Part shown: positions 1 through 63,141 of the stretch, piece by piece | Layout of the letters: every line of letters starts with the position of its first letter | Numbering within the stretch: the first letter of the stretch is position 1 | DNA from: Dongiaceae bacterium | Lineage (GTDB): Bacteria > Desulfobacterota > Desulfuromonadia > Geobacterales > Pseudopelobacteraceae | Direction: 5' to 3' | Assembly (NCBI GenBank): GCA_035571735.1 | Contig: DATNCC010000174.1 | Coordinates: forward strand, 1-63,141 | DNA length: 63,141 nt | The notes under the pieces: generated by a model | Databases searched by the model: none | What the model was told of the DNA's origin: nothing | The model's input: only the letters and a program-made list of their open reading frames with translations | Position numbers and translations under genes: made by a program

Positions 1-179
1 TTCGTGGAGACGTCAGGATCCGGATTGCCGCTGATGGCGACGATGCGGCGGGCAAATTCTTCCAGCCGCCCCAGTGAGCCGGGCGGCTTGGTCTTGTTGT
101 CCAGCCTCGTCTGTGCCTGCTGCAGCAGTTCCTGGCTGACCGGCTTGATGCGTTTGAGCGTCTCCTTGATGGTGTCCAT
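1..179 (-). CDS. cobT: nicotinate-nucleotide--dimethylbenzimidazole phosphoribosyltransferase, N-terminal fragment (gene runs off the window)
   Basis: ATG at 179 on the minus strand. Own translation is [51 protein letters not shown]..., with the KPxGSLGRLE motif typical of CobT N-termini. It lies 22 nt downstream of cobU. Confidence 0.75.
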
Positions 180-200
180 GCAATATCTCCTCTCCTTGAA

Positions 201-734
201 TTATTTCAATCGTAACGGAATCCCGCTGATGACGACATGCGCCTCGTCTGCCGCCTCCGCCAGGGCCTGGTTCGCCGTTCCGGCGATGTCCCGGAACATC
301 CGCGCCAGGCTGTTGTCCGGGACGATCCCCATGCCGACCTCGTTGCTGACCAGAATAACCGGCGTCGCCATCTCATGCAGCGTACTCTTCAAACGCTGCA
401 GATCCTCATGAATCCGCTCTTCACAGCTTCCGGCAGCGTCTTCATATTCGAACAGCAGGTTGGAGAGCCAGAGCGTAACACAATCAACAAGTATTACCTT
501 ATACAGGCCATCACACCTCGCCAGCGCCTGTGACAGATGCAGCGGCTCCTCGATCGTGCTCCATTCGGAGCCGCGCCGTTCCCGGTGCCGCCTGACCCGT
601 TCATCCATCTCGCCGTCAAGAGTCCGGGCCGTCGCCAGATAGCCGAGCGGCGCCCCGAACTCCGTCGCCAGCTTTTCGGCGAAGCCGCTTTTACCGCTGC
701 GTGCGCCGCCGGTTATGAAGATTGTGCGTGACAT
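201..734 (-). CDS. cobU: adenosylcobinamide kinase / adenosylcobinamide-phosphate guanylyltransferase
   Basis: 177 aa. P-loop GGARSGKS at the N-terminus; length and overall sequence fit CobU/CobP. Preceded by a cobalamin riboswitch. Confidence 0.85.
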   Translation of the reverse strand: MSRTIFITGGARSGKSGFAEKLATEFGAPLGYLATARTLDGEMDERVRRHRERRGSEWSTIEEPLHLSQALARCDGLYKVILVDCVTLWLSNLLFEYEDAAGSCEERIHEDLQRLKSTLHEMATPVILVSNEVGMGIVPDNSLARMFRDIAGTANQALAEAADEAHVVISGIPLRLK

Positions 735-770
735 GAAAATCCTCCAAAGACTACTTCTCCCCTGAAAGCT

Positions 771-803
771 GAAAAGCCCCGGTCCGTGACAGGACAGGGG
801 CTC
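771..803 (-). terminator. intrinsic terminator hairpin, likely the expression platform of the cobalamin riboswitch
   Basis: Minus strand reads AGCCCC-N16-GGGGCTTTTC, between the riboswitch aptamer and the cobU start. Confidence 0.55.
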
Positions 804-864
804 GAAAACCGGGGATTCAAATACGATCGGGCTTCGGCCCCTCGTTCCACGGAGGTCCCAAAAC

Positions 865-1035
865 AGTAGCGGAATGGCAGGTTTCCTGGCTCCAGGGTCA
901 TCTTACTTGCCGCGCCTTCCCGGAAAAATCCAGTGGCTCAAGTTGCGGCGTTCATCGCCTGTTACAGTTGCGGGACAGCGAGGGAGTCACACCCTCTTCC
1001 CTTTTAACCGTGCCTGCGGGGCACGGCACCAAAAC
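865..1035 (-). promoter_or_regulatory. cobalamin (AdoCbl) riboswitch aptamer
   Basis: Minus strand reads GGTGCCGTGCCCCGCAGGCACGGTTAAAAGGGAAGAGGGTGTGACTCCCTCGCTGTCCCGCAACTGTAAC...GAGCCACTGGATTTTTCCGGGAAGGCGCGGC. It contains the conserved core and the B12 box GCCACTG. Located upstream of cobU-cobT. Confidence 0.85.
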
Positions 1036-1195
1036 CGCGTGGTACAACAATTGTGGTGAAGTTTGTAACAGACAGGACAGATGAAAGTCAAAAGGAAATT
1101 GACGTTGTCCTCCGCACCAGCCCCGACAAAATCGGGACAAGTGCGTTAACGAAATTATTCTCTGCTAAATACCGCAGAAAATAATTTCTAACTTA

Positions 1196-1399
1196 CTAAT
1201 AATGAGGTGGCGGCTCTTCCTGGTCAGCGTCGCGGGACACCGAAGGCGACATCGCCATGACCTGTTCCTTCAGAGTCGTAAAATCCCGCCGGAGCTGTTC
1301 CAGCTGCAGCCCCTGCCGACTGACAATGTCATTCAGTTCCTGAATGGTCGCCTCCTGCTGCATGTAGAGCATCTCCAGCTCGTTGATCCGTTGTTCCAT
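1196..1399 (-). CDS. slyX: SlyX family protein
   Basis: 67 aa coiled-coil protein. MEQRINELE...QE.TI.ELN..V..Q matches the SlyX pattern. Confidence 0.7.
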   Translation of the reverse strand: MEQRINELEMLYMQQEATIQELNDIVSRQGLQLEQLRRDFTTLKEQVMAMSPSVSRDADQEEPPPHY

Positions 1400-1540
1400 T
1401 AGAACCCCCTGTTGATAATTTAACTATTTGACAATTTCCAGAACTATGATAGAACGGCACGATTTGTATACAATAAGATTTTCATAATTTCTATATTCAT
1501 GCTGATTTAAATCTGTCAATAAATCGATAAAGGGCGGCCT

Positions 1541-3997
1541 ATGACAATACGATTCAAGCTAAACGCCAACATGGCTCTCATGGCTATCGGCATACTTGTT
1601 ATAGCAGGATTCAGTCTTTCCGGCATGAAATTCGTTCAGAACAAGCTCCATGTTCTTACCGAGAAATCGACCCCCTACCAGCTGAAAACCATCGCCCTGC
1701 AGCGCACCCTTCAAGAACATATTTCAAACCTGCTCAAAGCCTCCGCCGCCACAACGGAAGCAGAAATAAACCTGTTACGCGATGAATCGGGCAAGAGCCT
1801 TGCTGAAGTGCGCAAGGTATCATCCGAGGTTGCAGCACTCAAGGGTGGTGGCGAAAACGGCACCAATCTACAGGAACTGGAGAAGATCACCAGCGATATT
1901 ATTTTGACCGTTACCGAGCGAATAAAAGCCGAGACCGCAGGAAAAGCCGCCCATGACCTGATTAACGAAAAATTGAGGCGTGTCCAGATCGGACTGGATA
2001 AAATGGCCGGCAATATGAAGGGCAACCAGAAAAAACTGGTAGGCGAACTTTCATCCTCCAACGACAGCGTTAAACGCAGTTCCATCAAGAACAATCTTAC
2101 CCAGGGCGTTATCAGCTCCCTGAACGAAATCAAGGTGGCCCTCCTCGAAATTGCCGCCGCCGACCAGAAAGCCCAGATTGATGCCTGTGTCGCCCGGTTC
2201 AATTCTGCTGCACAAGCATCGACAAAAAACCTGTTCATGCGCACGGAGAAAAACACTCCGGTAGGCAGGGAGATCACCGCGGTCATCAGTGATGTGACAA
2301 AAGGAGTCACAGGAGCAGGGGGAATCGCCGAATTAAGGACTGAGGCGCTGATTAAAACCGATGAAGGCACCAGAAGCAAGTGTTCACATGAAATCGGCAC
2401 ATCGGTACAGAAAATTGTCCGCCTGATCGGTGTAGTCGGCGAATACGCCGCTAAGGCGAACGAGAGTTCAAAGGAAGATGGCAGGAAGTTCGACAAATCT
2501 CTGGAAAGCTCCGTCATGCTTAGCGACTATCTGTCGGGTAACACGGAACTCATAAGTTATGGCGGCAGTATCAACGATTCCATCAATAACATGTTCTATG
2601 GCCGCACCGCTGCAGAGCTTGATTCCGCTAAAAACAGGGTATCATCACAACTGGGCAAGGCTACCACACTGCTTACGACACGCATGAAGAACATCGAAGG
2701 GGCCGGCGGATTGGCTACACTCCTTCGTGAAGTTCAGACTACACTCATATCCACCAACGGAGCCTACGACAAGCTGAGCCGCATCATCGTGGTCAACAGA
2801 CAGCTTGTCGATCTAAACGGCAAACTGAAAACCCTGGTTATGGAGCAGCGCAAGGAGGGAGAAGCCGGCATGACCTCCGCACGCATAGATCAGGAGAACG
2901 CCGTCAAGTCCGTCAACAAGGTCTTCCGCTCCAGCATCATCGGAGTGTTTGTCATCGGTCTGGCGGTGCTGGTCATCGGAGTGGCTTTCAGCGTGATCGT
3001 GGGACGATCCATCACCAAGCCGGTACTGGAACTCAACCAGCTGGCCGAGCGTTTCGGCAACGGTGATTTCAAATGCAACATGGACGCATCCCGCAGGGAT
3101 GAATTCGGTCAACTGGCGGGGCATTTCAACACGGCATCAGCCCGGATCCGGGACATCGTCGTCGACCTCGCAACCGCCATAGGGCAGCTCAAGTCCAGTT
3201 CGGACAAGTTGAGCGGAACGTCGGAACGGCTTCGCCAGGGGGCACAGGAGCAGTCAGCCCAGGCCGAACAATCGGCCACGGCGCTCGAAGAGGTCAGCAG
3301 AACCGTAGTAGATGTGGCTCAAAACGCCGGACAGGCCGTAACGGTGACCCGTGACTCCTCTTCGGTCGCCGCGCAGGGTAAGATAACCGTCATGGAGGTT
3401 GTTGACGAGATGAACCAGATCGCGCAGTCGGTTGGTGAAACCGCGGATGTGGTGCAGAAACTTGGCGACAGTTCCGAGCAGATCGGCAGCATCGTCGACG
3501 TCATCAAGGACATCGCCGACCAGACAAACCTGCTGGCGCTCAATGCCGCCATTGAAGCGGCCCGGGCCGGAGAATCAGGCATGGGCTTCGCTGTCGTGGC
3601 AAATGAAGTCCGAAATCTGGCTGGCAGAACCACCGAGGCGACCCGGGAAATTGAAGAGATGATCAAGACGATCCAGTCGGAAACCGCCAATTCCATCCGG
3701 ACCATGAACCATGGACGCCAACTGGTTGGCAGAGGGGTCGAGCGGGCCCAGAACGCTCAATCGGCGCTGGAGTCGATTGTAACCGCCTCGGATAGCGGCG
3801 CAGTCATGGTGGAATCCATCGCCACCGCCTCGGAAGAGCAGTCGGCAGTTATCAGGGACGTTGCTGCAGGGGTTGAACGCATGGCAGAGCTGACCAGGGG
3901 AGCTGCAGACGACAGCAGACATATATCGGCGGAAGCCGGGGATTTATCACGCATTGCCGAAGACCTCGGCCGTAAGGCGGCCTGGTTCAAGTTTTGA
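1541..3997 (+). CDS. methyl-accepting chemotaxis protein with a large (~440 aa) helical periplasmic sensor
   Basis: TM segments near aa 10-30 and aa 465-490, followed by HAMP. Conserved MCP signalling hairpin [37 protein letters not shown]. Confidence 0.9.
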
Positions 3998-4046
3998 TAT
4001 CACGAACGCACTTCACATAACTATCTACACCACAAAGGAGAGGATT

Positions 4047-4412
4047 ATGAAGCGACTGATTTTTACCGCGAGCCTGATTGTCCTTGTCGTCGGAACCGTG
4101 TCCCCAGCCCGGGCGGAACTCAAGACCATCGGAACCGGCGCCAACATGAATGTCGATATTACCGGTTTCCCCCCCGCCATGAAGGAAATTTACCCGCTTT
4201 TTGTAAAAAAATGTATCAAGTGCCACGGCATGGACAGGACTTTTGTCACCATCCAGACCGGTATGACTCCATCCGGTTCGGTATTCGACAATGCCGCGGT
4301 TGATGCGTACGGCTCCAAAATGCTCCGCAAACCGGATGCCGACATGACCAAGCAGGATGTAAAGAAATTCATGGAACTTATGAAATTCATGCTTGATGAA
4401 GCAGCGAAATAA
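4047..4412 (+). CDS. small periplasmic monoheme c-type cytochrome
   Basis: ATG at 4047 preceded by AAAGGAGAGG. Signal peptide MKRLIFTASLIVLVVGTVSPARA; single CIKCH motif; 121 aa. The track ORF's upstream extension overlaps the MCP 3' end and was dropped. Confidence 0.75.
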   Translation: MKRLIFTASLIVLVVGTVSPARAELKTIGTGANMNVDITGFPPAMKEIYPLFVKKCIKCHGMDRTFVTIQTGMTPSGSVFDNAAVDAYGSKMLRKPDADMTKQDVKKFMELMKFMLDEAAK

Positions 4413-4470
4413 CCTGCGACTTGCAACCTATTTATTGAAGGTGCTTGAAATACTTTTGGAGGGTTCACAA

Positions 4471-5811
4471 ATGAAGATTATTACTTCCGGAATGCTGCTC
4501 CTGCTGGGGGGTTTCGCAACCTCTGCAATCCTGTTATTGCCGGATCCCGCTCAAGCGATCCCTGCGTTTACCCGTCAATTCAAGACGGAATGCTTCACTT
4601 GCCATACGATTTTTCCCGAACTGACCGAGCAGGGCGATAACTTCAGGAGAAATGGCTATGTCTGGCTGGAAACCAAGGGCACAGCCAAGCCTGCAGCAAA
4701 AAAAGATGAAAAAAAGGATGGCAAAAAAGGGCTCAACGAGCGGGAATATCTTGTCCTGTCGAGCCTGCCTGATTATGTCCCGTTATCAATAATCGGCACC
4801 TTTAATGCGTCTTATGCGGATAATCGTCCGGAAAATGAAGGCAACCGGTTTGATCTGGCGACAAGAGCCGTAGTGCTGGATGCGGGCGGTAGTTTTAACG
4901 ATAAAATGGGGGCATGGATAAGCTACAACCTGTTTTCGGAAGGGATGTTCAATCATGTCACCGGCGGCTCCGCCCTGAATGCCAATGTCCCCTCCAATAA
5001 CATCCCGGATATTAACGAGGCGTTTGTCCAGGCGCGTCATCTGTTCGATTCTCCTGTAAATGTCAAGGTTGGCCGTTTCACACCTACTCTCTCCCTCTGG
5101 AAGACAACCAACAAGACTTCTCTGGCCTCCCCCATGGCTACAACCAGCTATCGGGTTGGTGATTCACCATTTTATGTCAATGCCGCGACTGACGGGGCGG
5201 AGTTGAATTCGATTCTCGGCGGGCGACTGGCTGTGGCTGCAGGTATGGTCAAGGTCAAGGATCAGAGGAATCTTTCCGGCTACGGCAGCATCCAATACAA
5301 ACTTGGCGGGGCTGATTTTGAAGGGCATGAAGCTGCTGTCAATATGGACGCCGAAGAAAGTATTTTTGACTATCTGACCGTCACACTTGGCGGCTATGGA
5401 TATGCCGGCAGTAATAACCCCGGTGCGTTCAGACAGTTGAACAACTTTTATCGCTACGGCTTTGAAGGGGATGTCCGATACCAGAAATACAGGGTAAAGC
5501 TGGCCAGTGCCTTTGGAACGGACGACAATTCGTTAGTATCGAACGCTTTCCCGAACGGTGGACAATGGATCAATAAAAATTCACAGGTCTATGCCGCAGA
5601 AGCGCTTTATCTCTTCGGTTCGCAATTCATTCCCTCGTTCCGGTTTGAATACGAAGACAACGGGACTACCAATACCCGCCGCTACATCCCGACTTTGGCA
5701 TATGCAGCACTCCAGAACGCCAAACTCGTTCTCGAATACAAGCGGGAAAACACCTCCGGCAACAGCATGGACAACAACACGGTCAACCTCGCTCTTACGG
5801 CGACCTTTTAG
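4471..5811 (+). CDS. outer-membrane beta-barrel protein with N-terminal CxxCH (fused cytochrome-porin architecture)
   Basis: ATG at 4471 after GGAGGG. Signal peptide ends ...PDPAQA. CFTCH lies within 15 residues of the mature N-terminus, followed by a Lys-rich linker KPAAKKDEKKDGKKG. About 400 aa of beta-strand-like sequence ends in LALTATF (OMP beta-signal with terminal Phe). Confidence 0.7.
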   Translation: MKIITSGMLLLLGGFATSAILLLPDPAQAIPAFTRQFKTECFTCHTIFPELTEQGDNFRRNGYVWLETKGTAKPAAKKDEKKDGKKGLNEREYLVLSSLPDYVPLSIIGTFNASYADNRPENEGNRFDLATRAVVLDAGGSFNDKMGAWISYNLFSEGMFNHVTGGSALNANVPSNNIPDINEAFVQARHLFDSPVNVKVGRFTPTLSLWKTTNKTSLASPMATTSYRVGDSPFYVNAATDGAELNSILGGRLAVAAGMVKVKDQRNLSGYGSIQYKLGGADFEGHEAAVNMDAEESIFDYLTVTLGGYGYAGSNNPGAFRQLNNFYRYGFEGDVRYQKYRVKLASAFGTDDNSLVSNAFPNGGQWINKNSQVYAAEALYLFGSQFIPSFRFEYEDNGTTNTRRYIPTLAYAALQNAKLVLEYKRENTSGNSMDNNTVNLALTATF

Positions 5812-5866
5812 GCTTGCGGCAATGTTGTTGATTTCTGTCCAAATTAATAGCCACAGGAGACAATGG

Positions 5867-7648
5867 ATGAATTCCATACGTTTCACTTGCTTGGGAATTT
5901 TATTTCTTTTTTTAGCGCTTTTGAGCGGCTGTGGCGACGGTAACTCAGGGACCTCGGGCAGCAGGGCAACTCTCAAAATATCCCAGCTGTGTATTGATTG
6001 TCACGCCGGGGCCAACGATCCGGTTGTCGCGACTGCAAAGATAACCGAAGAATGGAAAATTTCGAAACACAATTCGGAAATAGTCGGCGCCGGCTGCATT
6101 GACTGCCATGAGCCACAGGTTGGCCATCCGAATGTTTGCAGCAGGTGTCACGGTGGCGCTCCGTCGGCATTCAACGCAACCGGGACCGATGTGGTTCGCA
6201 ACCCTGATGCAGAAAAAAAATGCTACAAATGTCATGGCGCAATAACACTCAGTCCGGGGCATTTTACCAACAATACCTCTGCAAATGCACCAGGTTCGTT
6301 CGTCTCCAGAAACTACGCAAACAAATGCAGAGCCTGTCACAACCCCCACGACGTGACCACGTTGCTGCCGATCAACAGGGATTGGGCAAAGTCCGGTCAT
6401 GGCAACCCAAATGGCGCGGCCTGGCAGCACTATGATTTTAAGGGGGCGGATCGCCTTGCGTGCATGCGTTGTCATACCGCCACCGGATACATTAATTTTA
6501 TTACCGGTGCAGAAGGGGCTACAGCCTCGAAAATGTGGACAACTACCACCGACAAGACCAAGGAAGTACTTTCCTGTATTGCCTGTCACGAAACATACGA
6601 CTTTAAAAACAGTGTCCGCAAAATCGGAGCTTTTACAGCTCCGTACAATGCTCCTAACACCTTCCCCAATGTAGGCGCTTCCAATCTCTGCATTGCCTGC
6701 CACTCCGGCCGCGAGAACATGGCTTCCATCCTGGCCATGACCAACATGTCCGGTGCGACCAGCCCCACACTCAAGAATTCGCACTATATGGCCGCGGCCG
6801 GTCTCATGTACATGACTACCGGTTTTACCAATTTCACCACCATGACTACCAAAGCTGCCGCCACCAATACTTATGGTGCCTCTTACACCATGTATTACGG
6901 ATCGGGGACGGCTCCGACAGGCAACATCAGCAGTACACACCGCAAACTGGGTACGCCGATGATAAATGGCGACAGTCACAACCCGGCCGCCTTTGTCCCC
7001 GGCAGTTTCGATGCAGACGGTCCTTGCGTCACCTGCCATATGAACGCCACGGGTCAAGCCGACCGCAAGACCAGCCACACCTTTGGCATTAACGCAAATG
7101 CCTTTAATCAACTTTGCATCAAGTGCCACGGTGCAGAGGGAACCACGACCCTTACCGGCGACAATTTTGAGACCGTCTTCATCGAAGAGCAGTCACTTGT
7201 GTTCCAGAATGCACTCAGTCTGGCGATTAAATTACTGAAAGACAACTATGGCATTACCTATGATTCTGCAACAAATCCTTATTTCTTTAATGCGAACGGC
7301 AAGAGCGTTACCAACTGGAAGCGTGGCCGCAGCAATGCCGAGGCAAAGAAACTGATGGGAGCCTGCTACAATATCAACCTCCTGAAGAGGGAGCCGGGAG
7401 CCTATGCCCATGGCCGCACCTTCGTGCGCCGGTTGATCTATGACACCATCGATTACCTTGATGACGGCAAGATCAACATGTCAACCGGAGCCACGGCACT
7501 CGCATCCGGAATGAAGGGCCTGAACAATGCCGTGATCTATGTCAAGGGGACGTCGGCAAATGACCCCGCCACTACGGCAAGCTACACCTATCTGGCTGGA
7601 TACAACCGCACCTCGGGGGCCTGGAACACACCTTATGAAAGGCCCTGA
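5867..7648 (+). CDS. decaheme c-type cytochrome lipoprotein
   Basis: ATG at 5867 after AGGAGA. Lipobox LLSGC. Ten CxxCH motifs: CIDCH x2, CSRCH, CYKCH, CRACH, CMRCH, CIACH x2, CVTCH, CIKCH. 593 aa. Confidence 0.85.
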   Translation: MNSIRFTCLGILFLFLALLSGCGDGNSGTSGSRATLKISQLCIDCHAGANDPVVATAKITEEWKISKHNSEIVGAGCIDCHEPQVGHPNVCSRCHGGAPSAFNATGTDVVRNPDAEKKCYKCHGAITLSPGHFTNNTSANAPGSFVSRNYANKCRACHNPHDVTTLLPINRDWAKSGHGNPNGAAWQHYDFKGADRLACMRCHTATGYINFITGAEGATASKMWTTTTDKTKEVLSCIACHETYDFKNSVRKIGAFTAPYNAPNTFPNVGASNLCIACHSGRENMASILAMTNMSGATSPTLKNSHYMAAAGLMYMTTGFTNFTTMTTKAAATNTYGASYTMYYGSGTAPTGNISSTHRKLGTPMINGDSHNPAAFVPGSFDADGPCVTCHMNATGQADRKTSHTFGINANAFNQLCIKCHGAEGTTTLTGDNFETVFIEEQSLVFQNALSLAIKLLKDNYGITYDSATNPYFFNANGKSVTNWKRGRSNAEAKKLMGACYNINLLKREPGAYAHGRTFVRRLIYDTIDYLDDGKINMSTGATALASGMKGLNNAVIYVKGTSANDPATTASYTYLAGYNRTSGAWNTPYERP

Positions 7649-7695
7649 TTACAGGAGCTGCCCGTTCGAGTAAAGGACTGAAGCTTAGGATTCAG

Positions 7696-7738
7696 CAAAC
7701 AAATAAGGCCCACCGAATCGTGGGCCTTATTTGTTTGC
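7696..7738 (+). terminator. intrinsic terminator after the cytochrome cluster
   Basis: CAAACAAATAAGGCCCAC-cgaatc-GTGGGCCTTATTTGTTTG, an 18-bp stem with a T-rich 3' arm. Confidence 0.8.
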
Positions 7739-7857
7739 AATAATCGGAAACTGAGGTAATTTGTCAATCGTGGATAACTGGAGTTTTCAAAAACTGATCG
7801 CTTTTAATACCCGAACTGGATCAAATTGGTATTCCCAAGGCACAGGAGGTATCATTC

Positions 7858-8616
7858 ATGTTCAAGAGTACATCCTTACTGACAGCAGCAACCCTGGCCA
7901 TAACCACGTCACTGGCAAACGCGGCCGAGATCAAACTGGGCGGAGGAGGAGCGGCAGTTGCTACGGTATTCTCTCCGGTCAAGGCCTCCTTTGAAAAAAC
8001 CACCGGCAATAATCTAATCATCCTGCAGAGCACCCCTAAGGATGGCCTCAAGCAGCTCTGGAAAGGCGATCTGGATGTGGCGGTAACCTCCGTAGATCTG
8101 GCGGGCATGATTGCCGGAGCCGCCAAAGATGGCATCATTGTCGACAAAGCCGCCCTGCAAATCGTTGAGATCGGAACCAACAGGACAGTCGTCCTGCTTC
8201 ATCCGTCCAACCCCGTAACCAGCCTGACCAAGGAGCAGATGAAAGGGCTCTTCACCGGCAAGATCACCAACTGGAAGGATGTCGGCGGCAAAGACGCCCC
8301 GGTGCTTGTTGTATGGGGTAAAAACTCCCCGGGACAGAATGACCTCTTCACCAATGTAATCCTGGATGGCGAGAAGATCGTTGACGAAAACCTGGATACT
8401 ACTGATTACAAAGGGATCAAGGATACCGTGGCGACCAACCCTGAAGCGATCGGTATCGATCCGCTCGGCATGATTGACGAGTCGGTCAAGGCCATCAAAC
8501 CATCACCTGAAGCCAACAGCCCGATCCTGCTGATCACCAAGGGGGCGCCATCGAAGCCGGTCAAACAGCTAATCGACTTCATCAAGACAGCAGGAAAGAA
8601 GTACATCAAAGAGTAG
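7858..8616 (+). CDS. periplasmic substrate-binding protein (PstS-like PBP fold), no adjacent transporter genes
   Basis: RBS AGGAGG. Signal peptide ending ...SLANA. The sequence pattern resembles phosphate-binding-protein-like domains; this is recognition only. Confidence 0.55.
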   Translation: MFKSTSLLTAATLAITTSLANAAEIKLGGGGAAVATVFSPVKASFEKTTGNNLIILQSTPKDGLKQLWKGDLDVAVTSVDLAGMIAGAAKDGIIVDKAALQIVEIGTNRTVVLLHPSNPVTSLTKEQMKGLFTGKITNWKDVGGKDAPVLVVWGKNSPGQNDLFTNVILDGEKIVDENLDTTDYKGIKDTVATNPEAIGIDPLGMIDESVKAIKPSPEANSPILLITKGAPSKPVKQLIDFIKTAGKKYIKE

Positions 8617-8761
8617 CCTGAAACATACTGTAACACGTCAAAAGGCCGGGGCATCCCCACTTTTTCTGAAGTATCTCTTCCCGGGCCTGAATTTGATCAA
8701 GCACCGGCGTAGCATCTATGCTAAGATGATTTTTAAGTAATTTTCCGGAGGTTTTTTGTTT

Positions 8762-9586
8762 ATGAAGTACCGTCTGCTACTGCTGGCCCTGTTGTTATTG
8801 TCGTTATCCATCCCCCTTTCGCATGCCGCCCCACCCGAAATAAAGAAGAATCAGCCTGCGGTGAGTCAGGAAGTCAGGGTTCCGATCCTCCTCTACCACC
8901 GCTTCGGTCCGACGGTGGCCGACGGTATGACGATCACCACACCGGTGTTCGAGTCCCACCTCAAATATTTACGTGACAACGGCTATAAAGTGATCCCGCT
9001 TCGGCAACTGGTTGACTGGTATCAGAAAAAAGGCCCCGCCCCCGCTGCCAAATCGGTGGTGATCGTCGAGGACGACGCGCATAAATCCGTGTACACGGAC
9101 ATGCTGCCGCTCGCAAAGAAATACAACGTGCCGGTGACGGTATTCATCTACCCTTCAGCCATTTCAAACGCCAAATATGCCATGACCTGGGACCAGATCA
9201 GGGAATTGAAGAAGAGCGGCCTGTTTGATCTCCAGAGTCATACCTACTGGCACCCTAACTTCAAGAGGGACAGGAAGAAAATGAAGCCGCAGGAGTACGA
9301 AAAATTTGTAACGACGCAGCTTACTAAATCAAAGGCGAAGATCGAAAAAGAGCTGGGAAGCAAGGTGGACATGCTGGCATGGCCGTTCGGCATTTTCGAC
9401 GACTATCTGCTGAAGAAGGCCGCCGAGGCCGGCTATGGCGCCACCTTCACGATCGTGGCCCATCATGCGGGTCCTGCGGACAGCGTGAATAAACTGCCCC
9501 GCTATCTGCTGATAAACTCGGATCAGGGCAAGGCATTCGCACAGATAGTGGCGGGAACTGCGCCGAAGCGTAATATCGTCTACTGA
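8762..9586 (+). CDS. polysaccharide deacetylase family protein (NodB homology)
   Basis: GGAGG lies 11 nt upstream of ATG 8762. Signal peptide present. Motifs PILLYHRFG, VEDDAHKS and QSHTYWHPN. Confidence 0.75.
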   Translation: MKYRLLLLALLLLSLSIPLSHAAPPEIKKNQPAVSQEVRVPILLYHRFGPTVADGMTITTPVFESHLKYLRDNGYKVIPLRQLVDWYQKKGPAPAAKSVVIVEDDAHKSVYTDMLPLAKKYNVPVTVFIYPSAISNAKYAMTWDQIRELKKSGLFDLQSHTYWHPNFKRDRKKMKPQEYEKFVTTQLTKSKAKIEKELGSKVDMLAWPFGIFDDYLLKKAAEAGYGATFTIVAHHAGPADSVNKLPRYLLINSDQGKAFAQIVAGTAPKRNIVY

Positions 9587-9684
9587 TTTCAGGGTTTCGC
9601 ACCAGTTCAACGACGGCCGGAAGTTGGAGGGTAAAGCGGCATTGCCTTTTAACAGTTTTATTCAGACTTATGGCTTAACCGAAC

Positions 9685-10449
9685 CTACGGCAGAAAAACC
9701 AGAAACAGTACTCCGACGACGATCCGGTAGATGCCGAACGGGATGAAGGTATGGCTGGTGATGAATTTGAGGAGCGCCTTGATGCCGATTACGGCGAATA
9801 TGAAGGAGGTTATGAAGCCGATCACGATGTTCTGCCAGTCTCCAAAGACGAAGGCGCTGTGGTTCTTGAAGATATCATAGGCCGTAGCCGCAAGCATGGT
9901 GGGCAGCGCCAGCAGAAAGGAGAACTCGGCCGCATCCCTCCTGCTGATCCCGAGCGCAAGGCCGCCCATGATGGTCGCGCCGGAGCGGGACACGCCAGGG
10001 ACCATGGAAAGACTCTGAATCAAGCCGATGGTAAAGGCCTGGCGGTAGGAGATGTCATAGATACTTGTCACAGTTGCCGGGCGCTCCTTGATCCAGCGTT
10101 CAATGACGATGAAGGCTACCCCTCCCGCGATCAGCATGTAACTGACCAGCGACGGCTGGAAGAAAGACTTGACCAGTTTGTAGAGCAGAAAGCCGAGCGC
10201 ACCGGTGGGGAGGAACGCGAAGCAGAGCTTTTTGAGCAGGTCCGAACGCGAGGCAAGCTGCCTGCGGTAGATGTAGACAACCGCCAGCATGGCACCGGAC
10301 TGAATAGTGACCTCGAACACTTTGTGGGCGTCGGTCTGTTTGAGTTTCATCAGTGCCGAGGCAAGGATGAGGTGCCCGGTGGACGAGATGGGGAGAAACT
10401 CGCTCAACCCCTCCACTACGCCAAGTATGACCGCTTCAATAGGTGTCAT
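9685..10449 (-). CDS. uppP: undecaprenyl-diphosphate phosphatase
   Basis: Motif VVEGLSEFLPISSTGHL and a polytopic membrane profile. Start moved to ATG 10449 (MTPIEAV...). Confidence 0.9.
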   Translation of the reverse strand: MTPIEAVILGVVEGLSEFLPISSTGHLILASALMKLKQTDAHKVFEVTIQSGAMLAVVYIYRRQLASRSDLLKKLCFAFLPTGALGFLLYKLVKSFFQPSLVSYMLIAGGVAFIVIERWIKERPATVTSIYDISYRQAFTIGLIQSLSMVPGVSRSGATIMGGLALGISRRDAAEFSFLLALPTMLAATAYDIFKNHSAFVFGDWQNIVIGFITSFIFAVIGIKALLKFITSHTFIPFGIYRIVVGVLFLVFLP

Positions 10450-10515
10450 GTTACTTCTCCCATGGGTATTCTGCCGAACGCTGATGACTTCCTGCAGCAG
10501 CACTTCTGCGTTACG

Positions 10516-10558
10516 TAAAAAAAAGGGTTAGACATCTCTGCCTAACCCTTGTTTTTTT
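10516..10558 (-). terminator. bidirectional intrinsic terminator downstream of tRNA-Arg
   Basis: A-run, then AGGGTTAG-N10-CTAACCCT, then T-run. Confidence 0.7.
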
Positions 10559-10559
10559 A

Positions 10560-10636
10560 TGGTGCGCCTGGAGCGATTCGAACGCCCGACCTACGGATTC
10601 GTAGTCCGTTGCTCTATCCAGCTGAGCTACAAGCGC
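10560..10636 (-). tRNA. tRNA-Arg (anticodon ACG)
   Basis: Minus strand reads GCGCTTGTAGCTCAGCTGGATAGAGCAACGGACTACGAATCCGTAGGTCGGGCGTTCGAATCGCTCCAGGCGCACCA. It folds by hand into a cloverleaf with anticodon loop CTACGAA and an encoded CCA. Confidence 0.95.
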
Positions 10637-10797
10637 ATTGGAACTAGTCTTATAACGTACCATACGGAATATTTCAACCATTTTTTTACGAATTTCCCGT
10701 TTTACTCACACGCATGCCTGATTTTCTTCTACCCTATCGGTCCATTTTCGGATATTCTAATAAATTCGAACCACGTCATTTAGCATTAAGGTTAAAA

Positions 10798-11115
10798 ATG
10801 GAACACTTTATTCTGGAAATCAGCGAAGCGGAAATCAAACGGGAACGGGAGAAATCGAGGGAACTTCGCAAGAGCCGCTGGTGGAAGAACCGCCTGGCCC
10901 TGGGGCGTTGCCACTATTGTAACGGGAGGTTTGCTCCGGAAGAATTGACCATGGATCACCTGGTCCCTGTGTCGCGCGGCGGCAAGGCATCTCGTAACAA
11001 TGTGGTTCCGGCCTGTAAGGAATGCAACAGCCGCAAGAAATATCTGCTTCCGATCGAGTGGGAAGAATATCTGGACAAGCATGAGAGTCCGGTACCGGAG
11101 TTAACGAGTGCATAA
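10798..11115 (+). CDS. small HNH endonuclease
   Basis: CHYCNGRF...MDHLVPVSRGGKASRNNVVPACKECNSRK, i.e. HNH with two CxxC pairs. 105 aa from ATG 10798. Confidence 0.8.
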   Translation: MEHFILEISEAEIKREREKSRELRKSRWWKNRLALGRCHYCNGRFAPEELTMDHLVPVSRGGKASRNNVVPACKECNSRKKYLLPIEWEEYLDKHESPVPELTSA

Positions 11116-11749
11116 ATTGAAAAGCCGCTATAAAGTCGTCATCTATGACTGTGATGGCGTGATCCTTGACTCAATCGAATCCAATTATGTTTTTTACAAC
11201 CGCGTCATGGAATTTCTGGGGAGAGCGGAGATTGACCGGAATAACGGAGATGCCAAGAGGGTTCTTCACACCTACTCGTTCAATGACGTGATGGAATATT
11301 TTTTTAGCGGAGACCCGCAACGTGAGGAGGCCTTCAGCTTTGCCAAGACCATCCGCTATCGCGATCTTATGCCGTACATGCGGATGGAAGACGGCTTTGT
11401 GGAAGCCCTTGACCGGCTCAAGGGGCATACATCCCTGGCAATCTGCACCAATCGGGCGACATCCATGGATATGATCATCGAGGATTTCGGACTTACCGGC
11501 TATTTCGAATACGTGATGACGGCGGCGCAGGTTACTCACCCGAAGCCCCACCCGGAACCGCTCCTGAAAGTGCTGGATCATTTCGAAGCCAAACCGGAGG
11601 AGGCTCTCTTTATCGGCGATGGCGAGGTAGACATGCAGGCCGCCAGGAGCGCCGGAGTGCCCTTCATCTCCTACAAATCCCATCTGCCGGGTCTGGCCCG
11701 TATCCAGCACCATTCCGAGGTCGTCCGGCATGTGTTTGCATCCCGATAA
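11108..11749 (+). CDS. HAD-superfamily hydrolase (phosphoglycolate phosphatase-like)
   Basis: Motif I VIYDCDGVILDS. Later ICTNR and FIGDGEVDMQAA motifs. Confidence 0.75.
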   Translation: MHKLKSRYKVVIYDCDGVILDSIESNYVFYNRVMEFLGRAEIDRNNGDAKRVLHTYSFNDVMEYFFSGDPQREEAFSFAKTIRYRDLMPYMRMEDGFVEALDRLKGHTSLAICTNRATSMDMIIEDFGLTGYFEYVMTAAQVTHPKPHPEPLLKVLDHFEAKPEEALFIGDGEVDMQAARSAGVPFISYKSHLPGLARIQHHSEVVRHVFASR

Positions 11750-11806
11750 AAAAAACTCCGGGGTTCCATAGCCCCGGAGTTTTTTCCATCCGAACAGCAT
11801 ATCCGA

Positions 11807-12373
11807 TTATCTCACCAGTTTTGACAGCTTCTTGAATTCATCCGTCCCGGCAACCTTCAACAGCTGAAACATGGCGGCCTCCGTACAGGTCGGGGTCGCC
11901 CCGGCAAGGGTCATGGTCTCGATGGCGGTTTGCCAGTTCCTCTTGCTGCGGCTCATGACGGCATCCTTCACGACATGAACGTTCAGGCCCGCATCGCGCA
12001 GCTCGATAACCGTCTGCAGGACACAGACATGAGTTTCCATACCGGTGACTATCACCTGCGTCCGGCCGGTTGACTTGAGAGCATTGACAAATTCGGCGCT
12101 GCCACAACTGCTGAAGGCCATTTTCTCATAGGACGAAGCCGTTGCCGCCTTTTCCTTCAATTCCGGCAGAGTCTCCCCCAGCCCCTTGACGTACTGTTCA
12201 GTCACCAGAACCGGAATCTTCAGTTCGGCAGCGCTCTCCAGCAGGATGCCGATGTTTTTCACAAGCTGCTTCAGCACGGCTTCATCCATCGCAACGCATA
12301 ATTTTTCCTGCACATCGATCACCACCAGCACCGCTTTGTCGCGTTCCAGAAAAAAACTGTCTTTAATTGACAT
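11807..12373 (-). CDS. isochorismatase-family cysteine hydrolase
   Basis: VLVVIDVQEK... and THVCVLQT catalytic-Cys context. Start placed at ATG 12373. Confidence 0.7.
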   Translation of the reverse strand: MSIKDSFFLERDKAVLVVIDVQEKLCVAMDEAVLKQLVKNIGILLESAAELKIPVLVTEQYVKGLGETLPELKEKAATASSYEKMAFSSCGSAEFVNALKSTGRTQVIVTGMETHVCVLQTVIELRDAGLNVHVVKDAVMSRSKRNWQTAIETMTLAGATPTCTEAAMFQLLKVAGTDEFKKLSKLVR

Positions 12374-12478
12374 GGTCGCCGCCTCTTTTCTCGTATTAAA
12401 ATGAATCAAATTGTAACGCAGATGCGAATAATATTCAATGCATCTACACCGTGGTGTAATTAAATATGAAGTAGCGTA

Positions 12479-12507
12479 TTGACAATATTAATGTAATAAA
12501 ATATGGT
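12479..12507 (+). promoter_or_regulatory. sigma70-like promoter for the triheme cytochrome gene
   Basis: TTGACA, 17-nt spacer, TATGGT. About 45 nt upstream of ATG 12551. Confidence 0.5.
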
Positions 12508-12550
12508 CCACAAGAAGCCGGTAACTATATATTCGTAAGGGAGCTAAAGA

Positions 12551-12859
12551 ATGATTCGATCTGTGCTTGTTTTTGTGATGGTACTTGGAATTTCTGGAAT
12601 ATCGATGGCTGCACAGGAAGAAAAAATAGTCACCAGTGGACCTGAAATCATTATACACAAAATGGATGGTAAGCCGCTTGAGTTAAAACACTGGGAACAT
12701 CAGAAGAGAATGAAAAAGGGTGGGTGTACCAATTGCCACCGAGGGGAAATCGGCAAGATCGAAGGGTGGAATAAGGAATTTGCCCACATGGTATGCATCC
12801 CGTGTCATGACCTTAATGACAAGGGTCCTGTCAATTGTAAAGAATGCCACAAAAAATAA
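12551..12859 (+). CDS. periplasmic triheme cytochrome c (c7/c3 family, PpcA-like size)
   Basis: Signal peptide, then three CxxCH motifs (CTNCH, CIPCH, CKECH) in an ~80 aa mature protein. Confidence 0.8.
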   Translation: MIRSVLVFVMVLGISGISMAAQEEKIVTSGPEIIIHKMDGKPLELKHWEHQKRMKKGGCTNCHRGEIGKIEGWNKEFAHMVCIPCHDLNDKGPVNCKECHKK

Positions 12860-12918
12860 ATAATCGCTGAATTCGAGTAAAAATTAAATTATTTATCTGT
12901 GGTATTGCTGATAAATTC

Positions 12919-12945
12919 AGGCCGCTTTAGCGGCCTTTATTATTT
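12919..12945 (+). terminator. intrinsic terminator
   Basis: AGGCCGC-ttta-GCGGCCT followed by TTATTATTT. Confidence 0.7.
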
Positions 12946-13069
12946 GGATATGGCAAGAACCGCTATTCACGGGAAATGGTACCCTGAGATTATTCGGGAA
13001 TGAATTATTGTTGTCTGTAAAGGAGTACCATGCTACATCAGGTCACCATTTTACACCCGGAGGTTATCC

Positions 13070-13645
13070 ATGAAAGTTACCGCATTTAACGGCAGTCCAC
13101 GCAAGGATGGCAACACCTCGCTGCTGATCGGGCATGCCCTGGACGCCCTCAACAAGGAGGGGATCACTACCGAACTGGTCCAGGTAGGAGGCGAAAAACT
13201 GCACGGCTGCATCGCCTGTTATCAATGTTTCGCGCGCAAGGACAAGCGCTGTGCCGTGACGGACGACATCGCCAACAGCTGTGTTGAGAAGATGCTCGGG
13301 TCCGACGGCATCATCATCGGCTCACCGACCTATTTTGCCGCGCTCACCCCCGAGACCAAGGCGCTGATCGACCGGTGCGGCATGGTATCACGTGCAAACG
13401 GCGACATGTTCAAACGCAAGGCGGGTGCAGCCGTTGTGGCGGTACGGCGGGCCGGGGCGATCAATGTCTTTGACACCATCAACCACTTTTTCAGCATCGG
13501 CCAGATGATCATCCCCGCCTCAAACTACTGGAACATCGGTGTCGGCCGGAACATCGGCGACGTAGCTCAGGATGAAGAGGGAATCAACACCATGAGGGTA
13601 CTGGGAGAAAACATGGCGTGGCTGTTAAAGAGGATTGCCGGATAA
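13070..13645 (+). CDS. flavodoxin-like fold FMN reductase / iron-sulfur flavoprotein-like protein
   Basis: MKVTAFNGSPRKDGNTSLL N-terminus and a CIACYQC...C cysteine cluster. GGAGG RBS. Confidence 0.65.
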   Translation: MKVTAFNGSPRKDGNTSLLIGHALDALNKEGITTELVQVGGEKLHGCIACYQCFARKDKRCAVTDDIANSCVEKMLGSDGIIIGSPTYFAALTPETKALIDRCGMVSRANGDMFKRKAGAAVVAVRRAGAINVFDTINHFFSIGQMIIPASNYWNIGVGRNIGDVAQDEEGINTMRVLGENMAWLLKRIAG

Positions 13646-13696
13646 ACGAGGTGGTGCAGGACGCTCCTCCCGGAGCGCCCTGACAGTGAATGTACA

Positions 13697-14212
13697 CTAC
13701 AGCAGCGCCTTCGCAGCCGCAATTGCCGCAGCATAATCCGGCTCGGCTGTGACTTCCGGAACGATCTGGATGTAGCGGATGATGTTGGCTGCATCGACGA
13801 CGAAAACGGCGCGGGTCAAGAGCAGCAGCTCCTTGATCAATACCCCGTATCCGAGTCCGAAGGAGCGTTCGCGGTAATCGGAAAGGGTGATCACCCTGTC
13901 GATCCCGGCAGCTCCGCACCACCGCTTCTGGGCAAAGGGGAGATCGAGACTGACCGTCAACACCACGACATCACCCGGCAACGAAGCGGCTTCCTGGTTG
14001 AAACGGCGTGTCTCTGTGTCGCAGACCGGAGTATCCAGGGATGGTACCGCACTGATGATCTTGATTTTGCCGGCGCAACCGGAGAGCGTCACGGCGGAGA
14101 GGCCGTTGTCAACCACGGCAAAGTCCGGAGCGGCGTCACCCACCTTGAGCTCGGGTCCAAGCAGGGTCATCGGGTTTCCTTTAAACGTAATTATTCCTCT
14201 TTTTTCACTCAT
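13697..14212 (-). CDS. tpx: thiol peroxidase
   Basis: AVPSLDTPVCDTETRRFN peroxidatic-Cys motif; 171 aa. Confidence 0.9.
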   Translation of the reverse strand: MSEKRGIITFKGNPMTLLGPELKVGDAAPDFAVVDNGLSAVTLSGCAGKIKIISAVPSLDTPVCDTETRRFNQEAASLPGDVVVLTVSLDLPFAQKRWCGAAGIDRVITLSDYRERSFGLGYGVLIKELLLLTRAVFVVDAANIIRYIQIVPEVTAEPDYAAAIAAAKALL

Positions 14213-14906
14213 GATCTACCTCCTCATCAAGTTCTACCATTTCAGGTAGTCTGCAGAATTCTTCACCGGGAGCACTATCGCATTCGAGAAGATGCAGTAA
14301 CTGCATCACCAGTCGATAGGTAATCCCCCATAGCAGCGGCTTGTTATCAACGGGAAGCCGGATCGCCGGGACATCGTACCGCTTGTCATCAAAGGCAACC
14401 TGACTCTGCAGATGCCGACCCCGGTCACGCAGTTCGGAAAGCGTGATCCAGAACAGATCCCGCACCTCCTCGTTCAAAACCGGGCGGAAGTTCATCCGGT
14501 CAATTCCGAACAGGCAGCAGGAAACCTTTACGGGCAGATTGGCTCCGACGATGTCGGAAAGTCGCCCCAGATAACGTCCCTGCTCCAGATCAATTCCGAT
14601 CTCTTCAAGCGTTTCCCGGCAAGCCGCCTGGCATTCGAACTCACCCTCTTCCAGTTTGCCGCCCGGAAATGCTATATGTCCCGACCAGGGATCAAGATCG
14701 TGAGAGGCACGCTCAATAAACAGAATCTCGACATCATGGGGGGTCTGATGCAGTATCATGGCGACCGCGGCACGGGTACGGTCAACGGAATCCGGCACGG
14801 AATCCCCCCCCCGCGTGGCAAGCAGTTCGGCGATTCGATTAAACGCACAGTCATGCTGTGCTGATAAGCCTCTCATAATTCCGGTTTTTCCTGTATGGAT
14901 TATCAT
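14205..14906 (-). CDS. NUDIX hydrolase (CoA pyrophosphatase-like)
   Basis: Nudix box GGKLEEGEFECQAACRETLEEIGI. Overlaps the tpx start by 8 nt. Confidence 0.8.
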   Translation of the reverse strand: MIIHTGKTGIMRGLSAQHDCAFNRIAELLATRGGDSVPDSVDRTRAAVAMILHQTPHDVEILFIERASHDLDPWSGHIAFPGGKLEEGEFECQAACRETLEEIGIDLEQGRYLGRLSDIVGANLPVKVSCCLFGIDRMNFRPVLNEEVRDLFWITLSELRDRGRHLQSQVAFDDKRYDVPAIRLPVDNKPLLWGITYRLVMQLLHLLECDSAPGEEFCRLPEMVELDEEVDHE

Positions 14907-14962
14907 ATAAACTTACCGTATCATTTAGTACCGTCAAGCAAAATTATATCAGGATACGCCCT

Positions 14963-15988
14963 ATGCCACAACAGCTGCCGCCTGCCACGCCACAGGTCTC
15001 AATTCTAATGCCGGTTCGCAACGAGGAGTCCTTCCTGCCGGCTACGCTGAACTCACTCTACCGCCAGACTCTTGCAGACTGGGAACTGATCGCGGTTGAT
15101 GACGGATCAAGCGACGGGACTCCACGTATTCTCGCCGCAGCGGCCGGGCACGACGTTCGCGTACGGGTCATCAGGCGCGAGGGGGGCGGCCTGGTGGCGG
15201 CGCTCAATGCCGGCCTTGAAGCGTGCCGGGCGCCGTTACTGGCCCGTCTGGATGGCGATGACATCTGCCATCCCCGGCGTCTTGAGCTGCAGGCAGCGTA
15301 TCTGGAGGCGCATCCCGCTATTGGGCTGGTTGCCTGCAACTTCCGCCATTTCCCGCGAACCGGCCTCAAACAGGGCATGATTGACTATGAGTCATGGCAG
15401 AACAGCCTGACCAGGCATCCTGCCATCATCCGGGACCTGTTTGTCGAATCGCCCTTTGTCCACCCCTCCATCATGACGCGGAGAATAATTATGGAAGGGC
15501 TCGGGGGGTACCATGGCAGCGGGTGGCCGGAGGATTATGACCTCTGGCTGCGCATGGCGGCGGCCGGGGTACAGTTTGCCCGACTGCCGCACACACTCCT
15601 GTTCTGGCGTGACCACCCCGAACGTGCCACCCGCACGATGGATGAATACGCCCTGCATGCCTTCCGCGCCTGCAAATGCCACCATCTGCTGAACAGTTTT
15701 CTACAGGACAGTCCCGACGTAGTTATTGCCGGAGCCGGCCTGGAAGCACGGGCATGGCAGCGCTTGCTGACCGCCGCAAAAGTGACGGTTTCCACCTGGC
15801 TGGATGTCGATCCGCGGAAGATCGGACGTATTCTGCACAATGCGCCGGTACTTTCCCCCGACGAGCTTCATCTGAATGGGCGAAAAATGATCGTTGCCAT
15901 CGGCGTGCGCGGTGCGCGCGAGCAGTTCCGGAGCGTGGCCCGCAGGCGCGGGTGGCAGGAAGGCATGGACTTTGTGTGCGTCGCGTGA
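14963..15988 (+). CDS. family 2 glycosyltransferase with C-terminal extension
   Basis: VSILMPVRNEE, AVDDGSSDGT and RLDGDD motifs. Confidence 0.8.
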   Translation: MPQQLPPATPQVSILMPVRNEESFLPATLNSLYRQTLADWELIAVDDGSSDGTPRILAAAAGHDVRVRVIRREGGGLVAALNAGLEACRAPLLARLDGDDICHPRRLELQAAYLEAHPAIGLVACNFRHFPRTGLKQGMIDYESWQNSLTRHPAIIRDLFVESPFVHPSIMTRRIIMEGLGGYHGSGWPEDYDLWLRMAAAGVQFARLPHTLLFWRDHPERATRTMDEYALHAFRACKCHHLLNSFLQDSPDVVIAGAGLEARAWQRLLTAAKVTVSTWLDVDPRKIGRILHNAPVLSPDELHLNGRKMIVAIGVRGAREQFRSVARRRGWQEGMDFVCVA

Positions 15989-16046
15989 TAAAAACCGGGG
16001 AGCCCGAAGAGGCTTAAAGTTGGTTGAAGACATAAAGTAGAAGGAG

Positions 16047-16355
16047 TTGCAGATGTTACCAAGCAAAGAAGAAATGGCACTTACGATCGATGAGGCCGAC
16101 TGGAGCTCCCTGCGAGCCCATCTGCATCGCGGCGGACTGATCCTGGTCGATGACTCCCTCGATCTGGCCGACACCGCCCATATGGTCGCAGCCGATGACG
16201 TCGAAAGCATCCAGCATCTGGTCGAAAATGGCATGATCGGCAAACCATCGGATTCAAAGATCCGCTCCTGGGAAGAAGACCTGCATAAAAAGTTTGCCAT
16301 GCTGATTGTCAGCCCCTATGTCCTGATTCAGGAAAAGATGCCGACATTTCATTGA
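16047..16355 (+). CDS. DUF2288-like small protein
   Basis: 102 aa. The pattern W..L..H...G.LILVD..LDL...A..VA.DD resembles DUF2288; recognition only. Confidence 0.45.
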   Translation: MQMLPSKEEMALTIDEADWSSLRAHLHRGGLILVDDSLDLADTAHMVAADDVESIQHLVENGMIGKPSDSKIRSWEEDLHKKFAMLIVSPYVLIQEKMPTFH

Positions 16356-16374
16356 GACAAAACGAGGTGCAAGA

Positions 16375-17034
16375 GTGGAAATGAAACTTGGCGACAATGA
16401 AGTCCGGGTTCTGGGCAGCCTGATGGAAAAGGAGCTTACCACACCGGAGTATTACCCGCTGTCACTCAATTCTCTCACCAACGCCTGCAACCAGAAGTCG
16501 AACCGTGATCCGGTAATGGCTCTGACGGAGGAGGAGGTTGTAAAGGCCCTTGATTCACTCCGCTTCAAGCAACTGGTGGTGCTTTCGGCGGATGGCGGCA
16601 GAGTCCCGAAGTACCGCCATCTGCTTGCGGAAAAACTGGGATTGATGCCGGCAGAGCTGGCGATCATCTGCGAACTGCTGGTGCGCGGCCCCCAGACTGT
16701 CGGCGAATTGCGCACACGGGGAGAGCGAATGCACCCGTTCGGCGACCTGGCGGCCGTGGAAGAGGTGCTGCAGGAACTGATGGAGCGCGAAACGCCGCTG
16801 ATTGCCCTGTTGCCCCGCCAGCCGGGGAGGAAGGAGGGGCGCTATGCCCAGCTTTTTTCCGGAATGCCGGATACGTCGGCCGAGGAGCGCGAAGCCGCGC
16901 CGGAAGCGGCACGGGTGCGGGTAATGGTGGAGAATGAGCGGATTTCAAAGCTTGAGGAAGAGGTTGCCGCCATGAGGAGTGAAGTGGCCGCCCTGCAGCA
17001 GCAGATGGCGGAGTTCAAGGCGCAGTTTGAATAG
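16375..17034 (+). CDS. yceH: YceH/DUF480 family protein
   Basis: N-terminus ...NEVRVLGSLMEKELTTPEYYPLSLNSLTNACNQKSNRDPVM is characteristic of the family. The start could instead be ATG 16381. Confidence 0.8.
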   Translation: MEMKLGDNEVRVLGSLMEKELTTPEYYPLSLNSLTNACNQKSNRDPVMALTEEEVVKALDSLRFKQLVVLSADGGRVPKYRHLLAEKLGLMPAELAIICELLVRGPQTVGELRTRGERMHPFGDLAAVEEVLQELMERETPLIALLPRQPGRKEGRYAQLFSGMPDTSAEEREAAPEAARVRVMVENERISKLEEEVAAMRSEVAALQQQMAEFKAQFE

Positions 17035-18664
17035 CATCATTCTCCGGCCAGAAGCGCCGCTGCAGCTCGGCCATCAGCGGCCCCAGGCTCTTCCGGTCGC
17101 GGGACGACACCGTGACGCTGTTCTGGGTTCTGGCCGACTGACGGACGCGTAGAAACGCGACCTTGTCCTTCTTTTTCATCTCATCCAGCAGGTCGGCCTT
17201 GTTGAACACCAGCAGCTCCTGCTTGTCCCCCAGCTCCAGCTCCGCCAGAATGGTCCGCACCTGATTTATCTGATCCTCAAAACGGGGATGTGACGCGTCC
17301 ACCACATGCAGCAGCAGGTCGGCGTCGCGCATCTCTTCCAGTGTCGCCTTGAAAGCCCCCAGCAGAGACTTCGGGAGGGAACGGATAAAGCCGACCGTGT
17401 CGGTGATGATCACCTCGCGCTCGCGCGGAAAACGGAGACGCCTGGTGGAGGTATCGAGCGTGGCAAAAAGGAGGTCTTCGGTAAAGACGTCACTATTGGT
17501 CAGGGCATTCAGCAGGGTCGATTTACCGGCATTGGTATAGCCGACGATCGATATGATCGGCACCCCGGCCTTGACCCGCTGCTTGCGCCGCTGGTCGCGT
17601 CCCTGGGAAAGTTCCTTGAGTTCCCGCTCCAGGCTGGCGATCCGGTCGCGGATACGGCGCCGGTCGGTCTCCAGCTTGGTTTCGCCCGGCCCCCGTCCGC
17701 CGATCCCCCCCATCAGGCGCGACATCTGCACTCCGCGGCCGGTCAGGCGGGGCAGGAGATACTTGAGCTGGGCAAGCTCGACCTGCACCTTGCCGTCCAG
17801 CGTTTTTGCCCGCCGGGCGAAGATATCGAGGATCAGCTGGCTGCGGTCGATAACCTTCAGTTCCGTCATAGCGGAAATCGAGCGCATCTGGGCCGGAGTC
17901 AGCTCCTGATCGAATATCAGCATGCTGGCGCCACGCTGCATCGCCCTGATGACCACGTCACGCATCATCCCCTCCCCCATCAGAAACCGGGGGTTGAGTT
18001 TTTTCGGCCGCTGGATGAATTCATCCAGTGCTTCCACCTGGGCGGTGCGCGACAGTTCACGCAGTTCCGCCATCGAATCTTCAGCTTCCTGGCGGGTTCC
18101 GGAGGTAGTTACGGAGATCAGAATCGCCCGCTCGAGAACATTCGCGGCTTTCGTTACAGTGCGGGCCGCCTTTTCCAGATCGGCTTCCAGCTCCGGGATT
18201 ACGTGGCTGCAGTCGAGGTCGATCCGTTCAAACGGGACAAGGGGATCGAGTGTCGTTCCGGCTCCCCTTTGATCGGGCGAGAGCCACGCCAGCTGGACAT
18301 GAATAGCGGTTTTGCCGGGGGTAAAAAGGAGGGCGGCCAGCAGATCAAGCCGCAACAGGGAAAGATCGGTCAAATCGTCTTCTGAGACCGGTTCGTTTTT
18401 CAGGTGTGTGTGGACCAGGCGCAGGCCGCGCATGACCTTTTTACCGAGCGGATAATCGCGCAGTTCCGGGATTACCACCCCTTTTTCATCGCCGACAATG
18501 ACGTATTCAACATTGCCGGTGCGGTTGATCAGGATGCCGATCTGGCGGCGGAGATCGCCGGAGAGTTCAACGAGGCGGGTGGCCAGATCATGGGAGCAAA
18601 ACTCGGCAACAGGAACCCGCCTGCGATACAGGCGTTCCAGAGACTGAAGCTGGCTTGATTTCAA
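17015..18664 (-). CDS. hflX: GTPase HflX
   Basis: HflX N-domain followed by a G domain with GYTNAGKSTLLNALT and DTVGFI. Confidence 0.9.
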   Translation of the reverse strand: MKSSQLQSLERLYRRRVPVAEFCSHDLATRLVELSGDLRRQIGILINRTGNVEYVIVGDEKGVVIPELRDYPLGKKVMRGLRLVHTHLKNEPVSEDDLTDLSLLRLDLLAALLFTPGKTAIHVQLAWLSPDQRGAGTTLDPLVPFERIDLDCSHVIPELEADLEKAARTVTKAANVLERAILISVTTSGTRQEAEDSMAELRELSRTAQVEALDEFIQRPKKLNPRFLMGEGMMRDVVIRAMQRGASMLIFDQELTPAQMRSISAMTELKVIDRSQLILDIFARRAKTLDGKVQVELAQLKYLLPRLTGRGVQMSRLMGGIGGRGPGETKLETDRRRIRDRIASLERELKELSQGRDQRRKQRVKAGVPIISIVGYTNAGKSTLLNALTNSDVFTEDLLFATLDTSTRRLRFPREREVIITDTVGFIRSLPKSLLGAFKATLEEMRDADLLLHVVDASHPRFEDQINQVRTILAELELGDKQELLVFNKADLLDEMKKKDKVAFLRVRQSARTQNSVTVSSRDRKSLGPLMAELQRRFWPENDAIQTAP

Positions 18665-18754
18665 GCCTGCAAGATTGCCGAATACTTCTTTAATGGGATT
18701 ACTCCGTAACTTGGGAGTTATAGGTTATGGTCAAAATTGAGCTCAGGTATTTAG

Positions 18755-19522
18755 TCAAAGCCCTATGATATTGTACCCGCCGTCGACATAATGAATCTCG
18801 CCGCTGACGCCGCCGGCCATGTCGCTGCAGAGGTAGAGCGCCGCATTGGCCACGTCTTCCTGGGTGATGGTCCGCCTGAGCGGAGCTTTTGACTCGACAT
18901 GGTTGAGAATGGCGTGGAAACCGTTGACCCCCGCCGCGGCAAGCGTACGGATCGGGCCGGCGGAAATGGCGTTGACCCGTGTGCCTTCGGGGCCGAGCCC
19001 CTCGGACAGATAGCGCACGGATGCCTCAAGCGCCGCTTTGGCAACACCCATGACATTGTAGCTCGGGAACACCTTCATCGCCCCGTAGTAACTGAGTGTC
19101 AGAGCGGAACCGTTCCTTCCCTGCATCATCGGCTGGGCCGCTTTCATGATGGCGAGGAACGAGTAGACACTGATGTCCATGGCGGTGGCAAAACCTTCAC
19201 GGGTAGTATTGAGGATCGTTCCCTTCAACTCTTCCTTGTTCGCAAAGGCAACCGCATGGACGACAATATCGACGCCGTCCCAGATTTTGCCGAGCTCGCT
19301 GAAGACCGAAGCTATCTCGTCATCGCTGGTAACGTTGCAGGGGAGTATTACCGCGGCATCAATCGACTCCGCCAGCGGCCGAACCCGTTTCTCAAAGGCC
19401 TCTCCGGCATAGGTTATCGCCAGATCGGCTCCCTGCTCATGAAAAAGCCGGGCGATCGCCCAGGCGATACTCTTGTCGTTGGCAACACCAAAAATTACGG
19501 CTTTTTTTCCACGTAGTAACAT
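18755..19522 (-). CDS. fabI: enoyl-[acyl-carrier-protein] reductase (NADH)
   Basis: GVANDKSIAWAIA nucleotide-binding region and Y-x6-K (YNVMGVAK). Confidence 0.9.
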   Translation of the reverse strand: MLLRGKKAVIFGVANDKSIAWAIARLFHEQGADLAITYAGEAFEKRVRPLAESIDAAVILPCNVTSDDEIASVFSELGKIWDGVDIVVHAVAFANKEELKGTILNTTREGFATAMDISVYSFLAIMKAAQPMMQGRNGSALTLSYYGAMKVFPSYNVMGVAKAALEASVRYLSEGLGPEGTRVNAISAGPIRTLAAAGVNGFHAILNHVESKAPLRRTITQEDVANAALYLCSDMAGGVSGEIHYVDGGYNIIGL

Positions 19523-19542
19523 TGATACAATCCTCCAGATAT

Positions 19543-19878
19543 CTACACTGCGGGTGATGCTTCCGGATCTTTTTTTTCGGCAGCAGGTTCTGTTTGTATT
19601 ACTTCATGTTCAACCGGATGTTCATTGGATGAGGTGTCCGATGATTCGGCCGGTCCACCAATATTGTCAGCCGGACCGGCCTGGTTGTGCTCCGGTTCAG
19701 CCGGTTTAAGGCCGGCCTCAAGAACCGCCAGCCGCTTTTCTATCGATTCGAGAACTTCCAGCGTCCGGTCCTGCTTCCCCTTGATTGCGAATACGACAAA
19801 CGGCATGATCAACCAGACCACAGCCAGAAAAAGGCTGATGATACTCATCATCACCATGAAACCGCCGACAATCTCCAT
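19543..19878 (-). CDS. small membrane-anchored hypothetical protein
   Basis: One N-terminal TM segment (FMVMMSIISLFLAVVWLIMPFVVFAI), a short coiled segment and an acidic low-complexity tail. Confidence 0.5.
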   Translation of the reverse strand: MEIVGGFMVMMSIISLFLAVVWLIMPFVVFAIKGKQDRTLEVLESIEKRLAVLEAGLKPAEPEHNQAGPADNIGGPAESSDTSSNEHPVEHEVIQTEPAAEKKDPEASPAV

Positions 19879-19943
19879 TTACTTCTCCCGGAAAATATTA
19901 GGTTCACTTATAACACAATAACCTCAAAAAGCTAAGGTGATAT

Positions 19944-21455
19944 TTACTGCATCTGGCACAGTAGCGCAGCGTGACTGGAGCCGAAGTACGGCGGATCGTT
20001 CCTGACTATTGCGGCAACATCGGGGTGACGCTTGAATTCTCCCTCCAGGAAGCTGCGCACCTGCTTGCGGTTCCAGCCTCCGGGATGGCGGAAAGCGGTG
20101 TAGAGTGAAAGATCTCCCTCATAGAACGGCTGATCGCCGAACTCCAGCGCTTCATCCCCATGGAGCGGCATGTTGAACAGCGCCAGATTGAGAAAATTGA
20201 TCGCCTGATGGTGGCGGACGACAAATTCGAGTGTCCGGCGGGCCTCAACAATCGTTTCCCCCGGCGTTCCGAACAGCAGATAGCAATAGACCCGGATCCC
20301 GGCCATCCTGAGGTTATTCAGCACCCGGGAGGCCAATCCGAGATTAATCCCCTTGCCCATCCGGTCCAGCACACCCTGGTCGCCGGACTCCAGCCCCAGC
20401 TTGAGCATTACGCACCCGGAACGCCTCAGATCCCGGCAAAATTCAGGGTCGGCCAGACCCTCATCAATTCTGGCAAAGCCGTACCACTCCGCTCCCGGTG
20501 GATTCGCGGCAAGGGCACGCAGAAGTGCCGGACTGACGGCATTATCCAGCAGGTGGATCAGGATCGGCCCGGTCTGTTCGGTCAAAAGCTTCAGGTCTGC
20601 AATAACGCGGGAAACCGGGACGGGACGGTACCTGTTCCCTTCGGCACACTCCGGACAGAACGAGCAGCGGTTCCAGTAGCAGCCACTGGCGGCGCTGTAG
20701 GGGAGGATCAGTCCGGGCGAAAAATACTCCGTCAACGGCAGCTGTGAATAATCGGGGGTCGCGTGCCGCATCGGCGGCGCCGAGCTGCCCAGGAGCGCCG
20801 GCAACTGTTCTTCCCCAGGCCCGGAAACCAGATGATCCACCAGATTTACGAAGGGGTTGCGCCAGCCGGGACGCTGCATCCAGGAGGTCGTCAAGCCGCC
20901 GCCAAGAACTATTTTCAGCGCCGGGTACCGTTTCCTGACGTGGCCGATCATCGCAAAGGTGCAGAGCGCCTGACTGAGAAAGTTGAGCGAAAAGCCGACC
21001 GTGCTTATACCACCTAAAAGCTCCGGCAGACGCCGGCTGAAATAGGGGAAAAACGGATTCTGCTCCGGAGAGTGCGCCGCGGCAAGCAGGTCGTCACTGC
21101 GTAACGGCGAGAGTGTCTCATGATGGTAGTCGGCAAGCCCGGCCACGACTCCATTTCCGGAAGTCGAGAGGGCAAGAACCCGGTTGATGTCACTGGTCGC
21201 GCGACGATAGCGGCCGGGAGCCAGGTAGGTGCCGCGGTCACGCAGAGCGGCCAGGTTCCGTGCCCGCCCCTTGAATGCCCGTCGGCTCCAGGTGTCGCCG
21301 GGAGTCAGCGGCTGTTCCAGCAACCAGAGTTGCCCTTCCAGATTGGCATCCAGCAGGCGGCAGGGCATGCCCTGAGCCTTCAGTGAGGCCGCCAGGCGGG
21401 CAATGCCGGCAGGCGGTTCGCACGCTTTGGCGAGGGGCGGAAATATGAGCAGCAT
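19944..21455 (-). CDS. B12-binding-domain radical SAM protein
   Basis: Cys triad CYWNRCSFC in the central region. The N-terminal ~150 aa resemble a cobalamin-binding Rossmann-like domain. Confidence 0.75.
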   Translation of the reverse strand: MLLIFPPLAKACEPPAGIARLAASLKAQGMPCRLLDANLEGQLWLLEQPLTPGDTWSRRAFKGRARNLAALRDRGTYLAPGRYRRATSDINRVLALSTSGNGVVAGLADYHHETLSPLRSDDLLAAAHSPEQNPFFPYFSRRLPELLGGISTVGFSLNFLSQALCTFAMIGHVRKRYPALKIVLGGGLTTSWMQRPGWRNPFVNLVDHLVSGPGEEQLPALLGSSAPPMRHATPDYSQLPLTEYFSPGLILPYSAASGCYWNRCSFCPECAEGNRYRPVPVSRVIADLKLLTEQTGPILIHLLDNAVSPALLRALAANPPGAEWYGFARIDEGLADPEFCRDLRRSGCVMLKLGLESGDQGVLDRMGKGINLGLASRVLNNLRMAGIRVYCYLLFGTPGETIVEARRTLEFVVRHHQAINFLNLALFNMPLHGDEALEFGDQPFYEGDLSLYTAFRHPGGWNRKQVRSFLEGEFKRHPDVAAIVRNDPPYFGSSHAALLCQMQ

Positions 21456-21476
21456 GCCGTTCCCGGTGCCGGCCGA

Positions 21477-22562
21477 CTACTGATACTGGATGTAGAGCGG
21501 TTTGGGATTCAGCTTGAGCAGTTCCTGCGGGGTCAGCAGCGGATCCCCCTTCTTTGTGTCATTGTGATAGAAGAGCTTGAATCCGGTATACTGCACCGGC
21601 TCGGCGACCACATAATCCTTGTACGAATCCCGCTTCAACCAGGGGGCGCCCCAGCCATCCATATGCATGACCATTTGCACTTCGGGGTGCAGCACGATCT
21701 TTTTTGAGTTCGTGACGCCGTTACGGGTAAATCTGTGCACCGTGAATACCTTGGGGGGGAGGTTATATTTTTTGACCAGATCTTTCAGATAGCCGGAAGC
21801 GAAGTTGATGTCGGCTGCGTCGTATGTACCGATCTTTGTTCCCGGCTTTTTTCCGCTTTTTATCAGGTTGAATTCCGGATCAATCCCGAGATGCACGTCG
21901 GGATTCTTCAGGATCCACTCAAAACGGGGCAGAACCGAGCGGATATCGTCATGTCCGGTCTGAATATCGATAAACATGACCGCGCCCGCTTCCTTGGCCC
22001 AACCATATACCTGGTTGATGATCTTGTCCGGCATGATCATGCGGTACTTGCCGGATTTTCCGGGTTCCCCCTGTGCCACCACCGCAATCAGATGCAGTGC
22101 AGGCTGTACCGGCGTACCCGGATCGGCCGCCTGCCACCTGGCTACTTCGCCTTTCAGGCGCTTCAGCATTTCGTCCTTGGGATATTCACCGAGTGCTCCC
22201 ATCTTCTTCGAAAGCGGGTTGCCGTAGTATGCGACGATGCGTTTCGACGGCAGGATCGAACCGGGCAGCGGTGCGGCGCACCGTACCGGCCAGCCGCACT
22301 GTTTGGCATACTCGGGGCTCTCGCCGGCATTGTATTTTATTTTGGGAGCCGATTTACGGGCGGCGCTGGTCTGTGCCGCAAAAGCCGCGGCCTTTCTGGC
22401 TGCCGTGGTTGTTGCCGCAAAAGCTGCTTGAGCGGCCCGCTGTTCGGTTTCCTTTCGGGCAATCGACCCCGACTCGGCGCTTTTGCCGTCGGAACAGGCT
22501 GCAAGGGTAAGGACTGCAACTATCAACAATGGTGCGATAAACCTGATATGCTGGTATTTCAA
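21477..22562 (-). CDS. lipoprotein of unknown function
   Basis: Lipobox LTLAAC, an Ala-rich low-complexity linker, then a ~270 aa globular domain. I recognise no motif. Confidence 0.6.
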   Translation of the reverse strand: MKYQHIRFIAPLLIVAVLTLAACSDGKSAESGSIARKETEQRAAQAAFAATTTAARKAAAFAAQTSAARKSAPKIKYNAGESPEYAKQCGWPVRCAAPLPGSILPSKRIVAYYGNPLSKKMGALGEYPKDEMLKRLKGEVARWQAADPGTPVQPALHLIAVVAQGEPGKSGKYRMIMPDKIINQVYGWAKEAGAVMFIDIQTGHDDIRSVLPRFEWILKNPDVHLGIDPEFNLIKSGKKPGTKIGTYDAADINFASGYLKDLVKKYNLPPKVFTVHRFTRNGVTNSKKIVLHPEVQMVMHMDGWGAPWLKRDSYKDYVVAEPVQYTGFKLFYHNDTKKGDPLLTPQELLKLNPKPLYIQYQ

Positions 22563-22834
22563 ACTGAACTCCTTCGCTTCGTACGATAACTGACTGGCCG
22601 GGCCGGCTCTGCTTTGTCCTCATCTTCAACAAGAAAATCCTCGATGTCGATTACATCCTTTACCTTGAGTATAAGGGCGTCCGGCCACTCCCTGATCGAA
22701 AGCCTGGTCAGGATTTTCGACTCCTCGAAGGTCAAATCGACATCATCCGGCAGCTTGTCCGCCAGTTCGATCGCCCATCTCGTCTCATCCGCCGTCAGCG
22801 GAGCCTGCAGCAATTCCCTGCTGGAAATCTTCAT
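22559..22834 (-). CDS. small acidic hypothetical protein
   Basis: ATG 22834 after GGGGA. 91 aa. Its stop overlaps the lipoprotein start (ATGA). Confidence 0.45.
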
Positions 22835-23005
22835 TCTGTCCCCATCGCGCATCATGTTTTTTGGAACCTTAATACATACCGCAAATATCATACTCCTTAC
22901 AAGCATTTTAAGATACTATTTGACAACAGAGTACGAAATGTGTCACCAGAGCAACGATTAACCACGCGCGAGAAACAACTTTCATCTTACCAAGGAGAGC
23001 CAATC

Positions 23006-23488
23006 ATGACCCTATGTCCATGCGGAAGTGGCAGCCCCTACTCCGGGTGCTGCGAACCGATCATCTCGGGCGGGCGGCCGGCAGCCACCGCCGAGCAGCT
23101 TATGCGCGCCCGCTATTCGGCCTACGTCTTCGCAAAGATGGATTTTGTCTTTGATAGTACCCACCCCGACCACCGCCAGGGGTACGATCACGCCGGCACG
23201 AAGGAGTGGGCTGAAACCGCCGAATGGCAGGGACTTGAAATCATCGGCACAAACAGGGGCGGAGTTGACGACTCCGTCGGAGAAGTTGAATTCATCGCCC
23301 GTTTCACAGAGAAAGGTGCCAAGCGCGAGCATCACGAAGCGGGGCAGTTCAAGCGAAAAGATGGCAGCTGGTATTTTACCGAAGGGAAGATGGTCCGTCC
23401 GAAGCCGTTGACGGTAACCAGGATCGGCCGCAACGATCCATGCAGTTGCGGAAGCGGGCTCAAATACAAGAAATGCTGCGGAAAATGA
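23006..23488 (+). CDS. ychJ: YchJ-family SEC-C motif protein
   Basis: N-terminal CPCGSG...CC and C-terminal [20 protein letters not shown] motifs flank an NTF2-like core. RBS AAGGAGAG. Confidence 0.8.
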
Positions 23489-23515
23489 TGCCGAGTCTGT
23501 TACTGTAGACATGAA

Positions 23516-23551
23516 AACCGGAAAGGCGGCTGATAAGCCGCCTTTCCGGTT
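23516..23551. terminator. bidirectional terminator between convergent ychJ and ubiE
   Basis: AACCGGAAAGGCGGC-tgataa-GCCGCCTTTCCGGTT, a 15-bp perfect stem. Confidence 0.8.
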
Positions 23552-23577
23552 AACCGTCCATCAATACGCACGTAATT

Positions 23578-24288
23578 TTATTCTTTTTCTCCGACGTAGA
23601 TCGTGGCAATGCCGAAGGTAAGTTCATGAAGATGGATGTTGCGGAAGCCGGCTTCGGCGATCATGCGCGAGAACTCTTCCTGTGAAGGAAATTCAAGCAC
23701 GGAGTCAGGAAGGTACTTGTAGGCGTTATATCGCGAGAACAGCCCCCCGACAACCGGCAGCAGACGACGGAAATAAAAATAGTACAGCTGCCTGAACAGC
23801 TTTGAACTTGGCGTGGAAAACTCCAGTATGATCATCCGACCGCCGGGACGCAGCACCCGCCACATTTCCGCTAGCCCCAGCTTGCGATCAACAACGTTTC
23901 TGATGCCGAAGGCGATGGTAATCGAGTCGAAAGTATCGTCGGCAAACGGCAGGTCCTCACAGGGGGCCACCTTGAGGTCAATCCTGTCGGCATATGGCGA
24001 TGCCGCCACCTTCACGGCCCCAAGATCAACCATCTCCTTGCAGAAGTCGGCTCCGGTAATCTTGACCGACGCAGGCGTACGGAGGGCAATTTCCATGGCA
24101 ACATCACCGGTGCCGGTCGCCACATCCAGAATGCGGGAGCCTTCACGGTATTTGAGCAGCCGCACGGCTTTTGTGCGCCACCGCCGGTCGATACCAAAGC
24201 TCAATAGCCGGTTAAGAAAATCGTAGCGCGGGGCAATCGCCCCGAACATCTGCTGGATTTGTTCCCCTTTGTCTGAAAGCCTGAACAT
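23578..24288 (-). CDS. ubiE: demethylmenaquinone / ubiquinone biosynthesis C-methyltransferase
   Basis: F..IA..YD..N N-terminal pattern, SAM motif ILDVATGTGD, 236 aa. Confidence 0.85.
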   Translation of the reverse strand: MFRLSDKGEQIQQMFGAIAPRYDFLNRLLSFGIDRRWRTKAVRLLKYREGSRILDVATGTGDVAMEIALRTPASVKITGADFCKEMVDLGAVKVAASPYADRIDLKVAPCEDLPFADDTFDSITIAFGIRNVVDRKLGLAEMWRVLRPGGRMIILEFSTPSSKLFRQLYYFYFRRLLPVVGGLFSRYNAYKYLPDSVLEFPSQEEFSRMIAEAGFRNIHLHELTFGIATIYVGEKE

Positions 24289-24412
24289 TCGTTTCCACTA
24301 CCTTTTAACGTATTTAAATGCTATAAAAACGGCGTGATTATGTAGCACATTTTGCCCGCAATTAACCAGAAAAAACGAAATCTTATGTATACCTAGAGGA
24401 GCCGCCGCCATA

Positions 24413-25831
24413 GTGATCCCGACAATCCGCATTCAGGATATCGCAGACATATTGATCATGACCTTTCTGCTGTACCAATTGTACTCATGGTTTCGCGGGA
24501 CGAGGGCAATTCAGGTTCTGTTGGGGCTGGGAGTTGTAACTCTTATTTATTTTGCAACCCGGTTCCTTGATCTGTATATGACCAGCTGGGTTCTTCAGGA
24601 GCTTGGCACCGTTCTTATCATTTTGATAATCGTCGTATTTCAAACCGAGATCCGGCAGACACTGTATCGCTTCAGCCTCCTGCGCCACATGCTTGATAGC
24701 CGTCAGGAAACCCGGCACAGCCAATTTCAGGATATTGCCGAGACTCTATTCCGGATGGCGGCCAACAAAACCGGGGCACTGATAGTATTTCAAGGCAAAG
24801 AATCGCTGCACGATCTGCTGACAAACGGTGTAGTGATCGACAGTGAGATTTCCCCTCAAATGCTGGAGTCGATCTTTTATGCCGGGGCGCCGTTTCATGA
24901 TGGCGCCGCGCTCATCAGTAACGGCAGGATCGAAAAAGCGGCCTGCCACCTGCCGCTCTCGGTCAGCCCGGATGTTCCGCAGCACATGGGAACCCGCCAC
25001 CGGGCAGCCCTCGGCCTGTCGGAACGGAGCGATGCGGTCATTGTCGCCATATCGGAGGAACGTGGCGAAGTTACCCTGGTAACCGCCGGAAAATTTCGCC
25101 GCATGAACTCCCCCACCGCTCTGATCATGGCGCTGGACGAGCTGCTGCGAAGTGAAGCCCCCCCCGCGCACATCACGCTGCGCGAGCGTTTTTTTTCAAA
25201 TCTGCTCCCCAAGGTTTCGCTTCTGCTTGGTGTGTGCGTTTTCTGGGTTTTGATAACTACCCGTCAGGGACAAATAACTACGGTAACAGCCCCAGTGCGG
25301 CTTCATGGCGTTCCTGACAGCCTGGTCCTGCTCCGCACACTGCCCGAAGATGTGACTGTCCAGATAAAAGCCATGTCAAGTCTGGCGCCGCCACCTTCGA
25401 AGCTCGACCTGACCGCTGAAATTGATGCCTCCAAAATAACCGAGGGTATCACCGCTGTCAGAGTCAGTCATGCCGACATAACCGTTCCATCCGGCATGAT
25501 TGTAACTTCGGTATCCCCCTCCAGCGTTAAAGTTTCAGCAGAAAAAAAGCTGCGCAAGAGCGTTCCGGTAAGGGCAGTTCTCAAAGGCAGGCCGGTAGCC
25601 GGCCGGTCACCTTTTAACATCATCTGCGAACCGGAATCTGTCGATATCGAGGGGCCGGCCAGCCAGGTCTCGCAGGTTTTATCCGTAGCGACCGAAGACA
25701 TCGACGCCAGCCAGTTGAAAAGGGGAAAAGAATACCTCAAGAATCTGCGAGCACCCGAGAAGCAGGTATCCGTCCTTCGAGACACCCCCGTTACCATTAA
25801 ACTTTCCGTTCGCGAGAGACGCCATAAATAA
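24413..25831 (+). CDS. cdaA: diadenylate cyclase CdaA fused to a YbbR/CdaR-like domain
   Basis: Three N-terminal TM segments, then a DAC domain (FHDGAALI, GTRHRAALGLSERSDAVIVAISEERGEVTLV). A further TM segment and ~200 aa of YbbR-like repeats (VTAPVRLHGVP..., VDIEGPASQVSQV...) follow in the same frame. GTG start. Confidence 0.8.
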   Translation: MIPTIRIQDIADILIMTFLLYQLYSWFRGTRAIQVLLGLGVVTLIYFATRFLDLYMTSWVLQELGTVLIILIIVVFQTEIRQTLYRFSLLRHMLDSRQETRHSQFQDIAETLFRMAANKTGALIVFQGKESLHDLLTNGVVIDSEISPQMLESIFYAGAPFHDGAALISNGRIEKAACHLPLSVSPDVPQHMGTRHRAALGLSERSDAVIVAISEERGEVTLVTAGKFRRMNSPTALIMALDELLRSEAPPAHITLRERFFSNLLPKVSLLLGVCVFWVLITTRQGQITTVTAPVRLHGVPDSLVLLRTLPEDVTVQIKAMSSLAPPPSKLDLTAEIDASKITEGITAVRVSHADITVPSGMIVTSVSPSSVKVSAEKKLRKSVPVRAVLKGRPVAGRSPFNIICEPESVDIEGPASQVSQVLSVATEDIDASQLKRGKEYLKNLRAPEKQVSVLRDTPVTIKLSVRERRHK

Positions 25832-25884
25832 AGGATTGGCAGATGTTTTTGCCCCCTCCGATACCCTGAAAAATGCAACAAAGA

Positions 25885-25913
25885 TTGACTTTTAAAATCG
25901 GTTGTTATATAAA
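25885..25913 (+). promoter_or_regulatory. sigma70-like promoter
   Basis: TTGACT, 17-nt spacer, TATAAA. About 40 nt upstream of ATG 25955. Confidence 0.5.
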
Positions 25914-25954
25914 CGGGTCCTTCTTTACGGAAATTCAAACAATTTGGAGGGAAC

Positions 25955-26983
25955 ATGGCCCGAATTCGTATTATTGCTACGATCTGCCTCATACTCCTGA
26001 CACTACCTCAGCTGGTTCTGGCTTCAAAATCTCATGTGGTACGAAAAAGCGAATCCCTGCAGTCAATTGCCCGTAAATATCATGTGTCCGCCGATGAGCT
26101 GAAAGCCGTCAACAACCTGACCTCTTCCCGTGTTTCCAAGGGTACGCGCCTGATCATTCCGTCACATGCCGAGTCAAAACAAAAGAAAGCGACAGCTTCG
26201 GTTCGCCAGGATTCCTATAAGGTTGCCAAGGGCGATACGCTTCCCAAAATAGCAAAAAAAACCGGCGTCAAAATGGCTGACATCAGAAGCCTGAACGGCC
26301 TGAAAGGGAACAGGATCAAGCCCGGCCAGGTGCTTGTCCTCGTGGCTGCTGAGGTTCCCACTCGTTCAGCCAGCACCAACAGACTGCAGCTTATAAACAA
26401 GGATCTTTTAAATGAGCAGGAACTGACCGACACGCTCGCCGAATTGACCGATCTTGAGTCGGATCACCCGGTCGACCTCGCCAAATCACTTGAAGCCAAT
26501 CAGGCTATCAACAGCCTAAAAAAGAGCGCCTACAGCTTTCTGGGTGCCCGCTATCGTTTCGGAGGGAGCAGCCGCGGCGCTCTTGACTGTTCGAGCTTCA
26601 CTCAGCAGGTTTTTCGAGAGCAGAGTGTCAAGCTTCCCCGAACGGCCCGGGAACAATTTTATGTCGGCAACGAAGTCATGCGCGGTGACCTGAAAAAAGG
26701 TGACCTCGTCTTCTTCCAGACCTACGCCAGTTTCCCTTCGCACGTCGGTATTTATCTTGGTAACCGCAAGATGATTCATGCCTCTTCGCGTGAACACCGC
26801 GTTGTTATTTCGTCAATGGATACCCCTTACTACCTGTCACGCTATCTGGGAGCGAGGCGCATGACAAATACGGCTTCCGACTCCATCAATTTCAATGAAC
26901 TGCTGCTTGGTGTCGAAGAAGAAAATGAAAATGATATTTTAGCAAACGATACGCTCGGTGTATCGCTTAACCTTGCCAAATAG
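25955..26983 (+). CDS. LysM-repeat NlpC/P60 peptidoglycan endopeptidase
   Basis: Signal peptide, two LysM repeats (HVVRKSESLQSIARKY..., YKVAKGDTLPKIAKK...) and a C-terminal NlpC/P60 domain (LDCSSFTQQVF, GDLVFF, HVGIYLG). Confidence 0.85.
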   Translation: MARIRIIATICLILLTLPQLVLASKSHVVRKSESLQSIARKYHVSADELKAVNNLTSSRVSKGTRLIIPSHAESKQKKATASVRQDSYKVAKGDTLPKIAKKTGVKMADIRSLNGLKGNRIKPGQVLVLVAAEVPTRSASTNRLQLINKDLLNEQELTDTLAELTDLESDHPVDLAKSLEANQAINSLKKSAYSFLGARYRFGGSSRGALDCSSFTQQVFREQSVKLPRTAREQFYVGNEVMRGDLKKGDLVFFQTYASFPSHVGIYLGNRKMIHASSREHRVVISSMDTPYYLSRYLGARRMTNTASDSINFNELLLGVEEENENDILANDTLGVSLNLAK

Positions 26984-27010
26984 CACCTGTTACATGTTCA
27001 TAGCTACCAC

Positions 27011-27040
27011 ATCCGGGTCCCATGACCCGGATTTTTTTTC
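27011..27040 (+). terminator. intrinsic terminator
   Basis: ATCCGGGTC-ccat-GACCCGGAT followed by T8. It ends 4 nt before the next ATG. Confidence 0.8.
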
Positions 27041-27043
27041 GCC

Positions 27044-28588
27044 ATGAAAATCATGCTCGCCTACCAATCCGGACTGTCGGACCGCAGTGACCCTTATATC
27101 AATCTCGTACCAACCGGCTTGTGCTACCTGCACGCCTGTCTATCCGAAGCCGGGTTTGACTCGATCCTGGCCAATTTTTCAGCCTGGCCGGACTCAAGAA
27201 TCGCCTTGGAATTACGGTCATTCCATCCCGATGTAATGGGCATTTCCCAATGGACTCATAACAGGCACGATTCTCTTAAACTTGCCCGGATTTGTCGTAA
27301 TCTTCTCCCGAACACCATGATTGTCATGGGAGGAGGGCACGCAACTTTCTGCTATGAAGACATCCTGTTCGAAGGCTCTCCTGTGGATATTGTCGTTCGG
27401 GGCGAAGGTGAGTCCACACTGCTGGAACTGGCATCACGGTTGTCCTCGGGAATGGAATGGCAGAGCATCGCCGGAATAGCATTTCGCCATAACGGCACCA
27501 TTGTCGTCACCCCCCCTCGAAAAACTCTTGATGATCTGGATCGCCTGCCGCTGCCGGCGCGCTATCTGGACAGGTCTATCGGCCTTGATCCGGAACTGCA
27601 ATCCGAGTTCATCGTCACAACACGCGGCTGTCCATCAACCTGCTATTTCTGCAGTTCCCCCGATTTTTGGGGAAGAAAGGTACGCTTCCGTTCACCGGGC
27701 GCTATTATTGAAGAGATCCGGTATATTCGTCATAAGTTCGGCCTGATCTATTTTTCGATACGCGATGACACCTTTACGGCTGACCGCAGGCGGGTCCTTG
27801 AATTCTGCTCGCTTCTGCAGGATGAGGAGGTCAAAATCCTCTGGAACTGCCAGTCGCGAGTCACTGCAATTGACGAAGAGCTGCTGATAGAAATGAAACG
27901 GGCCGGCTGCGAATGCATTCAGCTCGGTGTCGAATCCGGTTCTCCGCACATTCTTCGGCAGCTGGGTAAAAACATCACTCCGGCCCGGATCAAACATGCA
28001 TGTGCATTAATCAGGGATATCGGCATAAATCTTTCTATCTACCTGATCAGTGACGTTCCGGGAGAAACCGATGCCGACATTCGGCAAACGATCGAACTGG
28101 TGCGCCACACTCATCCGGATGACGGCTACGTTTCGCCTCTTGCCTATTATCCGGGCACGCAGCTCTATAAAGACGCACTGACATCCGGCAGCATTACCGC
28201 CGGAATTTTCTCCGACTCACGAAAAGCCGCCCTCTATGTCGCCTCCAAGCCTTCAGGACAGGCATCCACACGCCTTCTGAAAGAGCTGTCAAATAATCAG
28301 CAGGATGATCCGGAACGCTTCAAAAGACAGAAGAAGCGTCTAGGATATTGCTACACTACCAATGTTATTGCAGGAGAGTGGTATCGCCAGCGGGGGGAAT
28401 ACAAGAAAGCCGAACAGGAACTGCGGGAGATTACAACCCGCCAACCGGGTAATCCATGGGGGTGGTTTCTTCTCGGAGATTTGTATTCAGAACAGGGGAA
28501 TTTCAAAAAAGGGAAGGAGTTCTTTGCCAAGGTTCTTGGCATTGTCCCGGAGCATGGCCCATCAAAAGCGGCACATTCGGCTGTATAA
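27044..28588 (+). CDS. B12-binding-domain radical SAM protein with C-terminal TPR region
   Basis: CPSTCYFC triad. N-terminal B12-binding-like domain (MIVMGGGHATF). C-terminal TPR-like repeats (AGEWYRQRGEYKKAEQELREI..., LGDLYSEQGNFKKGKEFFAKVL). Confidence 0.75.
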   Translation: MKIMLAYQSGLSDRSDPYINLVPTGLCYLHACLSEAGFDSILANFSAWPDSRIALELRSFHPDVMGISQWTHNRHDSLKLARICRNLLPNTMIVMGGGHATFCYEDILFEGSPVDIVVRGEGESTLLELASRLSSGMEWQSIAGIAFRHNGTIVVTPPRKTLDDLDRLPLPARYLDRSIGLDPELQSEFIVTTRGCPSTCYFCSSPDFWGRKVRFRSPGAIIEEIRYIRHKFGLIYFSIRDDTFTADRRRVLEFCSLLQDEEVKILWNCQSRVTAIDEELLIEMKRAGCECIQLGVESGSPHILRQLGKNITPARIKHACALIRDIGINLSIYLISDVPGETDADIRQTIELVRHTHPDDGYVSPLAYYPGTQLYKDALTSGSITAGIFSDSRKAALYVASKPSGQASTRLLKELSNNQQDDPERFKRQKKRLGYCYTTNVIAGEWYRQRGEYKKAEQELREITTRQPGNPWGWFLLGDLYSEQGNFKKGKEFFAKVLGIVPEHGPSKAAHSAV

Positions 28589-28592
28589 AAAA

Positions 28593-28617
28593 ACGGGGCC
28601 ATTTAGCATGGCCCCGT
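28593..28617 (-). terminator. intrinsic terminator (T-run only on the minus strand)
   Basis: ACGGGGCCAT-ttagc-ATGGCCCCGT. On the minus strand it is followed by TTTTTTTA. Confidence 0.7.
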
Positions 28618-28636
28618 CCGAGGTTCGTCCTGATTA

Positions 28637-29059
28637 TTACTTGGTAATCCTGATGCCGGGAATGAAGAGGATTTTTTCAAAAGTCCTGTTCAGAGTTTTG
28701 CTCTGGAAGTTTACCATGGGCGGAGCTTCCGGATATTCGATCTTGTCGCCCTTTGCAACCTTGGTTTCAGGCAGCGCCATCCAGACTTTCACACCTTTTT
28801 CGTCAGCTGCCTCAACATACGTGTAACCGCCGGAATTCATGGTCTGGGTAACCGTTGCCTTTTTGCCTGCACCAGCAGGAATTTCCTGCGATTTCATACC
28901 TGCATGAGGATCTGCGCCCGGTGCTGCTGCCGGCATCTGACCCTGCTGTGGAGCAGCTGGAGCTGGAGCTGGAGCTGATGCTCCAGTTTTTGGTTTCTCT
29001 TTGCACCCTGCAAGAGCGAGAGCGGCAATACTGAGAACTACTAATGCTGTTTTTTTCAC
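28637..29059 (-). CDS. lipoprotein of unknown function
   Basis: Lipobox LALAGC, an Ala/Pro-rich linker and a C-terminal ~75 aa domain (GGYTYVEAADEKGVKVW...NFQSKTLNRTFEKILF). Confidence 0.6.
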   Translation of the reverse strand: MKKTALVVLSIAALALAGCKEKPKTGASAPAPAPAAPQQGQMPAAAPGADPHAGMKSQEIPAGAGKKATVTQTMNSGGYTYVEAADEKGVKVWMALPETKVAKGDKIEYPEAPPMVNFQSKTLNRTFEKILFIPGIRITK

Positions 29060-29209
29060 CTGCTACCTCCTGATTTTTGATAACTTTCACTTTTTATCAT
29101 ATTATAGATGATCATTCCAAGAGAAATATTCTAACACGCGTTAATATAACACTATTTCTCATATGCGAGCCATCTCGGCAAGGCGATCCGGCGATATGAT
29201 TTTACATCA

Positions 29210-29395
29210 TTACTTCTTTGACGTGCCACAATCGGGGGGATTCAAGGAGTCATACAACGCAATCTGCTCCGCAATGGAAAGCCTGCGGCGACGGCAGTCC
29301 GACCGGTTCAGGCAAATCCTGCAACGGTCATCCGAACACCACTGACAGCAGGTGCAATCAGGACAGGGATGCTTTTTCGGAGTCTCATCAGACAT
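29210..29395 (-). CDS. cysteine-rich small protein
   Basis: MSDETPKKHPCPDCTCCQWCSDDRCRICLNRSDCRRRR... has 9 Cys in 27 residues. Start uncertain: ATG 29395 or TTG 29434. Confidence 0.5.
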   Translation of the reverse strand: MSDETPKKHPCPDCTCCQWCSDDRCRICLNRSDCRRRRLSIAEQIALYDSLNPPDCGTSKK

Positions 29396-29468
29396 AAATC
29401 GGCCGCATTTCGTTATAAAAAAACCGTCGGACAATGAAAATGATCATAAACAACATATCATCTGAGAA

Positions 29469-29924
29469 TCAACCCCTTACAATAAAAACCGAACAGGCTG
29501 CACTACTGGCAACTTTATGGGAAACGCTCCCCTTGATTCGGCGCTGGATAAAACCCTTGCCGGAACTGCCGATGACTATCACGTCGATTTCTTCGCGCTT
29601 GGCAAGACTGATAATTTTATCTGCAGGGTCGCCGTACTCAACGATCATCTCCAGAGGAATATCATGTTCGGCTGCGCACTTCTCGACGACATAAAATATC
29701 CGTTCCCGAAGCTCATCCCATTTTTTTGTTTCCGTCATCGGAGCGGCCGGCACGAAGTCGGTGAACGTTGAAGTGGGCGCGTTCGGCAGCACAAGCAACG
29801 CATATATTCGACTTTTAAACTGGCTCTGATTGCCTGCGGCAAGGCGAACGGCCTCTTCTGCGGCCTTGTCGGACTGAGGAGAGCCATCGATCGCTACAAG
29901 TATTTTTTTGCGCAGGTTCAGCAT
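29469..29924 (-). CDS. universal stress protein (UspA family)
   Basis: 151 aa. ILVAIDGS... N-terminus and VIVIGSSGKG...GSVS ATP-binding-type motif. Confidence 0.8.
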   Translation of the reverse strand: MLNLRKKILVAIDGSPQSDKAAEEAVRLAAGNQSQFKSRIYALLVLPNAPTSTFTDFVPAAPMTETKKWDELRERIFYVVEKCAAEHDIPLEMIVEYGDPADKIISLAKREEIDVIVIGSSGKGFIQRRIKGSVSHKVASSAACSVFIVRG

Positions 29925-30155
29925 GGCATCCTTCGTACGTGTTTTACAAACGAACTATTAAGCGGACATTGTAACCGCATTCCGGATTTAAATATAAAAC
30001 AATTTTTCGTACTTGACAATTGTAAAACAATATTCTAACATTTTTAGAAAATTTTGCGAAAGTGGCACTTTTAACTTATTTTTTAATTAGCGATTGCATT
30101 TTGATAAGTTGCACGTGCCGTCTTGTTACTCTAATTCATGAAAAGGAATCATCTA

Positions 30156-30938
30156 ATGGCAAAAAAAGAAAAATCTGAATATCTTATACAGGCAGTTTCC
30201 CATGCGCTCGACCTTCTGGAACAGTTTCACGGGGAAGTTGATGAACTGGGCGTCACAGAACTGAGCAAGCGCCTGAAACTTCATAAAAACAATGTCTTCA
30301 GGTTGCTTGCGACACTTGAATCCCGCAGCTACATCGAGCAGAATAAAGTAACTGAAAATTACCGTCTCGGCCTTAAGACACTGGAGCTCGGGCAGACGTT
30401 CATCAAGCAGATGGGCTTGCTCAGACAGTCAAAACCGGTAATTGAAGCATTGGTTGCCAACTGCAACGAGACGACCTACGTTTCAATCCTGAAAGACTTC
30501 AATATAGTTTATCTCGATGTTGTTGAAACCGCCATGACCGTCAGGGTGGTCCCGCGGGTAGGTTCGAGACTGCCTGCCTACTGCACAGCCGCAGGGAAAG
30601 TCCAGATAGCATATATGAGTGATGAGGAACTTGAAACATATATCCCCTCGAAAGAACTGAAAAGATATACTCCCAACACAATTACTGATCGTGACACTCT
30701 GATTAAGCAGCTCAAACAGATTGCCGATCAGGGATACGCCTTCGACAATGAAGAGCTGGACACCGGCGTCAAGTGTGTTAGCGCTCCGATCCGCGACTAC
30801 ACCCGCCGCATTATCGGTGCAGTAAGTATTTCCGGACCCTCAATGCGCTTCTCTGATGAACGCATCAATAAAGAACTGATTCCGTTGGTACTGAAGGCCG
30901 GGGACGAGATTTCCGCCAAACTCGGTTTCCAGAAGTAA
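30156..30938 (+). CDS. IclR family transcriptional regulator
   Basis: N-terminal wHTH (GVTELSKRLKLHKNNVFRLLATLE) and a C-terminal IclR effector domain. ATG 30156 has AAGGAA 9 nt upstream. Confidence 0.85.
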   Translation: MAKKEKSEYLIQAVSHALDLLEQFHGEVDELGVTELSKRLKLHKNNVFRLLATLESRSYIEQNKVTENYRLGLKTLELGQTFIKQMGLLRQSKPVIEALVANCNETTYVSILKDFNIVYLDVVETAMTVRVVPRVGSRLPAYCTAAGKVQIAYMSDEELETYIPSKELKRYTPNTITDRDTLIKQLKQIADQGYAFDNEELDTGVKCVSAPIRDYTRRIIGAVSISGPSMRFSDERINKELIPLVLKAGDEISAKLGFQK

Positions 30939-30962
30939 CCGGCTTCCAACAGACATCTTCAG

Positions 30963-30987
30963 GGCGGCTTTTGAGCCGCCTTTTTTT
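30963..30987 (+). terminator. intrinsic terminator
   Basis: GGCGGCT-tttg-AGCCGCC followed by T7. Confidence 0.8.
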
Positions 30988-31047
30988 ATTATCCTGATGA
31001 TTGTACGGCACATCAGGGGTATATCTATTACGACTAAGGATTCCAGC

Positions 31048-31233
31048 ATGCTGATCTACAAGGTTGTTGAAATTGGAACCGTCACCGAAGATGCAATCGA
31101 GGAAGCGCTGAACAATTGGAGTTCCAAAGGATGGAATTTCGATGGGCTGCAGTTTGCCATGCGTGAATCGAGCAAGCGCCCTGCCATGGCCTTTGCGCTT
31201 TTCACAAGGGAAGAAGCTCGCGGAGGGGAATGA
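31048..31233 (+). CDS. DUF4177-like small protein
   Basis: 61 aa: MLIYKVVEI...LNNWSSKGWNFDGLQF. Its stop overlaps the polA start. Confidence 0.45.
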   Translation: MLIYKVVEIGTVTEDAIEEALNNWSSKGWNFDGLQFAMRESSKRPAMAFALFTREEARGGE

Positions 31234-34019
31234 TTATGAGTTCTAAAGAAACCCTCTATCTGGTTGACGGCTCCTCCTACATCTACCGCGCTTACTACGC
31301 CATCAGGCACCTGTCGTCCCCAAGCGGTTTTCCCACCAACGCCATTTACGGATTTATCCAGATGCTGCTCAAACTGCTGAAAGATTACGACCCGCAACAT
31401 GTGGCTGTCGTTTTTGACGCCGGACGAACCACATTCCGCACCGAAATATACCCGGAGTACAAGGCAAATCGCGCCGCCATGCCCGATGACCTGCGCGTAC
31501 AGATGGAACCGATCAGAGAAGTGGTGCGGGCGTTTAACATCCCGACGCTGGAACTGCTGGGGTATGAGGCCGATGATATAATCGGCGCTCTGGCCGGGCG
31601 ATTTGCCGATCAAGGCGGAAAGGTCGTGGTGGTAACGGGAGACAAGGACCTGATGCAGATCGTAACCGATCACGTCACCCTCCTGGACACCATGAAGGGG
31701 AAGGAGTCGGGTATCCCTGAGGTTGTTGAGCGCTTTGGCGTTGGTCCGGAACTGGTTACCGATATATTGGGACTGGCAGGTGATTCCTCGGACAACATTC
31801 CCGGAGTACCGGGTATCGGCGAGAAAACTGCCGCCAAACTGATACAGGAATTCGGTTCGCTTGATGAACTGCTGGAGCGGACAGCCGAGGTCAAGGGCAA
31901 AAACGGCGAGAAGCTGCGGGAATTCCGGGAACAGGCTCTGCTTTCACGTCGTCTGGCAACTATCGACTGCAATGTCCCGCTGGAAGTCGATCTGGAAACG
32001 CTGATCGCAAGGGAGCCGGATCAGGAAACCTTGAACTCGTTCTTCAAAAAATTCGGTTTCACCTCACTGATCAAGGAGCTAACCGGCAAGGCGACCCTTT
32101 CTCCCGAAAAATATTATACCGTCAGCACTGCGGCGGAACTTGAAACTCTTGCAGCAAAACTGGAACAGGCCGGTGAATTCGCCTTCGACCTGGAAACGAC
32201 CAGTCTTGACCCGCGGGACGCTGATATTGTCGGGCTCTCGTTCTCATACCTGGATCATGAGGCATATTACATTCCGGTCGGGCATGTAACAGCTGCTCCC
32301 CTCCCTGTCCCTCCCAAGCCGAGGGAGGGAACCTTGTTTGCTCATTACGCTGACGAGAAAAATGACCTTCTCCCGCAAACTCGACAGGAGGGGGAGGGAA
32401 ACCTTGTCCCCGGCCAGCTTCCCCGTAATACCGTGCTTGACCGTTTGCGCCCCCTGCTGGAGAATCCCGCACTGCGCAAGGTCGGTCAGAACATCAAGTT
32501 CGACATGCAGGTACTGGCCAATAACGGCATCTCCCTGGCCGGTGTCTGGTTTGACACCATGCTTGCCTCCTATCTGCTTGATCCTTCACGGAAGGGACAC
32601 GGCCTGGACACCCTGGCACAGGAGCATCTGAATCACCGCATGATCAGCTTTCAAGATGTGGCCGGCAGCGGCAAGGGGCAGCTGAACTTTGCCGAAGTGG
32701 AACTGGAAGCCGCTGCGCGCTATGCCGCGGAAGATGCCGATGCAACCTGGCTGTTACGCCGGAAATTTGAACCGCTGCTGGCGGAAGGCAATGACGACAG
32801 ACTGTTTCACACGGTCGAGATGCCGCTGCTGTCGATCCTGGCCGAAATGGAGAATCATGGCGTCCTTCTGGATTGCGCTCTCCTGAACAGCCTGTCCGTC
32901 GACTTCGCCGGCCGAATGGGAGCACTCGAAGAGCAGGTTTATTCTCTGGCGGGTGAACGGTTCAACCTCAACTCTCCAAAACAGCTGGGCGAGGTCCTTT
33001 TCGACCGCATGGGGCTGAAGAGCGGCAAAAAGAACAAGGGAAAAACCGGATGGTCAACCGATAACGAGGTGCTGGCCGCCCTGGCTGAAGAAAAGGAGAT
33101 TGCCCGCCTGATCCTCGATTACCGTTCCGTTGCCAAGCTCAAATCCACCTACACCGATGCCCTTCCCCGCCTCGTCAGCCCACGCACCGGTCGGGTGCAT
33201 ACTTCGTACAACCAGACCATTACCAGCACCGGCCGGCTCTCGTCATCCGACCCGAACCTGCAAAACATCCCGATCCGTACCGATGAAGGGCGCCGTATCC
33301 GCCACGCCTTTATCGCCCCGCCGGGGCACGTAATCCTGTCGGCCGACTATTCCCAGATCGAGCTTCGCGTGCTGGCACACCTCTCCGGCGATACTGTTTT
33401 CTGTCACGCCTTCGCCAATGACGAAGATATTCATACCCGCACCGCCGCCGAGGTATTCGGGCTTTTTCCCGAAATGGTCACACCCGAGATGCGCCGCCAG
33501 GCCAAGACCATTAATTTCGGCATCATCTATGGTCAGGGCTCCTTTTCTCTTGCCAAGCAACTCGGCATCGCCCGCAAGACCGCCGAAGATTTCATCAACA
33601 CCTATAAAGAACGGCACAGTGGTGCAATTGCGTTTCTGGACTCCTGCATCAGGGAAGCGGAGGAGCACGGCGCCGTACGGACAATTCTCGGCCGCCGCCT
33701 TCCGATCCCGGACATCCGGAGCAGCAACGGCAATGTACTGGCCTTTGCCCGCCGCAATGCCATCAACTATCCGATCCAGGGATCGGCTGCCGATATCATA
33801 AAATGCGCGATGATCCGGGTTGATTCCCGTATTCGTCTGGAACAGCTGCAGAGCCGTCTGATCATGCAGGTACACGATGAACTGGTGCTGGAGGTTCCGG
33901 AGCAAGAGTTGCTGAAGATGGAGCAGCTGGTGGAGGAGGAAATGGGGCGGGCGGTGGAAGCAAGGGTGCCGCTCAAGGTTGATATCAGTTACGGAGCCAA
34001 CTGGAGCGAGGCGCACTAA
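31230..34019 (+). CDS. polA: DNA polymerase I
   Basis: 5'-nuclease N-terminus (LYLVDGSSYIYRAYYA), 3'-5' exonuclease (FAFDLETTSLD), and polymerase motifs DYSQIELRVLAH and QVHDELVLE. Confidence 0.95.
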   Translation: MIMSSKETLYLVDGSSYIYRAYYAIRHLSSPSGFPTNAIYGFIQMLLKLLKDYDPQHVAVVFDAGRTTFRTEIYPEYKANRAAMPDDLRVQMEPIREVVRAFNIPTLELLGYEADDIIGALAGRFADQGGKVVVVTGDKDLMQIVTDHVTLLDTMKGKESGIPEVVERFGVGPELVTDILGLAGDSSDNIPGVPGIGEKTAAKLIQEFGSLDELLERTAEVKGKNGEKLREFREQALLSRRLATIDCNVPLEVDLETLIAREPDQETLNSFFKKFGFTSLIKELTGKATLSPEKYYTVSTAAELETLAAKLEQAGEFAFDLETTSLDPRDADIVGLSFSYLDHEAYYIPVGHVTAAPLPVPPKPREGTLFAHYADEKNDLLPQTRQEGEGNLVPGQLPRNTVLDRLRPLLENPALRKVGQNIKFDMQVLANNGISLAGVWFDTMLASYLLDPSRKGHGLDTLAQEHLNHRMISFQDVAGSGKGQLNFAEVELEAAARYAAEDADATWLLRRKFEPLLAEGNDDRLFHTVEMPLLSILAEMENHGVLLDCALLNSLSVDFAGRMGALEEQVYSLAGERFNLNSPKQLGEVLFDRMGLKSGKKNKGKTGWSTDNEVLAALAEEKEIARLILDYRSVAKLKSTYTDALPRLVSPRTGRVHTSYNQTITSTGRLSSSDPNLQNIPIRTDEGRRIRHAFIAPPGHVILSADYSQIELRVLAHLSGDTVFCHAFANDEDIHTRTAAEVFGLFPEMVTPEMRRQAKTINFGIIYGQGSFSLAKQLGIARKTAEDFINTYKERHSGAIAFLDSCIREAEEHGAVRTILGRRLPIPDIRSSNGNVLAFARRNAINYPIQGSAADIIKCAMIRVDSRIRLEQLQSRLIMQVHDELVLEVPEQELLKMEQLVEEEMGRAVEARVPLKVDISYGANWSEAH

Positions 34020-34030
34020 CGCACATATGG

Positions 34031-34055
34031 AAAAAGGCCTCGAAAAGGCCTTTTT
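34031..34055. terminator. bidirectional intrinsic terminator
   Basis: AAAAAGGCC-tcgaaaa-GGCCTTTTT. Confidence 0.75.
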
Positions 34056-34094
34056 CATTACACAATTCCCTCGGGTTATTTATCCGGCTGTTTA

Positions 34095-34268
34095 TCATGA
34101 CTTCCTGCCGCGCTGCACAGATAACGGCTCCGGATCGCAGACGGCTGAGGGATCGTAAGCTTCGGCGCCGCACTGGGCGCAGAAGACTGTTGCTTCATTC
34201 GACAGAGCACTTGCGCGTGCGGTGTCGTCAATGGTGCAAAGCTTGTCGTAAATCCTTCCTTTCAACAT
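34095..34268 (-). CDS. possible small protein (57 aa), unknown function
   Basis: ATG 34268 is preceded by GAGGTG at a 6-nt spacing: MLKGRIYDKLCTIDDTARASALSNEATVFCAQCGAEAYDPSAVCDPEPL... I recognise no family. Confidence 0.3.
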   Translation of the reverse strand: MLKGRIYDKLCTIDDTARASALSNEATVFCAQCGAEAYDPSAVCDPEPLSVQRGRKS

Positions 34269-34440
34269 GGCTAACACCTCACTTCTGGTTAGTTAATCCA
34301 TCTTTATAATGGAATTGTACGCTGAATTCTCCAAAATGAAAATAAACGATTTTTCATTGTCCGGATAAGGCGGGACATCGTCGCTCTACCCGCCGAGGTA
34401 GGCATGCAGGACTCTTTCGTCCGATATCAGGATACGCTGT

Positions 34441-35400
34441 TTATTTCCGGGCAGAAGCGACTGGGAACAAATTGGCTGTAGCGGTTCTGACCGTCAAAAA
34501 AATGCCCCAGAAGATCAACGCAATTCCGAGCAGATGAAAGCGCTGGATTGACTCCCCCAGGAAAACCGCCGAAAGAATCGTACCAAAAACCGGCATCAAA
34601 TGCAGAAATAGCCCCGCCTTTCCTGCGCCTACTTCGCCGACCGCCTGATTCCAGAATATAAAGGCGAGTACCGATGGAAACAGGGCTACATACAAAATAG
34701 TGAAGCAGACAGGAGTTGTCGGCAGAAAACCACCCGACCGGCCGAACTCCAGGATATAGAGCGGAATCAATGGAATCAGACCGATCACGATTATGGATGT
34801 CAGAAAGACGAGCGGATGGAGTCCGCTTGGGCGTTGCTTAAGTTGCACCGTATAGATGGACCAACTGACAACCGCCAGAAGGACCCACAGGTCGCCCCTG
34901 TTAACCGTAAGCGTTCGCAACACGCCCAGGTCGGCACGGCAGATGATGGTGGCGACTCCACAGAGAGAAATGGATATCCCTACCGCCTGTCGGCGAGTGA
35001 TCGGCGTGGCATTTATAAAGCGTGAGAGCAGCACTATCAGCACCGGAATAACTGAATTCAGCAACAGCGCATTGGTAGCAGTCGTTGAATGAAGTCCGAT
35101 GTAGACGAAGGTATTAAAACAGGAAACACCCATAACTCCATAGAGCGCCATGGTTCTCCAGTTTTTTCTCACGAGTGGCCATTGAGACTGGAAATGCTGA
35201 ACCGAAAACGGGAGCAGGATAACGAGCGCGCATATCCAGCGCCAGAAGGCGAGGGAAATTGGCGGAATGGAGGTCTTTACTCCACGGGCAAGCACAAAAT
35301 TTCCAGCCCAGAACAGTGTCGTAAGGACAAGCAGCAGATACGGAGACACCCGGTTACCGATACGGCGGCCAGTTTTCTCCTGTTCTTCAGGTCTTGGCAC
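34441..35400 (-). CDS. DMT-superfamily (EamA) transporter
   Basis: About ten hydrophobic segments in two EamA-like halves. Confidence 0.8.
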   Translation of the reverse strand: MPRPEEQEKTGRRIGNRVSPYLLLVLTTLFWAGNFVLARGVKTSIPPISLAFWRWICALVILLPFSVQHFQSQWPLVRKNWRTMALYGVMGVSCFNTFVYIGLHSTTATNALLLNSVIPVLIVLLSRFINATPITRRQAVGISISLCGVATIICRADLGVLRTLTVNRGDLWVLLAVVSWSIYTVQLKQRPSGLHPLVFLTSIIVIGLIPLIPLYILEFGRSGGFLPTTPVCFTILYVALFPSVLAFIFWNQAVGEVGAGKAGLFLHLMPVFGTILSAVFLGESIQRFHLLGIALIFWGIFLTVRTATANLFPVASARK

Positions 35401-35734
35401 TCCGCCTCCTGCGCCGGTCTTTCTGCTTGCGCAGTTTTTCGATACGTTTCATCTCCGGCGTAATCACCCCTGCAGCGGCTTCGATCCGCTCAAGCAGTTC
35501 GCGGCGAGCCAGAAAGCGGTTGACCGACTGGCTCCGCTCCCGCATGCAGGTTGCTGTTAAACCGGTCGGCTTATGTTTCAGTTGCACACAACTGGAGGTC
35601 TTGTTCACGTGCTGTCCGCCGTTGCCCGACGAACGCACGAAACTCTCCTCAAGATCCTCTTCGCGCACCCCCATCTCGGCCATTTTTTGCCGCAGCCAGC
35701 GGTTCTTTTCTTCACTTACGGCGAATTCAGGCAT
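35387..35734 (-). CDS. RF-1-domain GGQ protein (ArfB-like peptidyl-tRNA hydrolase)
   Basis: SSGNGGQHVNKTSSCVQLKH motif plus a strongly basic C-terminal tail KLRKQKDRRRRRSAKT. 115 aa. Confidence 0.7.
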   Translation of the reverse strand: MPEFAVSEEKNRWLRQKMAEMGVREEDLEESFVRSSGNGGQHVNKTSSCVQLKHKPTGLTATCMRERSQSVNRFLARRELLERIEAAAGVITPEMKRIEKLRKQKDRRRRRSAKT

Positions 35735-35918
35735 GCTGTGGCGATCCCCGATTTTTGATTATTTATATTCAGCCTTGAACTTGTCCAGTACATGCAGGTA
35801 ACTGATCGTACCTATACCACATCATATGTGATTTCAACGTAATATTCCAGCGCCCGGTGGGATGTTGCCTGATGCGCTCCGGTGTGCTATAAGCGAGAAT
35901 CATAAAAGAGGGAGTAAC

Positions 35919-36572
35919 GTGAAGGCACATCTTCTACAACGCTGTTGGGTTACATTTTCCGTGTATGTCGTCGGGTTCTACGCATCATGCCTGAACCGGT
36001 TTATCATAAAGGGCGGTGACAATATCCCCCATAGCGGCCCGGTCCTGATCGCTTCCAATCATATTTCAGCCTACGACACCGTCTTTCTCCCCTGGGCCGT
36101 TATCAGACACAATCCGCTCCAGATGCTCTGGGCGCCGGCCAAAGAGGAACTGTTTACAAAAACGTTCCAGCGCCTGATCTACACATCATGGGGAGCTTTT
36201 CCGGTCAAACGCAAACGGGACGTCAGGGCCGGCCGCAAGTTGAATGACCTCCTTCTCGACCAGAAAGTCATGCTGTTCCCGGAGGGTACCCGTCACAAGG
36301 ATGGGCAATTGGGTCCGGGCAACCGCGGAGCAGGAAAGATCATCTACGATACCCGCCCGACAGTTATTCCAACGGCACTGATCGGACTGAACCACTGGAA
36401 GTTTCCCGGTTTCCGGCAGAATGCCGCGGTTATATTCGGTGCCGCTCCCGATTTCAGCGACCTGTTCCAACTGGAAGACTGCAAGGAAACCCATCTCCTG
36501 ATCGTTGATCGGGTCATGCAATCGATTGCAGCTCTATTAAACGGGGAAGGGGTTGATTGTGGCAGAAAGTAA
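35919..36572 (+). CDS. plsC: 1-acyl-sn-glycerol-3-phosphate acyltransferase
   Basis: NHISAYD (HX4D) and FPEGTR motifs. GTG 35919 is preferred because GAGGGAG lies 5 nt upstream. Confidence 0.75.
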
Positions 36573-37002
36573 CGATCCGATCGTAGAGATCTTCTGCGAT
36601 GGTGCCTGCAGCGGCAACCCCGGACCAGGTGGATATGGAGCGATCCTGCGCTACGGCGGGCGCGTGAAAGAGCTGAGCGGCGGCGCCAGAGACACAACCA
36701 ACAATCGCATGGAAATGACGGCGGCTATCGAAGCACTACGCCAGTTAAAGCGCCCCTGCAGAGTATTGATCACGACCGACTCTCAATATCTGGTTAAAGG
36801 GATGACGGAATGGATTGCAGGATGGCAGCGCAAGGGATGGCGCAACAGCAAAAGGGAACCGGTCGTCAATAAAGACCTGTGGGAACAGCTGCTTGCTCTG
36901 ACAAAGCCACATTCAGTTCAATGGAAATGGGTCAGAGGACATGACGGGCATGTTGAAAATGAGCGCTGCGACCAACTGGCAAGGGAAGGAATCCCCGCCT
37001 GA
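36559..37002 (+). CDS. rnhA: ribonuclease HI
   Basis: [30 protein letters not shown] and [12 protein letters not shown] motifs. Confidence 0.9.
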
Positions 37003-37017
37003 ACTGCCATTAGGAGG

Positions 37018-37497
37018 CTATTTGTTCACCGGGACTGCGCCAATCAGACTGAAGCCGAATTTGGGATGAGTAACGGCACGCGTATTGGGAAATTTTACGA
37101 AGAGCCACCCCTGAAAGACAGGAGTACCATTGTCGCTGATACGAACATTTGCTGCCGGGTTAACAAGTTCGTTTGAGGAGGTTGTAATTGTCATACCTTC
37201 CATTATGAACGAGGGAAGAAATGCTTCCACGATTACGGTTAGTGAAGAATAAGGGAGCTTGTATAGCGAACCGATGGGAACGACGTAAATATTTTCGGTT
37301 CCGCGGGTTTTATCAATCACGGCAAGCTTGATAGCCCTCCAGCGCCGCAAGACCTCGGGGGGAACAACCACTGTTTTTTCTCTGACGGTCCTATGGGAGG
37401 GGCTTGATTTTAAACTATCAGGCGGAGCTTCAGTGTTCGCCCGACTGACGCCCGGAACAAGCACCGAAAAAAAGACAGATAGTAACAGCAATACCAT
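37018..37497 (-). CDS. DUF2155-like secreted protein
   Basis: Start moved to ATG 37497 (MVLLLLSVFFSVLVPGVSRA signal peptide). The longer track ORF runs through tRNA-Ser. Confidence 0.55.
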   Translation of the reverse strand: MVLLLLSVFFSVLVPGVSRANTEAPPDSLKSSPSHRTVREKTVVVPPEVLRRWRAIKLAVIDKTRGTENIYVVPIGSLYKLPYSSLTVIVEAFLPSFIMEGMTITTSSNELVNPAANVRISDNGTPVFQGWLFVKFPNTRAVTHPKFGFSLIGAVPVNK

Positions 37498-37532
37498 TCG
37501 AGCAGAAATCAATGCGGTATCCGTTGAAATAG

Positions 37533-37625
37533 TGGCGGAGAGAGAGGGATTCGAACCCTCGATACCGGTTTCCCAGTATACTCGCTTAGCAGGCGAGCGC
37601 CTTCGACCTACTCGGCCATCTCTCC
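37533..37625 (-). tRNA. tRNA-Ser (anticodon GCT)
   Basis: Minus strand reads GGAGAGATGGCCGAGTAGGTCGAAGGCGCTCGCCTGCTAAGCGAGTATACTGGGAAACCGGTATCGAGGGTTCGAATCCCTCTCTCTCCGCCA. It has a long variable arm and anticodon loop CTGCTAA. Confidence 0.95.
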
Positions 37626-37778
37626 GTATGAGTAGCAATCTTCAGTAACGGCGGGATGTGATACCTACCACGCTCCACAAAATAAATCAAGTCCAAAGAA
37701 ACGACAGCCGGCATGACCACCCTGAACCGGGCATCATTCAAGTACGCCACTAAGAGCGATCCGCTCTCCTGATGCGTG

Positions 37779-38366
37779 CTATTTCCCTTTTTTCAGATCA
37801 ACCAGAATCAACTTTGCTACCGCTTTGAGCGTTTCAAAAACTCCCTCGCCAGTTGTAGCGCATGCCTCAAATTCAGGGACATTTGTAGGATTCAGCTCGC
37901 GACGCAACTCTTCAACAGGCACGGCATCCGGTATATCCCGTTTGTTGTACTGAATGATGTATGGCAGTTTATCCAGATCGTAGCCCTGCTCCTTGAGGTT
38001 TATCCTCAAATTCTCAAGCGACTCAATATTCGCATCCATTCGTTCTTCCTGGGAATCAGCTACAAAAACAACGCCATCGACACCTTTTAAAATCAGTTTC
38101 CTGGACGCATCATAAAAAACCTGCCCGGGAACAGTGTAGAGATGAAACCGGGTCTTGAATCCGCGAATTTCGCCCAACGAAAGCGGAAGAAAATCAAAAA
38201 ACAGCGTTCGCTCGGTCTCGGTTGCAAGGCTTATCATCTTGCCTCTGGCTTCCGGCGCGGTTTTTTGATAAACAAATTGAAGATTCGTAGTTTTCCCGCA
38301 CAAACCAGGACCGTAATAAACTATTTTACAATTTATTTCACGAGAAGCATAGTTGATGAAGGACAT
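37779..38366 (-). CDS. mglA: Ras-like GTPase MglA
   Basis: [30 protein letters not shown]...[35 protein letters not shown] is nearly identical in pattern to Myxococcus MglA. Confidence 0.95.
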
Positions 38367-38465
38367 CTTTGGCTTTCCCCACTTTAATTGGTAGGTTAGG
38401 AATTATTTCGGTGATAGCGGGAGCAGTTACAGGTCGTTTTAACCTGCAAAATCGATTGATTGGTT

Positions 38466-38957
38466 TTAACTGAAAAGATTATCGATATCGTCGTCGGTGA
38501 TTTCGGCAAAAGGAAAGTCCGAAGAGCCGCGTTTTTCACGCTCTTCCGACTTTTTCATCACTTTTTCAAATATTGCCGAAAGCTCCTCGGACGTTTTTTT
38601 TACCCGGAGACGGACAAGCCCGAGAGATGAGCGATTGTCAAACAGAACAACAAGAATAACCCTGCCGCCAACAATGGAAATATGGAGATTGTCCTTTTCT
38701 CCTTCATGAAAGAGAATTGAAAATTCCTTTTCGCCGATCAGCTTTGCAAGTCCGCCTGTGGCGGCAATATTTCCGGCAGTCAGTGAAGCAAGTGAAGTGG
38801 TGTCAAAACGCTCGGTTTCTCCGACGCCGGAGATAAGCTGCCCATTTTTGTCTACCAGGAAGATTACCTTGGCGTTTGCTTCATTAAGCAAACGTTCGAT
38901 AACTTCATTGATTTTCTGAAATTCTTCGTCGTACATGACCAGCTGTGAATTGGACAT
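38466..38957 (-). CDS. mglB: Roadblock/LC7 GAP protein MglB
   Basis: Roadblock/LC7-type sequence immediately upstream of mglA, with an acidic C-terminal tail. Confidence 0.8.
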   Translation of the reverse strand: MSNSQLVMYDEEFQKINEVIERLLNEANAKVIFLVDKNGQLISGVGETERFDTTSLASLTAGNIAATGGLAKLIGEKEFSILFHEGEKDNLHISIVGGRVILVVLFDNRSSLGLVRLRVKKTSEELSAIFEKVMKKSEEREKRGSSDFPFAEITDDDIDNLFS

Positions 38958-39185
38958 GCCCTATCTCCTTGCACGGCGACAAATGTATCATCACTACTTA
39001 TAGATTAAAAAATAGATAAAAAAATGAATATCTTGCCTTATAGCAAACCTCCAGCCTGCTTTCAAGCTTATTCGATCCTGTCATCAAGTCCGCGGAAGCA
39101 ATCAGCTGTTTGCTTTACAAAGACGGCTGTGATATCTTGGCTCGTTCATCAAAACTTTACTACACCCGGCTGGAAGGCAGACATT

Positions 39186-40214
39186 ATGGAATTGAGTTTT
39201 TCCAGAAGCAACGAAGAAATTGACTATCTTATCGGCCAGTTGGTTGAAAAATCAGGAGGCATTCATCATCCTGCCGTAATCAAGGAAATGATACTTGCAA
39301 CTCTTAAAATCGGTCAGGAGGTCGATTATCTTGCCGACCTGAAACTGATCAACCGCACATTGCGTGAAATGCGCTATACGGCCAAGGTGTTCGGTCCCTA
39401 TCGCCACCGCAAGAAAGTTACCATATTTGGATCTGCCCGCACGGAAGAGACGGAAGAGATGTATCTGAAATGCGTGCGCTTTAGTCGCAGTCTGGCAGAA
39501 AACGACTATATGGTCATTACCGGGGGCGGGCCCGGAATCATGCGGGCCGGAAATGAAGGGGCGGGAAGCAAAAACTCGTTTGCAGTAAACATTCGGCTCC
39601 CCTTCGAACAGAAGCCAAATCCGGTCATGTATCGCAATCCACGACTTGTGACGTACAAGTACTTCTTCAACCGTAAAGTGGCTTTTGTTAAAGAGGCTGA
39701 TGCAATCGTGGTTTTTCCGGGAGGATTTGGAACTCTGGACGAGGCGATGGAGGTTTTCACCCTGATACAGACCGGTAAAACCTCTCCCAAACCGTTGATT
39801 CTGATGGACGACCGGGATGGTTTCTGGGAGCAATTCTTTGTTTTTATAAAAGAGAGCCTTCTGGTGAAAGGCTTCATCTCCGGCGAGGATTTCTCACTCT
39901 TTTCCATCACCAGAAACGAGGAGGAGGCGCTCCAGATAATTAACACTTTCTATTGCAACTATCATTCACTCAGATTCATTGAGAACCGTCTGGTTATTCG
40001 CCTGCAGAAACCACTTTCGGAAGAACAGGTCGCGACTCTGTCAAAAGAGTTTCCGGAGCTTATCAAGAAAGGTGATCAGATCCGCTGTTGCGAGTCATTC
40101 CCGGAAGAGATCGATGAACCCGACCTTGCCCATCTGCCGCGCATCACCATGCTGTTTGACCATCACCACTACGGACTGCTGGTTGCCTTTATTAACCGTA
40201 TAAATTCTTTCTGA
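39186..40214 (+). CDS. LOG/TIGR00730-family nucleotide nucleosidase-like protein with C-terminal extension
   Basis: VTIFGSAR, ITGGGPGIMRAGNEGA and VFPGGFGTLDEAME motifs. Start placed at ATG 39186. Confidence 0.7.
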   Translation: MELSFSRSNEEIDYLIGQLVEKSGGIHHPAVIKEMILATLKIGQEVDYLADLKLINRTLREMRYTAKVFGPYRHRKKVTIFGSARTEETEEMYLKCVRFSRSLAENDYMVITGGGPGIMRAGNEGAGSKNSFAVNIRLPFEQKPNPVMYRNPRLVTYKYFFNRKVAFVKEADAIVVFPGGFGTLDEAMEVFTLIQTGKTSPKPLILMDDRDGFWEQFFVFIKESLLVKGFISGEDFSLFSITRNEEEALQIINTFYCNYHSLRFIENRLVIRLQKPLSEEQVATLSKEFPELIKKGDQIRCCESFPEEIDEPDLAHLPRITMLFDHHHYGLLVAFINRINSF

Positions 40215-40308
40215 TACTTAAAATACCGTGTTCTCCGCCGCCTGTTTCGTTGACAACATCAGATGCTTGAAGATATAGTTCACTAAATTACTCTCACTTC
40301 GGGACAGC

Positions 40309-41697
40309 ATGCAGGATCTCAAGCATTTAACTCACAAAAAAACAGTCCCCGGTTTCAGGTTATTCGGATACGGTTCCCGAAACAGACGCCTTATACCGGC
40401 CGATAAACCCGTCCGGACCAAACTGTCTCTTCCATCCGGGAAACGTCTCCGCCAACTGAAACTGGCGCTGCTGTTCATAGCTCTTGTGCTGGCCATTGCA
40501 CCGCTCTCCGTTCTGGCGCTGCGTCAGACAAAATCGGTCGAATCGCGCGCCCGGGGTTTGGTTGCATCTTTCACGGCAGCCGCTCCAAAACCGGCTGAAG
40601 CGGCTAAACCACCTGTTTCAACCAGCCGTTTCGAGACCGCCTCAGACATGCTTGCAACGGCAGAGATCAACGGTTCCCGCATTTCTGCCCGTACCCCAGA
40701 AGGGCTGCAACATATCTATACCATTCAGGGCGACCTGCAACAAAGTGTCCATGCTTTTCTGGCAAAGAACCGGGTGCCATATGGCGTTTTTGTCGCCATT
40801 GAACCAGCCTCCGGTCGTATTCTCGGCATGACCTCCTACTCTTCCATTGATCCGAATTGGGAGAAACGCTCCGTCTACGAGCTGTACCCCATGGCCTCAC
40901 TCTTCAAGATCATCACCGCCTCTGCAGCACTCGAGAACCATAAGATTACGCCTGAATCCGTGATCGAATTCCGCGGCAATAACTACTCGGAGAACCCGCG
41001 CTACTGGGATATAAGTCCTCGCGGCAGAAACAACCGCATGGATGCCACCTACGCCATGGGCAAATCGATAAATCCGGTTTACGGGCGAGTTGCAAGCGAC
41101 ATCGCCGGCAAACCATCCCTTATGGCTTCCATATCCAGCTTCGGGTTCAATCAGGAACTGTTGCCCGGCATTCCGGCCAAGCCGAGTCAGGCGGGGGAAC
41201 CTGCCAGTAATCATGGTTTGAGGCTGATGGGAGCGGGCCTCGATCACGACGTTAAAATTTCACCGCTTCACGCTGCGGTGATCATGTCGGCAATAGCCAA
41301 TGGCGGAAAAATGATGGTTCCAGGGCTGACCAGCAGCATTGTCGATGCCCGGGGAGTCGAAACGGAAAAGTTTGCTCCTCGTGAGTTGCGCCGGCTGGTA
41401 ACGCCGGAGACCTCGGCGTCGTTAACCCGAATGCTTTCCAGTACCGTGTCGACCGGAACTTCACGAAAAGCGTTTCATGACCGCCGCGGTCGCCCGCTGC
41501 TGAATGTCTCGATAGCAGCAAAAACAGGATCCATCAACGGCACGGACCCCAAGGGACATTACTCGTGGTTTGCCGCCTTTGCACCGATTCAGAACCCCCG
41601 CATCGCCTTGGTCGCACTGGTTATCAATCCTGATAAATGGAAGGTTAAGGCGTCACAGGTCGGGGAGAAGGCATTGGAAGAGTTCTTCAGGAAATAG
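40309..41697 (+). CDS. penicillin-binding protein (transpeptidase domain)
   Basis: N-terminal TM anchor. SxxK (SLFK), SxN (SIN) and KTG (KTGS) motifs in the correct order. Confidence 0.8.
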   Translation: MQDLKHLTHKKTVPGFRLFGYGSRNRRLIPADKPVRTKLSLPSGKRLRQLKLALLFIALVLAIAPLSVLALRQTKSVESRARGLVASFTAAAPKPAEAAKPPVSTSRFETASDMLATAEINGSRISARTPEGLQHIYTIQGDLQQSVHAFLAKNRVPYGVFVAIEPASGRILGMTSYSSIDPNWEKRSVYELYPMASLFKIITASAALENHKITPESVIEFRGNNYSENPRYWDISPRGRNNRMDATYAMGKSINPVYGRVASDIAGKPSLMASISSFGFNQELLPGIPAKPSQAGEPASNHGLRLMGAGLDHDVKISPLHAAVIMSAIANGGKMMVPGLTSSIVDARGVETEKFAPRELRRLVTPETSASLTRMLSSTVSTGTSRKAFHDRRGRPLLNVSIAAKTGSINGTDPKGHYSWFAAFAPIQNPRIALVALVINPDKWKVKASQVGEKALEEFFRK

Positions 41698-42424
41698 GGA
41701 GGTTCGCGGGATAGGTCATCAGGCGCAACTCTCCATCCCGCATTTCGCCATAGGTAAACTGCTCCATCCAGTCGCCGAGAGACAGGACGACGATGGAAGT
41801 TTCCGGAACGTTTTCACACATGGCAAGATGGAAGTGGCCGGCGACCAACCCTTCGCACCCCTTATTCAGGAGAGAGCGGGCAAAATCAAGAAGGATCTGA
41901 CGGTAGTCCCAGCGCGCTGTTTTTTCACTATAGCCGGCTTGACTCCGTTTCTGCAGATGTTCTCTGATTTTTTGCGCCCATGACGGGGGAAAATGCCTGA
42001 CACTGGCTGCGGCAAGCGGTGTGCGCAGCAGAAAACGCAGCAGACGATAGAGACGATCCTCACTGTTGATCTGGTCACCGTGGCAGATATAAAGCCGCTT
42101 TCCCTGCACCGATTCGATCGCAGGCCCAGTATGGATTTCGGCTTTCAGGCGCTGCGAAAAAATCGTGCCCAGGTGGAAATCGTGATTTCCTTCATAATAG
42201 ACCAGCCGGCAACCGCGCGCCACCAACCGCTCCAACGCATCAAGTATGGCATCATACTGTGTGAACGGGTGTGACGGGAATCCCAGCCAGAAGTCGAACA
42301 GATCGCCCAATATATAGAGGGTGTCCAGATCCCCCTCCAGTTCACGAAGGAAACGAAGCAGCAGGCGGTAGTTGGCATCGTCCGGTGACACGAGGTGGGC
42401 ATCGGCTATAAATATGGCTCGCAT
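41687..42424 (-). CDS. lpxH: UDP-2,3-diacylglucosamine diphosphatase
   Basis: Metallophosphoesterase motifs FIADAHL, LGDLFDFWLG and YEGNHDFH. 245 aa. Confidence 0.85.
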   Translation of the reverse strand: MRAIFIADAHLVSPDDANYRLLLRFLRELEGDLDTLYILGDLFDFWLGFPSHPFTQYDAILDALERLVARGCRLVYYEGNHDFHLGTIFSQRLKAEIHTGPAIESVQGKRLYICHGDQINSEDRLYRLLRFLLRTPLAAASVRHFPPSWAQKIREHLQKRSQAGYSEKTARWDYRQILLDFARSLLNKGCEGLVAGHFHLAMCENVPETSIVVLSLGDWMEQFTYGEMRDGELRLMTYPANLPIS

Positions 42425-42484
42425 GGCGCAGATTGTGCTTCGAGACAGAGTAAAAAGTCAATAAGAAGAATAGGGGAGAAACGG

Positions 42485-42940
42485 ATGGCGACAATTCACA
42501 GTGTTGAAATTTCGTGGGAGGATCTGCTCGGTGCGTTTACGAGCGGACAGCTTGATAAAGCATATTATCTCGATCGGCTGACCGGCGAAATATTCTCTGT
42601 GCCCTCTACGCCTGACAGCAACGAGGTCCGGCAACAGCTTCTGAACAACGGCGAACGCTTCCTGGAAATTCCCCCGTTTGACTACCGCAGTGAACGGCAG
42701 ATAGTGACCGAGTTTGTTGCACAGATCTCCGATCCTGAATTAAGAGTCCTTCTGCACAATTCGCTGGCAGCCAGAAAACCGTTCGGAAAAATCGAGGATA
42801 TCCTCTCGTTCTACCCGCAGGAGGAAGAGCGTTTTGCGTTATTGAAGGATCAGTTTCTTTCCAGACGCCTCAAATCATGGATGGAAGAAAATAACCTGTT
42901 CACGGCCGATTCGGTCCTGCAGGGCATGAAGCACGCCTAG
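42485..42940 (+). CDS. UPF0158-like protein
   Basis: The N-terminal pattern ...SWEDLLGAF.....AYYLDRLTGEI resembles UPF0158; recognition only. Confidence 0.45.
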   Translation: MATIHSVEISWEDLLGAFTSGQLDKAYYLDRLTGEIFSVPSTPDSNEVRQQLLNNGERFLEIPPFDYRSERQIVTEFVAQISDPELRVLLHNSLAARKPFGKIEDILSFYPQEEERFALLKDQFLSRRLKSWMEENNLFTADSVLQGMKHA

Positions 42941-43024
42941 TAAGTTACAAAGTATGTTCTGCGTTTTTCGGCAGAAAATACTTTGGCTAACGAACTATCC
43001 TGTTTATCAGGGTTAGGAGAGAAC

Positions 43025-44086
43025 ATGGAGCATACTCACCACGTTCATACGCCGCGCAGCGATTACGGCAGGTTCATCGCCTCGATTCTGCTTTTCTGCC
43101 TGCTGGCTTTTGCCGGTTACGCCCTGCAGCATACCATTTCATGCTTTCTGCTTTCCTGGGTCATCGCCTACCTTCTCGATCCCCTTCTCGTGGCTGCCTG
43201 TCGGCGTGGCATGAAACGGATCTACGCCCTGGTGGTTCTCTATGTTGTCTTGACGATTCTGACCGTCTTTTTTCTGATGTTCATCGTACCGGCCATCACC
43301 ATCAGCTGGAACTCCTTCGTCCTTGATCTGCCGGCCTATATCCTGAAGCTCAAGCAGGTCGCCCTGGACTGGAAAGAACGTATTCCCGACCGCTATGGAT
43401 CGGATGAAATTCAGTGGCTGATTGACAAGGCATCCGCCAACATCGACACCGCGACGGAAAAGACCGGATTCTGGGCCTACAACTTCGGCACCAGCATCTT
43501 TTTTAATCTCTTCAACATCGTACTCTCACCGATCCTGGTATTCTTCATGCTCTACTACAAACAGACCGTTATCGATACCGTCATCTCCTGGCTCCCCGAA
43601 AGCCGGCGCACCCAGATCGTGGATATTGCTAACGAAGTCAACACCAGTATAGGCGGCTATCTGCGCGGCCAGGTGGTGGTTTCCATCATCGTTGCCCTGC
43701 TCGCAACCATCGCTCTTTTTGCGCTCGGCATCCCTCATCCGATCTTCTGCGGCGCTTTTGCGGGCGCTGCCTCGATCCTGCCGTTTATAGGCGTTATCAT
43801 CGCAACGCTGCCGGCGCTCTTCTTTGCCTGGTTCAAATTCCAGTCTGCCGCCATGCTCGGACAGACCGCGTTTGCATTTGCCATCATCTACTTCGTCGAG
43901 GGGTATGTCATAAAGCCGCTGGTCTTCAAGGAGTCGATGAACCTGAACCCCCTGGTAACCATTGTCATGGTCATGGCTCTCGGTGAAACGCTCGGATTCT
44001 GGGGCATCCTCCTGGCGCTCCCCATTGCATCGGCAATCAAGATCACCTGGGGTCACTTCGTTCGGGGCGATTTCAAAACGAGGTAA
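43025..44086 (+). CDS. AI-2E family (PerM-like) transporter
   Basis: About eight TM segments with the AI-2E-type layout. ATG 43025 follows GGAGAG. Confidence 0.7.
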   Translation: MEHTHHVHTPRSDYGRFIASILLFCLLAFAGYALQHTISCFLLSWVIAYLLDPLLVAACRRGMKRIYALVVLYVVLTILTVFFLMFIVPAITISWNSFVLDLPAYILKLKQVALDWKERIPDRYGSDEIQWLIDKASANIDTATEKTGFWAYNFGTSIFFNLFNIVLSPILVFFMLYYKQTVIDTVISWLPESRRTQIVDIANEVNTSIGGYLRGQVVVSIIVALLATIALFALGIPHPIFCGAFAGAASILPFIGVIIATLPALFFAWFKFQSAAMLGQTAFAFAIIYFVEGYVIKPLVFKESMNLNPLVTIVMVMALGETLGFWGILLALPIASAIKITWGHFVRGDFKTR

Positions 44087-44092
44087 AGATTC

Positions 44093-46561
44093 GTGAGCAA
44101 GGCAACTTTTCCAGCCCCGAGAAACGGGATAGGTGCGTTAACGAAGTTATCTTCTGCCGAAAAAACGCAGAATATAACTTCAAACTTACCAATAACCGGA
44201 ATGTCCTGTGCCAATTGCGCCGCCCGGATCGAAAAGGATCTATCAGGACGGAAAGGGGTGCAGGGCGCCGTGGTCAATTTCGCCATGGCGGAACTGACAG
44301 TCAGCCACGACCCCGCCATCATATCGAAAGAACAGATCGCCGGATTCGTCGAGGCGCTCGGATACGGCGCCGTCCTGCCTGAACCGGACGGCGAACTGAC
44401 TTTTAACGTACGCGGACTGCACTGCGCAACCTGCGTGGGCACCCTTGAAAAGAAGCTGCTTGAACACCCCGCCATTACCACCGCCATCGTCAACCTGGCT
44501 GCTGAAACCGGCTTCGTCCGTTTCGACCCGGAGCGGCTTGGTCCCTCCGACATCTTCAGTATCGTCCATGCAGCAGGCTACACCCCGGTAGAACTGCGCG
44601 GTGCCGACATTGCCCAGGTCGATGACCTCCGTTCCCAACGGGACTGGTTTATCTTTTCAATGCTCGCTTCATTGCCGATCATGCTTACGATGGGCTTGCA
44701 CTCCAATCGTGCCGCGATGCAGCTCAGCCTGCTGCTGGCCACGGCGGTCCAGTTTTCCGCAGGGCTGATCTTCTACCGCGGCGCCTGGAGCTCCCTCAAA
44801 AACCGCAGCGCCAACATGGATGTTCTGGTAGCCCTGGGCACTTCGGCCGCCTATTTTTATTCGCTGGCCGCCTACTTCGGGCTGCTGGGTCCGCATCGCG
44901 AAGTATTCTTCGAAACCTCGGTCATGCTGATTGCATTTATCCGTCTCGGGAAATATCTTGAGGCCCGCGCCCGCGGCAAGGCGAGTGAGGCTCTCAAGAA
45001 ACTGCTCCACCTGCAGGCCGACAAGGCCCGCCTGGTCACCGAAGACGGCGAGAAGGAGGTGCCCGCCTCCGTTATCCGGGTCGGCGACGTCGTTCTGGTG
45101 CGAGCCGGAGATATCATACCGGTAGATGGCGAAGTGATCGACGGGGGGGGTGCCGTCAACGAGAGCATGGTCACGGGCGAGTCCCTGCCGGTATTGAAAA
45201 AGCCGGGTGATCCCGTTTCCGGTGCAACCGTCAGCACCAACGGTGTCATGCGGATCCGGGCAACCCGAATCGGCGAGGCTACCCTGCTGGCGCAAATCAT
45301 CAAGATGGTACGGGAAGCACAGGGGGACAAAGCCCCGATTCAAAAGTTTGCCGACGCCGTATCGGCCTGGTTCGTGCCGCTGGTGATGCTGCTGGCCGCG
45401 GCCACCTTTGTCATCTGGTACGCGGTTCTTGCCAGCGACTTCCTGACCGCCTTCCGCTACGCGATCGCCGTAGTGGTAATCGCCTGCCCATGCGCCATGG
45501 GTCTGGCAACGCCGACCGCCATCATGGTCGGAAGCGGCATTGCCCTTGGTCGCGGGATACTGGTAAAAAAAGGTTCCGTTCTCGAGACAATCTCACGCAT
45601 GAATGTGCTCCTGCTCGACAAAACCGGCACCCTGACCAGGGGGACTCCGGAGATGACCGACCTGGTGCCGGTTGCCAGAAACATCGACCCGACCAGGCTG
45701 CTCGAATGCCTGGCTACCGCCGAAGCGTATTCGACCCATCCACTGGCCCAGGCGGCAATCGCAGCGGCGCGGGAAGCGGGGGTCGAGCCGGGCCGAGCTG
45801 ATGAATTCGAGGAGCGTGGCGGCTTCGGAGTGACCTGCTCGTACGAGGGTTTTCAGCTCGCGGTCGGCAACGAGCGGCTGATGGAAGAGCTCGGGATTTC
45901 TCTGGCTCCACTGTCGAAGAAAGTTTCCGAATTGACGGCGGCAGGCAAGTCGCTGGTCTATGTCGCTGCCGGCAACACCTTGGTTGGCGTCGCGGCATTT
46001 GCCGACACCCTGAGACCGGAATCGATCGATGCGGTTGCCGAACTGCGCCGCATGGGCATAACCACCTGTATGATTACCGGAGATCACACCGATGTTGCCG
46101 CTACCATAGCAAAACAGGCGGGGGTCGACACGTTTGAAGCCGAAGTGATGCCGGATCGCAAACGGGAAGTGGTCAAGGAGTACCAGAATCGCGGCATGAC
46201 CGTCGGCATGGTGGGTGACGGCATCAATGATGCGCCCGCCCTTGCCCAGGCCCAGATCGGCATCGCCATCGGCGGAGGGACCGATGTCGCCAAGGAGACC
46301 GGCGATATAGTCCTGATGCGCAGTGATTTGATGGATGCCGTGCGGGCGATCGCAATCGGCCGGGCCACACTTGCCAAGATCAAGCAGAATCTGTTCTGGG
46401 CTCTTTTTTACAACATCCTCGGCATTCCGGTAGCTGCAGGAGTGCTGTCCGGCTACGGCATATATCTCAAACCGGAGTATGCCGGTCTGGCGATGGCTTT
46501 TTCGTCGGTATCGGTTGTTCTCAACTCTCTTCTGCTGAAACGGATCGTAAAATTTATTTGA
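44093..46561 (+). CDS. copA: copper-translocating P1B-type ATPase
   Basis: Two HMA domains (GMSCANC, GLHCATC), a CPC motif (IACPCAMG), DKTGTLT and GDGINDAP. Confidence 0.9.
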   Translation: MSKATFPAPRNGIGALTKLSSAEKTQNITSNLPITGMSCANCAARIEKDLSGRKGVQGAVVNFAMAELTVSHDPAIISKEQIAGFVEALGYGAVLPEPDGELTFNVRGLHCATCVGTLEKKLLEHPAITTAIVNLAAETGFVRFDPERLGPSDIFSIVHAAGYTPVELRGADIAQVDDLRSQRDWFIFSMLASLPIMLTMGLHSNRAAMQLSLLLATAVQFSAGLIFYRGAWSSLKNRSANMDVLVALGTSAAYFYSLAAYFGLLGPHREVFFETSVMLIAFIRLGKYLEARARGKASEALKKLLHLQADKARLVTEDGEKEVPASVIRVGDVVLVRAGDIIPVDGEVIDGGGAVNESMVTGESLPVLKKPGDPVSGATVSTNGVMRIRATRIGEATLLAQIIKMVREAQGDKAPIQKFADAVSAWFVPLVMLLAAATFVIWYAVLASDFLTAFRYAIAVVVIACPCAMGLATPTAIMVGSGIALGRGILVKKGSVLETISRMNVLLLDKTGTLTRGTPEMTDLVPVARNIDPTRLLECLATAEAYSTHPLAQAAIAAAREAGVEPGRADEFEERGGFGVTCSYEGFQLAVGNERLMEELGISLAPLSKKVSELTAAGKSLVYVAAGNTLVGVAAFADTLRPESIDAVAELRRMGITTCMITGDHTDVAATIAKQAGVDTFEAEVMPDRKREVVKEYQNRGMTVGMVGDGINDAPALAQAQIGIAIGGGTDVAKETGDIVLMRSDLMDAVRAIAIGRATLAKIKQNLFWALFYNILGIPVAAGVLSGYGIYLKPEYAGLAMAFSSVSVVLNSLLLKRIVKFI

Positions 46562-46593
46562 GTGCAATAGTCGGTGTTTTTCGGGGGGAACGA

Positions 46594-47682
46594 GTGCCTT
46601 TTCTCAAAATCTATCTGGACCGCCTCGCGATCTGTATTGCTGCGGCGGCATTCGTAGCACTTCTGTCCGGAATATCAGGCGCTGAAGAAAACGGCTCCAT
46701 TCCTGAAAAACCTGCCGGAGAGGCGACAGCCGAACGACTGGAGTCACTGCCGGCTGCTCCGGAAAACATCAAAACAGCCGCTTCGGGCAGCTATTACAGA
46801 ATCGACGCGAACAGCTATGCCTATTACGAAAAGCCCAAGGCATTCGGTTTCCTGGTAAACGCCCCGCTTGATATCGCCGACTGGCTAAAAGACAGCTTTC
46901 AAAAGAAAAATGCCCTCACCATTGCCGGACTGGCGGTTGTAACGGGCGGTCTGATCGTGGTTGATCAGGATCTGGTCCGGATATCACGCGATGTCGGTCA
47001 CAGCCTGGGTATTTCCGGCGACAGCGTCATGGGACGTGTTGCCCCCGGCTCTCCTATCCAGTACCCGATCGATTTCGGTACGACGCTTTACTACCTGGGT
47101 GACGGCATGATCCCGATTTCGATCACTGTCGGCATGTTCAGCTACGGAATGGCCACCACCGACGTCCGTAGTCTTCAGACATCCAGCCAGCTGGCGGAAG
47201 GGCTTCTTTCCGTTGCAATCGTGACGCAAGCCATCAAGCGCGTCACCGGACGTGAGAGCCCTGAAACTGCGACGAAGTCGGGTGGAAAATGGCGGTTTTT
47301 CCCGAGTTTCAAAGCGTACGGCAGTAATACTCCAAAGTATGACGCGATGCCGTCCGGGCATTTTGCAACCGGAATGATGACCATCACAGTACTGGCCGAT
47401 AACTATCCCGAATACACCCTTATCAAGCCGATCGGTTACGGTTTGTTGACGGCGGCCGGGTTTCAGATGATGAACAACGGCGTCCACTGGGCCAGTGATT
47501 ATCCGCTTGCGCTGGCAATCGGCTATGGTCTCGGCAAGGTTGCCGTCTCTCACGGCCGAAAAGTGGTTTCGGCGGGAGACGTTCCCGAAAAGAGCTCGAA
47601 ACGATCACCGGTCAGCGACATCGTGATTCTCCCGATGCCGATCAATAACGGCGGAGCGCTTTTTGCCGTCGGCAAATTCTGA
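46594..47682 (+). CDS. PAP2-family phosphatase (paralogue 1)
   Basis: PSGH and HWASD motifs of the acid phosphatase/PAP2 signature. Start uncertain: GTG 46594 after GGGGGGA, or TTG 46558 overlapping the copA stop. Confidence 0.7.
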   Translation: MPFLKIYLDRLAICIAAAAFVALLSGISGAEENGSIPEKPAGEATAERLESLPAAPENIKTAASGSYYRIDANSYAYYEKPKAFGFLVNAPLDIADWLKDSFQKKNALTIAGLAVVTGGLIVVDQDLVRISRDVGHSLGISGDSVMGRVAPGSPIQYPIDFGTTLYYLGDGMIPISITVGMFSYGMATTDVRSLQTSSQLAEGLLSVAIVTQAIKRVTGRESPETATKSGGKWRFFPSFKAYGSNTPKYDAMPSGHFATGMMTITVLADNYPEYTLIKPIGYGLLTAAGFQMMNNGVHWASDYPLALAIGYGLGKVAVSHGRKVVSAGDVPEKSSKRSPVSDIVILPMPINNGGALFAVGKF

Positions 47683-47704
47683 ATTCCACCCGTAAGGATC
47701 TCAC

Positions 47705-48607
47705 GTGACCCGTACAATTTCGGGATGTCATACCTTTTCAACCCCATCTCGGCGCTGCCTTATCGGAATCGCTGTCTTGCACATGTTCGCAGCGACGTTT
47801 CCAGCATATGCGGAAACGGTGACGGACCCCGTCAAGGAGCCGGCACCCGCAGCATCCGAACCGGCGCAGCCCGACCGGATCACCGGCGAATACCTCAAAG
47901 GTTACTTCACCGACACCGGCAGAATTCTGGCGTCGCCGGTGAACTGGGACGGAAGCGATTGGCTGAAAGCCGGTCTGGTTATCGGAGCGACGTCGGGACT
48001 CTTTTTTGCCGATGCCGATATCAGGGACTTCGCCCAGAAAAATCAAAGCTCGACCGGAGGCAGGGGCGCCGCCGTCGGTAATGCTCTCGGCAACCCGCTC
48101 TATACCTTGCCGCCGCTCGGACTGTTCTATCTGTATGGCCACTTCAACGAAGACCCGAAAGCGCGCCGGACGTCCCTGCTCGCAGTGGAAAGTCTCGCCG
48201 TCAGCGGAGCATTCACCTGGACCTTAAAGGTGACAGCACAGCGTCCCCGCCCCTTTACCGGAGCGGGTCCCGGCACTTGGAACGGCCCAGGCTCCAAGAT
48301 AGGCGACTACTCTTTTCCCTCCGGGCACACTACGGCCGCATTTTCGGTTGCGACCGTCATTGCCGAAGAGTACGGCTCCAATCCATATGTTCCCCCGATC
48401 GCGTACGGATTGGCCACGCTTACCGGACTTGCGCGCATCTACGACAATAAGCACTGGGCATCCGATGCCTTTTTCGGCGGGGCGATCGGCTACTTCGTCG
48501 GAAAAACCGTGGTTCGCTACCATTCTGTCCAGAGTGATAAGGCCCTGAAGATACTGCCTGCGGTCAGTCAACAGGGGTTCGGCCTGATGGCCGAATACCG
48601 ATTTTGA
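47705..48607 (+). CDS. PAP2-family phosphatase (paralogue 2)
   Basis: KVTAQRPRP, FPSGHTTAAF and HWASDAFFG motifs. Signal peptide ending PAYA. Confidence 0.75.
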   Translation: MTRTISGCHTFSTPSRRCLIGIAVLHMFAATFPAYAETVTDPVKEPAPAASEPAQPDRITGEYLKGYFTDTGRILASPVNWDGSDWLKAGLVIGATSGLFFADADIRDFAQKNQSSTGGRGAAVGNALGNPLYTLPPLGLFYLYGHFNEDPKARRTSLLAVESLAVSGAFTWTLKVTAQRPRPFTGAGPGTWNGPGSKIGDYSFPSGHTTAAFSVATVIAEEYGSNPYVPPIAYGLATLTGLARIYDNKHWASDAFFGGAIGYFVGKTVVRYHSVQSDKALKILPAVSQQGFGLMAEYRF

Positions 48608-48692
48608 TTCGCGCCAGCTGAATTATGAACGGCTGCATTTGAAATACCGGGGATGGGACCGGGTTCCGGATCGAAGTACAGGTGTAACCGGA

Positions 48693-51602
48693 TTATTTCC
48701 CTGTCACACCGAAAACGCCTGGAGAACCGGGCGGCGGCACTTTCTTCCTGGCAAACTTCTCCCGGTACATTCGCTCATCGCTCAGTTTCAAGGCAGACGA
48801 CATCTCCGGGCCTTCATTTGCGGTTGCCGCACCTATCGACATGCTCAAACACAATTCATTGTCCGCCCTGTTTACATCTTCCTGGCATCTTCGAATCCTG
48901 TCGACGGCAGCTTCCACGTCACATATGTCCGTTTCCGGCAGGAGCACGGCAAACTCGTCACCCCCGATGCGGGCCACAATGTCTTCGGCTCTGAACGCCT
49001 TGTGCAAAACCTGGGCAACCTTCAGGATCAATCTGTCGCCGGCCTCGTGTCCCAGCGTGTCGTTAACCTTCTTGAGCCCATCAACGTCGATTGTTATTAT
49101 GCTGACCGGAAACTGCCTCCCACAAGACAATCTCTTCAACTCCTCGTCGAAAAAGGCCCGGTTATAGAGGCCTGTCAGAGGTTCGTGACAGTTCAGATAG
49201 ATGAGTTCTGCTTCGGCTTTTTTCCTCTCGGTTATGTCCTCACCAATACTTGCGACTCCGTTCACCATGCCGTCGGAGCCGTACAGGATGGTCCGATTCC
49301 ACGAAATAGAGCGCCGCTCGCCACTTCGGGTAACGATCTCATACTCGCCATGACGGGGAAGCGATCCATCTGCGAGCTCTGCAAAGAATTGTTCGGCAAA
49401 AACGCTGTTGTCCGGAGTGAAGATCTCGAACCAGTTGCGCCCCAATACCTCTTCCCTGGCTTCCCTGGTCCATCCCGTAAGACTGAGGAGAAAGTCGTTG
49501 CAGAAGAGGACGCGGCAGGAGGGATCAAGCTCTACCGCCAGTAGCTGGATGTTTTCCAGGGTCTCCCGGAAGCGCCGCTCCGATTCGCGCAGGGACTGTT
49601 CATCCCATTTACGCTCAATCAGTAATCCGAGTTGGCTGCCGAGGGGGGCAATCGCATCAAGAAGCCCCGGGTCCGGTTCCCGGACTTCGCTGCTGAAAAA
49701 CTCCATTACCCCCACTACAGCACCGCCCAGAACGATCGGAAAAGCGAAGGCCCCATGCAGGCCACTTTGTACCGCAGCCGGACGGCGGGGAAAATTTTCG
49801 TCCCTCTGAACATCGGAAATCCAGGCCGGACCGCCTGAGACCCAGACCCTGCCCGGCAGCCCCTCGCCCGGGGAAAAAGACATGGCGCGGCTCATCGCCT
49901 CGAACAGTGCGACGTCCAGTTTCGGTTGATGCCACATATCCAGCAGCTGGAGAACTTCCTTTCTGCTGTCTACCCACCAGACTCCGCCAACTTCCCAGTC
50001 GATAGCTTCGCAGATCGCTTTGAGCACCCTTGGTATCGCCTCCCCGACCGTGGGGGATTCGGCCAGAATGCTGTTTAATGCATGCTGGGAGGCAAAACGC
50101 CATTCAGCATGCTTGCGCTCAGAGATATCCCTGACAAGCTCGACAGCCGCCACGATCATGCCGGATGAATCCCTTACCGGGGAGACGGTAAACTCCAGTT
50201 GCCGACAAGCGCCATCGGCACGTGTCGCCTCCTTTTCCCCGCGATGCACCTCCCCGTCCCGCAGCGCCTCGGCCACGAGACACCCCTCACAGGGGACTTC
50301 ACCACCATGAAAGGCTGTGAAGCAGAGTTCGCCCCCATGTTCTCCCAACATTTCCGTTGCCAATATGTTTTGGTAAAGGATGCGGAAATCAGACCCAACT
50401 ACGGTGACAGAGTCGCCGATCGCGGCTATGAACGCCTCGCTCCTGGCCTTTTCCTCCTGTGCATCCTTGAGTGCTGCGGTGATCTCCAGAGCAAATTCCT
50501 GGGAAATCCTGTGCATCTCCTTTTGTTTGCCGTCGAGGCTTTTCATCATGTTATTAAAGGCGGTTGCCAGTTCCTCGATCTCATCCTTGCTGTCAATCAG
50601 GATTTCCTGTTCCGCTCCCCCGGAGCCGGATATGTTCCTGATATGGTCGGTAAGCTTGCAGAGCGGCGCTGTGAAGAACTTCATGCTCAGTGACACGATC
50701 AATACGGAAGCAAGGACACCGGCAATCACCGCCAGGATCGAAAAACGCAGGGTTGACCTGATCGGAGCATAAGCCTCCTGGAGCGGGTAATTGGCCGCCA
50801 GGATCCAGTTGGTCGTATCCAGTCTTCTGACCGAGGTCAGAGCGTGCAACCCACGGGAGTTGACGGTCTCCTCCGTACCGTTGAAGCCCGCGATCCCTTT
50901 GTCGAAGACCCGGTTGGCGCCGGGAGGTACATCCCGCATGAGAATCCTGCTTCGGTCGGGATGCATGATCATGGTCCGATCGGTGTCGTAAATATAGATG
51001 TAGCCGGTCTTGCCAATCTTCGTGCGGGCATGCTCGCCGAGGATATTGTCTTTTGTCAGGTCAATGCTCCCCCCCAGGATGGCAATAATTTTCCCGTTGC
51101 CGTCGTAGAGCGGGGCGGTAAGCATGACAGCCGGATGGTGATGGGCCTTGGAGGAGAAAAAGGGGGCGGAGACATACGGCTTGCCGGTCTCCATAGTCTT
51201 GCGGAAGTATTCGCGATAGGAATAGTCCCGTCCCTGCCTCTTCTGGTCGGGATACTCGGCGATCATCCTGCCGGTGACTGAAAAAATGTAGACACCGTTA
51301 TCAAAGGTTGTGTAGAGGTCGGATTCGCTGTTCAGCAACCGCTGTGCAAGGGCAGAATCGGTTGCCGCTTCGCCGGGAATGGCCGCGGCCTTGGCGAAGA
51401 GGGTCTCTTGCGTACGCCTGATGGTATTGTCGATATCCCTGGCCATTTCGGTGACGAGAGCATACTGCTGAGTAACGATGGCGTCCCGAAAACGCATATC
51501 GAAGTAATAAATGATCGGAAACGCCACAGCGACCATCAGCACGACCACCAGCAGGGAGACGACGATGGACATCTTGGTTTTCAGGCCGATGAACCTTTTC
51601 AC
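48693..51602 (-). CDS. sensor diguanylate cyclase (Cache-HAMP-PAS-GAF-PAS-GGDEF)
   Basis: N-terminal TM, periplasmic Cache-like domain, second TM, HAMP, PAS/GAF/PAS region. C-terminal GGDEF domain has an intact RIGGDEF and an RAED (RxxD) I-site 5 residues upstream. Confidence 0.85.
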   Translation of the reverse strand: MKRFIGLKTKMSIVVSLLVVVLMVAVAFPIIYYFDMRFRDAIVTQQYALVTEMARDIDNTIRRTQETLFAKAAAIPGEAATDSALAQRLLNSESDLYTTFDNGVYIFSVTGRMIAEYPDQKRQGRDYSYREYFRKTMETGKPYVSAPFFSSKAHHHPAVMLTAPLYDGNGKIIAILGGSIDLTKDNILGEHARTKIGKTGYIYIYDTDRTMIMHPDRSRILMRDVPPGANRVFDKGIAGFNGTEETVNSRGLHALTSVRRLDTTNWILAANYPLQEAYAPIRSTLRFSILAVIAGVLASVLIVSLSMKFFTAPLCKLTDHIRNISGSGGAEQEILIDSKDEIEELATAFNNMMKSLDGKQKEMHRISQEFALEITAALKDAQEEKARSEAFIAAIGDSVTVVGSDFRILYQNILATEMLGEHGGELCFTAFHGGEVPCEGCLVAEALRDGEVHRGEKEATRADGACRQLEFTVSPVRDSSGMIVAAVELVRDISERKHAEWRFASQHALNSILAESPTVGEAIPRVLKAICEAIDWEVGGVWWVDSRKEVLQLLDMWHQPKLDVALFEAMSRAMSFSPGEGLPGRVWVSGGPAWISDVQRDENFPRRPAAVQSGLHGAFAFPIVLGGAVVGVMEFFSSEVREPDPGLLDAIAPLGSQLGLLIERKWDEQSLRESERRFRETLENIQLLAVELDPSCRVLFCNDFLLSLTGWTREAREEVLGRNWFEIFTPDNSVFAEQFFAELADGSLPRHGEYEIVTRSGERRSISWNRTILYGSDGMVNGVASIGEDITERKKAEAELIYLNCHEPLTGLYNRAFFDEELKRLSCGRQFPVSIITIDVDGLKKVNDTLGHEAGDRLILKVAQVLHKAFRAEDIVARIGGDEFAVLLPETDICDVEAAVDRIRRCQEDVNRADNELCLSMSIGAATANEGPEMSSALKLSDERMYREKFARKKVPPPGSPGVFGVTGK

Positions 51603-51614
51603 AACTGCTCCATG

Positions 51615-53453
51615 TTAAGCCAGGCGTTCATAGATGTCGTCAAAGCGGTGTGCAATCCGGGAAAATGCGGCAAGCACTTCCGGGTCGAAGTGGCAAGGGA
51701 GGGTCCGTCCGTCACCCCTGGTGATAATATCGAAGGTCTTCCGGTGATCAAACGCGGGCTTGTAGACACGGGAATTTCGAAGGGCATCGTACTGATCGGC
51801 GATGTTCGTGATACGGGCGCTGAGAGGGATCTGCTCTCCCTTCAGGCCGTCTGGATATCCTGAGCCGTCCCATCGTTCATGGTGACACCGGGCAATATCG
51901 CAGGCCATGTGAAGCATGGGGTGTTCGCCGATTATCCTGGCCCCGTGGGTAGTGTGTTGGCGCATGTCCCCCCACTCTTCCGGGGTCAGGGAACCCTGCT
52001 TTTTCAGAATGGATGAATCCGTATGCAGTTTACCCACGTCATGGAGCGTTGCCTGGAAGCGAATCTGTTCGATGAAGGTATGGTCGAGCGCCATCTCTTC
52101 CGCAATAAGTGCACAGTATTCCCCCACACGCAGAATATGATTACCGGTATCCTCGTCATTTGCCTCCGCGGCCCGTGCCAGGGCAAACACCACGTAACGC
52201 AGCAGGTTCATGGCCTCGATGGCCGCCGAAGTATGGTTCGCAAAGATCTGGCACAGCTCGATCCGTTCCTGGCCGAAGAAATCGGGCTGTTTACTGTAGA
52301 GTGCCAGAACGCCGATACAGTCACGGCTGGTAACAAGGGGAATTGCCAGTATTGTCTGATACCCGGGGTTTTGCGACTGGCCGCGCCACGGGTTGAAAGT
52401 ACTGTCCTGAATGCTCGCCAGTCGCGGTCTGCGGGTCTTGATGGCCATGCCCACCGGTCCGTTACCATTAGCGGAATCATCGCAGGTGGTTAACAGTCCC
52501 TCCGTATAGCTGCAATCATCACCTGAACGGGAGATTATACGGACGTGTGAAGTTTCCGTCTCGACCAGTCCCAGCCAGACCATATCGGGAGCCAGCAGAT
52601 CCCGCGCTTCGTTACAGGCGAACTGGTATACCTCACCCTGGCTTCCCATGGAAATCATCTCGATCGAGGCGCGGTTCAGTTCGCTCAGGGCTTCCGAATA
52701 ATTCCTGTTTGCCGAGAACAGGTTTTCAAGAGCCGCCGCGGTCTGGTTGAACCGCTCGGTCATGGTGCCAACCTCATTTTGAAAGACGATGGGGAGCCGT
52801 ATGCTGAAATCACCCTCTATGAGTCGCTGGGACGCGTTCTGCAGTGTAAGGATCGGGTTGACCAGGTGTTTTTTCGAGAAGTAGGCGATCATCAGGAAGA
52901 TTGGAAGAAAGCCCGTGACAAACAGTATGCGGCGGTTTTGAAAGGAATAAACCTGTGACCGGTAGTGGTCGCTCATCATATTGACCAGGACATCGACGTC
53001 CTTGACAAAGTCCCCGGTCAGTTCCCCGAAACGGACGATGGCTTGAGAATTGCCCTCCTGCCTGAGCATCAGTATATTTGCCAGCGGGACAAGTTCATTT
53101 TCCCAACGGGCAATCAGGGGCTGCAGATGCCGGATCAGTTGTGCGTGACTGTCGGCATCTTCTAAAAGGTCCTTCCGGACCGACGCAAATGATGCGCGAA
53201 TCCGCTCGATCTCTCCCTTTGCCGGGGAAGAAGATGCAGATGCACTCTGGAAGGATGGTATATGGGTCTGCTGTGCGAGCGCCAGCAATCTGTAGGAGCG
53301 ATAGCGGATGCTTCCGGCGATGTTGATCATCTCTCCGTCATTTTTCAGGTCATTGGTGAAATTTGCCCCTGAAATGACATAGCCGACTACGAACACCAGG
53401 ATCAGCAGGCTGTTGAGAAAATGTTGGGTGGTGATGGAGCGGAAGCGGATCAT
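51615..53453 (-). CDS. HD-GYP domain c-di-GMP phosphodiesterase with HAMP and GAF
   Basis: HDVGKL and HHERWDGSGYP motifs. Start uncertain: ATG 53453 preferred, with in-frame alternatives up to 53516. Ends 12 nt before the GGDEF gene start. Confidence 0.8.
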   Translation of the reverse strand: MIRFRSITTQHFLNSLLILVFVVGYVISGANFTNDLKNDGEMINIAGSIRYRSYRLLALAQQTHIPSFQSASASSSPAKGEIERIRASFASVRKDLLEDADSHAQLIRHLQPLIARWENELVPLANILMLRQEGNSQAIVRFGELTGDFVKDVDVLVNMMSDHYRSQVYSFQNRRILFVTGFLPIFLMIAYFSKKHLVNPILTLQNASQRLIEGDFSIRLPIVFQNEVGTMTERFNQTAAALENLFSANRNYSEALSELNRASIEMISMGSQGEVYQFACNEARDLLAPDMVWLGLVETETSHVRIISRSGDDCSYTEGLLTTCDDSANGNGPVGMAIKTRRPRLASIQDSTFNPWRGQSQNPGYQTILAIPLVTSRDCIGVLALYSKQPDFFGQERIELCQIFANHTSAAIEAMNLLRYVVFALARAAEANDEDTGNHILRVGEYCALIAEEMALDHTFIEQIRFQATLHDVGKLHTDSSILKKQGSLTPEEWGDMRQHTTHGARIIGEHPMLHMACDIARCHHERWDGSGYPDGLKGEQIPLSARITNIADQYDALRNSRVYKPAFDHRKTFDIITRGDGRTLPCHFDPEVLAAFSRIAHRFDDIYERLA

Positions 53454-53555
53454 CCTTCCCCCGAAGTGCATTTCATTAAATTTATTAGTATACATCCATG
53501 AGTAAAGCGGTGTCAATTATATTGCCGCAAATACTCCCGACATAAAAACGAGTAA

Positions 53556-53582
53556 GGCATTGACAGTTTCGCTGTCAATGCC
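53556..53582 (-). terminator. intrinsic terminator after the NIT chemoreceptor gene
   Basis: GGCATTGACAG-tttcg-CTGTCAATGCC, an 11-bp perfect stem. The minus strand continues TTACTCGTTTTTAT. Confidence 0.7.
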
Positions 53583-53611
53583 ACTTGCCGTCACAGGTGC
53601 CGGAGCGCCTT

Positions 53612-55600
53612 CTATGCCAGCCTGAAACGCCCCACAATCCGCTGCAGATCGGTGGCCAGTGACGAGAGCTGTGATGCTGCCGCAGCCGTATCGTGAGCGC
53701 CGCGTGCGGTGTCGTGTACCACGTCGGTGATCTGATGGATGTTGCTGGATATTTCGCCGGTCACCGCGGTCTGCTCTTCGGCGGCTGTGGCGATCTGGTG
53801 GACCTGCATGGTGACGTCGTTGATAGCCTCAACAATCTGCTGCAGCGCTTCACCCGACTTGCGCGAGCTCTCCATCCCCTTTTCCACCTCTCTGACCCCG
53901 TTTTCCATGCTGCTTACGGCACCCGCGGTTTCTCCCTGGATGGCCTTGATCATCCCGCCGATTTCCCTGGTAGCCCTGGTGGTACGGTCAGCCAAAGCAC
54001 GAACCTCGTCGGCAACAACCGCGAAGCCCCGCCCCTGCTCGCCAGCACGGGCGGCCTCGATCGCAGCATTCAAGGCCAGCAGATTGGTCTGATCGGCGAT
54101 GTCCTCGATGGTGCCGACGATTGCGCCGATCTGGTCGGATCTGGCACCCAGACTTTCGACGGTACGGGCGGACTCCTGAACACGCTCGGCGATATTTTGC
54201 ATCCCCTCAAGTGTTTCCTGTACAACCGCAGCTCCGCCGGTTGCGGTCTGATTGGCGCGGCTTGAGATTTCCGAAGCCAAAGAACAGTTATGAGATATAT
54301 CGTTTGATGTTGCAGACATCTCCTCGCTGGCGGTAGCCACGGTTACGGACTGGCAGGCCACCTCCTCGGCTGCGGTGGCGATCTGCTCGGCGGTAGAATG
54401 CAGCTGGTTTGCGGCCGCCGATACCTGGCCGGTATTGTCTGCTACCTGCGAAATGATGGAATGGATATTGTCGACAAAACGATTGAACCAGTGAGATAAC
54501 TCTCCGAATTCATCATTACGGTCGGTATCAAGACGTTTTGTCAAATCACCTTCACCCTCGGCGATATCCTTGAGCATGTGCAGCATTCTGGAGAGCGGGG
54601 CGGTAATGCTTATTACGACCAGCAGCCCCAGAACAATGGCAATGCCACCCAAAATGACGGAGAGAGCAATGCTGAAAACCAGTGCCCCCCTGGCTCCGGC
54701 GGCAAGTCCGTCGGCGACAGTCACGATATCCTTGGCAAGCATGTCCTCTTCTTCCTTCATGATGTTGATTTTTTCTGTGGCAGCCGAGAACCAGCTCTCT
54801 GGCGTGATTCCGAAGCCACCGGCCATCCCCTTCGCCAGAACGGCACCGCGCAGATCCTCGACCTTCGAGAAAGCGGGGGACTTGCTCTTGTCGTCAAAGG
54901 CGACTTGTTCTGCCGAAGTTGCATACTGTCTGAACAGATCAAGATAGTTTTTTTGAGCCGACAAGATCGAGAGAACCCTTTGAAACGCTTCATCATTGAA
55001 ACTGTCGGCAGCCAGGACGGCGTTCAGGGTAGCACGTTCCTTGCCGTTTTCTTCCTTGGCCTTTACGAAGGCATAGTATGTTGTAGCCGCTCTCATGATC
55101 TCATGGCTTTTGCTGGTGGTTGAAACCGCGGCAACTACGTCAATGTAGGAACCGATCTGCTTTGTATAGAACGAGAAAGAATCCTTCCCCTCTATCTTGA
55201 GCGTGTCGATTGTGCCTCGAACATCCTTCAGTGTTTCCAGGCCACCGTTTGCGGCGTCAAGCGGCTTTTTGACATGGTCCAACGCTGCACTGTTAGCTGT
55301 CACATACTCTTTGACCTTCACAATTTCACCGTTAACCAGTTCGCGCTGTTTTGCGAGCTCGTCCCGGAATTTTTCTCCCTTGGAGTTGATGAAACCGGAT
55401 GAGAGCCCCCGTTCCTTCTGAATCTCATGGGAAAGTGACCCGACCCGAACGGCAAGTCCGGTCAGAGTACGTGTCTCACTGACACTCTCAAGAACGTGGT
55501 ATTTTTCGACGACCTCTCGGGTTGAAAACACCAGCAGGCCAATTACAGGAGCCAGAACCATCAGAAGCAACTTCAAGCGGATACTCATATTTTTCAACAT
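53612..55600 (-). CDS. methyl-accepting chemotaxis protein with periplasmic NIT (nitrate/nitrite-sensing) domain
   Basis: NIT-type pattern [31 protein letters not shown] between two TM segments. HAMP and MCP hairpin [37 protein letters not shown] follow. Confidence 0.85.
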
Positions 55601-55678
55601 TAAACACTCCTAGTTATTGACTTAGTTACATAAATAATCTCATAAGACTTACACTTATCCATTTTAACAGTAAACAAA

Positions 55679-55692
55679 TTGACTAACATCAA
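55679..55692. promoter_or_regulatory. CRP/FNR-type box TTGACtaacATCAA
   Basis: Close match to TTGAT-N4-ATCAA, about 85 bp upstream of the NIT-MCP start codon. Flanked by AAA on the 5' side, as are the other two boxes. Confidence 0.55.
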
Positions 55693-55780
55693 AGCAAAGC
55701 TTTTTTCAGAGTTTAATTCAATTTTAATCTTCACTCGATCTTCAGTATTATTCATTATTCTTTGCATTTTCTTCGGTTAA

Positions 55781-55797
55781 TGTCCCTAATTGGGACA
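55781..55797. promoter_or_regulatory. 17-bp palindrome TGTCCCtaattGGGACA (copy 1)
   Basis: Perfect 6+6 inverted repeat followed by TA. An identical-arm copy lies 121 bp away. Confidence 0.5.
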
Positions 55798-55901
55798 TAA
55801 ATTATGACAGGTAACGCTTCTGGAGACAGTAGTTACAGGAATGATACCAAGATACGACTCGTTGTTATTTCAGCATATTATGAGTTTACTTAAAAAAGGA
55901 G

Positions 55902-55918
55902 TGTCCCCGGGAGGGACA
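55902..55918. promoter_or_regulatory. 17-bp palindrome TGTCCCcgggaGGGACA (copy 2)
   Basis: Same arms and the same 3' TA as copy 1. Confidence 0.5.
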
Positions 55919-56171
55919 TATTGTGTCAGAGGCGGACAGTATGCCCAATATTCTCAACAAATATCCATTGCTCGGACTGTCGATCAGGGCCTCAGCCGTT
56001 AAACTTGTACGGGTTGGTGCGATTAGCGGAAGATCAGTGCTAATCAGGTCAAATCGCCTCAATCCTGCGGCGGTGGCAAAGTTCGTCATCAGCAAGCTCG
56101 TCTGCCCCCTCGGCAGCTTTGACAGGCCGTTACTTGTATTAATAAATTATTCATGATATAAATTGCATAAA

Positions 56172-56185
56172 TTGACTTTAGTCAA
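56172..56185. promoter_or_regulatory. CRP/FNR-type box TTGACtttaGTCAA
   Basis: Perfect palindrome with an AAA 5' flank. A TTGACG-N16-TAGTTT sigma70-like element starts 7 nt downstream. Confidence 0.5.
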
Positions 56186-56197
56186 TTCTTTTTGACG

Positions 56198-56260
56198 CAG
56201 AATAAACCAATGCTAGTTTCCACGGCTCAATGATGTCAAAGATGCCATCACCTCGCAGCT
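56198..56260 (+). repeat. direct repeat unit 1 (63 nt)
   Basis: cagaataaaccaatgctagtttccacggctcaatgatgtcaaagatgccatcacctcgcagct. Confidence 0.8.
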
Positions 56261-56277
56261 AGCTTTTCATTCTGGCT

Positions 56278-56339
56278 CAGAATAAACAATACTTGGTTCA
56301 CAGCTCAATTGATGTCAAAGGTGTCATCACTTCGCAGCT
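56278..56339 (+). repeat. direct repeat unit 2 (62 nt)
   Basis: cagaataaacaatacttggttcacagctcaattgatgtcaaaggtgtcatcacttcgcagct. By hand alignment it differs from unit 1 by 7 substitutions and 3 single-nt indels. Confidence 0.8.
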
Positions 56340-56373
56340 TTCAAAATCTCGAAGGCTCTTGGAAGGGGATTCT

Positions 56374-57600
56374 ATGGCAAGCAGCAGCTATCTTCTCGGA
56401 AGACAACCGATACTTAACCGCAGTGAAGAACTTGTTGCCTATGAGCTGCTGTTTCGCTCCGCCGGTTCGCCTACGGCCGACGTAACGGACGCCTCCCATG
56501 CTACCGCCAGCGTGATTATCAATACCCTGACCGGCTTCGGCGTCGAAGACATCCTGGGAAAGTACAAAGGTTTCATCAACATGGAGCTTGAACTGTTGAT
56601 GGACGACGCCTTACATATCCTGCCCAAGGAGCAGGTGGTCATCGAACTTCTGGAAACCCTGAAGGTCACGCCAGAACTGGTGGAGCGCTGCCGCTTCCTC
56701 AAGGAAAGCGGTTTCAGCCTGGCCCTTGACGATCATGAGTACAGTCCGCTTTACCACGATTTGTACGAGATAGTGGACATCGTCAAGGTCGACCTGATGC
56801 TGAGTCCCCCCGAGCGATTGGCGGAGATGGTGAAGCAGTTTGCAGGCTACCCCCTGCAGCTGCTGGCGGAGAAGGTGGAAACCCAGGAGCAGTTCAAGCA
56901 GTGCCTCAACCTCGGTTTTGACCTGTTTCAGGGATACTACTTCGCCAAGCCGTCGGTCCTGGAAAAGAAAAAAATGGACGACTCCGGCTCGACCCTGCTC
57001 AAACTGATGCGCCTGCTCGGTGAAGACGCCGAACAGGTTGAAATTGAAACCACCTTCCGCGGAGACGCCGGACTAACCTACAAGCTGCTTCTTCTGGTCA
57101 ACTCGGTCGGCACCGGCGTTCGCAACAAGATCGGTACCGTCCGCCATGCCATTGCGATCCTGGGGCGGCAACAGATAAAACGCTGGGCCCAGCTGGCTCT
57201 TTTCGCGAGCAGCGACGATCGCGGCATGGAAAATCCCCTGGTGGACATGGCGGCAGTCCGGGCCGGTTTCATGGAAAACATGGCCGGCCGTCACCGCAGC
57301 CTGAAAGGCGGCCATGACTCGGCCGAGAAGGCCTTCATGACCGGGATCCTGTCGATTCTGGAGAAGGTCTATGACATCCCGCTGGATGAGGTGATACTGA
57401 AACTGGACCTTTCCGAAGATGTCAGAGAAGCCCTTGTCTGGCAGAGTGGCGGGCTGGGGAATCTGCTCCATATGGCGGAATTGCTCGAAGAACTGGAATT
57501 CGACCATCTCAGCACACATCTGGATGAGATGGGAGTCACCCTTGAAGATGTGCTCGTCTCCCAGAAATTGGCCTTTGGGTGGCGCAAGGGGATGGCCTGA
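56374..57600 (+). CDS. EAL plus HDOD domain protein
   Basis: EAL-type residues in order: YELLFR, FINME, VIELLE, LALDD, VKVD, LAEKVE, FQGYYF. A C-terminal HDOD-like region follows. Start placed at ATG 56374 (MASSSYLLGRQPIL). Confidence 0.8.
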   Translation: MASSSYLLGRQPILNRSEELVAYELLFRSAGSPTADVTDASHATASVIINTLTGFGVEDILGKYKGFINMELELLMDDALHILPKEQVVIELLETLKVTPELVERCRFLKESGFSLALDDHEYSPLYHDLYEIVDIVKVDLMLSPPERLAEMVKQFAGYPLQLLAEKVETQEQFKQCLNLGFDLFQGYYFAKPSVLEKKKMDDSGSTLLKLMRLLGEDAEQVEIETTFRGDAGLTYKLLLLVNSVGTGVRNKIGTVRHAIAILGRQQIKRWAQLALFASSDDRGMENPLVDMAAVRAGFMENMAGRHRSLKGGHDSAEKAFMTGILSILEKVYDIPLDEVILKLDLSEDVREALVWQSGGLGNLLHMAELLEELEFDHLSTHLDEMGVTLEDVLVSQKLAFGWRKGMA

Positions 57601-57618
57601 TTAAGCACCGCATCGGAA

Positions 57619-58080
57619 TCAGCCCCGCAGATATGCCAGTACCTGATCCGGGTGCTGTTCGGCTTTGGCAACTTTTGCCCACTGTTTCTTCACTATTCCA
57701 TCCGGCCCGATGATCACCGTCGAACGGACCGTACCGACAGTTTTCCTGCCATACATAACCTTCTCGCCGAAAGCCTCGTAGGCCTGCATCATCGAACAGT
57801 CCGGGTCGCTCAGCAGTATGAACGGCAGACTGTATCCGGCGATGAATTTGCCGTGTGAGGCGATACTGTCCTTGCTGACCCCCAGAACCACGACGCCCAA
57901 TCCGGCCAGTTCCGCGAAATGGTCGCGAAAGCCGCACGCCTCCCTGGTGCAGCCGGGCGTATTGTCCTTCGGATAGAAATATATCACCACCGTTTTACCT
58001 GAATACTGCTTCAAGGTGTGCAGCGAACCGTCGCTCCCCTCCAGCGAAAACTCGGGAGCCTTTTTCCCTTCCAGTGCCAT
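57619..58080 (-). CDS. bcp: peroxiredoxin Bcp (PrxQ)
   Basis: APEFSL...GKTVVIYFYPKDNTPGCTREAC. Start moved to ATG 58080. Confidence 0.9.
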   Translation of the reverse strand: MALEGKKAPEFSLEGSDGSLHTLKQYSGKTVVIYFYPKDNTPGCTREACGFRDHFAELAGLGVVVLGVSKDSIASHGKFIAGYSLPFILLSDPDCSMMQAYEAFGEKVMYGRKTVGTVRSTVIIGPDGIVKKQWAKVAKAEQHPDQVLAYLRG

Positions 58081-58213
58081 GACAGATCCTCCTCTGAAGC
58101 AAACAAGACTATTTGCGTCCACTTTACCATTACCAACCAAGACGTCAAGCCGAAAGTAACTGCGATTTAATAGGGCATTCGGCGGATATTCAAAAACCAT
58201 AAACGGCATAAAA

Positions 58214-58227
58214 TTGACTTCCATCAA
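58214..58227. promoter_or_regulatory. CRP/FNR-type box TTGACttccATCAA upstream of napD
   Basis: The box centre is about 28 bp upstream of a TATAAA hexamer (58248-58253). This is close to class II FNR promoter geometry. Confidence 0.6.
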
Positions 58228-58397
58228 TTTTATTTGCTCCCGAAGTGTATAAAAACAATTCCAGCAGAATATATGCGGTTATTGTGTAACCCGCGTTTGT
58301 TGTGCATCCTTAATTTGATGATACCCTTACACTGGCAGCTCAATATTCAGCCCCCCCTGCATGACATGATTAAAATACAGGCTTTACAGGAGTTCGT

Positions 58398-58631
58398 ATG
58401 CCGGTTTCAGGAATAGTAGTCCGCTGCCTTGATGGTTGCGCCGATGCCGTGGCGGGGCGGATTGCAGCGTTTGAAGGAGTTGAAGTGCATGGAGTTCTGC
58501 CGGATGGCCGGATAGTGGCCGTTGTTGAAGCCGATACGGTTCAAGGTGAGGTTGACATCGTTTCACGGCTCCATGAGGTTGAAGACGTCATCACAGTCCA
58601 TCTGGCCTACCACAATTTTGAGGACATCTAA
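58398..58631 (+). CDS. napD: NapD chaperone
   Basis: 77 aa: ISGIVV...G.EVHG....GRIVAVVEA......V..V..L..V..VI.V.L.YH. Immediately upstream of napA. Confidence 0.8.
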   Translation: MPVSGIVVRCLDGCADAVAGRIAAFEGVEVHGVLPDGRIVAVVEADTVQGEVDIVSRLHEVEDVITVHLAYHNFEDI

Positions 58632-58689
58632 TCATTGAGCAGCTTTGAGGCTGCTTTTCGGTATCACGACTACACACCAGGAGGAAGAA

Positions 58690-60999
58690 ATGGGACTTTC
58701 CAGACGGGATTTTCTGAAGGCTACCGCAGCTGCCGCGGCATTTGCCGCTGCCGGAGCAGCCGTATTGAAGCCGAAGGCATCCGAAGCGGCTGAGGCCGGG
58801 ATCAAGTGGGACAAAGCTCCCTGCCGTTTCTGCGGAACCGGTTGCGGCGTGCTGGTCGGGGTCAAGGAGGGCAAAATAGTCGCCACCAAGGGCGATCCGG
58901 CAGCCCCGGTTAACAGAGGGTTCAACTGCATCAAGGGATATTTCCTCTCCAAGATTCTCTATGGCAAGGACCGACTGACCAAACCGCTGATCCGCAAGGG
59001 AGACAAGATGGTTGAGGCTTCCTGGGACGAGGCCATGACCCTGATCGCAAGCAAGTTCAAGGAGGCCATCGAAAAGCATGGCCCCGATTCGGTTGCGATC
59101 TACGGTTCGGGACAGTGGACCGTCTTCGAGGGGTATGCCGCCAGCAAGCTTTTCAAGGGTGGAATCGGCACCAACAATATCGAGGTGAATGCGAGGCTCT
59201 GCATGGCGTCGGCTGTCACCGGCTTTATGACGACCTTTGCCAGTGACGAACCGATGGGATGTTATGACGATCTGGACCTGGGCGACACCTACTTTCTTTG
59301 GGGCGCCAATATGGCCGAATGCCATCCGGTGCTCTTCTCCCGCCTGATCGACAATCGCCTGAAAAACCCCAGGGTCAAGATCATCGATTTCGGCACCCGC
59401 CGTACCCGCACCTCCCAGATGGCTGACAAATACATCAAGTTCAAACCCCAGACCGACCTGGCGCTCCTCAATGCTATCGCCCATGTCATCGTCAGGGATA
59501 AGCTCTACGACGAAGCATTCATCAAGAGCCATGTCGTCTTCAAAAAGGGAAAGACCAACATCGGCTACGGCATGGAGGACAAGTTCAAGTTTGCCGACGA
59601 CCCCAAGCCGATGACCTTTGACGAATACAAGGAGTTTCTCAAAACCTACACCCCGGAATATGTTGCCGAATTGTCGGGGGTGCCGGCTGAAACAATCGTC
59701 GAAATGGCGCATCTCTACGCCGACAAGAGCCGCAAGGTCAACTCTCTCTGGACGATGGGTTTCAACCAGCATACCCGCGGCACCTGGGTCAACAACCTGG
59801 CCTACAACGTCCACCTCCTGACCGGCAAGATTTGCAAACCGGGAGAAAATCCGATGTCGCTGACCGGCCAGCCGTCAGCCTGCGGCACCACCCGCGAGGT
59901 CGGCACCTTTACCCATCGCCTGCCGGCCGACATGGTGGTTACCGATCCCGAACACCGCGCCAAGGCGGAAAAAATCTGGGGTATTCCGGCCGGCAAGATC
60001 CCGGCCAAACCGACCTATAATGCTACCGAAATGTTCCGCGCCCTCGACCGTGGCGACATCAAGGTCGTCTGGACCCAGGTCACCAACCCCTTCCAGTCGC
60101 TGCCGAACCTGAACCGCTACCGCAAAGGCGCCCGCAAGGGAGATGGGCGTTTTATCATTGTCTCCGACATGTACCCGACCCAAAGCACCGAAGTTGCGGA
60201 TGTGATTCTGCCGTCAGCCTCGTGGGTCGAGAAGGAGGGTGTTTTCGGTAACGCTGAGCGGCGTACCCACCAGTGGTACAAGATGGTGGAACCGCCCGGA
60301 GAAGCCAGGAACGACCTGTGGCAGATTATCGAGCTGGCCAGACGATTGGGGCATGGCAACCTCTTCCCCTACAAATATATAGAAAAAGAAATCTGGGAAG
60401 AGTACCGCAAATTCGGTGAGGGGCAAGGGAAGGATCTTGCTCCCTACGAAACCTACACCAAGACGCGCGGACTGCGCTGGCCGGTCGTGAACGGCAAGGA
60501 AACCCTCTACCGCTACGCCGAGGGGCATGACCCGTACGTCAAGACCGGTGAGGGAATCAAGTTCTACAAAAACAAGAAAGACGGCGGTAAGGCGGTCATC
60601 TGGGCACGCCCCTATGAACCTGCGGCAGAAGCCCCCGACAAACAGTATCCCTTCTGGCTTTGCACCGGGCGCGTCCTGGAACACTGGCACACCGGCACCA
60701 TGACCGGCCGGGTTCCCGAGCTCAAACGGGCGTACCCGTCGGCGGTCTGCGAGATGCATCCCGATGATGCCAAAAAACTCGGCATTGAGAATCTCCAGAA
60801 GGTCAAGATCACATCGCGGCGCGGCACTATCATCTTGCCGGTGGATCTTAATGGTCGTGGCAAGGCCGAAGAAGGCAACATCTTTGTAGCCTTTTTCGAT
60901 GAAAACAAGCTGATCAACGAACTGTGCATCGACGCATATTGCCCGATTTCCGGCGAGCCGGACTTTAAGAAATGCGCCGTCAAGGTGGAAAAAGTTTAA
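58690..60999 (+). CDS. napA: periplasmic nitrate reductase catalytic subunit
   Basis: Tat signal MGLSRRDFLKATAAAAAFAAAGA, N-terminal 4Fe-4S motif CRFCGTGCG...C, and a molybdopterin oxidoreductase body. Confidence 0.9.
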   Translation: MGLSRRDFLKATAAAAAFAAAGAAVLKPKASEAAEAGIKWDKAPCRFCGTGCGVLVGVKEGKIVATKGDPAAPVNRGFNCIKGYFLSKILYGKDRLTKPLIRKGDKMVEASWDEAMTLIASKFKEAIEKHGPDSVAIYGSGQWTVFEGYAASKLFKGGIGTNNIEVNARLCMASAVTGFMTTFASDEPMGCYDDLDLGDTYFLWGANMAECHPVLFSRLIDNRLKNPRVKIIDFGTRRTRTSQMADKYIKFKPQTDLALLNAIAHVIVRDKLYDEAFIKSHVVFKKGKTNIGYGMEDKFKFADDPKPMTFDEYKEFLKTYTPEYVAELSGVPAETIVEMAHLYADKSRKVNSLWTMGFNQHTRGTWVNNLAYNVHLLTGKICKPGENPMSLTGQPSACGTTREVGTFTHRLPADMVVTDPEHRAKAEKIWGIPAGKIPAKPTYNATEMFRALDRGDIKVVWTQVTNPFQSLPNLNRYRKGARKGDGRFIIVSDMYPTQSTEVADVILPSASWVEKEGVFGNAERRTHQWYKMVEPPGEARNDLWQIIELARRLGHGNLFPYKYIEKEIWEEYRKFGEGQGKDLAPYETYTKTRGLRWPVVNGKETLYRYAEGHDPYVKTGEGIKFYKNKKDGGKAVIWARPYEPAAEAPDKQYPFWLCTGRVLEHWHTGTMTGRVPELKRAYPSAVCEMHPDDAKKLGIENLQKVKITSRRGTIILPVDLNGRGKAEEGNIFVAFFDENKLINELCIDAYCPISGEPDFKKCAVKVEKV

Positions 61000-61042
61000 T
61001 TCCGGTTCCCGTAAATATAGTTTAATTCAAGGAGGTTTTCCC

Positions 61043-61345
61043 ATGAGAATGCTGCTCCGTTGCTGCGCAATAACGTCACTAATAGCAGCTCTGGCTCTCC
61101 CGTGCATCGTCAGTGCCGATGAATCGGAAAATTATGAAAAATACGCCCAACAAGCAGAGAGTACCCCGCCGATGATACCCCACCGCATCACGGATACATC
61201 TAATGGCATGTATTGCCTTGGTTGCCATCGAACCGGCCTGAACGGAGCCCCCGAGACGCCACACCCAGAGCGTCTGACCTGTACCGGATGTCACGGGCAA
61301 GGGGAAATCAAGGAGATAAAGCATGGCGAAAAGGGTAACAAGTAG
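61043..61345 (+). CDS. napB: diheme cytochrome c NapB
   Basis: Signal peptide, PPMIPHRI, CLGCH ... PHPERLTCTGCH. Confidence 0.8.
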   Translation: MRMLLRCCAITSLIAALALPCIVSADESENYEKYAQQAESTPPMIPHRITDTSNGMYCLGCHRTGLNGAPETPHPERLTCTGCHGQGEIKEIKHGEKGNK

Positions 61346-61758
61346 TGAACATCAGCCGTAAAGAGTTTTTCAGAAAAAGCCTGACGTCTCTTGGAGAGGC
61401 GATCTGCACGGTGAGCGATGCACTGAAAGCACCCGTCGCTCCCCCTCAGGATGTCCGTGAAACGGAAAATTTTACCGCGACCCCCAGCGAAGACCTCGTG
61501 GCGGCAGCCCATAACGACCGGTGTCTGGCTAAAAACAGCGGCTGTTTCTCCTGCATGGAGCGCTGCGAATTCGGGGCAATCAAGCTTATTCCTGGAGTTG
61601 GCGTCCGGATCAACCAGCAGCTCTGCACCGGTTGCGGAGCCTGCGAACATGTCTGCCCGGTAACCCCCAAGGCGATCAGGATGCAGGCTCGTACCATACA
61701 CACACCATCTGCCGATCACGCAGAACAACTAACAAAGAAAGGAATATCGACATGCTGA
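61345..61758 (+). CDS. 4Fe-4S dicluster ferredoxin-type protein (NapF-like)
   Basis: The GTG start overlaps the napB stop (TAGTG). Cys clusters CLAKNSGCFSCMERC and CTGCGACEHVCP. N-terminal SRKEFFRK resembles a vestigial twin-arginine motif. Confidence 0.65.
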   Translation: MNISRKEFFRKSLTSLGEAICTVSDALKAPVAPPQDVRETENFTATPSEDLVAAAHNDRCLAKNSGCFSCMERCEFGAIKLIPGVGVRINQQLCTGCGACEHVCPVTPKAIRMQARTIHTPSADHAEQLTKKGISTC

Positions 61759-63141
61759 AGAAAAAACTGGCCCTTGCTGCGGCCATCACCGGGGCGGTTG
61801 CCGTACTGTCAATCCCCGCCCTGACCACCGCCGTCAACAAGCCGGCCACCAAGCTGGCCAACGATGGCAGAGCAAAATGTTACGAATGCCACGACGAGGT
61901 CAAGGCGCTCAAGGAGGGCTCAAAGCACGCCAAGCTGGCCTGTACGGTCTGCCACGACAAGCTCGATGTTCACATGAAGGACCCGGAGAAGAACAAACCG
62001 GTGACGGTGATCGACCAGGCTTTGTGCGGCAAGTGCCACAAGAGCCAGTATGAAAGCTTCTTCAAGGTGAATTATGACGGCGGCGCCCGCAAGGAAAAGG
62101 GCACTCCTACCGGCCGCTCGCCGATGCAGGACAAACTGCTGGCCCCCTATGGCTTTACCTTTGAGCACAATGAACCGCGCGGTCACGCCTTCATGGTCAT
62201 CGACCAGTTTGCCGTCGATCGTTTCCAGGGTGGCCGTTTCCAGTTCAAGGACGGCTGGAGAGGCATCGAAAAAACCGGCAAGGTATGGGACGTGCTGGAG
62301 GACAAGGGGAAGGACTTCAAGCTGAAGGAAACCGCCATGGCCGGCAACCCGACCTGCATCCAGTGCAAAACTTCGGACCATATCCTGAAGTGGAAGTTCA
62401 TGGGTGACAAGGATCCCAAGGCCAAGTGGGACCGCACCTCCAACATCGTCGATGTCGCCAAGGACACCAACAACGCGGTCGGCTGCATCCACTGCCACGA
62501 CCCGCACGGCACCCAGCCGCGCGTGGTCCGTGACGGCCTGATCCAGGCGATCGAGCGGGACACCAAAAACAATATCTTCTCCAAGGACGGCAAGACCGAC
62601 CTGAAGGTGATCTCGTTCCGCGACGGCTTCCGCAAAATCGGCGTGATGCCGAAGACCGATTCCCGCATGATGTGCGCCCAGTGCCACGTGGAATACGCCT
62701 GTGGCGCCGGCACCCAGTGGAGCGACGGCAAGGCGGTCAAATATGACGACCAGCGCACCAACCACTTCCCGCTCAAGAACGTCCTGCAGCTGCTGAAGCA
62801 TTACAAGGATCTGGACTTCTTCGACTTCAAGCACGCCGTCACCGGAGCCCGTCTGGTCAAGTTCCAGCACCCTGAGGCCGAGACCTATGCCGGCAGCGTC
62901 CACGACAAGGCCGGTGTCCAGTGCCACCAGTGCCACATGCCCAAGATGAAGGGGAAAGACGGCAAGATGTTCTCGACCCACGGCGTGATCAAACCGAAGC
63001 AGAACGTCAAGGCCGCCTGTCTGGGATGCCATACCCATGCCAAGGACACCGTCGAGCAGAAACAGTATGAACTGGACTCCATCATCAACTACACCAAGGG
63101 CAAGATGCGCAAGGCGGAGTACTGGCTCGGCCAGTTGATTG
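61752..63141 (+). CDS. octaheme c-type cytochrome with CxxCK active-site motif (octaheme nitrite reductase-like), 3' end outside window
   Basis: Own translation from ATG 61752, which overlaps the upstream stop. The frame stays open to the window end. Motifs in order: CYECH, CTVCH, CGKCH, CIQCK, CIHCH, CAQCH, CHQCH, CLGCH. The ORF track omits it because the frame is not closed. Confidence 0.8.
   Translation, partial: MLKKKLALAAAITGAVAVLSIPALTTAVNKPATKLANDGRAKCYECHDEVKALKEGSKHAKLACTVCHDKLDVHMKDPEKNKPVTVIDQALCGKCHKSQYESFFKVNYDGGARKEKGTPTGRSPMQDKLLAPYGFTFEHNEPRGHAFMVIDQFAVDRFQGGRFQFKDGWRGIEKTGKVWDVLEDKGKDFKLKETAMAGNPTCIQCKTSDHILKWKFMGDKDPKAKWDRTSNIVDVAKDTNNAVGCIHCHDPHGTQPRVVRDGLIQAIERDTKNNIFSKDGKTDLKVISFRDGFRKIGVMPKTDSRMMCAQCHVEYACGAGTQWSDGKAVKYDDQRTNHFPLKNVLQLLKHYKDLDFFDFKHAVTGARLVKFQHPEAETYAGSVHDKAGVQCHQCHMPKMKGKDGKMFSTHGVIKPKQNVKAACLGCHTHAKDTVEQKQYELDSIINYTKGKMRKAEYWLGQLI

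Follow-up and report, generated by a model that had tools for sequence, protein, structure and literature searches.

Gene content and transcript signals of the locus

The window, meaning the whole 63,141-nucleotide stretch of DNA that was analysed, comes from a soil metagenome, and its host is a relative of Geobacter. Three closely spaced genes lie on its forward strand, here termed g1, g2 and g3. The first (4047..4412) encodes a secreted monoheme c-type cytochrome of 121 aa, with a signal peptide ending in ARA and one heme motif, CIKCH; the second (4471..5811) a heme-bearing barrel protein of 446 aa; and the third (5867..7648) a lipoprotein of 593 aa with the lipobox LLSG/C and ten CxxCH motifs. 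The first-pass annotation had proposed this triad as an electron conduit, and its coordinates and heme counts were exact, as were the gaps of 58 nt (g1-g2) and 55 nt (g2-g3). Its observation that the periplasmic partner and the porin each carry a single heme extends to the homologues, since exactly one motif is kept in all g1 and g2 relatives; in g3 relatives the median number is ten, and this conservation argues that the heme motifs did not arise by chance.

A GGAG-type ribosome-binding site precedes each of the three genes, and g3 is followed on the same strand by a hairpin (7695..7738; stem GCAAACAAATAAGGCCCAC / GTGGGCCTTATTTGTTTGC, loop CGAATC) that is the probable transcript end. A terminator hairpin closing the set had been described before, with a stem of 18 bp; the hairpin stands, but its perfect stem measures 19 bp. 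Folding of 122 nt gave a dG of -46 kcal/mol (z = -5.7 against shuffles). The hairpin has no T-run behind it and for this reason is not called by a simple terminator scan. The short gaps, the ribosome-binding sites and the strong hairpin after g3 are the signals of a g1-g2-g3 operon.

Two neighbouring genes had been missed earlier. A methyl-accepting chemotaxis protein (MCP) of 818 aa (1541..3997, forward strand; Pfam HAMP and MCPsignal), which has a large periplasmic region (residues ~30-470) without domain assignment ahead of its HAMP and signalling domains, stops 49 nt short of g1. Between the two genes the scan flagged no terminator-like site, and the MCP gene is apparently co-operonic with g1-g3. 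A sigma-70-like promoter match 5' of the MCP gene (ATGATA-17-TACAAT; 1446..1474, forward strand), found by consensus scan only, may mark where an MCP-g1-g2-g3 transcript begins. Past the hairpin, 210 nt downstream of g3, lies the gene for a PstS-like periplasmic binding protein (PBP) of 252 aa with a signal peptide (7858..8616, forward strand; PBP_like_2, Pfam PF12849), which does not reach the cut-off of the NCBIfam PstS models.

A Cyc2-type barrel and its proposed monoheme partner

The g2 protein consists of a signal peptide ending in AQA/IP, the segment AIPAFTRQFKTE-CFTCH-TIF-PEL, a Lys/Glu-rich linker (~65-95), a 16-strand barrel and a terminal Phe, with CFTCH at residue 41 as its sole heme motif. 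A single N-terminal CxxCH is present in 26/26 aligned g2 homologues and in practically every full-length g2 ORF of 80 loci, and conservation within the protein peaks at the heme peptide, with 24 invariant residues within positions 29-64. Cyc2 of iron oxidisers, such as Acidithiobacillus ferrooxidans Cyc2 and Mariprofundus Cyc2PV-1, is defined by AxPxFAR[Q/K][T/Y] five residues upstream of CxxCH, PxL four residues after it, a length of at least 365 aa and a 16-strand OprO/OprP-like barrel (Keffer et al. 2021, PMC8406198). In g2, which exceeds this length, PEL stands at H+4 of CxxCH, with P49, E50 and L51 invariant, and the AF2 model, of moderate confidence (pLDDT 68.7) and with the heme peptide unmodelled, predicts 16 long strands. 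Foldseek with this model ranked OprO (4rjx) second (TM 0.54), OprO (4rjw) was the best PDB sequence match by phmmer (E = 5e-5), and Pfam Porin_O_P was found in some homologues.

The upstream motif of g2, AIPAFTRQF, is correctly spaced from CxxCH but has Thr for Ala (Ser in relatives), its end position is F, H, Y or N in g2 and its relatives, and the strict consensus is not matched. The canonical FAR does occur among g2 relatives, at L022 and L080 and, as PxFAR, in 71/149 newly listed representatives; on its sequence g2 appears to belong to a Geobacterales subclade with AIPAF[T/S]R in place of AxPxFAR. The linker of this clade, Lys/Glu/Ala-rich and ~30 to at least 90 aligned positions long, sits where canonical-motif relatives have a conserved Trp/Pro-rich stretch. 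A profile search with the g2 family recovered 3119 proteins, 652 of them at E <= 1e-10, and hhalign of A1 against P0336, which carries the canonical motif AIPAFARKY, gave full-length homology (probability 99.8%, E = 4e-29, 409 columns). Judged from motif, fold and these comparisons with canonical-motif proteins, g2 is assigned to the Cyc2 family of fused monoheme cytochrome-porins.

The resemblance to OprO, as best sequence match and one of the top fold matches, together with the PstS-family gene downstream, its recurrence in ~8 loci and the Porin_O_P domains, would also suit an anion (phosphate-type) porin with a regulatory heme, in which g2 serves chiefly as an OprO/OprP-like channel alongside the PstS-like protein and the cytochromes are just co-regulated neighbours. 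We consider this highly improbable. The strongest conservation in g2 falls on the heme peptide, the binding protein scores below the PstS cut-offs and is missing from most loci, and neither pstCAB nor pho genes were seen beside the set in the inspected loci. Moreover, an OprO/OprP-like fold is common to all Cyc2 proteins, none of which is thereby a phosphate porin (PMC8406198).

The g1 cytochrome adjoins g2 in at least 64/80 loci and follows it in almost all genomes. It had no Pfam family above cut-off and no relative in the PDB; its family comprises more than 1000 database clusters, and those with names are Geobacteraceae. Met92 and Met100 are invariant among g1 relatives, and His/Met ligation of the heme is therefore likely. 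The pairing of g2 with a small periplasmic monoheme protein resembles that described for Cyc2 with Cyc1 (PMC5566968).

The ten-heme lipoprotein

In g3 the residue at +2 after the lipid Cys is Gly, and with its lipobox and ten CxxCH motifs the gene reads as one for an outer-membrane multiheme lipoprotein beside a porin, as in the porin-cytochrome (Pcc) clusters. No CxxxCH or CxxCK variants were present in g3, nor did it show any other signature of a catalytic heme. Its C-terminal third (386-537) is helical and weakly NrfA/c552-like (Pfam c552, 26 bits against a cut-off of 24.1), phmmer against the PDB gave nothing better than E = 0.035, and with a mediocre AF2 model (pLDDT of the g2 and g3 models, 68-69) the sole structural match in Foldseek was NrfA, weak and not significant (E ~0.08, TM ~0.25). 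A pentaheme nitrite reductase of the NrfA/c552 type was rejected on the missing CxxCK, the limited span of the Pfam match and the insignificant Foldseek result. Faint PF22113 matches occur in g3 homologues.

Full-length orthologues of g3 (42-48% identity) form the third, outer-cytochrome (OmcB) gene of Pcc clusters in G. pickeringii and on a second contig, where the gene order is TetR / 403-aa heme-less barrel / 8-heme periplasmic cytochrome / g3 orthologue; identity to the third gene of the canonical G. pickeringii cluster is 42% over the full length. These Pcc-linked orthologues nest among the Cyc2-linked g3 proteins. From the cluster position of its orthologues we infer that g3 is exposed at the cell surface, although its NrfA-like end would also fit a periplasm-facing redox protein.

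A periplasm-facing g3 would be expected if the locus encodes a classical Cyc2 pathway, in which g2 takes electrons from dissolved Fe2+ in its pore and hands them to g1, in the manner of Cyc2 and Cyc1 in iron oxidisers, and g3, on the inner leaflet of the outer membrane, serves as an electron sink, capacitor or reductase that does not reach the surface. The membership of g2 in the Cyc2 family and the small, probably His/Met-ligated g1, which resembles the periplasmic partners of Cyc2, are in keeping with this, as are the c552/NrfA score just over the Pfam cut-off and the single weak structural match. It also sidesteps what is a real geometric problem for the conduit reading, that of a single heme in a narrow barrel. 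With its 16 strands the g2 barrel is far narrower than the Pcc porins of 18-22 strands or the Mtr porins of 26-28. Since the Cyc2 heme is placed at the periplasmic mouth in published models (PMC8406198), a lone heme may be unable to connect across the membrane with an extracellular cytochrome. Nevertheless, the orthologues of g3 fill the outer-cytochrome slot of canonical Pcc clusters, and g3 itself has no catalytic-heme signature and no significant structural match. To our knowledge, Fe(II) oxidation is not a growth mode of most of the carriers, and we regard the classical pathway as rather unlikely.

Conservation across Geobacterales and association with chemoreceptors

Lack of synteny elsewhere had been named as an observation that would count against the conduit. 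Among 80 species-level Geobacterales genomes or loci, the triad is adjacent in ~70, and this objection fails. Its members g2, g3 and g1 form one homology cluster each, present in 75, 68 and 64 of the 80 loci, respectively, with absences mostly at contig ends; at L072 and L080, which have full flanks, g2-g1 is present without g3. Three gene orders occur, the commonest being g3-g2-g1 or g3 divergent from g2-g1, and the g1-g2-g3 order of the window is the rare one. Linkage held through three gene orders argues for selection on co-occurrence. Cultured carriers of the triad include Geomonas, Citrifermentans, Geotalea and Oryzomonas.

The genes flanking the triad are sensory (MCP, PBP, DUF4388) and not respiratory. 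In 23/26 class-B loci an MCP gene directly follows g1, as g2-g1-(PBP)-MCP on one strand, and in Geomonas sp. RF6 it starts at the base after the end of g1; at L001 it directly precedes g1, as in the window. The PBP family recurs beside g1 in ~8 loci, with arrangements of the g2-g1-PBP-MCP or g1-PBP-MCP type at L002, L023, L026, L049, L055 and L085. An additional, second g1-PBP pair is present at L002, and at L026, where the set is split, g1 is kept with PBP and MCP and g2 with g3. In the other clade the MCP and PBP are replaced by a 7-TM protein and a DUF4388 protein, and DUF4388 may be a domain of the signalling type.

Such a neighbourhood raises the speculation that the Cyc2-like g2 and g1, with g3 as surface antenna, feed a chemosensory pathway and not a respiratory conduit. 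The operon-linked MCP would read either the redox state of g1 or the ligand of the PstS-like protein, and would steer cells to or from Fe(II), Fe(III) minerals, electrodes or released anions. The 49-nt gap between MCP and g1, the conserved g1-MCP linkage and the retention of g1 with PBP and MCP in the split set are consistent with a redox-taxis sensor, as are the DUF4388 and 7-TM proteins of the other clade; a one-heme path would suit low-flux sensing. However, ~40 class-A loci have neither MCP nor PBP nearby, the MCP periplasmic domains are poorly conserved among loci, where only the HAMP and signalling domains align, the MCP sequence contains no heme motif, and MCP genes are in any case very numerous in Geobacter genomes. 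We judge a redox-taxis sensor to be unlikely, and it is doubtful that the set forms an extracellular-redox sense organ in which g3 samples minerals, humics or electrodes, g2 relays the potential to g1, and the MCP, in some genomes with the PstS-like protein, drives taxis.

Comparison with known systems and a proposed electron-transfer module

Porin-cytochrome clusters of the OmbB-OmaB-OmcB type were reportedly also described in Geobacter by Liu et al. 2014. A Pcc cluster of this type comprises a heme-less porin of 18-22 predicted strands, a periplasmic cytochrome with 5-14 hemes and a multiheme lipoprotein (Shi et al. 2014, PMC4245776). The present triad is likewise a three-gene set of barrel, periplasmic cytochrome and multiheme lipoprotein, and the g3 family itself supplies the cluster lipoprotein in G. 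pickeringii and on the second contig. In contrast, the g2 barrel has 16 predicted strands and a heme, g1 has one heme only, and the genes stand in a different order that also changes from genome to genome. BLAST found no significant similarity of g2 to the 403- and 405-aa porins of L081, or of g1 to the 8- and 9-heme proteins of that locus. Relative to Cyc2 of iron oxidisers, the g2 protein differs in its F[T/S]R motif, its linker, its Fe(III)-reducing Geobacterales hosts and its conserved position beside a 9-10-heme lipoprotein and, often, a chemoreceptor. Within extracellular electron transfer clusters of Geobacter, a single polypeptide that unites heme and barrel has a precedent in GM18_3465 of Geobacter sp. 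M18. This is a proposed porin-like outer-membrane cytochrome, predicted to have ten hemes in the loops of a 21-strand barrel (PMC4245776), in contrast to the single N-terminal heme of the Cyc2-family protein g2.

With MtrCAB, MtoAB and PioAB the locus shares the general plan of an outer-membrane barrel with cytochromes and a decaheme lipoprotein outside (MtrC), where g3 is predicted to lie. No gene for an MtrA-like decaheme threading the barrel is present in the locus, and the g2 barrel has 16 strands and not 26-28; an MtrCAB-type complex was rejected on these two points. The heme spacing of g3, with one 112-residue gap and a helical C-terminal domain, is presumably also unlike the MtrC layout.

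On balance, the evidence leans, if narrowly, towards a conserved Geobacterales outer-membrane electron-transfer module built of parts from two known systems. The earlier suggestion of a Cyc2/Pcc hybrid is borne out by homology in both halves, with g2 in the Cyc2 family and g3 orthologues in the Pcc outer-cytochrome slot. In this module the Cyc2-like g2 and g1 would replace the heme-less porin and periplasmic multiheme cytochrome of Pcc systems. The heme of g2 would exchange electrons with g3 at or within the barrel and with g1 in the periplasm, g1 acting as the dedicated soluble partner of g2. Through g3, a Cyc2-type pore may reach redox partners that are solid or macromolecular, for instance Fe minerals, humics, electrodes or other cells; classical Cyc2 is predicted to deal with dissolved Fe2+ alone. 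A published potential of +208 mV for one Cyc2, together with the likely His/Met ligation in g1, favours inward flow, so that electron uptake, Fe(II) oxidation or redox sensing seems a somewhat more likely role than bulk Fe(III) respiration.

Significance

Cyc2 serves as the marker gene for microbial Fe(II) oxidation and, on the current view, works by itself on dissolved Fe2+, and Pcc/Mtr complexes are the accepted route for electrons across the outer membrane to solids. In classic Fe(III) reducers, as the present data show, a Cyc2-type pore and a Pcc-type multiheme cytochrome, predicted to be at the surface, form a pair that is widespread and conserved. The triad looks like an undescribed trans-outer-membrane electron wiring with a possible link to chemotaxis; if its parts cooperate, it would add a third design for moving electrons through the outer membrane and might be how a Cyc2 pore gains access to solids. 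Because its motif is F[T/S]R, the g2 clade would be missed by the published PxFAR filter, and HMM-based Cyc2 calls in Geobacter genomes, if any, would have to be interpreted differently. That Geobacter shows chemotaxis toward Fe(II) and metal oxides has long been known; a sense organ, if real, would provide a molecular route for it, and many calls of Cyc2 as iron oxidation in iron-reducer metagenomes would then denote sensory or uptake devices. The chemoreceptor linkage offers a testable tie between extracellular redox chemistry and taxis, and several of the carriers are in culture.

Composition of the gene set

The first-pass annotation had described three consecutive genes as a candidate electron conduit, and its three-gene description was borne out to the base by the ORF table and by our own translation. 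The first gene, g1 (4047-4412, +), encodes a secreted monoheme cytochrome of 121 aa, with a Sec signal peptide ending in SPARA ahead of ELK and one CIKCH. The product of g2 (4471-5811, +) is a heme-bearing barrel of 446 aa, with a signal peptide ending in PAQA ahead of IPAF and a single CFTCH (residue 41); its last residue is Phe, the usual ending of outer-membrane barrels. The third, g3 (5867-7648, +), encodes a lipoprotein of 593 aa with the lipobox LLSG ahead of CGDG and exactly ten CxxCH. The intergenic gaps are 58 and 55 nt, a GGAG-type ribosome-binding site precedes all three starts, and a hairpin with a perfect 19-bp stem (initially given as 18 bp; fold z = -5.7) lies 3' of g3 at 7695-7738. 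The heme motifs of the set are kept in every relative examined and are thus not due to chance. The window derives from a soil metagenome, and the only runs in which its sequence is present are of DNA, from metagenomes of soil and rhizosphere.

The g1 family, of approximately 120 aa, has invariant C56, C59, H60, M92 and M100, which fits a His/Met-ligated, class-I-like monoheme cytochrome. Pfam and NCBIfam scans gave only sub-threshold matches, with no Pfam family for g1. Sequence and profile searches of the PDB returned nothing below E = 0.4, and g1 can therefore not be placed with any solved cytochrome type, examples of which are the OmcF and PccH types. The family comprises more than 1000 database clusters, the named members being from Geobacteraceae. 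A separate secreted protein of 102 aa (12551-12859, +) has three CxxCH and a Cytochrome_C7 match just under the cut-off, and is probably a periplasmic triheme cytochrome like PpcA, of the type that normally serves Geobacter as its periplasmic carrier. Elsewhere in the window, a CobU gene (201-734, -) is preceded by a cobalamin riboswitch (859-1048, -; Rfam RF00174, 113.7 bits), and a tRNA gene (10563-10636, -) adjoins a small HNH endonuclease gene (10714-11115, +).

Relationship of g2 to Cyc2

Library scans of Pfam and NCBIfam assigned no family to g2. In the PDB, the sequence matching it best is that of the phosphate-type porin OprO (E = 5e-5), and Pfam Porin_O_P is found in some g2 homologues. 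Cyc2, the fused cytochrome-porin of iron oxidisers, is characterised by a signal peptide, a single CxxCH with the motif AxPxFAR[Q/K][T/Y] five residues before it and PxL four residues after it, a barrel of 16 strands resembling OprO/OprP, and a minimum length of 365 aa (Keffer et al. 2021, PMC8406198). All of these features are matched by g2 save one, the Ala of FAR being Thr, or Ser in relatives. In an alignment of 26 homologues the N-terminus is the most conserved region, with 24 invariant residues within positions 29-64 and the pattern AIPAF[T/S]R-x5-CxxCH-x3-PEL. A role of g2 as an OprO/P-like anion channel that operates with the PstS-like periplasmic binding protein encoded nearby is unlikely, since the heme peptide is the best conserved part of g2 and most loci lack the binding protein gene.

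The AF2 model built on this alignment has 16 long strands (pLDDT 68.7), and OprO ranks second in a Foldseek search with it, among general 16-strand porins. An exhaustive profile search with the g2 family recovered 3119 relatives; canonical FAR occurs in 71 of the 149 newly listed representatives, and FSR or FTR in 32. Alignment of the family to one canonical-motif protein with hhalign covered both heme peptide and barrel (probability 99.8%, E = 4e-29, 409 columns), the comparison with Cyc2 being made through canonical-motif relatives. The agreement of motif features, 16-strand model, OprO match, profile search and hhalign places g2 in the Cyc2 family, as a protein of a Geobacterales subclade. 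Between heme peptide and barrel, residues ~65-95 (4660-4755; alignment columns 95-190) form a low-complexity Lys/Glu/Ala-rich linker, which varies within the clade from ~30 to 90 or more aligned positions, whereas canonical-motif relatives have a conserved Trp/Pro-rich stretch in its place. Residues 23-101 mostly have pLDDT < 50, and the heme position is not resolved in the model.

Conservation of linkage in Geobacterales

Lack of synteny, named in the first-pass annotation as evidence against the set, is not the case. Scanning of one genome per species yielded 80 Geobacterales loci, and the triad is adjacent in about 70 of them, in three orders. Carriers include Geomonas, Citrifermentans bremense, Geotalea toluenoxydans, Oryzomonas japonica, Geobacter sp. 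AOG1 and OR-1, Geomobilimonas, Geothermobacter and numerous MAGs. When the loci were compared by local tblastn and clustering, each gene gave a single homology cluster, with g2 at 75, g3 at 68 and g1 at 64 of the 80 loci; most absences fall at contig ends, and g3 is missing despite full flanks only in L072 and L080. In class A (~40 loci) the order is DUF4388 protein, 7-TM protein, g3, g2, g1. Class B (~28 loci) has g3 divergent from g2, g1, an optional PstS-like protein gene and a chemoreceptor (MCP) gene, the last being present in 23 of 26 testable loci. Class C, with the order MCP, g1, g2, g3, hairpin, binding protein, comprises the window and a boreal-lake Geobacteraceae MAG (L001). Linkage has outlasted rearrangement, which argues for functional coupling of the three genes, and chance adjacency was rejected on account of the synteny data. 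The additional class A genes 5' of g3 encode a 321-aa DUF4388 protein and a 249-aa protein with ~7 TM helices and no Pfam family; the pair occurs at L008:4163-5926, L037:4289-6035 and ~28 other loci, and is absent from the window.

Relationship of g3 to porin-cytochrome clusters

In Pfam, g3 matches generic multiheme domains only, together with a c552/NrfA match at residues 386-537 just over the cut-off. An NrfA-type enzyme was rejected: PDB sequence and Foldseek matches to NrfA, the latter with a mediocre AF2 model (pLDDT 68), were all non-significant, and g3 has no CxxCK. A full-length orthologue (42% identity, E = 2e-147) is present in G. pickeringii (CP009788, L081), as the third gene of a barrel-cytochrome-lipoprotein cluster behind a TetR regulator gene, in which a 403-aa heme-less barrel and a 225-aa eight-heme periplasmic cytochrome precede the g3-family lipoprotein. 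The same TetR-type arrangement with a g3 orthologue occurs on a second contig (L084), which carries a protein named for G. benzoatilyticus. Both have the ombB-omaB-omcB architecture of the Geobacter porin-cytochrome (Pcc) clusters described by Shi et al. 2014 (PMC4245776), in which the outer cytochromes are of diverse kinds and show no co-evolution with the porins. At L081:3290-12384 there are two tandem canonical Pcc clusters behind the TetR gene, the first with the g3-family lipoprotein (9 CxxCH) and the second with an unrelated 730-aa lipoprotein (10 CxxCH), which exemplifies the swapping of outer cytochromes. Identity between the Pcc-embedded orthologues and the Cyc2-linked g3 proteins is 45-48%, and a rough NJ tree, lacking bootstrap support, has the former nested among the latter. 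By these sequence comparisons, members of a single lipoprotein cytochrome family adjoin a classical Pcc porin pair in some loci and a Cyc2-type pore in others.

Linkage to chemoreceptor and binding protein genes

In the window, the MCP gene (1541-3997, +) stops 49 nt before g1 and the PstS-like protein gene (7858-8616, +) lies 3' of the hairpin. Since no terminator-like site was called in the MCP-g1 gap, the MCP gene is apparently co-operonic with g1-g3. Members of both families accompany g1 and g2 in other genomes as well, in the order g2-g1-(binding protein)-MCP, and the functional unit is therefore probably larger than the three genes. In a split set (L026, 2038-9374) g1 lies beside the binding protein and MCP genes and g2 beside g3, and a second g1-binding protein pair is found 5' of g3 at L002:4628-5917; these hint at a partner of g1 other than g2.

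The same observations, together with the MCP gene directly 3' of g1 in class B (gap of 0 nt in Geomonas sp. RF6), would suit a redox-taxis sensor. This reading is considered rather improbable; against it, class A is without the MCP gene and the MCP sensor domains are not conserved. The most divergent locus, L080, has the canonical AIPAFAR motif and g2-g1 without g3; CheA-like, CheB and hybrid kinase genes lie 4-8 kb upstream (L080:44-3939), as loose context only, and a 616-aa gene after g1, with no Pfam hit, was not counted as an MCP.

Proposed function

The best-supported reading, somewhat favoured overall, is that g1-g2-g3 forms an outer-membrane electron-transfer module, in which the Cyc2-like g2 and g1 would take the place of the heme-less porin and periplasmic multiheme cytochrome of Pcc, and g3 would be the surface cytochrome, presumably in heme contact with g2. 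What the data show is the make-up of the set, the families of its members, the class of fold and the conservation of linkage; exposure of g3 at the surface, contact of its hemes with that of g2 and the direction of electron flow are inferred. Geometry is the main difficulty, because the Cyc2 heme has been placed where a narrow barrel opens to the periplasm (Keffer et al., PMC8406198) and a single heme could scarcely bridge the membrane; the flexible linker of the g2 clade could permit another heme position. Classical Cyc2 oxidation of Fe2+, with g3 facing the periplasm, is given marginally less credence than redox taxis. For the outer-membrane module, the likely His/Met ligation of g1 and the potential reported for Cyc2PV-1, +208 mV (PMC8406198), would tilt toward inward flow or sensing.

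Cyc2 homologues have been reported in some Fe(III)-reducing taxa, Geobacteraceae not among them (He et al. 2019), and a 2025 lake study tabulated one to two 'oxidative EET' genes in Geobacter MAGs, which could be of the g2 family. Neither the triad nor any conserved pairing of a Cyc2-type protein with a multiheme lipoprotein in Geobacterales was found described in the literature covered, on Cyc2 with Geobacter, Geomonas or Geobacterales; this coverage was incomplete, and the negative result does not prove absence. The kinds of component are known and their combination is new; the published PxFAR filter would drop the Geobacterales subclade to which g2 belongs.

Follow-up and report, generated by a model that had tools for sequence, protein, structure and literature searches.

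A probable Cyc2-family cytochrome–porin linked to two cytochrome genes in Geobacterales

What kind of protein is formed when a single c-type heme motif precedes an outer-membrane barrel in one polypeptide, and what would such a protein do in a lineage of anaerobic Fe(III) reducers? The question is raised by a gene in a 63,141-nucleotide stretch of Geobacterales DNA, analysed here at its full length and referred to as the window. An earlier note on this DNA had read the product as a Cyc2-like fused cytochrome–porin, a reading now supported by motif spacing, a 16-strand structural model, profile homology and the FeGenie call on an orthologue; we regard membership of the Cyc2 family as highly probable. 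The gene (4471–5811, plus strand) encodes 446 aa and is defined by its open reading frame and translation, by homologues and by profile links to canonical Cyc2. Homologue searches found 135 proteins, of which 120 were scored for motifs and 34 aligned for invariance, and 80 loci were retained for gene context. The start is an ATG with GGAGGG 8 nt upstream. An alternative TTG at 4393, which would lengthen the protein, is improbable: both this ribosome-binding site and the places where homologues begin favour the ATG, M1 being near-invariant (at least 90%) in the 34 aligned homologues.

The N-terminus has the make-up of a Sec signal peptide (4471–4557, +; aa 1–29), which was read by eye: MK, a 20-residue hydrophobic core and AQA/IP form the n-, h- and c-regions, with an A-x-A site and cleavage after AQA, such that MKIITSGMLLLLGGFATSAILLLPDPAQA is followed by IPAF. 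A29 at position –1 and the mature N-terminus I30-P31-A32-F33 are invariant in the aligned homologues, and AF2 models aa 4–22 as a helix. The cleavable signal peptide and the CFTCH within about 15 residues of it, both described in the earlier note, are thus borne out, CFTCH lying 12 residues into the mature chain; the string quoted there, IPAFTRQFKTECFTCHTIFPELTEQGDNFRRNGY, matches the translation exactly.

The monoheme cytochrome segment (4558–4665, +; aa 30–65) reads IPAFTRQFKTE-CFTCH-TIF-PEL...FRRNGY and was delimited by invariant residues, the Cyc2 layout and hhalign. Its heme-attachment motif CFTCH (4591–4605, +; aa 41–45), read directly from the DNA, holds both Cys residues of the protein, there being no other Cys in 446 aa. 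Each of the 120 scored homologues, down to 34% identity, has exactly one CxxCH with the Cys pair and the His invariant, and all 120 share the frame A.P.F.R-5aa-CxxCH-3aa-P.L with identical spacing (AIPAFxR in our version of the family motif). Because exactly one CxxCH recurs in the same frame in 120 of 120 homologues, the CFTCH is, on sequence grounds, not a chance occurrence; the conservation on which the earlier reading had been made to depend is complete. Invariant positions in the 34 aligned homologues are A29, I30, P31, A32, F33, R35, E40, C41, T43, C44, H45, T46, P49, L51, E53, G55, F58, N61 and V64, and this 35-residue heme block is the best-conserved portion of the family. Heme would be attached covalently at CFTCH, as we infer. 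When the same alignment was inspected for a candidate distal heme ligand, it offered no invariant Met and no second His. AF2 confidence falls below pLDDT 50 for aa 24–46 and aa 64–102, and the model contains no heme, so it leaves the heme segment unplaced relative to the barrel lumen.

The Lys-rich linker that the earlier note placed next is present (aa ~66–96). As a Lys/Ala/Pro-rich low-complexity feature it spans 4666–4767 (+; aa ~66–99), begins ETKGTAKPAAKKDEKKDGKKG, and varies from 31 to 100 aa across the family. It is missing in four canonical-motif proteobacterial Cyc2-type proteins, in which the barrel follows directly after ...GY. The C-terminal part (4768–5808, +; aa ~100–446) is a predicted 16-strand β-barrel porin domain with a C-terminal F β-signal, supported by AF2, Foldseek and phmmer. 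At ~345 aa the domain is smaller than the ~400 aa first proposed; counting strands by structure prediction, as had been suggested, gives 16 long strands in AF2 (pLDDT mostly 75–92). Foldseek against the PDB returned 16-strand porins as top matches (E ~1e-10), including OprP (2o4v) and OprO (4rjx), both at 2e-10. Searching the PDB with phmmer matched OprO (4rjw) at E 5e-5 over aa 190–289, and PF07396 (Porin_O_P) is recorded among precomputed annotations of three homologues. The ...LALTATF ending, singled out earlier as an outer-membrane protein signature, was confirmed, with the terminal F invariant in 34 of 34 aligned homologues and present in 118 of the 120 scored. Pfam scanning of the heme-porin gave no match at E ≤ 1, Porin_O_P included, NCBIfam scanning gave none either, and MtrB/OmbB/ExtB-type models in the two collections were likewise without a match; therefore, identification rests on motif, profile and structure evidence.

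The published Cyc2 consensus is AXPXFAR[Q/K][T/Y], 5 aa upstream of CXXCH, with PXL 4 aa downstream, and the motif varies between clusters (PMC8406198). Set against this consensus, the heme-porin reads A-I-P-A-F-T-R-Q-F, KTE, C, at exactly the published spacing; it agrees in A, P, F, R and Q but has T where the consensus has the A after F, and F where it has [T/Y]. PXL is found as CFTCH-TIF-PEL, with P49 and L51 invariant. The protein also has the N-terminal export signal (by sequence inspection), the single CXXCH near the N-terminus, and, at 446 aa, the size and fold expected of Cyc2 (at least 365 aa with a C-terminal 16-strand OprO/OprP-like barrel). None of the 120 family members passes the strict pattern PXFAR[QK][TY], and all 120 pass A.P.F.R-5-CxxCH; intermediate motifs, such as PAFARQYKTEC, occur among close profile matches.

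Profile comparisons link both parts of the protein to canonical Cyc2. A search with the family profile (A1) yielded 3182 representatives at E ≤ 1e-3; among 109 full-length top matches, a single CxxCH is present in 108 and the strict Cyc2 motif in 62. Canonical FAR[QK][TY] proteins are matched at E 1e-26 to 1e-104, and matches to canonical-motif Cyc2 cover the N-terminus as well as barrel positions ~117–441. With hhalign, the heme domain aligned to Cyc2-type proteins of Ralstonia, Methylocystis, Caballeronia and Ideonella at a probability of 98.4%; the barrel alone against these four plasmid-borne proteobacterial proteins was not significant (probability 1.2%). The link between barrel and Cyc2 came from the exhaustive profile search, not from the barrel-only hhalign comparison. 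The Geobacter bemidjiensis orthologue, to which the heme-porin is 40% identical (E 5e-96), appears in the FeGenie supplement as Cyc2_repCluster3, scoring 66.2 bits where the cutoff is 27.3 (PMC7005843); a score above cutoff with one of FeGenie's Cyc2 cluster HMMs is the recommended way to identify Cyc2. The best explanation places the heme-porin in a divergent clade that is confined to Geobacterales/Desulfuromonadales and corresponds to FeGenie's Cyc2 cluster 3; this clade is a divergent branch of the known Cyc2 family, already reported in Geobacter relatives.

Two further cytochrome genes flank the heme-porin gene as conserved partners. Upstream, a 121-aa small secreted monoheme c-type cytochrome (4047–4412, +) carries CIKCH and a signal peptide; its homologues adjoin the Cyc2-like gene in 76 of 80 loci, with R64 and three Met invariant, and Pfam, PDB and NCBIfam gave no assignment for it. 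Downstream, and as the earlier note had stated, lies a real decaheme lipoprotein gene (5867–7648, +), encoding a 593-aa outer-membrane lipoprotein cytochrome of about 10 hemes with 10 CxxCH and the lipobox LSGC. The lipobox Cys, C22, is kept by 37 of 37 homologues, and nine of the CxxCH are likewise invariant, the tenth nearly so; homologues were detected in 74 of 80 loci and are adjacent in ~70 of 80, order and strand varying, and they match PF22113 (MtrC/MtrF domain II/IV family) above cutoff. PDB sequence searches with the two partner proteins returned nothing useful and no close relative among solved cytochrome structures, and AF2 with Foldseek on the decaheme protein gave NrfA-like matches only, all non-significant. 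The trio in the window appears to form an operon; its intergenic gaps are 58 nt and 55 nt, and no convincing terminator was seen between the genes. The arrangement is not a general property of Cyc2, because two more distant canonical-motif relatives, considered in their contig context, have no multiheme neighbour. A methyl-accepting chemotaxis protein gene (1541–3997, +; Pfam HAMP and MCPsignal), 49 nt upstream of the module, is possibly co-transcribed with it; the protein is 79% identical and occupies the same position in locus L001, and matches to its signalling domain occur near the module in ~33 of 80 loci. A PBP_like_2 (PstS-type) periplasmic binding protein gene (7858–8616, +; PF12849) lies downstream and serves as context only.

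Having assigned the protein to the Cyc2 family, we considered how it might work with its neighbours. The most likely mechanism would follow that of characterised Cyc2 proteins, among which iron oxidase activity has been demonstrated for one representative in each of three clusters (PMC8406198). Specifically, the Sec-exported protein has a short N-terminal one-heme segment and a flexible Lys-rich tether to a 16-strand OprO/OprP-like outer-membrane barrel, whose narrow pore may admit small dissolved redox species, chiefly Fe2+/Fe3+. One electron would be exchanged between the dissolved species and the barrel-associated heme, which in turn would give it to, or draw it from, the small periplasmic cytochrome, and the decaheme lipoprotein could in addition donate, accept or store electrons at the membrane. 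What the analysis shows is the architecture, the kinship with Cyc2, the conserved heme site and the synteny; iron as the substrate, physical contact within the trio and the direction in which electrons flow are inferred, and our support for iron exchange with two partners is tentative, falling short of even confidence. By analogy with all characterised Cyc2, Fe(II) oxidation or electron uptake would be our best guess for direction, held with rather low confidence, and flow in the opposite sense, out to soluble Fe(III) or humics, is almost as probable; an Fe(II) oxidase role is not obvious in hosts that are anaerobic Fe(III) reducers. A further point against this reading is that a lone heme is insufficient to carry electrons across the outer membrane to a decaheme protein at the surface. 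Cyc2-family identity and iron exchange with the two partners together form what we consider the best explanation overall, somewhat more probable than otherwise; this judgement combines the high confidence in the identity with the much lower confidence in the mechanism.

The same three genes could instead encode a new porin–cytochrome conduit, in which the decaheme lipoprotein sits at the cell surface, the tethered heme domain acts as a relay inside the barrel and the small cytochrome waits at its periplasmic mouth, serving solid minerals or electrodes rather than dissolved iron. We judge this unlikely. It would account for linkage of the trio in ~70 of 80 species-level loci despite changes in gene order, for the invariant lipobox Cys and the conservation of ~10 hemes, and for the MtrC/MtrF domain matches of the lipoprotein homologues; the flexible 31–100-aa linker, missing in the four canonical proteobacterial proteins, could allow the heme domain to move within or through the barrel. 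The geometry argues otherwise: with 16 strands the barrel is far narrower than the Mtr/Pcc sheaths of 20–26 strands, OprP-like pores are just a few angstroms wide (PMC8406198), and ~35–40 angstroms is too far for one heme to span. Surface exposure of the lipoprotein is an assumption of this reading, the decaheme model found no significant Foldseek match, and the two more distant canonical-motif relatives have no multiheme neighbour. That the trio across Geobacterales would be one physical outer-membrane complex, a third trans-outer-membrane conduit architecture whose porin supplies a relay heme on a flexible tether, is improbable in our estimate. If true, one complex would explain the occurrence of 'Cyc2' in iron reducers through bidirectional exchange with minerals, electrodes or partner cells, not through oxidation of dissolved Fe2+, and if the trio works as one unit, a compact conduit type would be added to the Mtr and Pcc systems.

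Compared with iron exchange, it is far less probable that the barrel works chiefly as an anion (phosphate/polyphosphate) channel of the OprO/OprP type, with the heme segment as a regulatory or redox-sensing appendage. The phmmer match to OprO, PF07396 on three homologues, the ranking of OprP and OprO among the best structural matches and the PstS-type gene directly downstream in the window all point that way. However, this gene is adjacent in only ~6 of 80 loci, compared with ~70–76 of 80 for the cytochrome genes, and the phosphate-porin reading was set aside on that count; in addition, conservation along the protein is strongest in the heme segment, the heme-porin stays below any Pfam threshold for Porin_O_P, and OprO/OprP similarity has also been published for bona fide Cyc2 iron oxidases, with Cyc2PV-1 reported to have these same structural homologues (PMC8406198). 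An ordinary porin without heme, its CxxCH incidental or vestigial, is hardly credible, since the lack of a match to any cytochrome family model and the low AF2 confidence for the heme segment are set against a Cys pair and His invariant in every scored homologue, the restriction of Cys to CFTCH in the window protein, and the position of the motif within a conserved block common to characterised heme-binding Cyc2 proteins.

cyc2 is a widely used metagenomic marker gene for iron oxidation. A cyc2 clade that is standard and syntenic in iron-reducing Geobacterales therefore calls for caution, in that not every cyc2 match indicates an iron oxidiser. The family occurs in all 80 retained Geobacterales/Desulfuromonadales loci and in at least 80 species genomes, and cyc2 was reported in Geobacter species by FeGenie in 2020 (PMC7005843); the earlier view of this layout as something unusual for a metal-reducer gene context was accordingly overstated. 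Literature searches on the three-gene module and on the function of Cyc2 in Geobacteraceae returned the FeGenie remark only, with no description of the module and no expression or genetic report on it, and a 2024 survey of Desulfuromonadia cytochromes does not mention Cyc2. Strict-motif failure, the linker and the linkage to two cytochrome genes are less documented, and the only fresh aspect of the heme-porin is its order-wide adjacency to those genes. The trio offers a concrete, genetically tractable target for the role of Cyc2 in reducers such as Citrifermentans bemidjiense or Geomonas.

The heme-porin was compared with three known systems. Porins of the Pcc and Mtr systems are heme-free, have 20–26 strands and sheathe a periplasmic multiheme (8–10 heme) cytochrome. 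Like Shewanella MtrCAB and the Geobacter Pcc complexes (OmbB-OmaB-OmcB, ExtABCD and others), the cluster brings together a barrel of the outer membrane, a cytochrome of the periplasm and a lipoprotein with many hemes; it shares its host lineage with the Pcc systems, and homologues of its lipoprotein match MtrC/MtrF-type domains. It departs from both in a barrel of 16 strands with a CxxCH heme motif of its own and in a monoheme periplasmic partner, so that the heme-porin falls outside the conduit porins. With OprO/OprP (PF07396; PDB 4rjw, 2o4v) it shares the 16-strand fold and weak sequence similarity over aa 190–289, and they rank among its top structural matches. Those phosphate porins, defined by Porin_O_P at threshold and by the lack of a cofactor domain, have neither heme segment nor linker, whereas the heme-porin has a conserved heme segment and no Pfam match, and its conserved neighbours are cytochromes rather than phosphate-uptake genes.

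The likeness to Cyc2 (A. ferrooxidans Cyc2, Mariprofundus Cyc2PV-1, Leptospirillum Cyt572; FeGenie clusters 1–3) extends along the whole chain: a signal peptide, CXXCH ~12 residues into the mature chain, A-x-P-x-F-x-R five residues upstream and PXL downstream, a ...F..NGY tail, a 16-strand OprO/OprP-like barrel, ~440 aa overall, a C-terminal aromatic residue and full-length profile homology. The Geobacterales clade differs in its motif, F-T/S-R-[Q/A/E]-[H/N/F/Y] in place of F-A-R-[Q/K]-[T/Y], because of which it fails the strict filter of the 2021 Cyc2 tree, in the 31–100-aa Lys/Ala/Pro-rich linker between heme segment and barrel, and in its anaerobic Fe(III)-reducing hosts. The partners differ as well: A. 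ferrooxidans Cyc2 works with rusticyanin and Cyc1 according to the cited literature, and the proteobacterial Cyc2-type examples have annotated c-type cytochrome and HiPIP neighbours, whereas a monoheme cytochrome of 120 aa and a lipoprotein with ~10 hemes accompany the clade represented in the window.

The gene at 4471–5811 (+) is an intact open reading frame of 446 codons, preceded by a GGAGGG ribosome-binding site 8 nt 5′ of its ATG. Its product has a typical Sec signal peptide ending in AQA, with IPAF as the first residues of the mature protein, and its only two cysteines both lie within CFTCH (aa 41–45, nt 4591–4605, + strand). The earlier note had read the same succession of signal peptide, single CFTCH, Lys-rich linker and ...LALTATF terminus from the sequence, and all of these elements are present; the remainder after the Lys-rich low-complexity stretch (aa ~66–96), however, is ~345 aa long rather than the ~400 aa it had estimated. 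Family scans matched the protein to no Pfam or NCBIfam family. Cyc2 proteins, as defined by Keffer et al. (PMC8406198), combine a signal peptide, one CXXCH with AXPXFAR[Q/K][T/Y] five residues upstream and PXL four residues downstream, and a 16-strand porin structurally homologous to OprO/OprP (4RJW, 2O4V); they are no shorter than 365 aa. The window protein (A-I-P-A-F-T-R-Q-F-KTE-CFTCH-TIF-PEL) shares the spacing of this consensus, with two substitutions (A to T; T/Y to F). AlphaFold2, run with the family alignment, predicts a barrel of 16 long strands (mean pLDDT 69; most of the barrel 75–92), and the top Foldseek matches in the PDB are 16-strand trimeric porins, including OprP 2o4v and OprO 4rjx (E 2e-10). 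OprO was also matched by phmmer against PDB sequences (E 5e-5), and PF07396 (Porin_O_P) is precomputed on three homologues. Motif spacing, the 16-strand model and full-length profile homology agree on the Cyc2-like layout that had been proposed: the window protein is a true fused cytochrome-porin of Cyc2 type and adds a further member to a known family.

Among 5.8 billion proteins searched, 135 homologues were found, 34 of which (39–81% identity) were aligned. The block A29-IPAF-x-R-x4-E-C-x-T-C-H-T-xx-P-x-L-x-E-x-G-xx-F-xx-N is invariant in this alignment, and is the best-conserved region of the protein. All 120 homologues listed have a single CxxCH, placed in the frame A.P.F.R-5aa-CxxCH-3aa-P.L, which excludes a chance or decayed motif and bears out the heme motif noticed previously; a C-terminal F is kept in 118 of the 120. 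No second His or Met that could serve as distal heme ligand is invariant in the heme segment of the 34-homologue alignment (aa 30–65, window 4558–4665). The I-P-A-F mature N-terminus is invariant, and a resemblance to cytochrome f, in which the N-terminal amino group ligates the heme, may be raised as speculation.

Relationship to canonical Cyc2 was evaluated by profile searches. Canonical-motif proteins were found by tblastn against plasmids in Ralstonia, Methylocystis, Caballeronia and Ideonella (e.g. ANPLFARQTGLNCASCHTIYPELTPFGRKFKLTGY); in profile–profile comparison with these four proteobacterial proteins, the heme domain matched at 98.4% probability and the barrel alone was not significant. 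An exhaustive HMM search, in which 1.84 billion representatives were compared with the family profile, gave 3182 matches at E ≤ 1e-3 (686 at ≤ 1e-10; 102 at ≤ 1e-30), many of them ~400–450 aa long and covering both N-terminus and barrel (profile positions ~117–441). Among the top matches, a single CxxCH is present in 108 of 109 full-length proteins and the strict Cyc2 motif in 62, and intermediates between the clade and the canonical motif exist (e.g. AIPAFARQYKTEC...). Since matches span both regions, and the strict motif and intermediates occur among them, the family is homologous to canonical Cyc2 along its full length.

The layout had been considered unusual for a metal reducer, a view that does not stand. 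Cluster 3 cyc2 was reported by FeGenie in the iron reducers G. sulfurreducens and G. bemidjiensis, and a cyc2 gene also in G. metallireducens (PMC7005843). The G. bemidjiensis ORF 642555228_3323, listed as Cyc2_repCluster3 (66.2 bits; cutoff 27.3; Data Sheet 4, PMC7005843) and beginning ...AEAIPAFSRQHKTECSTCHTIYPELNEFGDAFLKNSYVW, is 40% identical to the window protein across its ~400 available residues (E 5e-96); the family had therefore been labelled Cyc2 in Geobacter by 2020. In addition, a scan of GTDB species representatives gave 110 relatives, and all 80 retained are named Geobacteraceae, Desulfuromonadales or unclassified Deltaproteobacteria, including Geomonas, Citrifermentans, Geotalea, Oryzomonas and Geothermobacter, with a Geobacteraceae MAG closest (74% identity). 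The window protein falls in a divergent Geobacterales clade that bears a linker and had already been noted in Geobacter. The G. sulfurreducens PCA ORF called 'cluster 3 cyc2' (NC_002939.5_1044; ~240 aa; PMC7005843, Data Sheet 4) possesses the Cyc2 heme segment (MSAFARKYGMQCDGCH) followed by a Pro/Ala-rich tail with no barrel, and is therefore no fusion of cytochrome and porin, a caveat that must be attached to the published report of cyc2 in G. sulfurreducens (PMC7005843).

The interest lies mainly in a conserved three-cytochrome module. In the window, a secreted monoheme cytochrome (121 aa, 4047–4412) is encoded upstream of the Cyc2-like gene, and downstream lies the decaheme lipoprotein noted earlier (593 aa, 5867–7648; ten CxxCH, lipobox LSGC); gaps of 58 and 55 nt separate the three genes and contain no convincing terminator. 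Searches of the window's neighbour proteins against the 80 related loci (tblastn and blastp) place the small cytochrome beside the Cyc2-like gene in 76, and detect the multiheme homologue (~550–780 aa) in 74, adjoining in about 70. This linkage persists although gene order and strand vary: small–cyc2–multiheme in the window and one other locus (L001), multiheme–cyc2–small in most, and a divergent multiheme gene in Geomonas and Citrifermentans. Among the multiheme homologues the lipobox Cys is conserved without exception (37/37), nine CxxCH are invariant and the tenth is nearly so; homologues also score above threshold against the MtrC/MtrF domain II/IV model. The trio seems to be confined to this clade, because two more distant canonical-motif relatives have no multiheme neighbour beside the Cyc2 gene, and no description of it was found in the literature searched. 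Through this conserved trio, the role of Cyc2 in iron reducers becomes directly testable.

Beyond the architecture, conserved heme site, family relationship and gene trio observed here, the mechanism is drawn from characterised Cyc2 proteins (PMC8406198). By analogy, the heme would lie at, or inside, a narrow pore of 16 strands, where it could exchange electrons with entering dissolved iron, and a periplasmic carrier would take up the electrons next. The most plausible carrier here is the co-encoded monoheme cytochrome, in which several Met are invariant and are candidate axial ligands. In the cell, electrons could flow inward, through Fe(II) oxidation or electron uptake, or outward, to reduce soluble Fe(III) or humics; for A. 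ferrooxidans Cyc2, a preprint argued that the chain is reversible. Although trio synteny and the linker are also compatible with a compact trans-outer-membrane conduit formed by the three proteins, with the tethered heme as relay, the narrow barrel and single heme strain this arrangement, which we consider unlikely. Weaker still, the barrel could be a phosphate porin, given its OprO similarity and the PBP_like_2 (PstS-type) periplasmic binding protein gene (7858–8616, +) directly 3′ of the decaheme gene, but such a gene adjoins the module in only about 6 of 80 loci.

An 818-aa methyl-accepting chemotaxis protein (1541–3997, +; HAMP and MCPsignal, with a large periplasmic region lacking an assigned domain) ends 49 nt 5′ of the small cytochrome gene, and about 33 of the 80 loci, most of them from Geomonas and Citrifermentans, also have MCP signalling-domain matches near the module. 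A connection of the module with redox or iron taxis is possible, or the proximity may be no more than lineage-level synteny. A small, secreted, PpcA-like triheme cytochrome c7 (CTNCH, CIPCH, CKECH; 12551–12859, +) is encoded about 5 kb downstream of the module, and a stand-alone 133-aa HNH endonuclease (10714–11115, +) lies amid housekeeping genes. A chemoreceptor with a NIT (nitrate/nitrite-sensing) domain (53612–55600, –) and a 784-aa molybdopterin oxidoreductase (58645–60999, +; Fe4S4, Molybdopterin and Molydop_binding domains) may relate to a nitrate-linked metabolism of the host.

Compared with known Cyc2 proteins, the less documented traits of the clade are its motif deviation, linker and synteny. 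The strict PXFAR[QK][TY] filter behind the 2021 Cyc2 tree is passed by no clade member, all of which have F-T/S-R. A linker of 31–100 aa separates heme segment and barrel in the clade, whereas in the four canonical-motif proteobacterial proteins examined ...GY leads directly into the first strand. Canonical-motif Cyc2-type genes on large plasmids of Methylocystis, Caballeronia and Ideonella (L082–L084), annotated merely as 'hypothetical protein' or 'cytochrome C', are each followed by a gene for a ~200-aa c-type cytochrome, with a HiPIP gene upstream in Caballeronia, a partner set unlike the Geobacterales trio.
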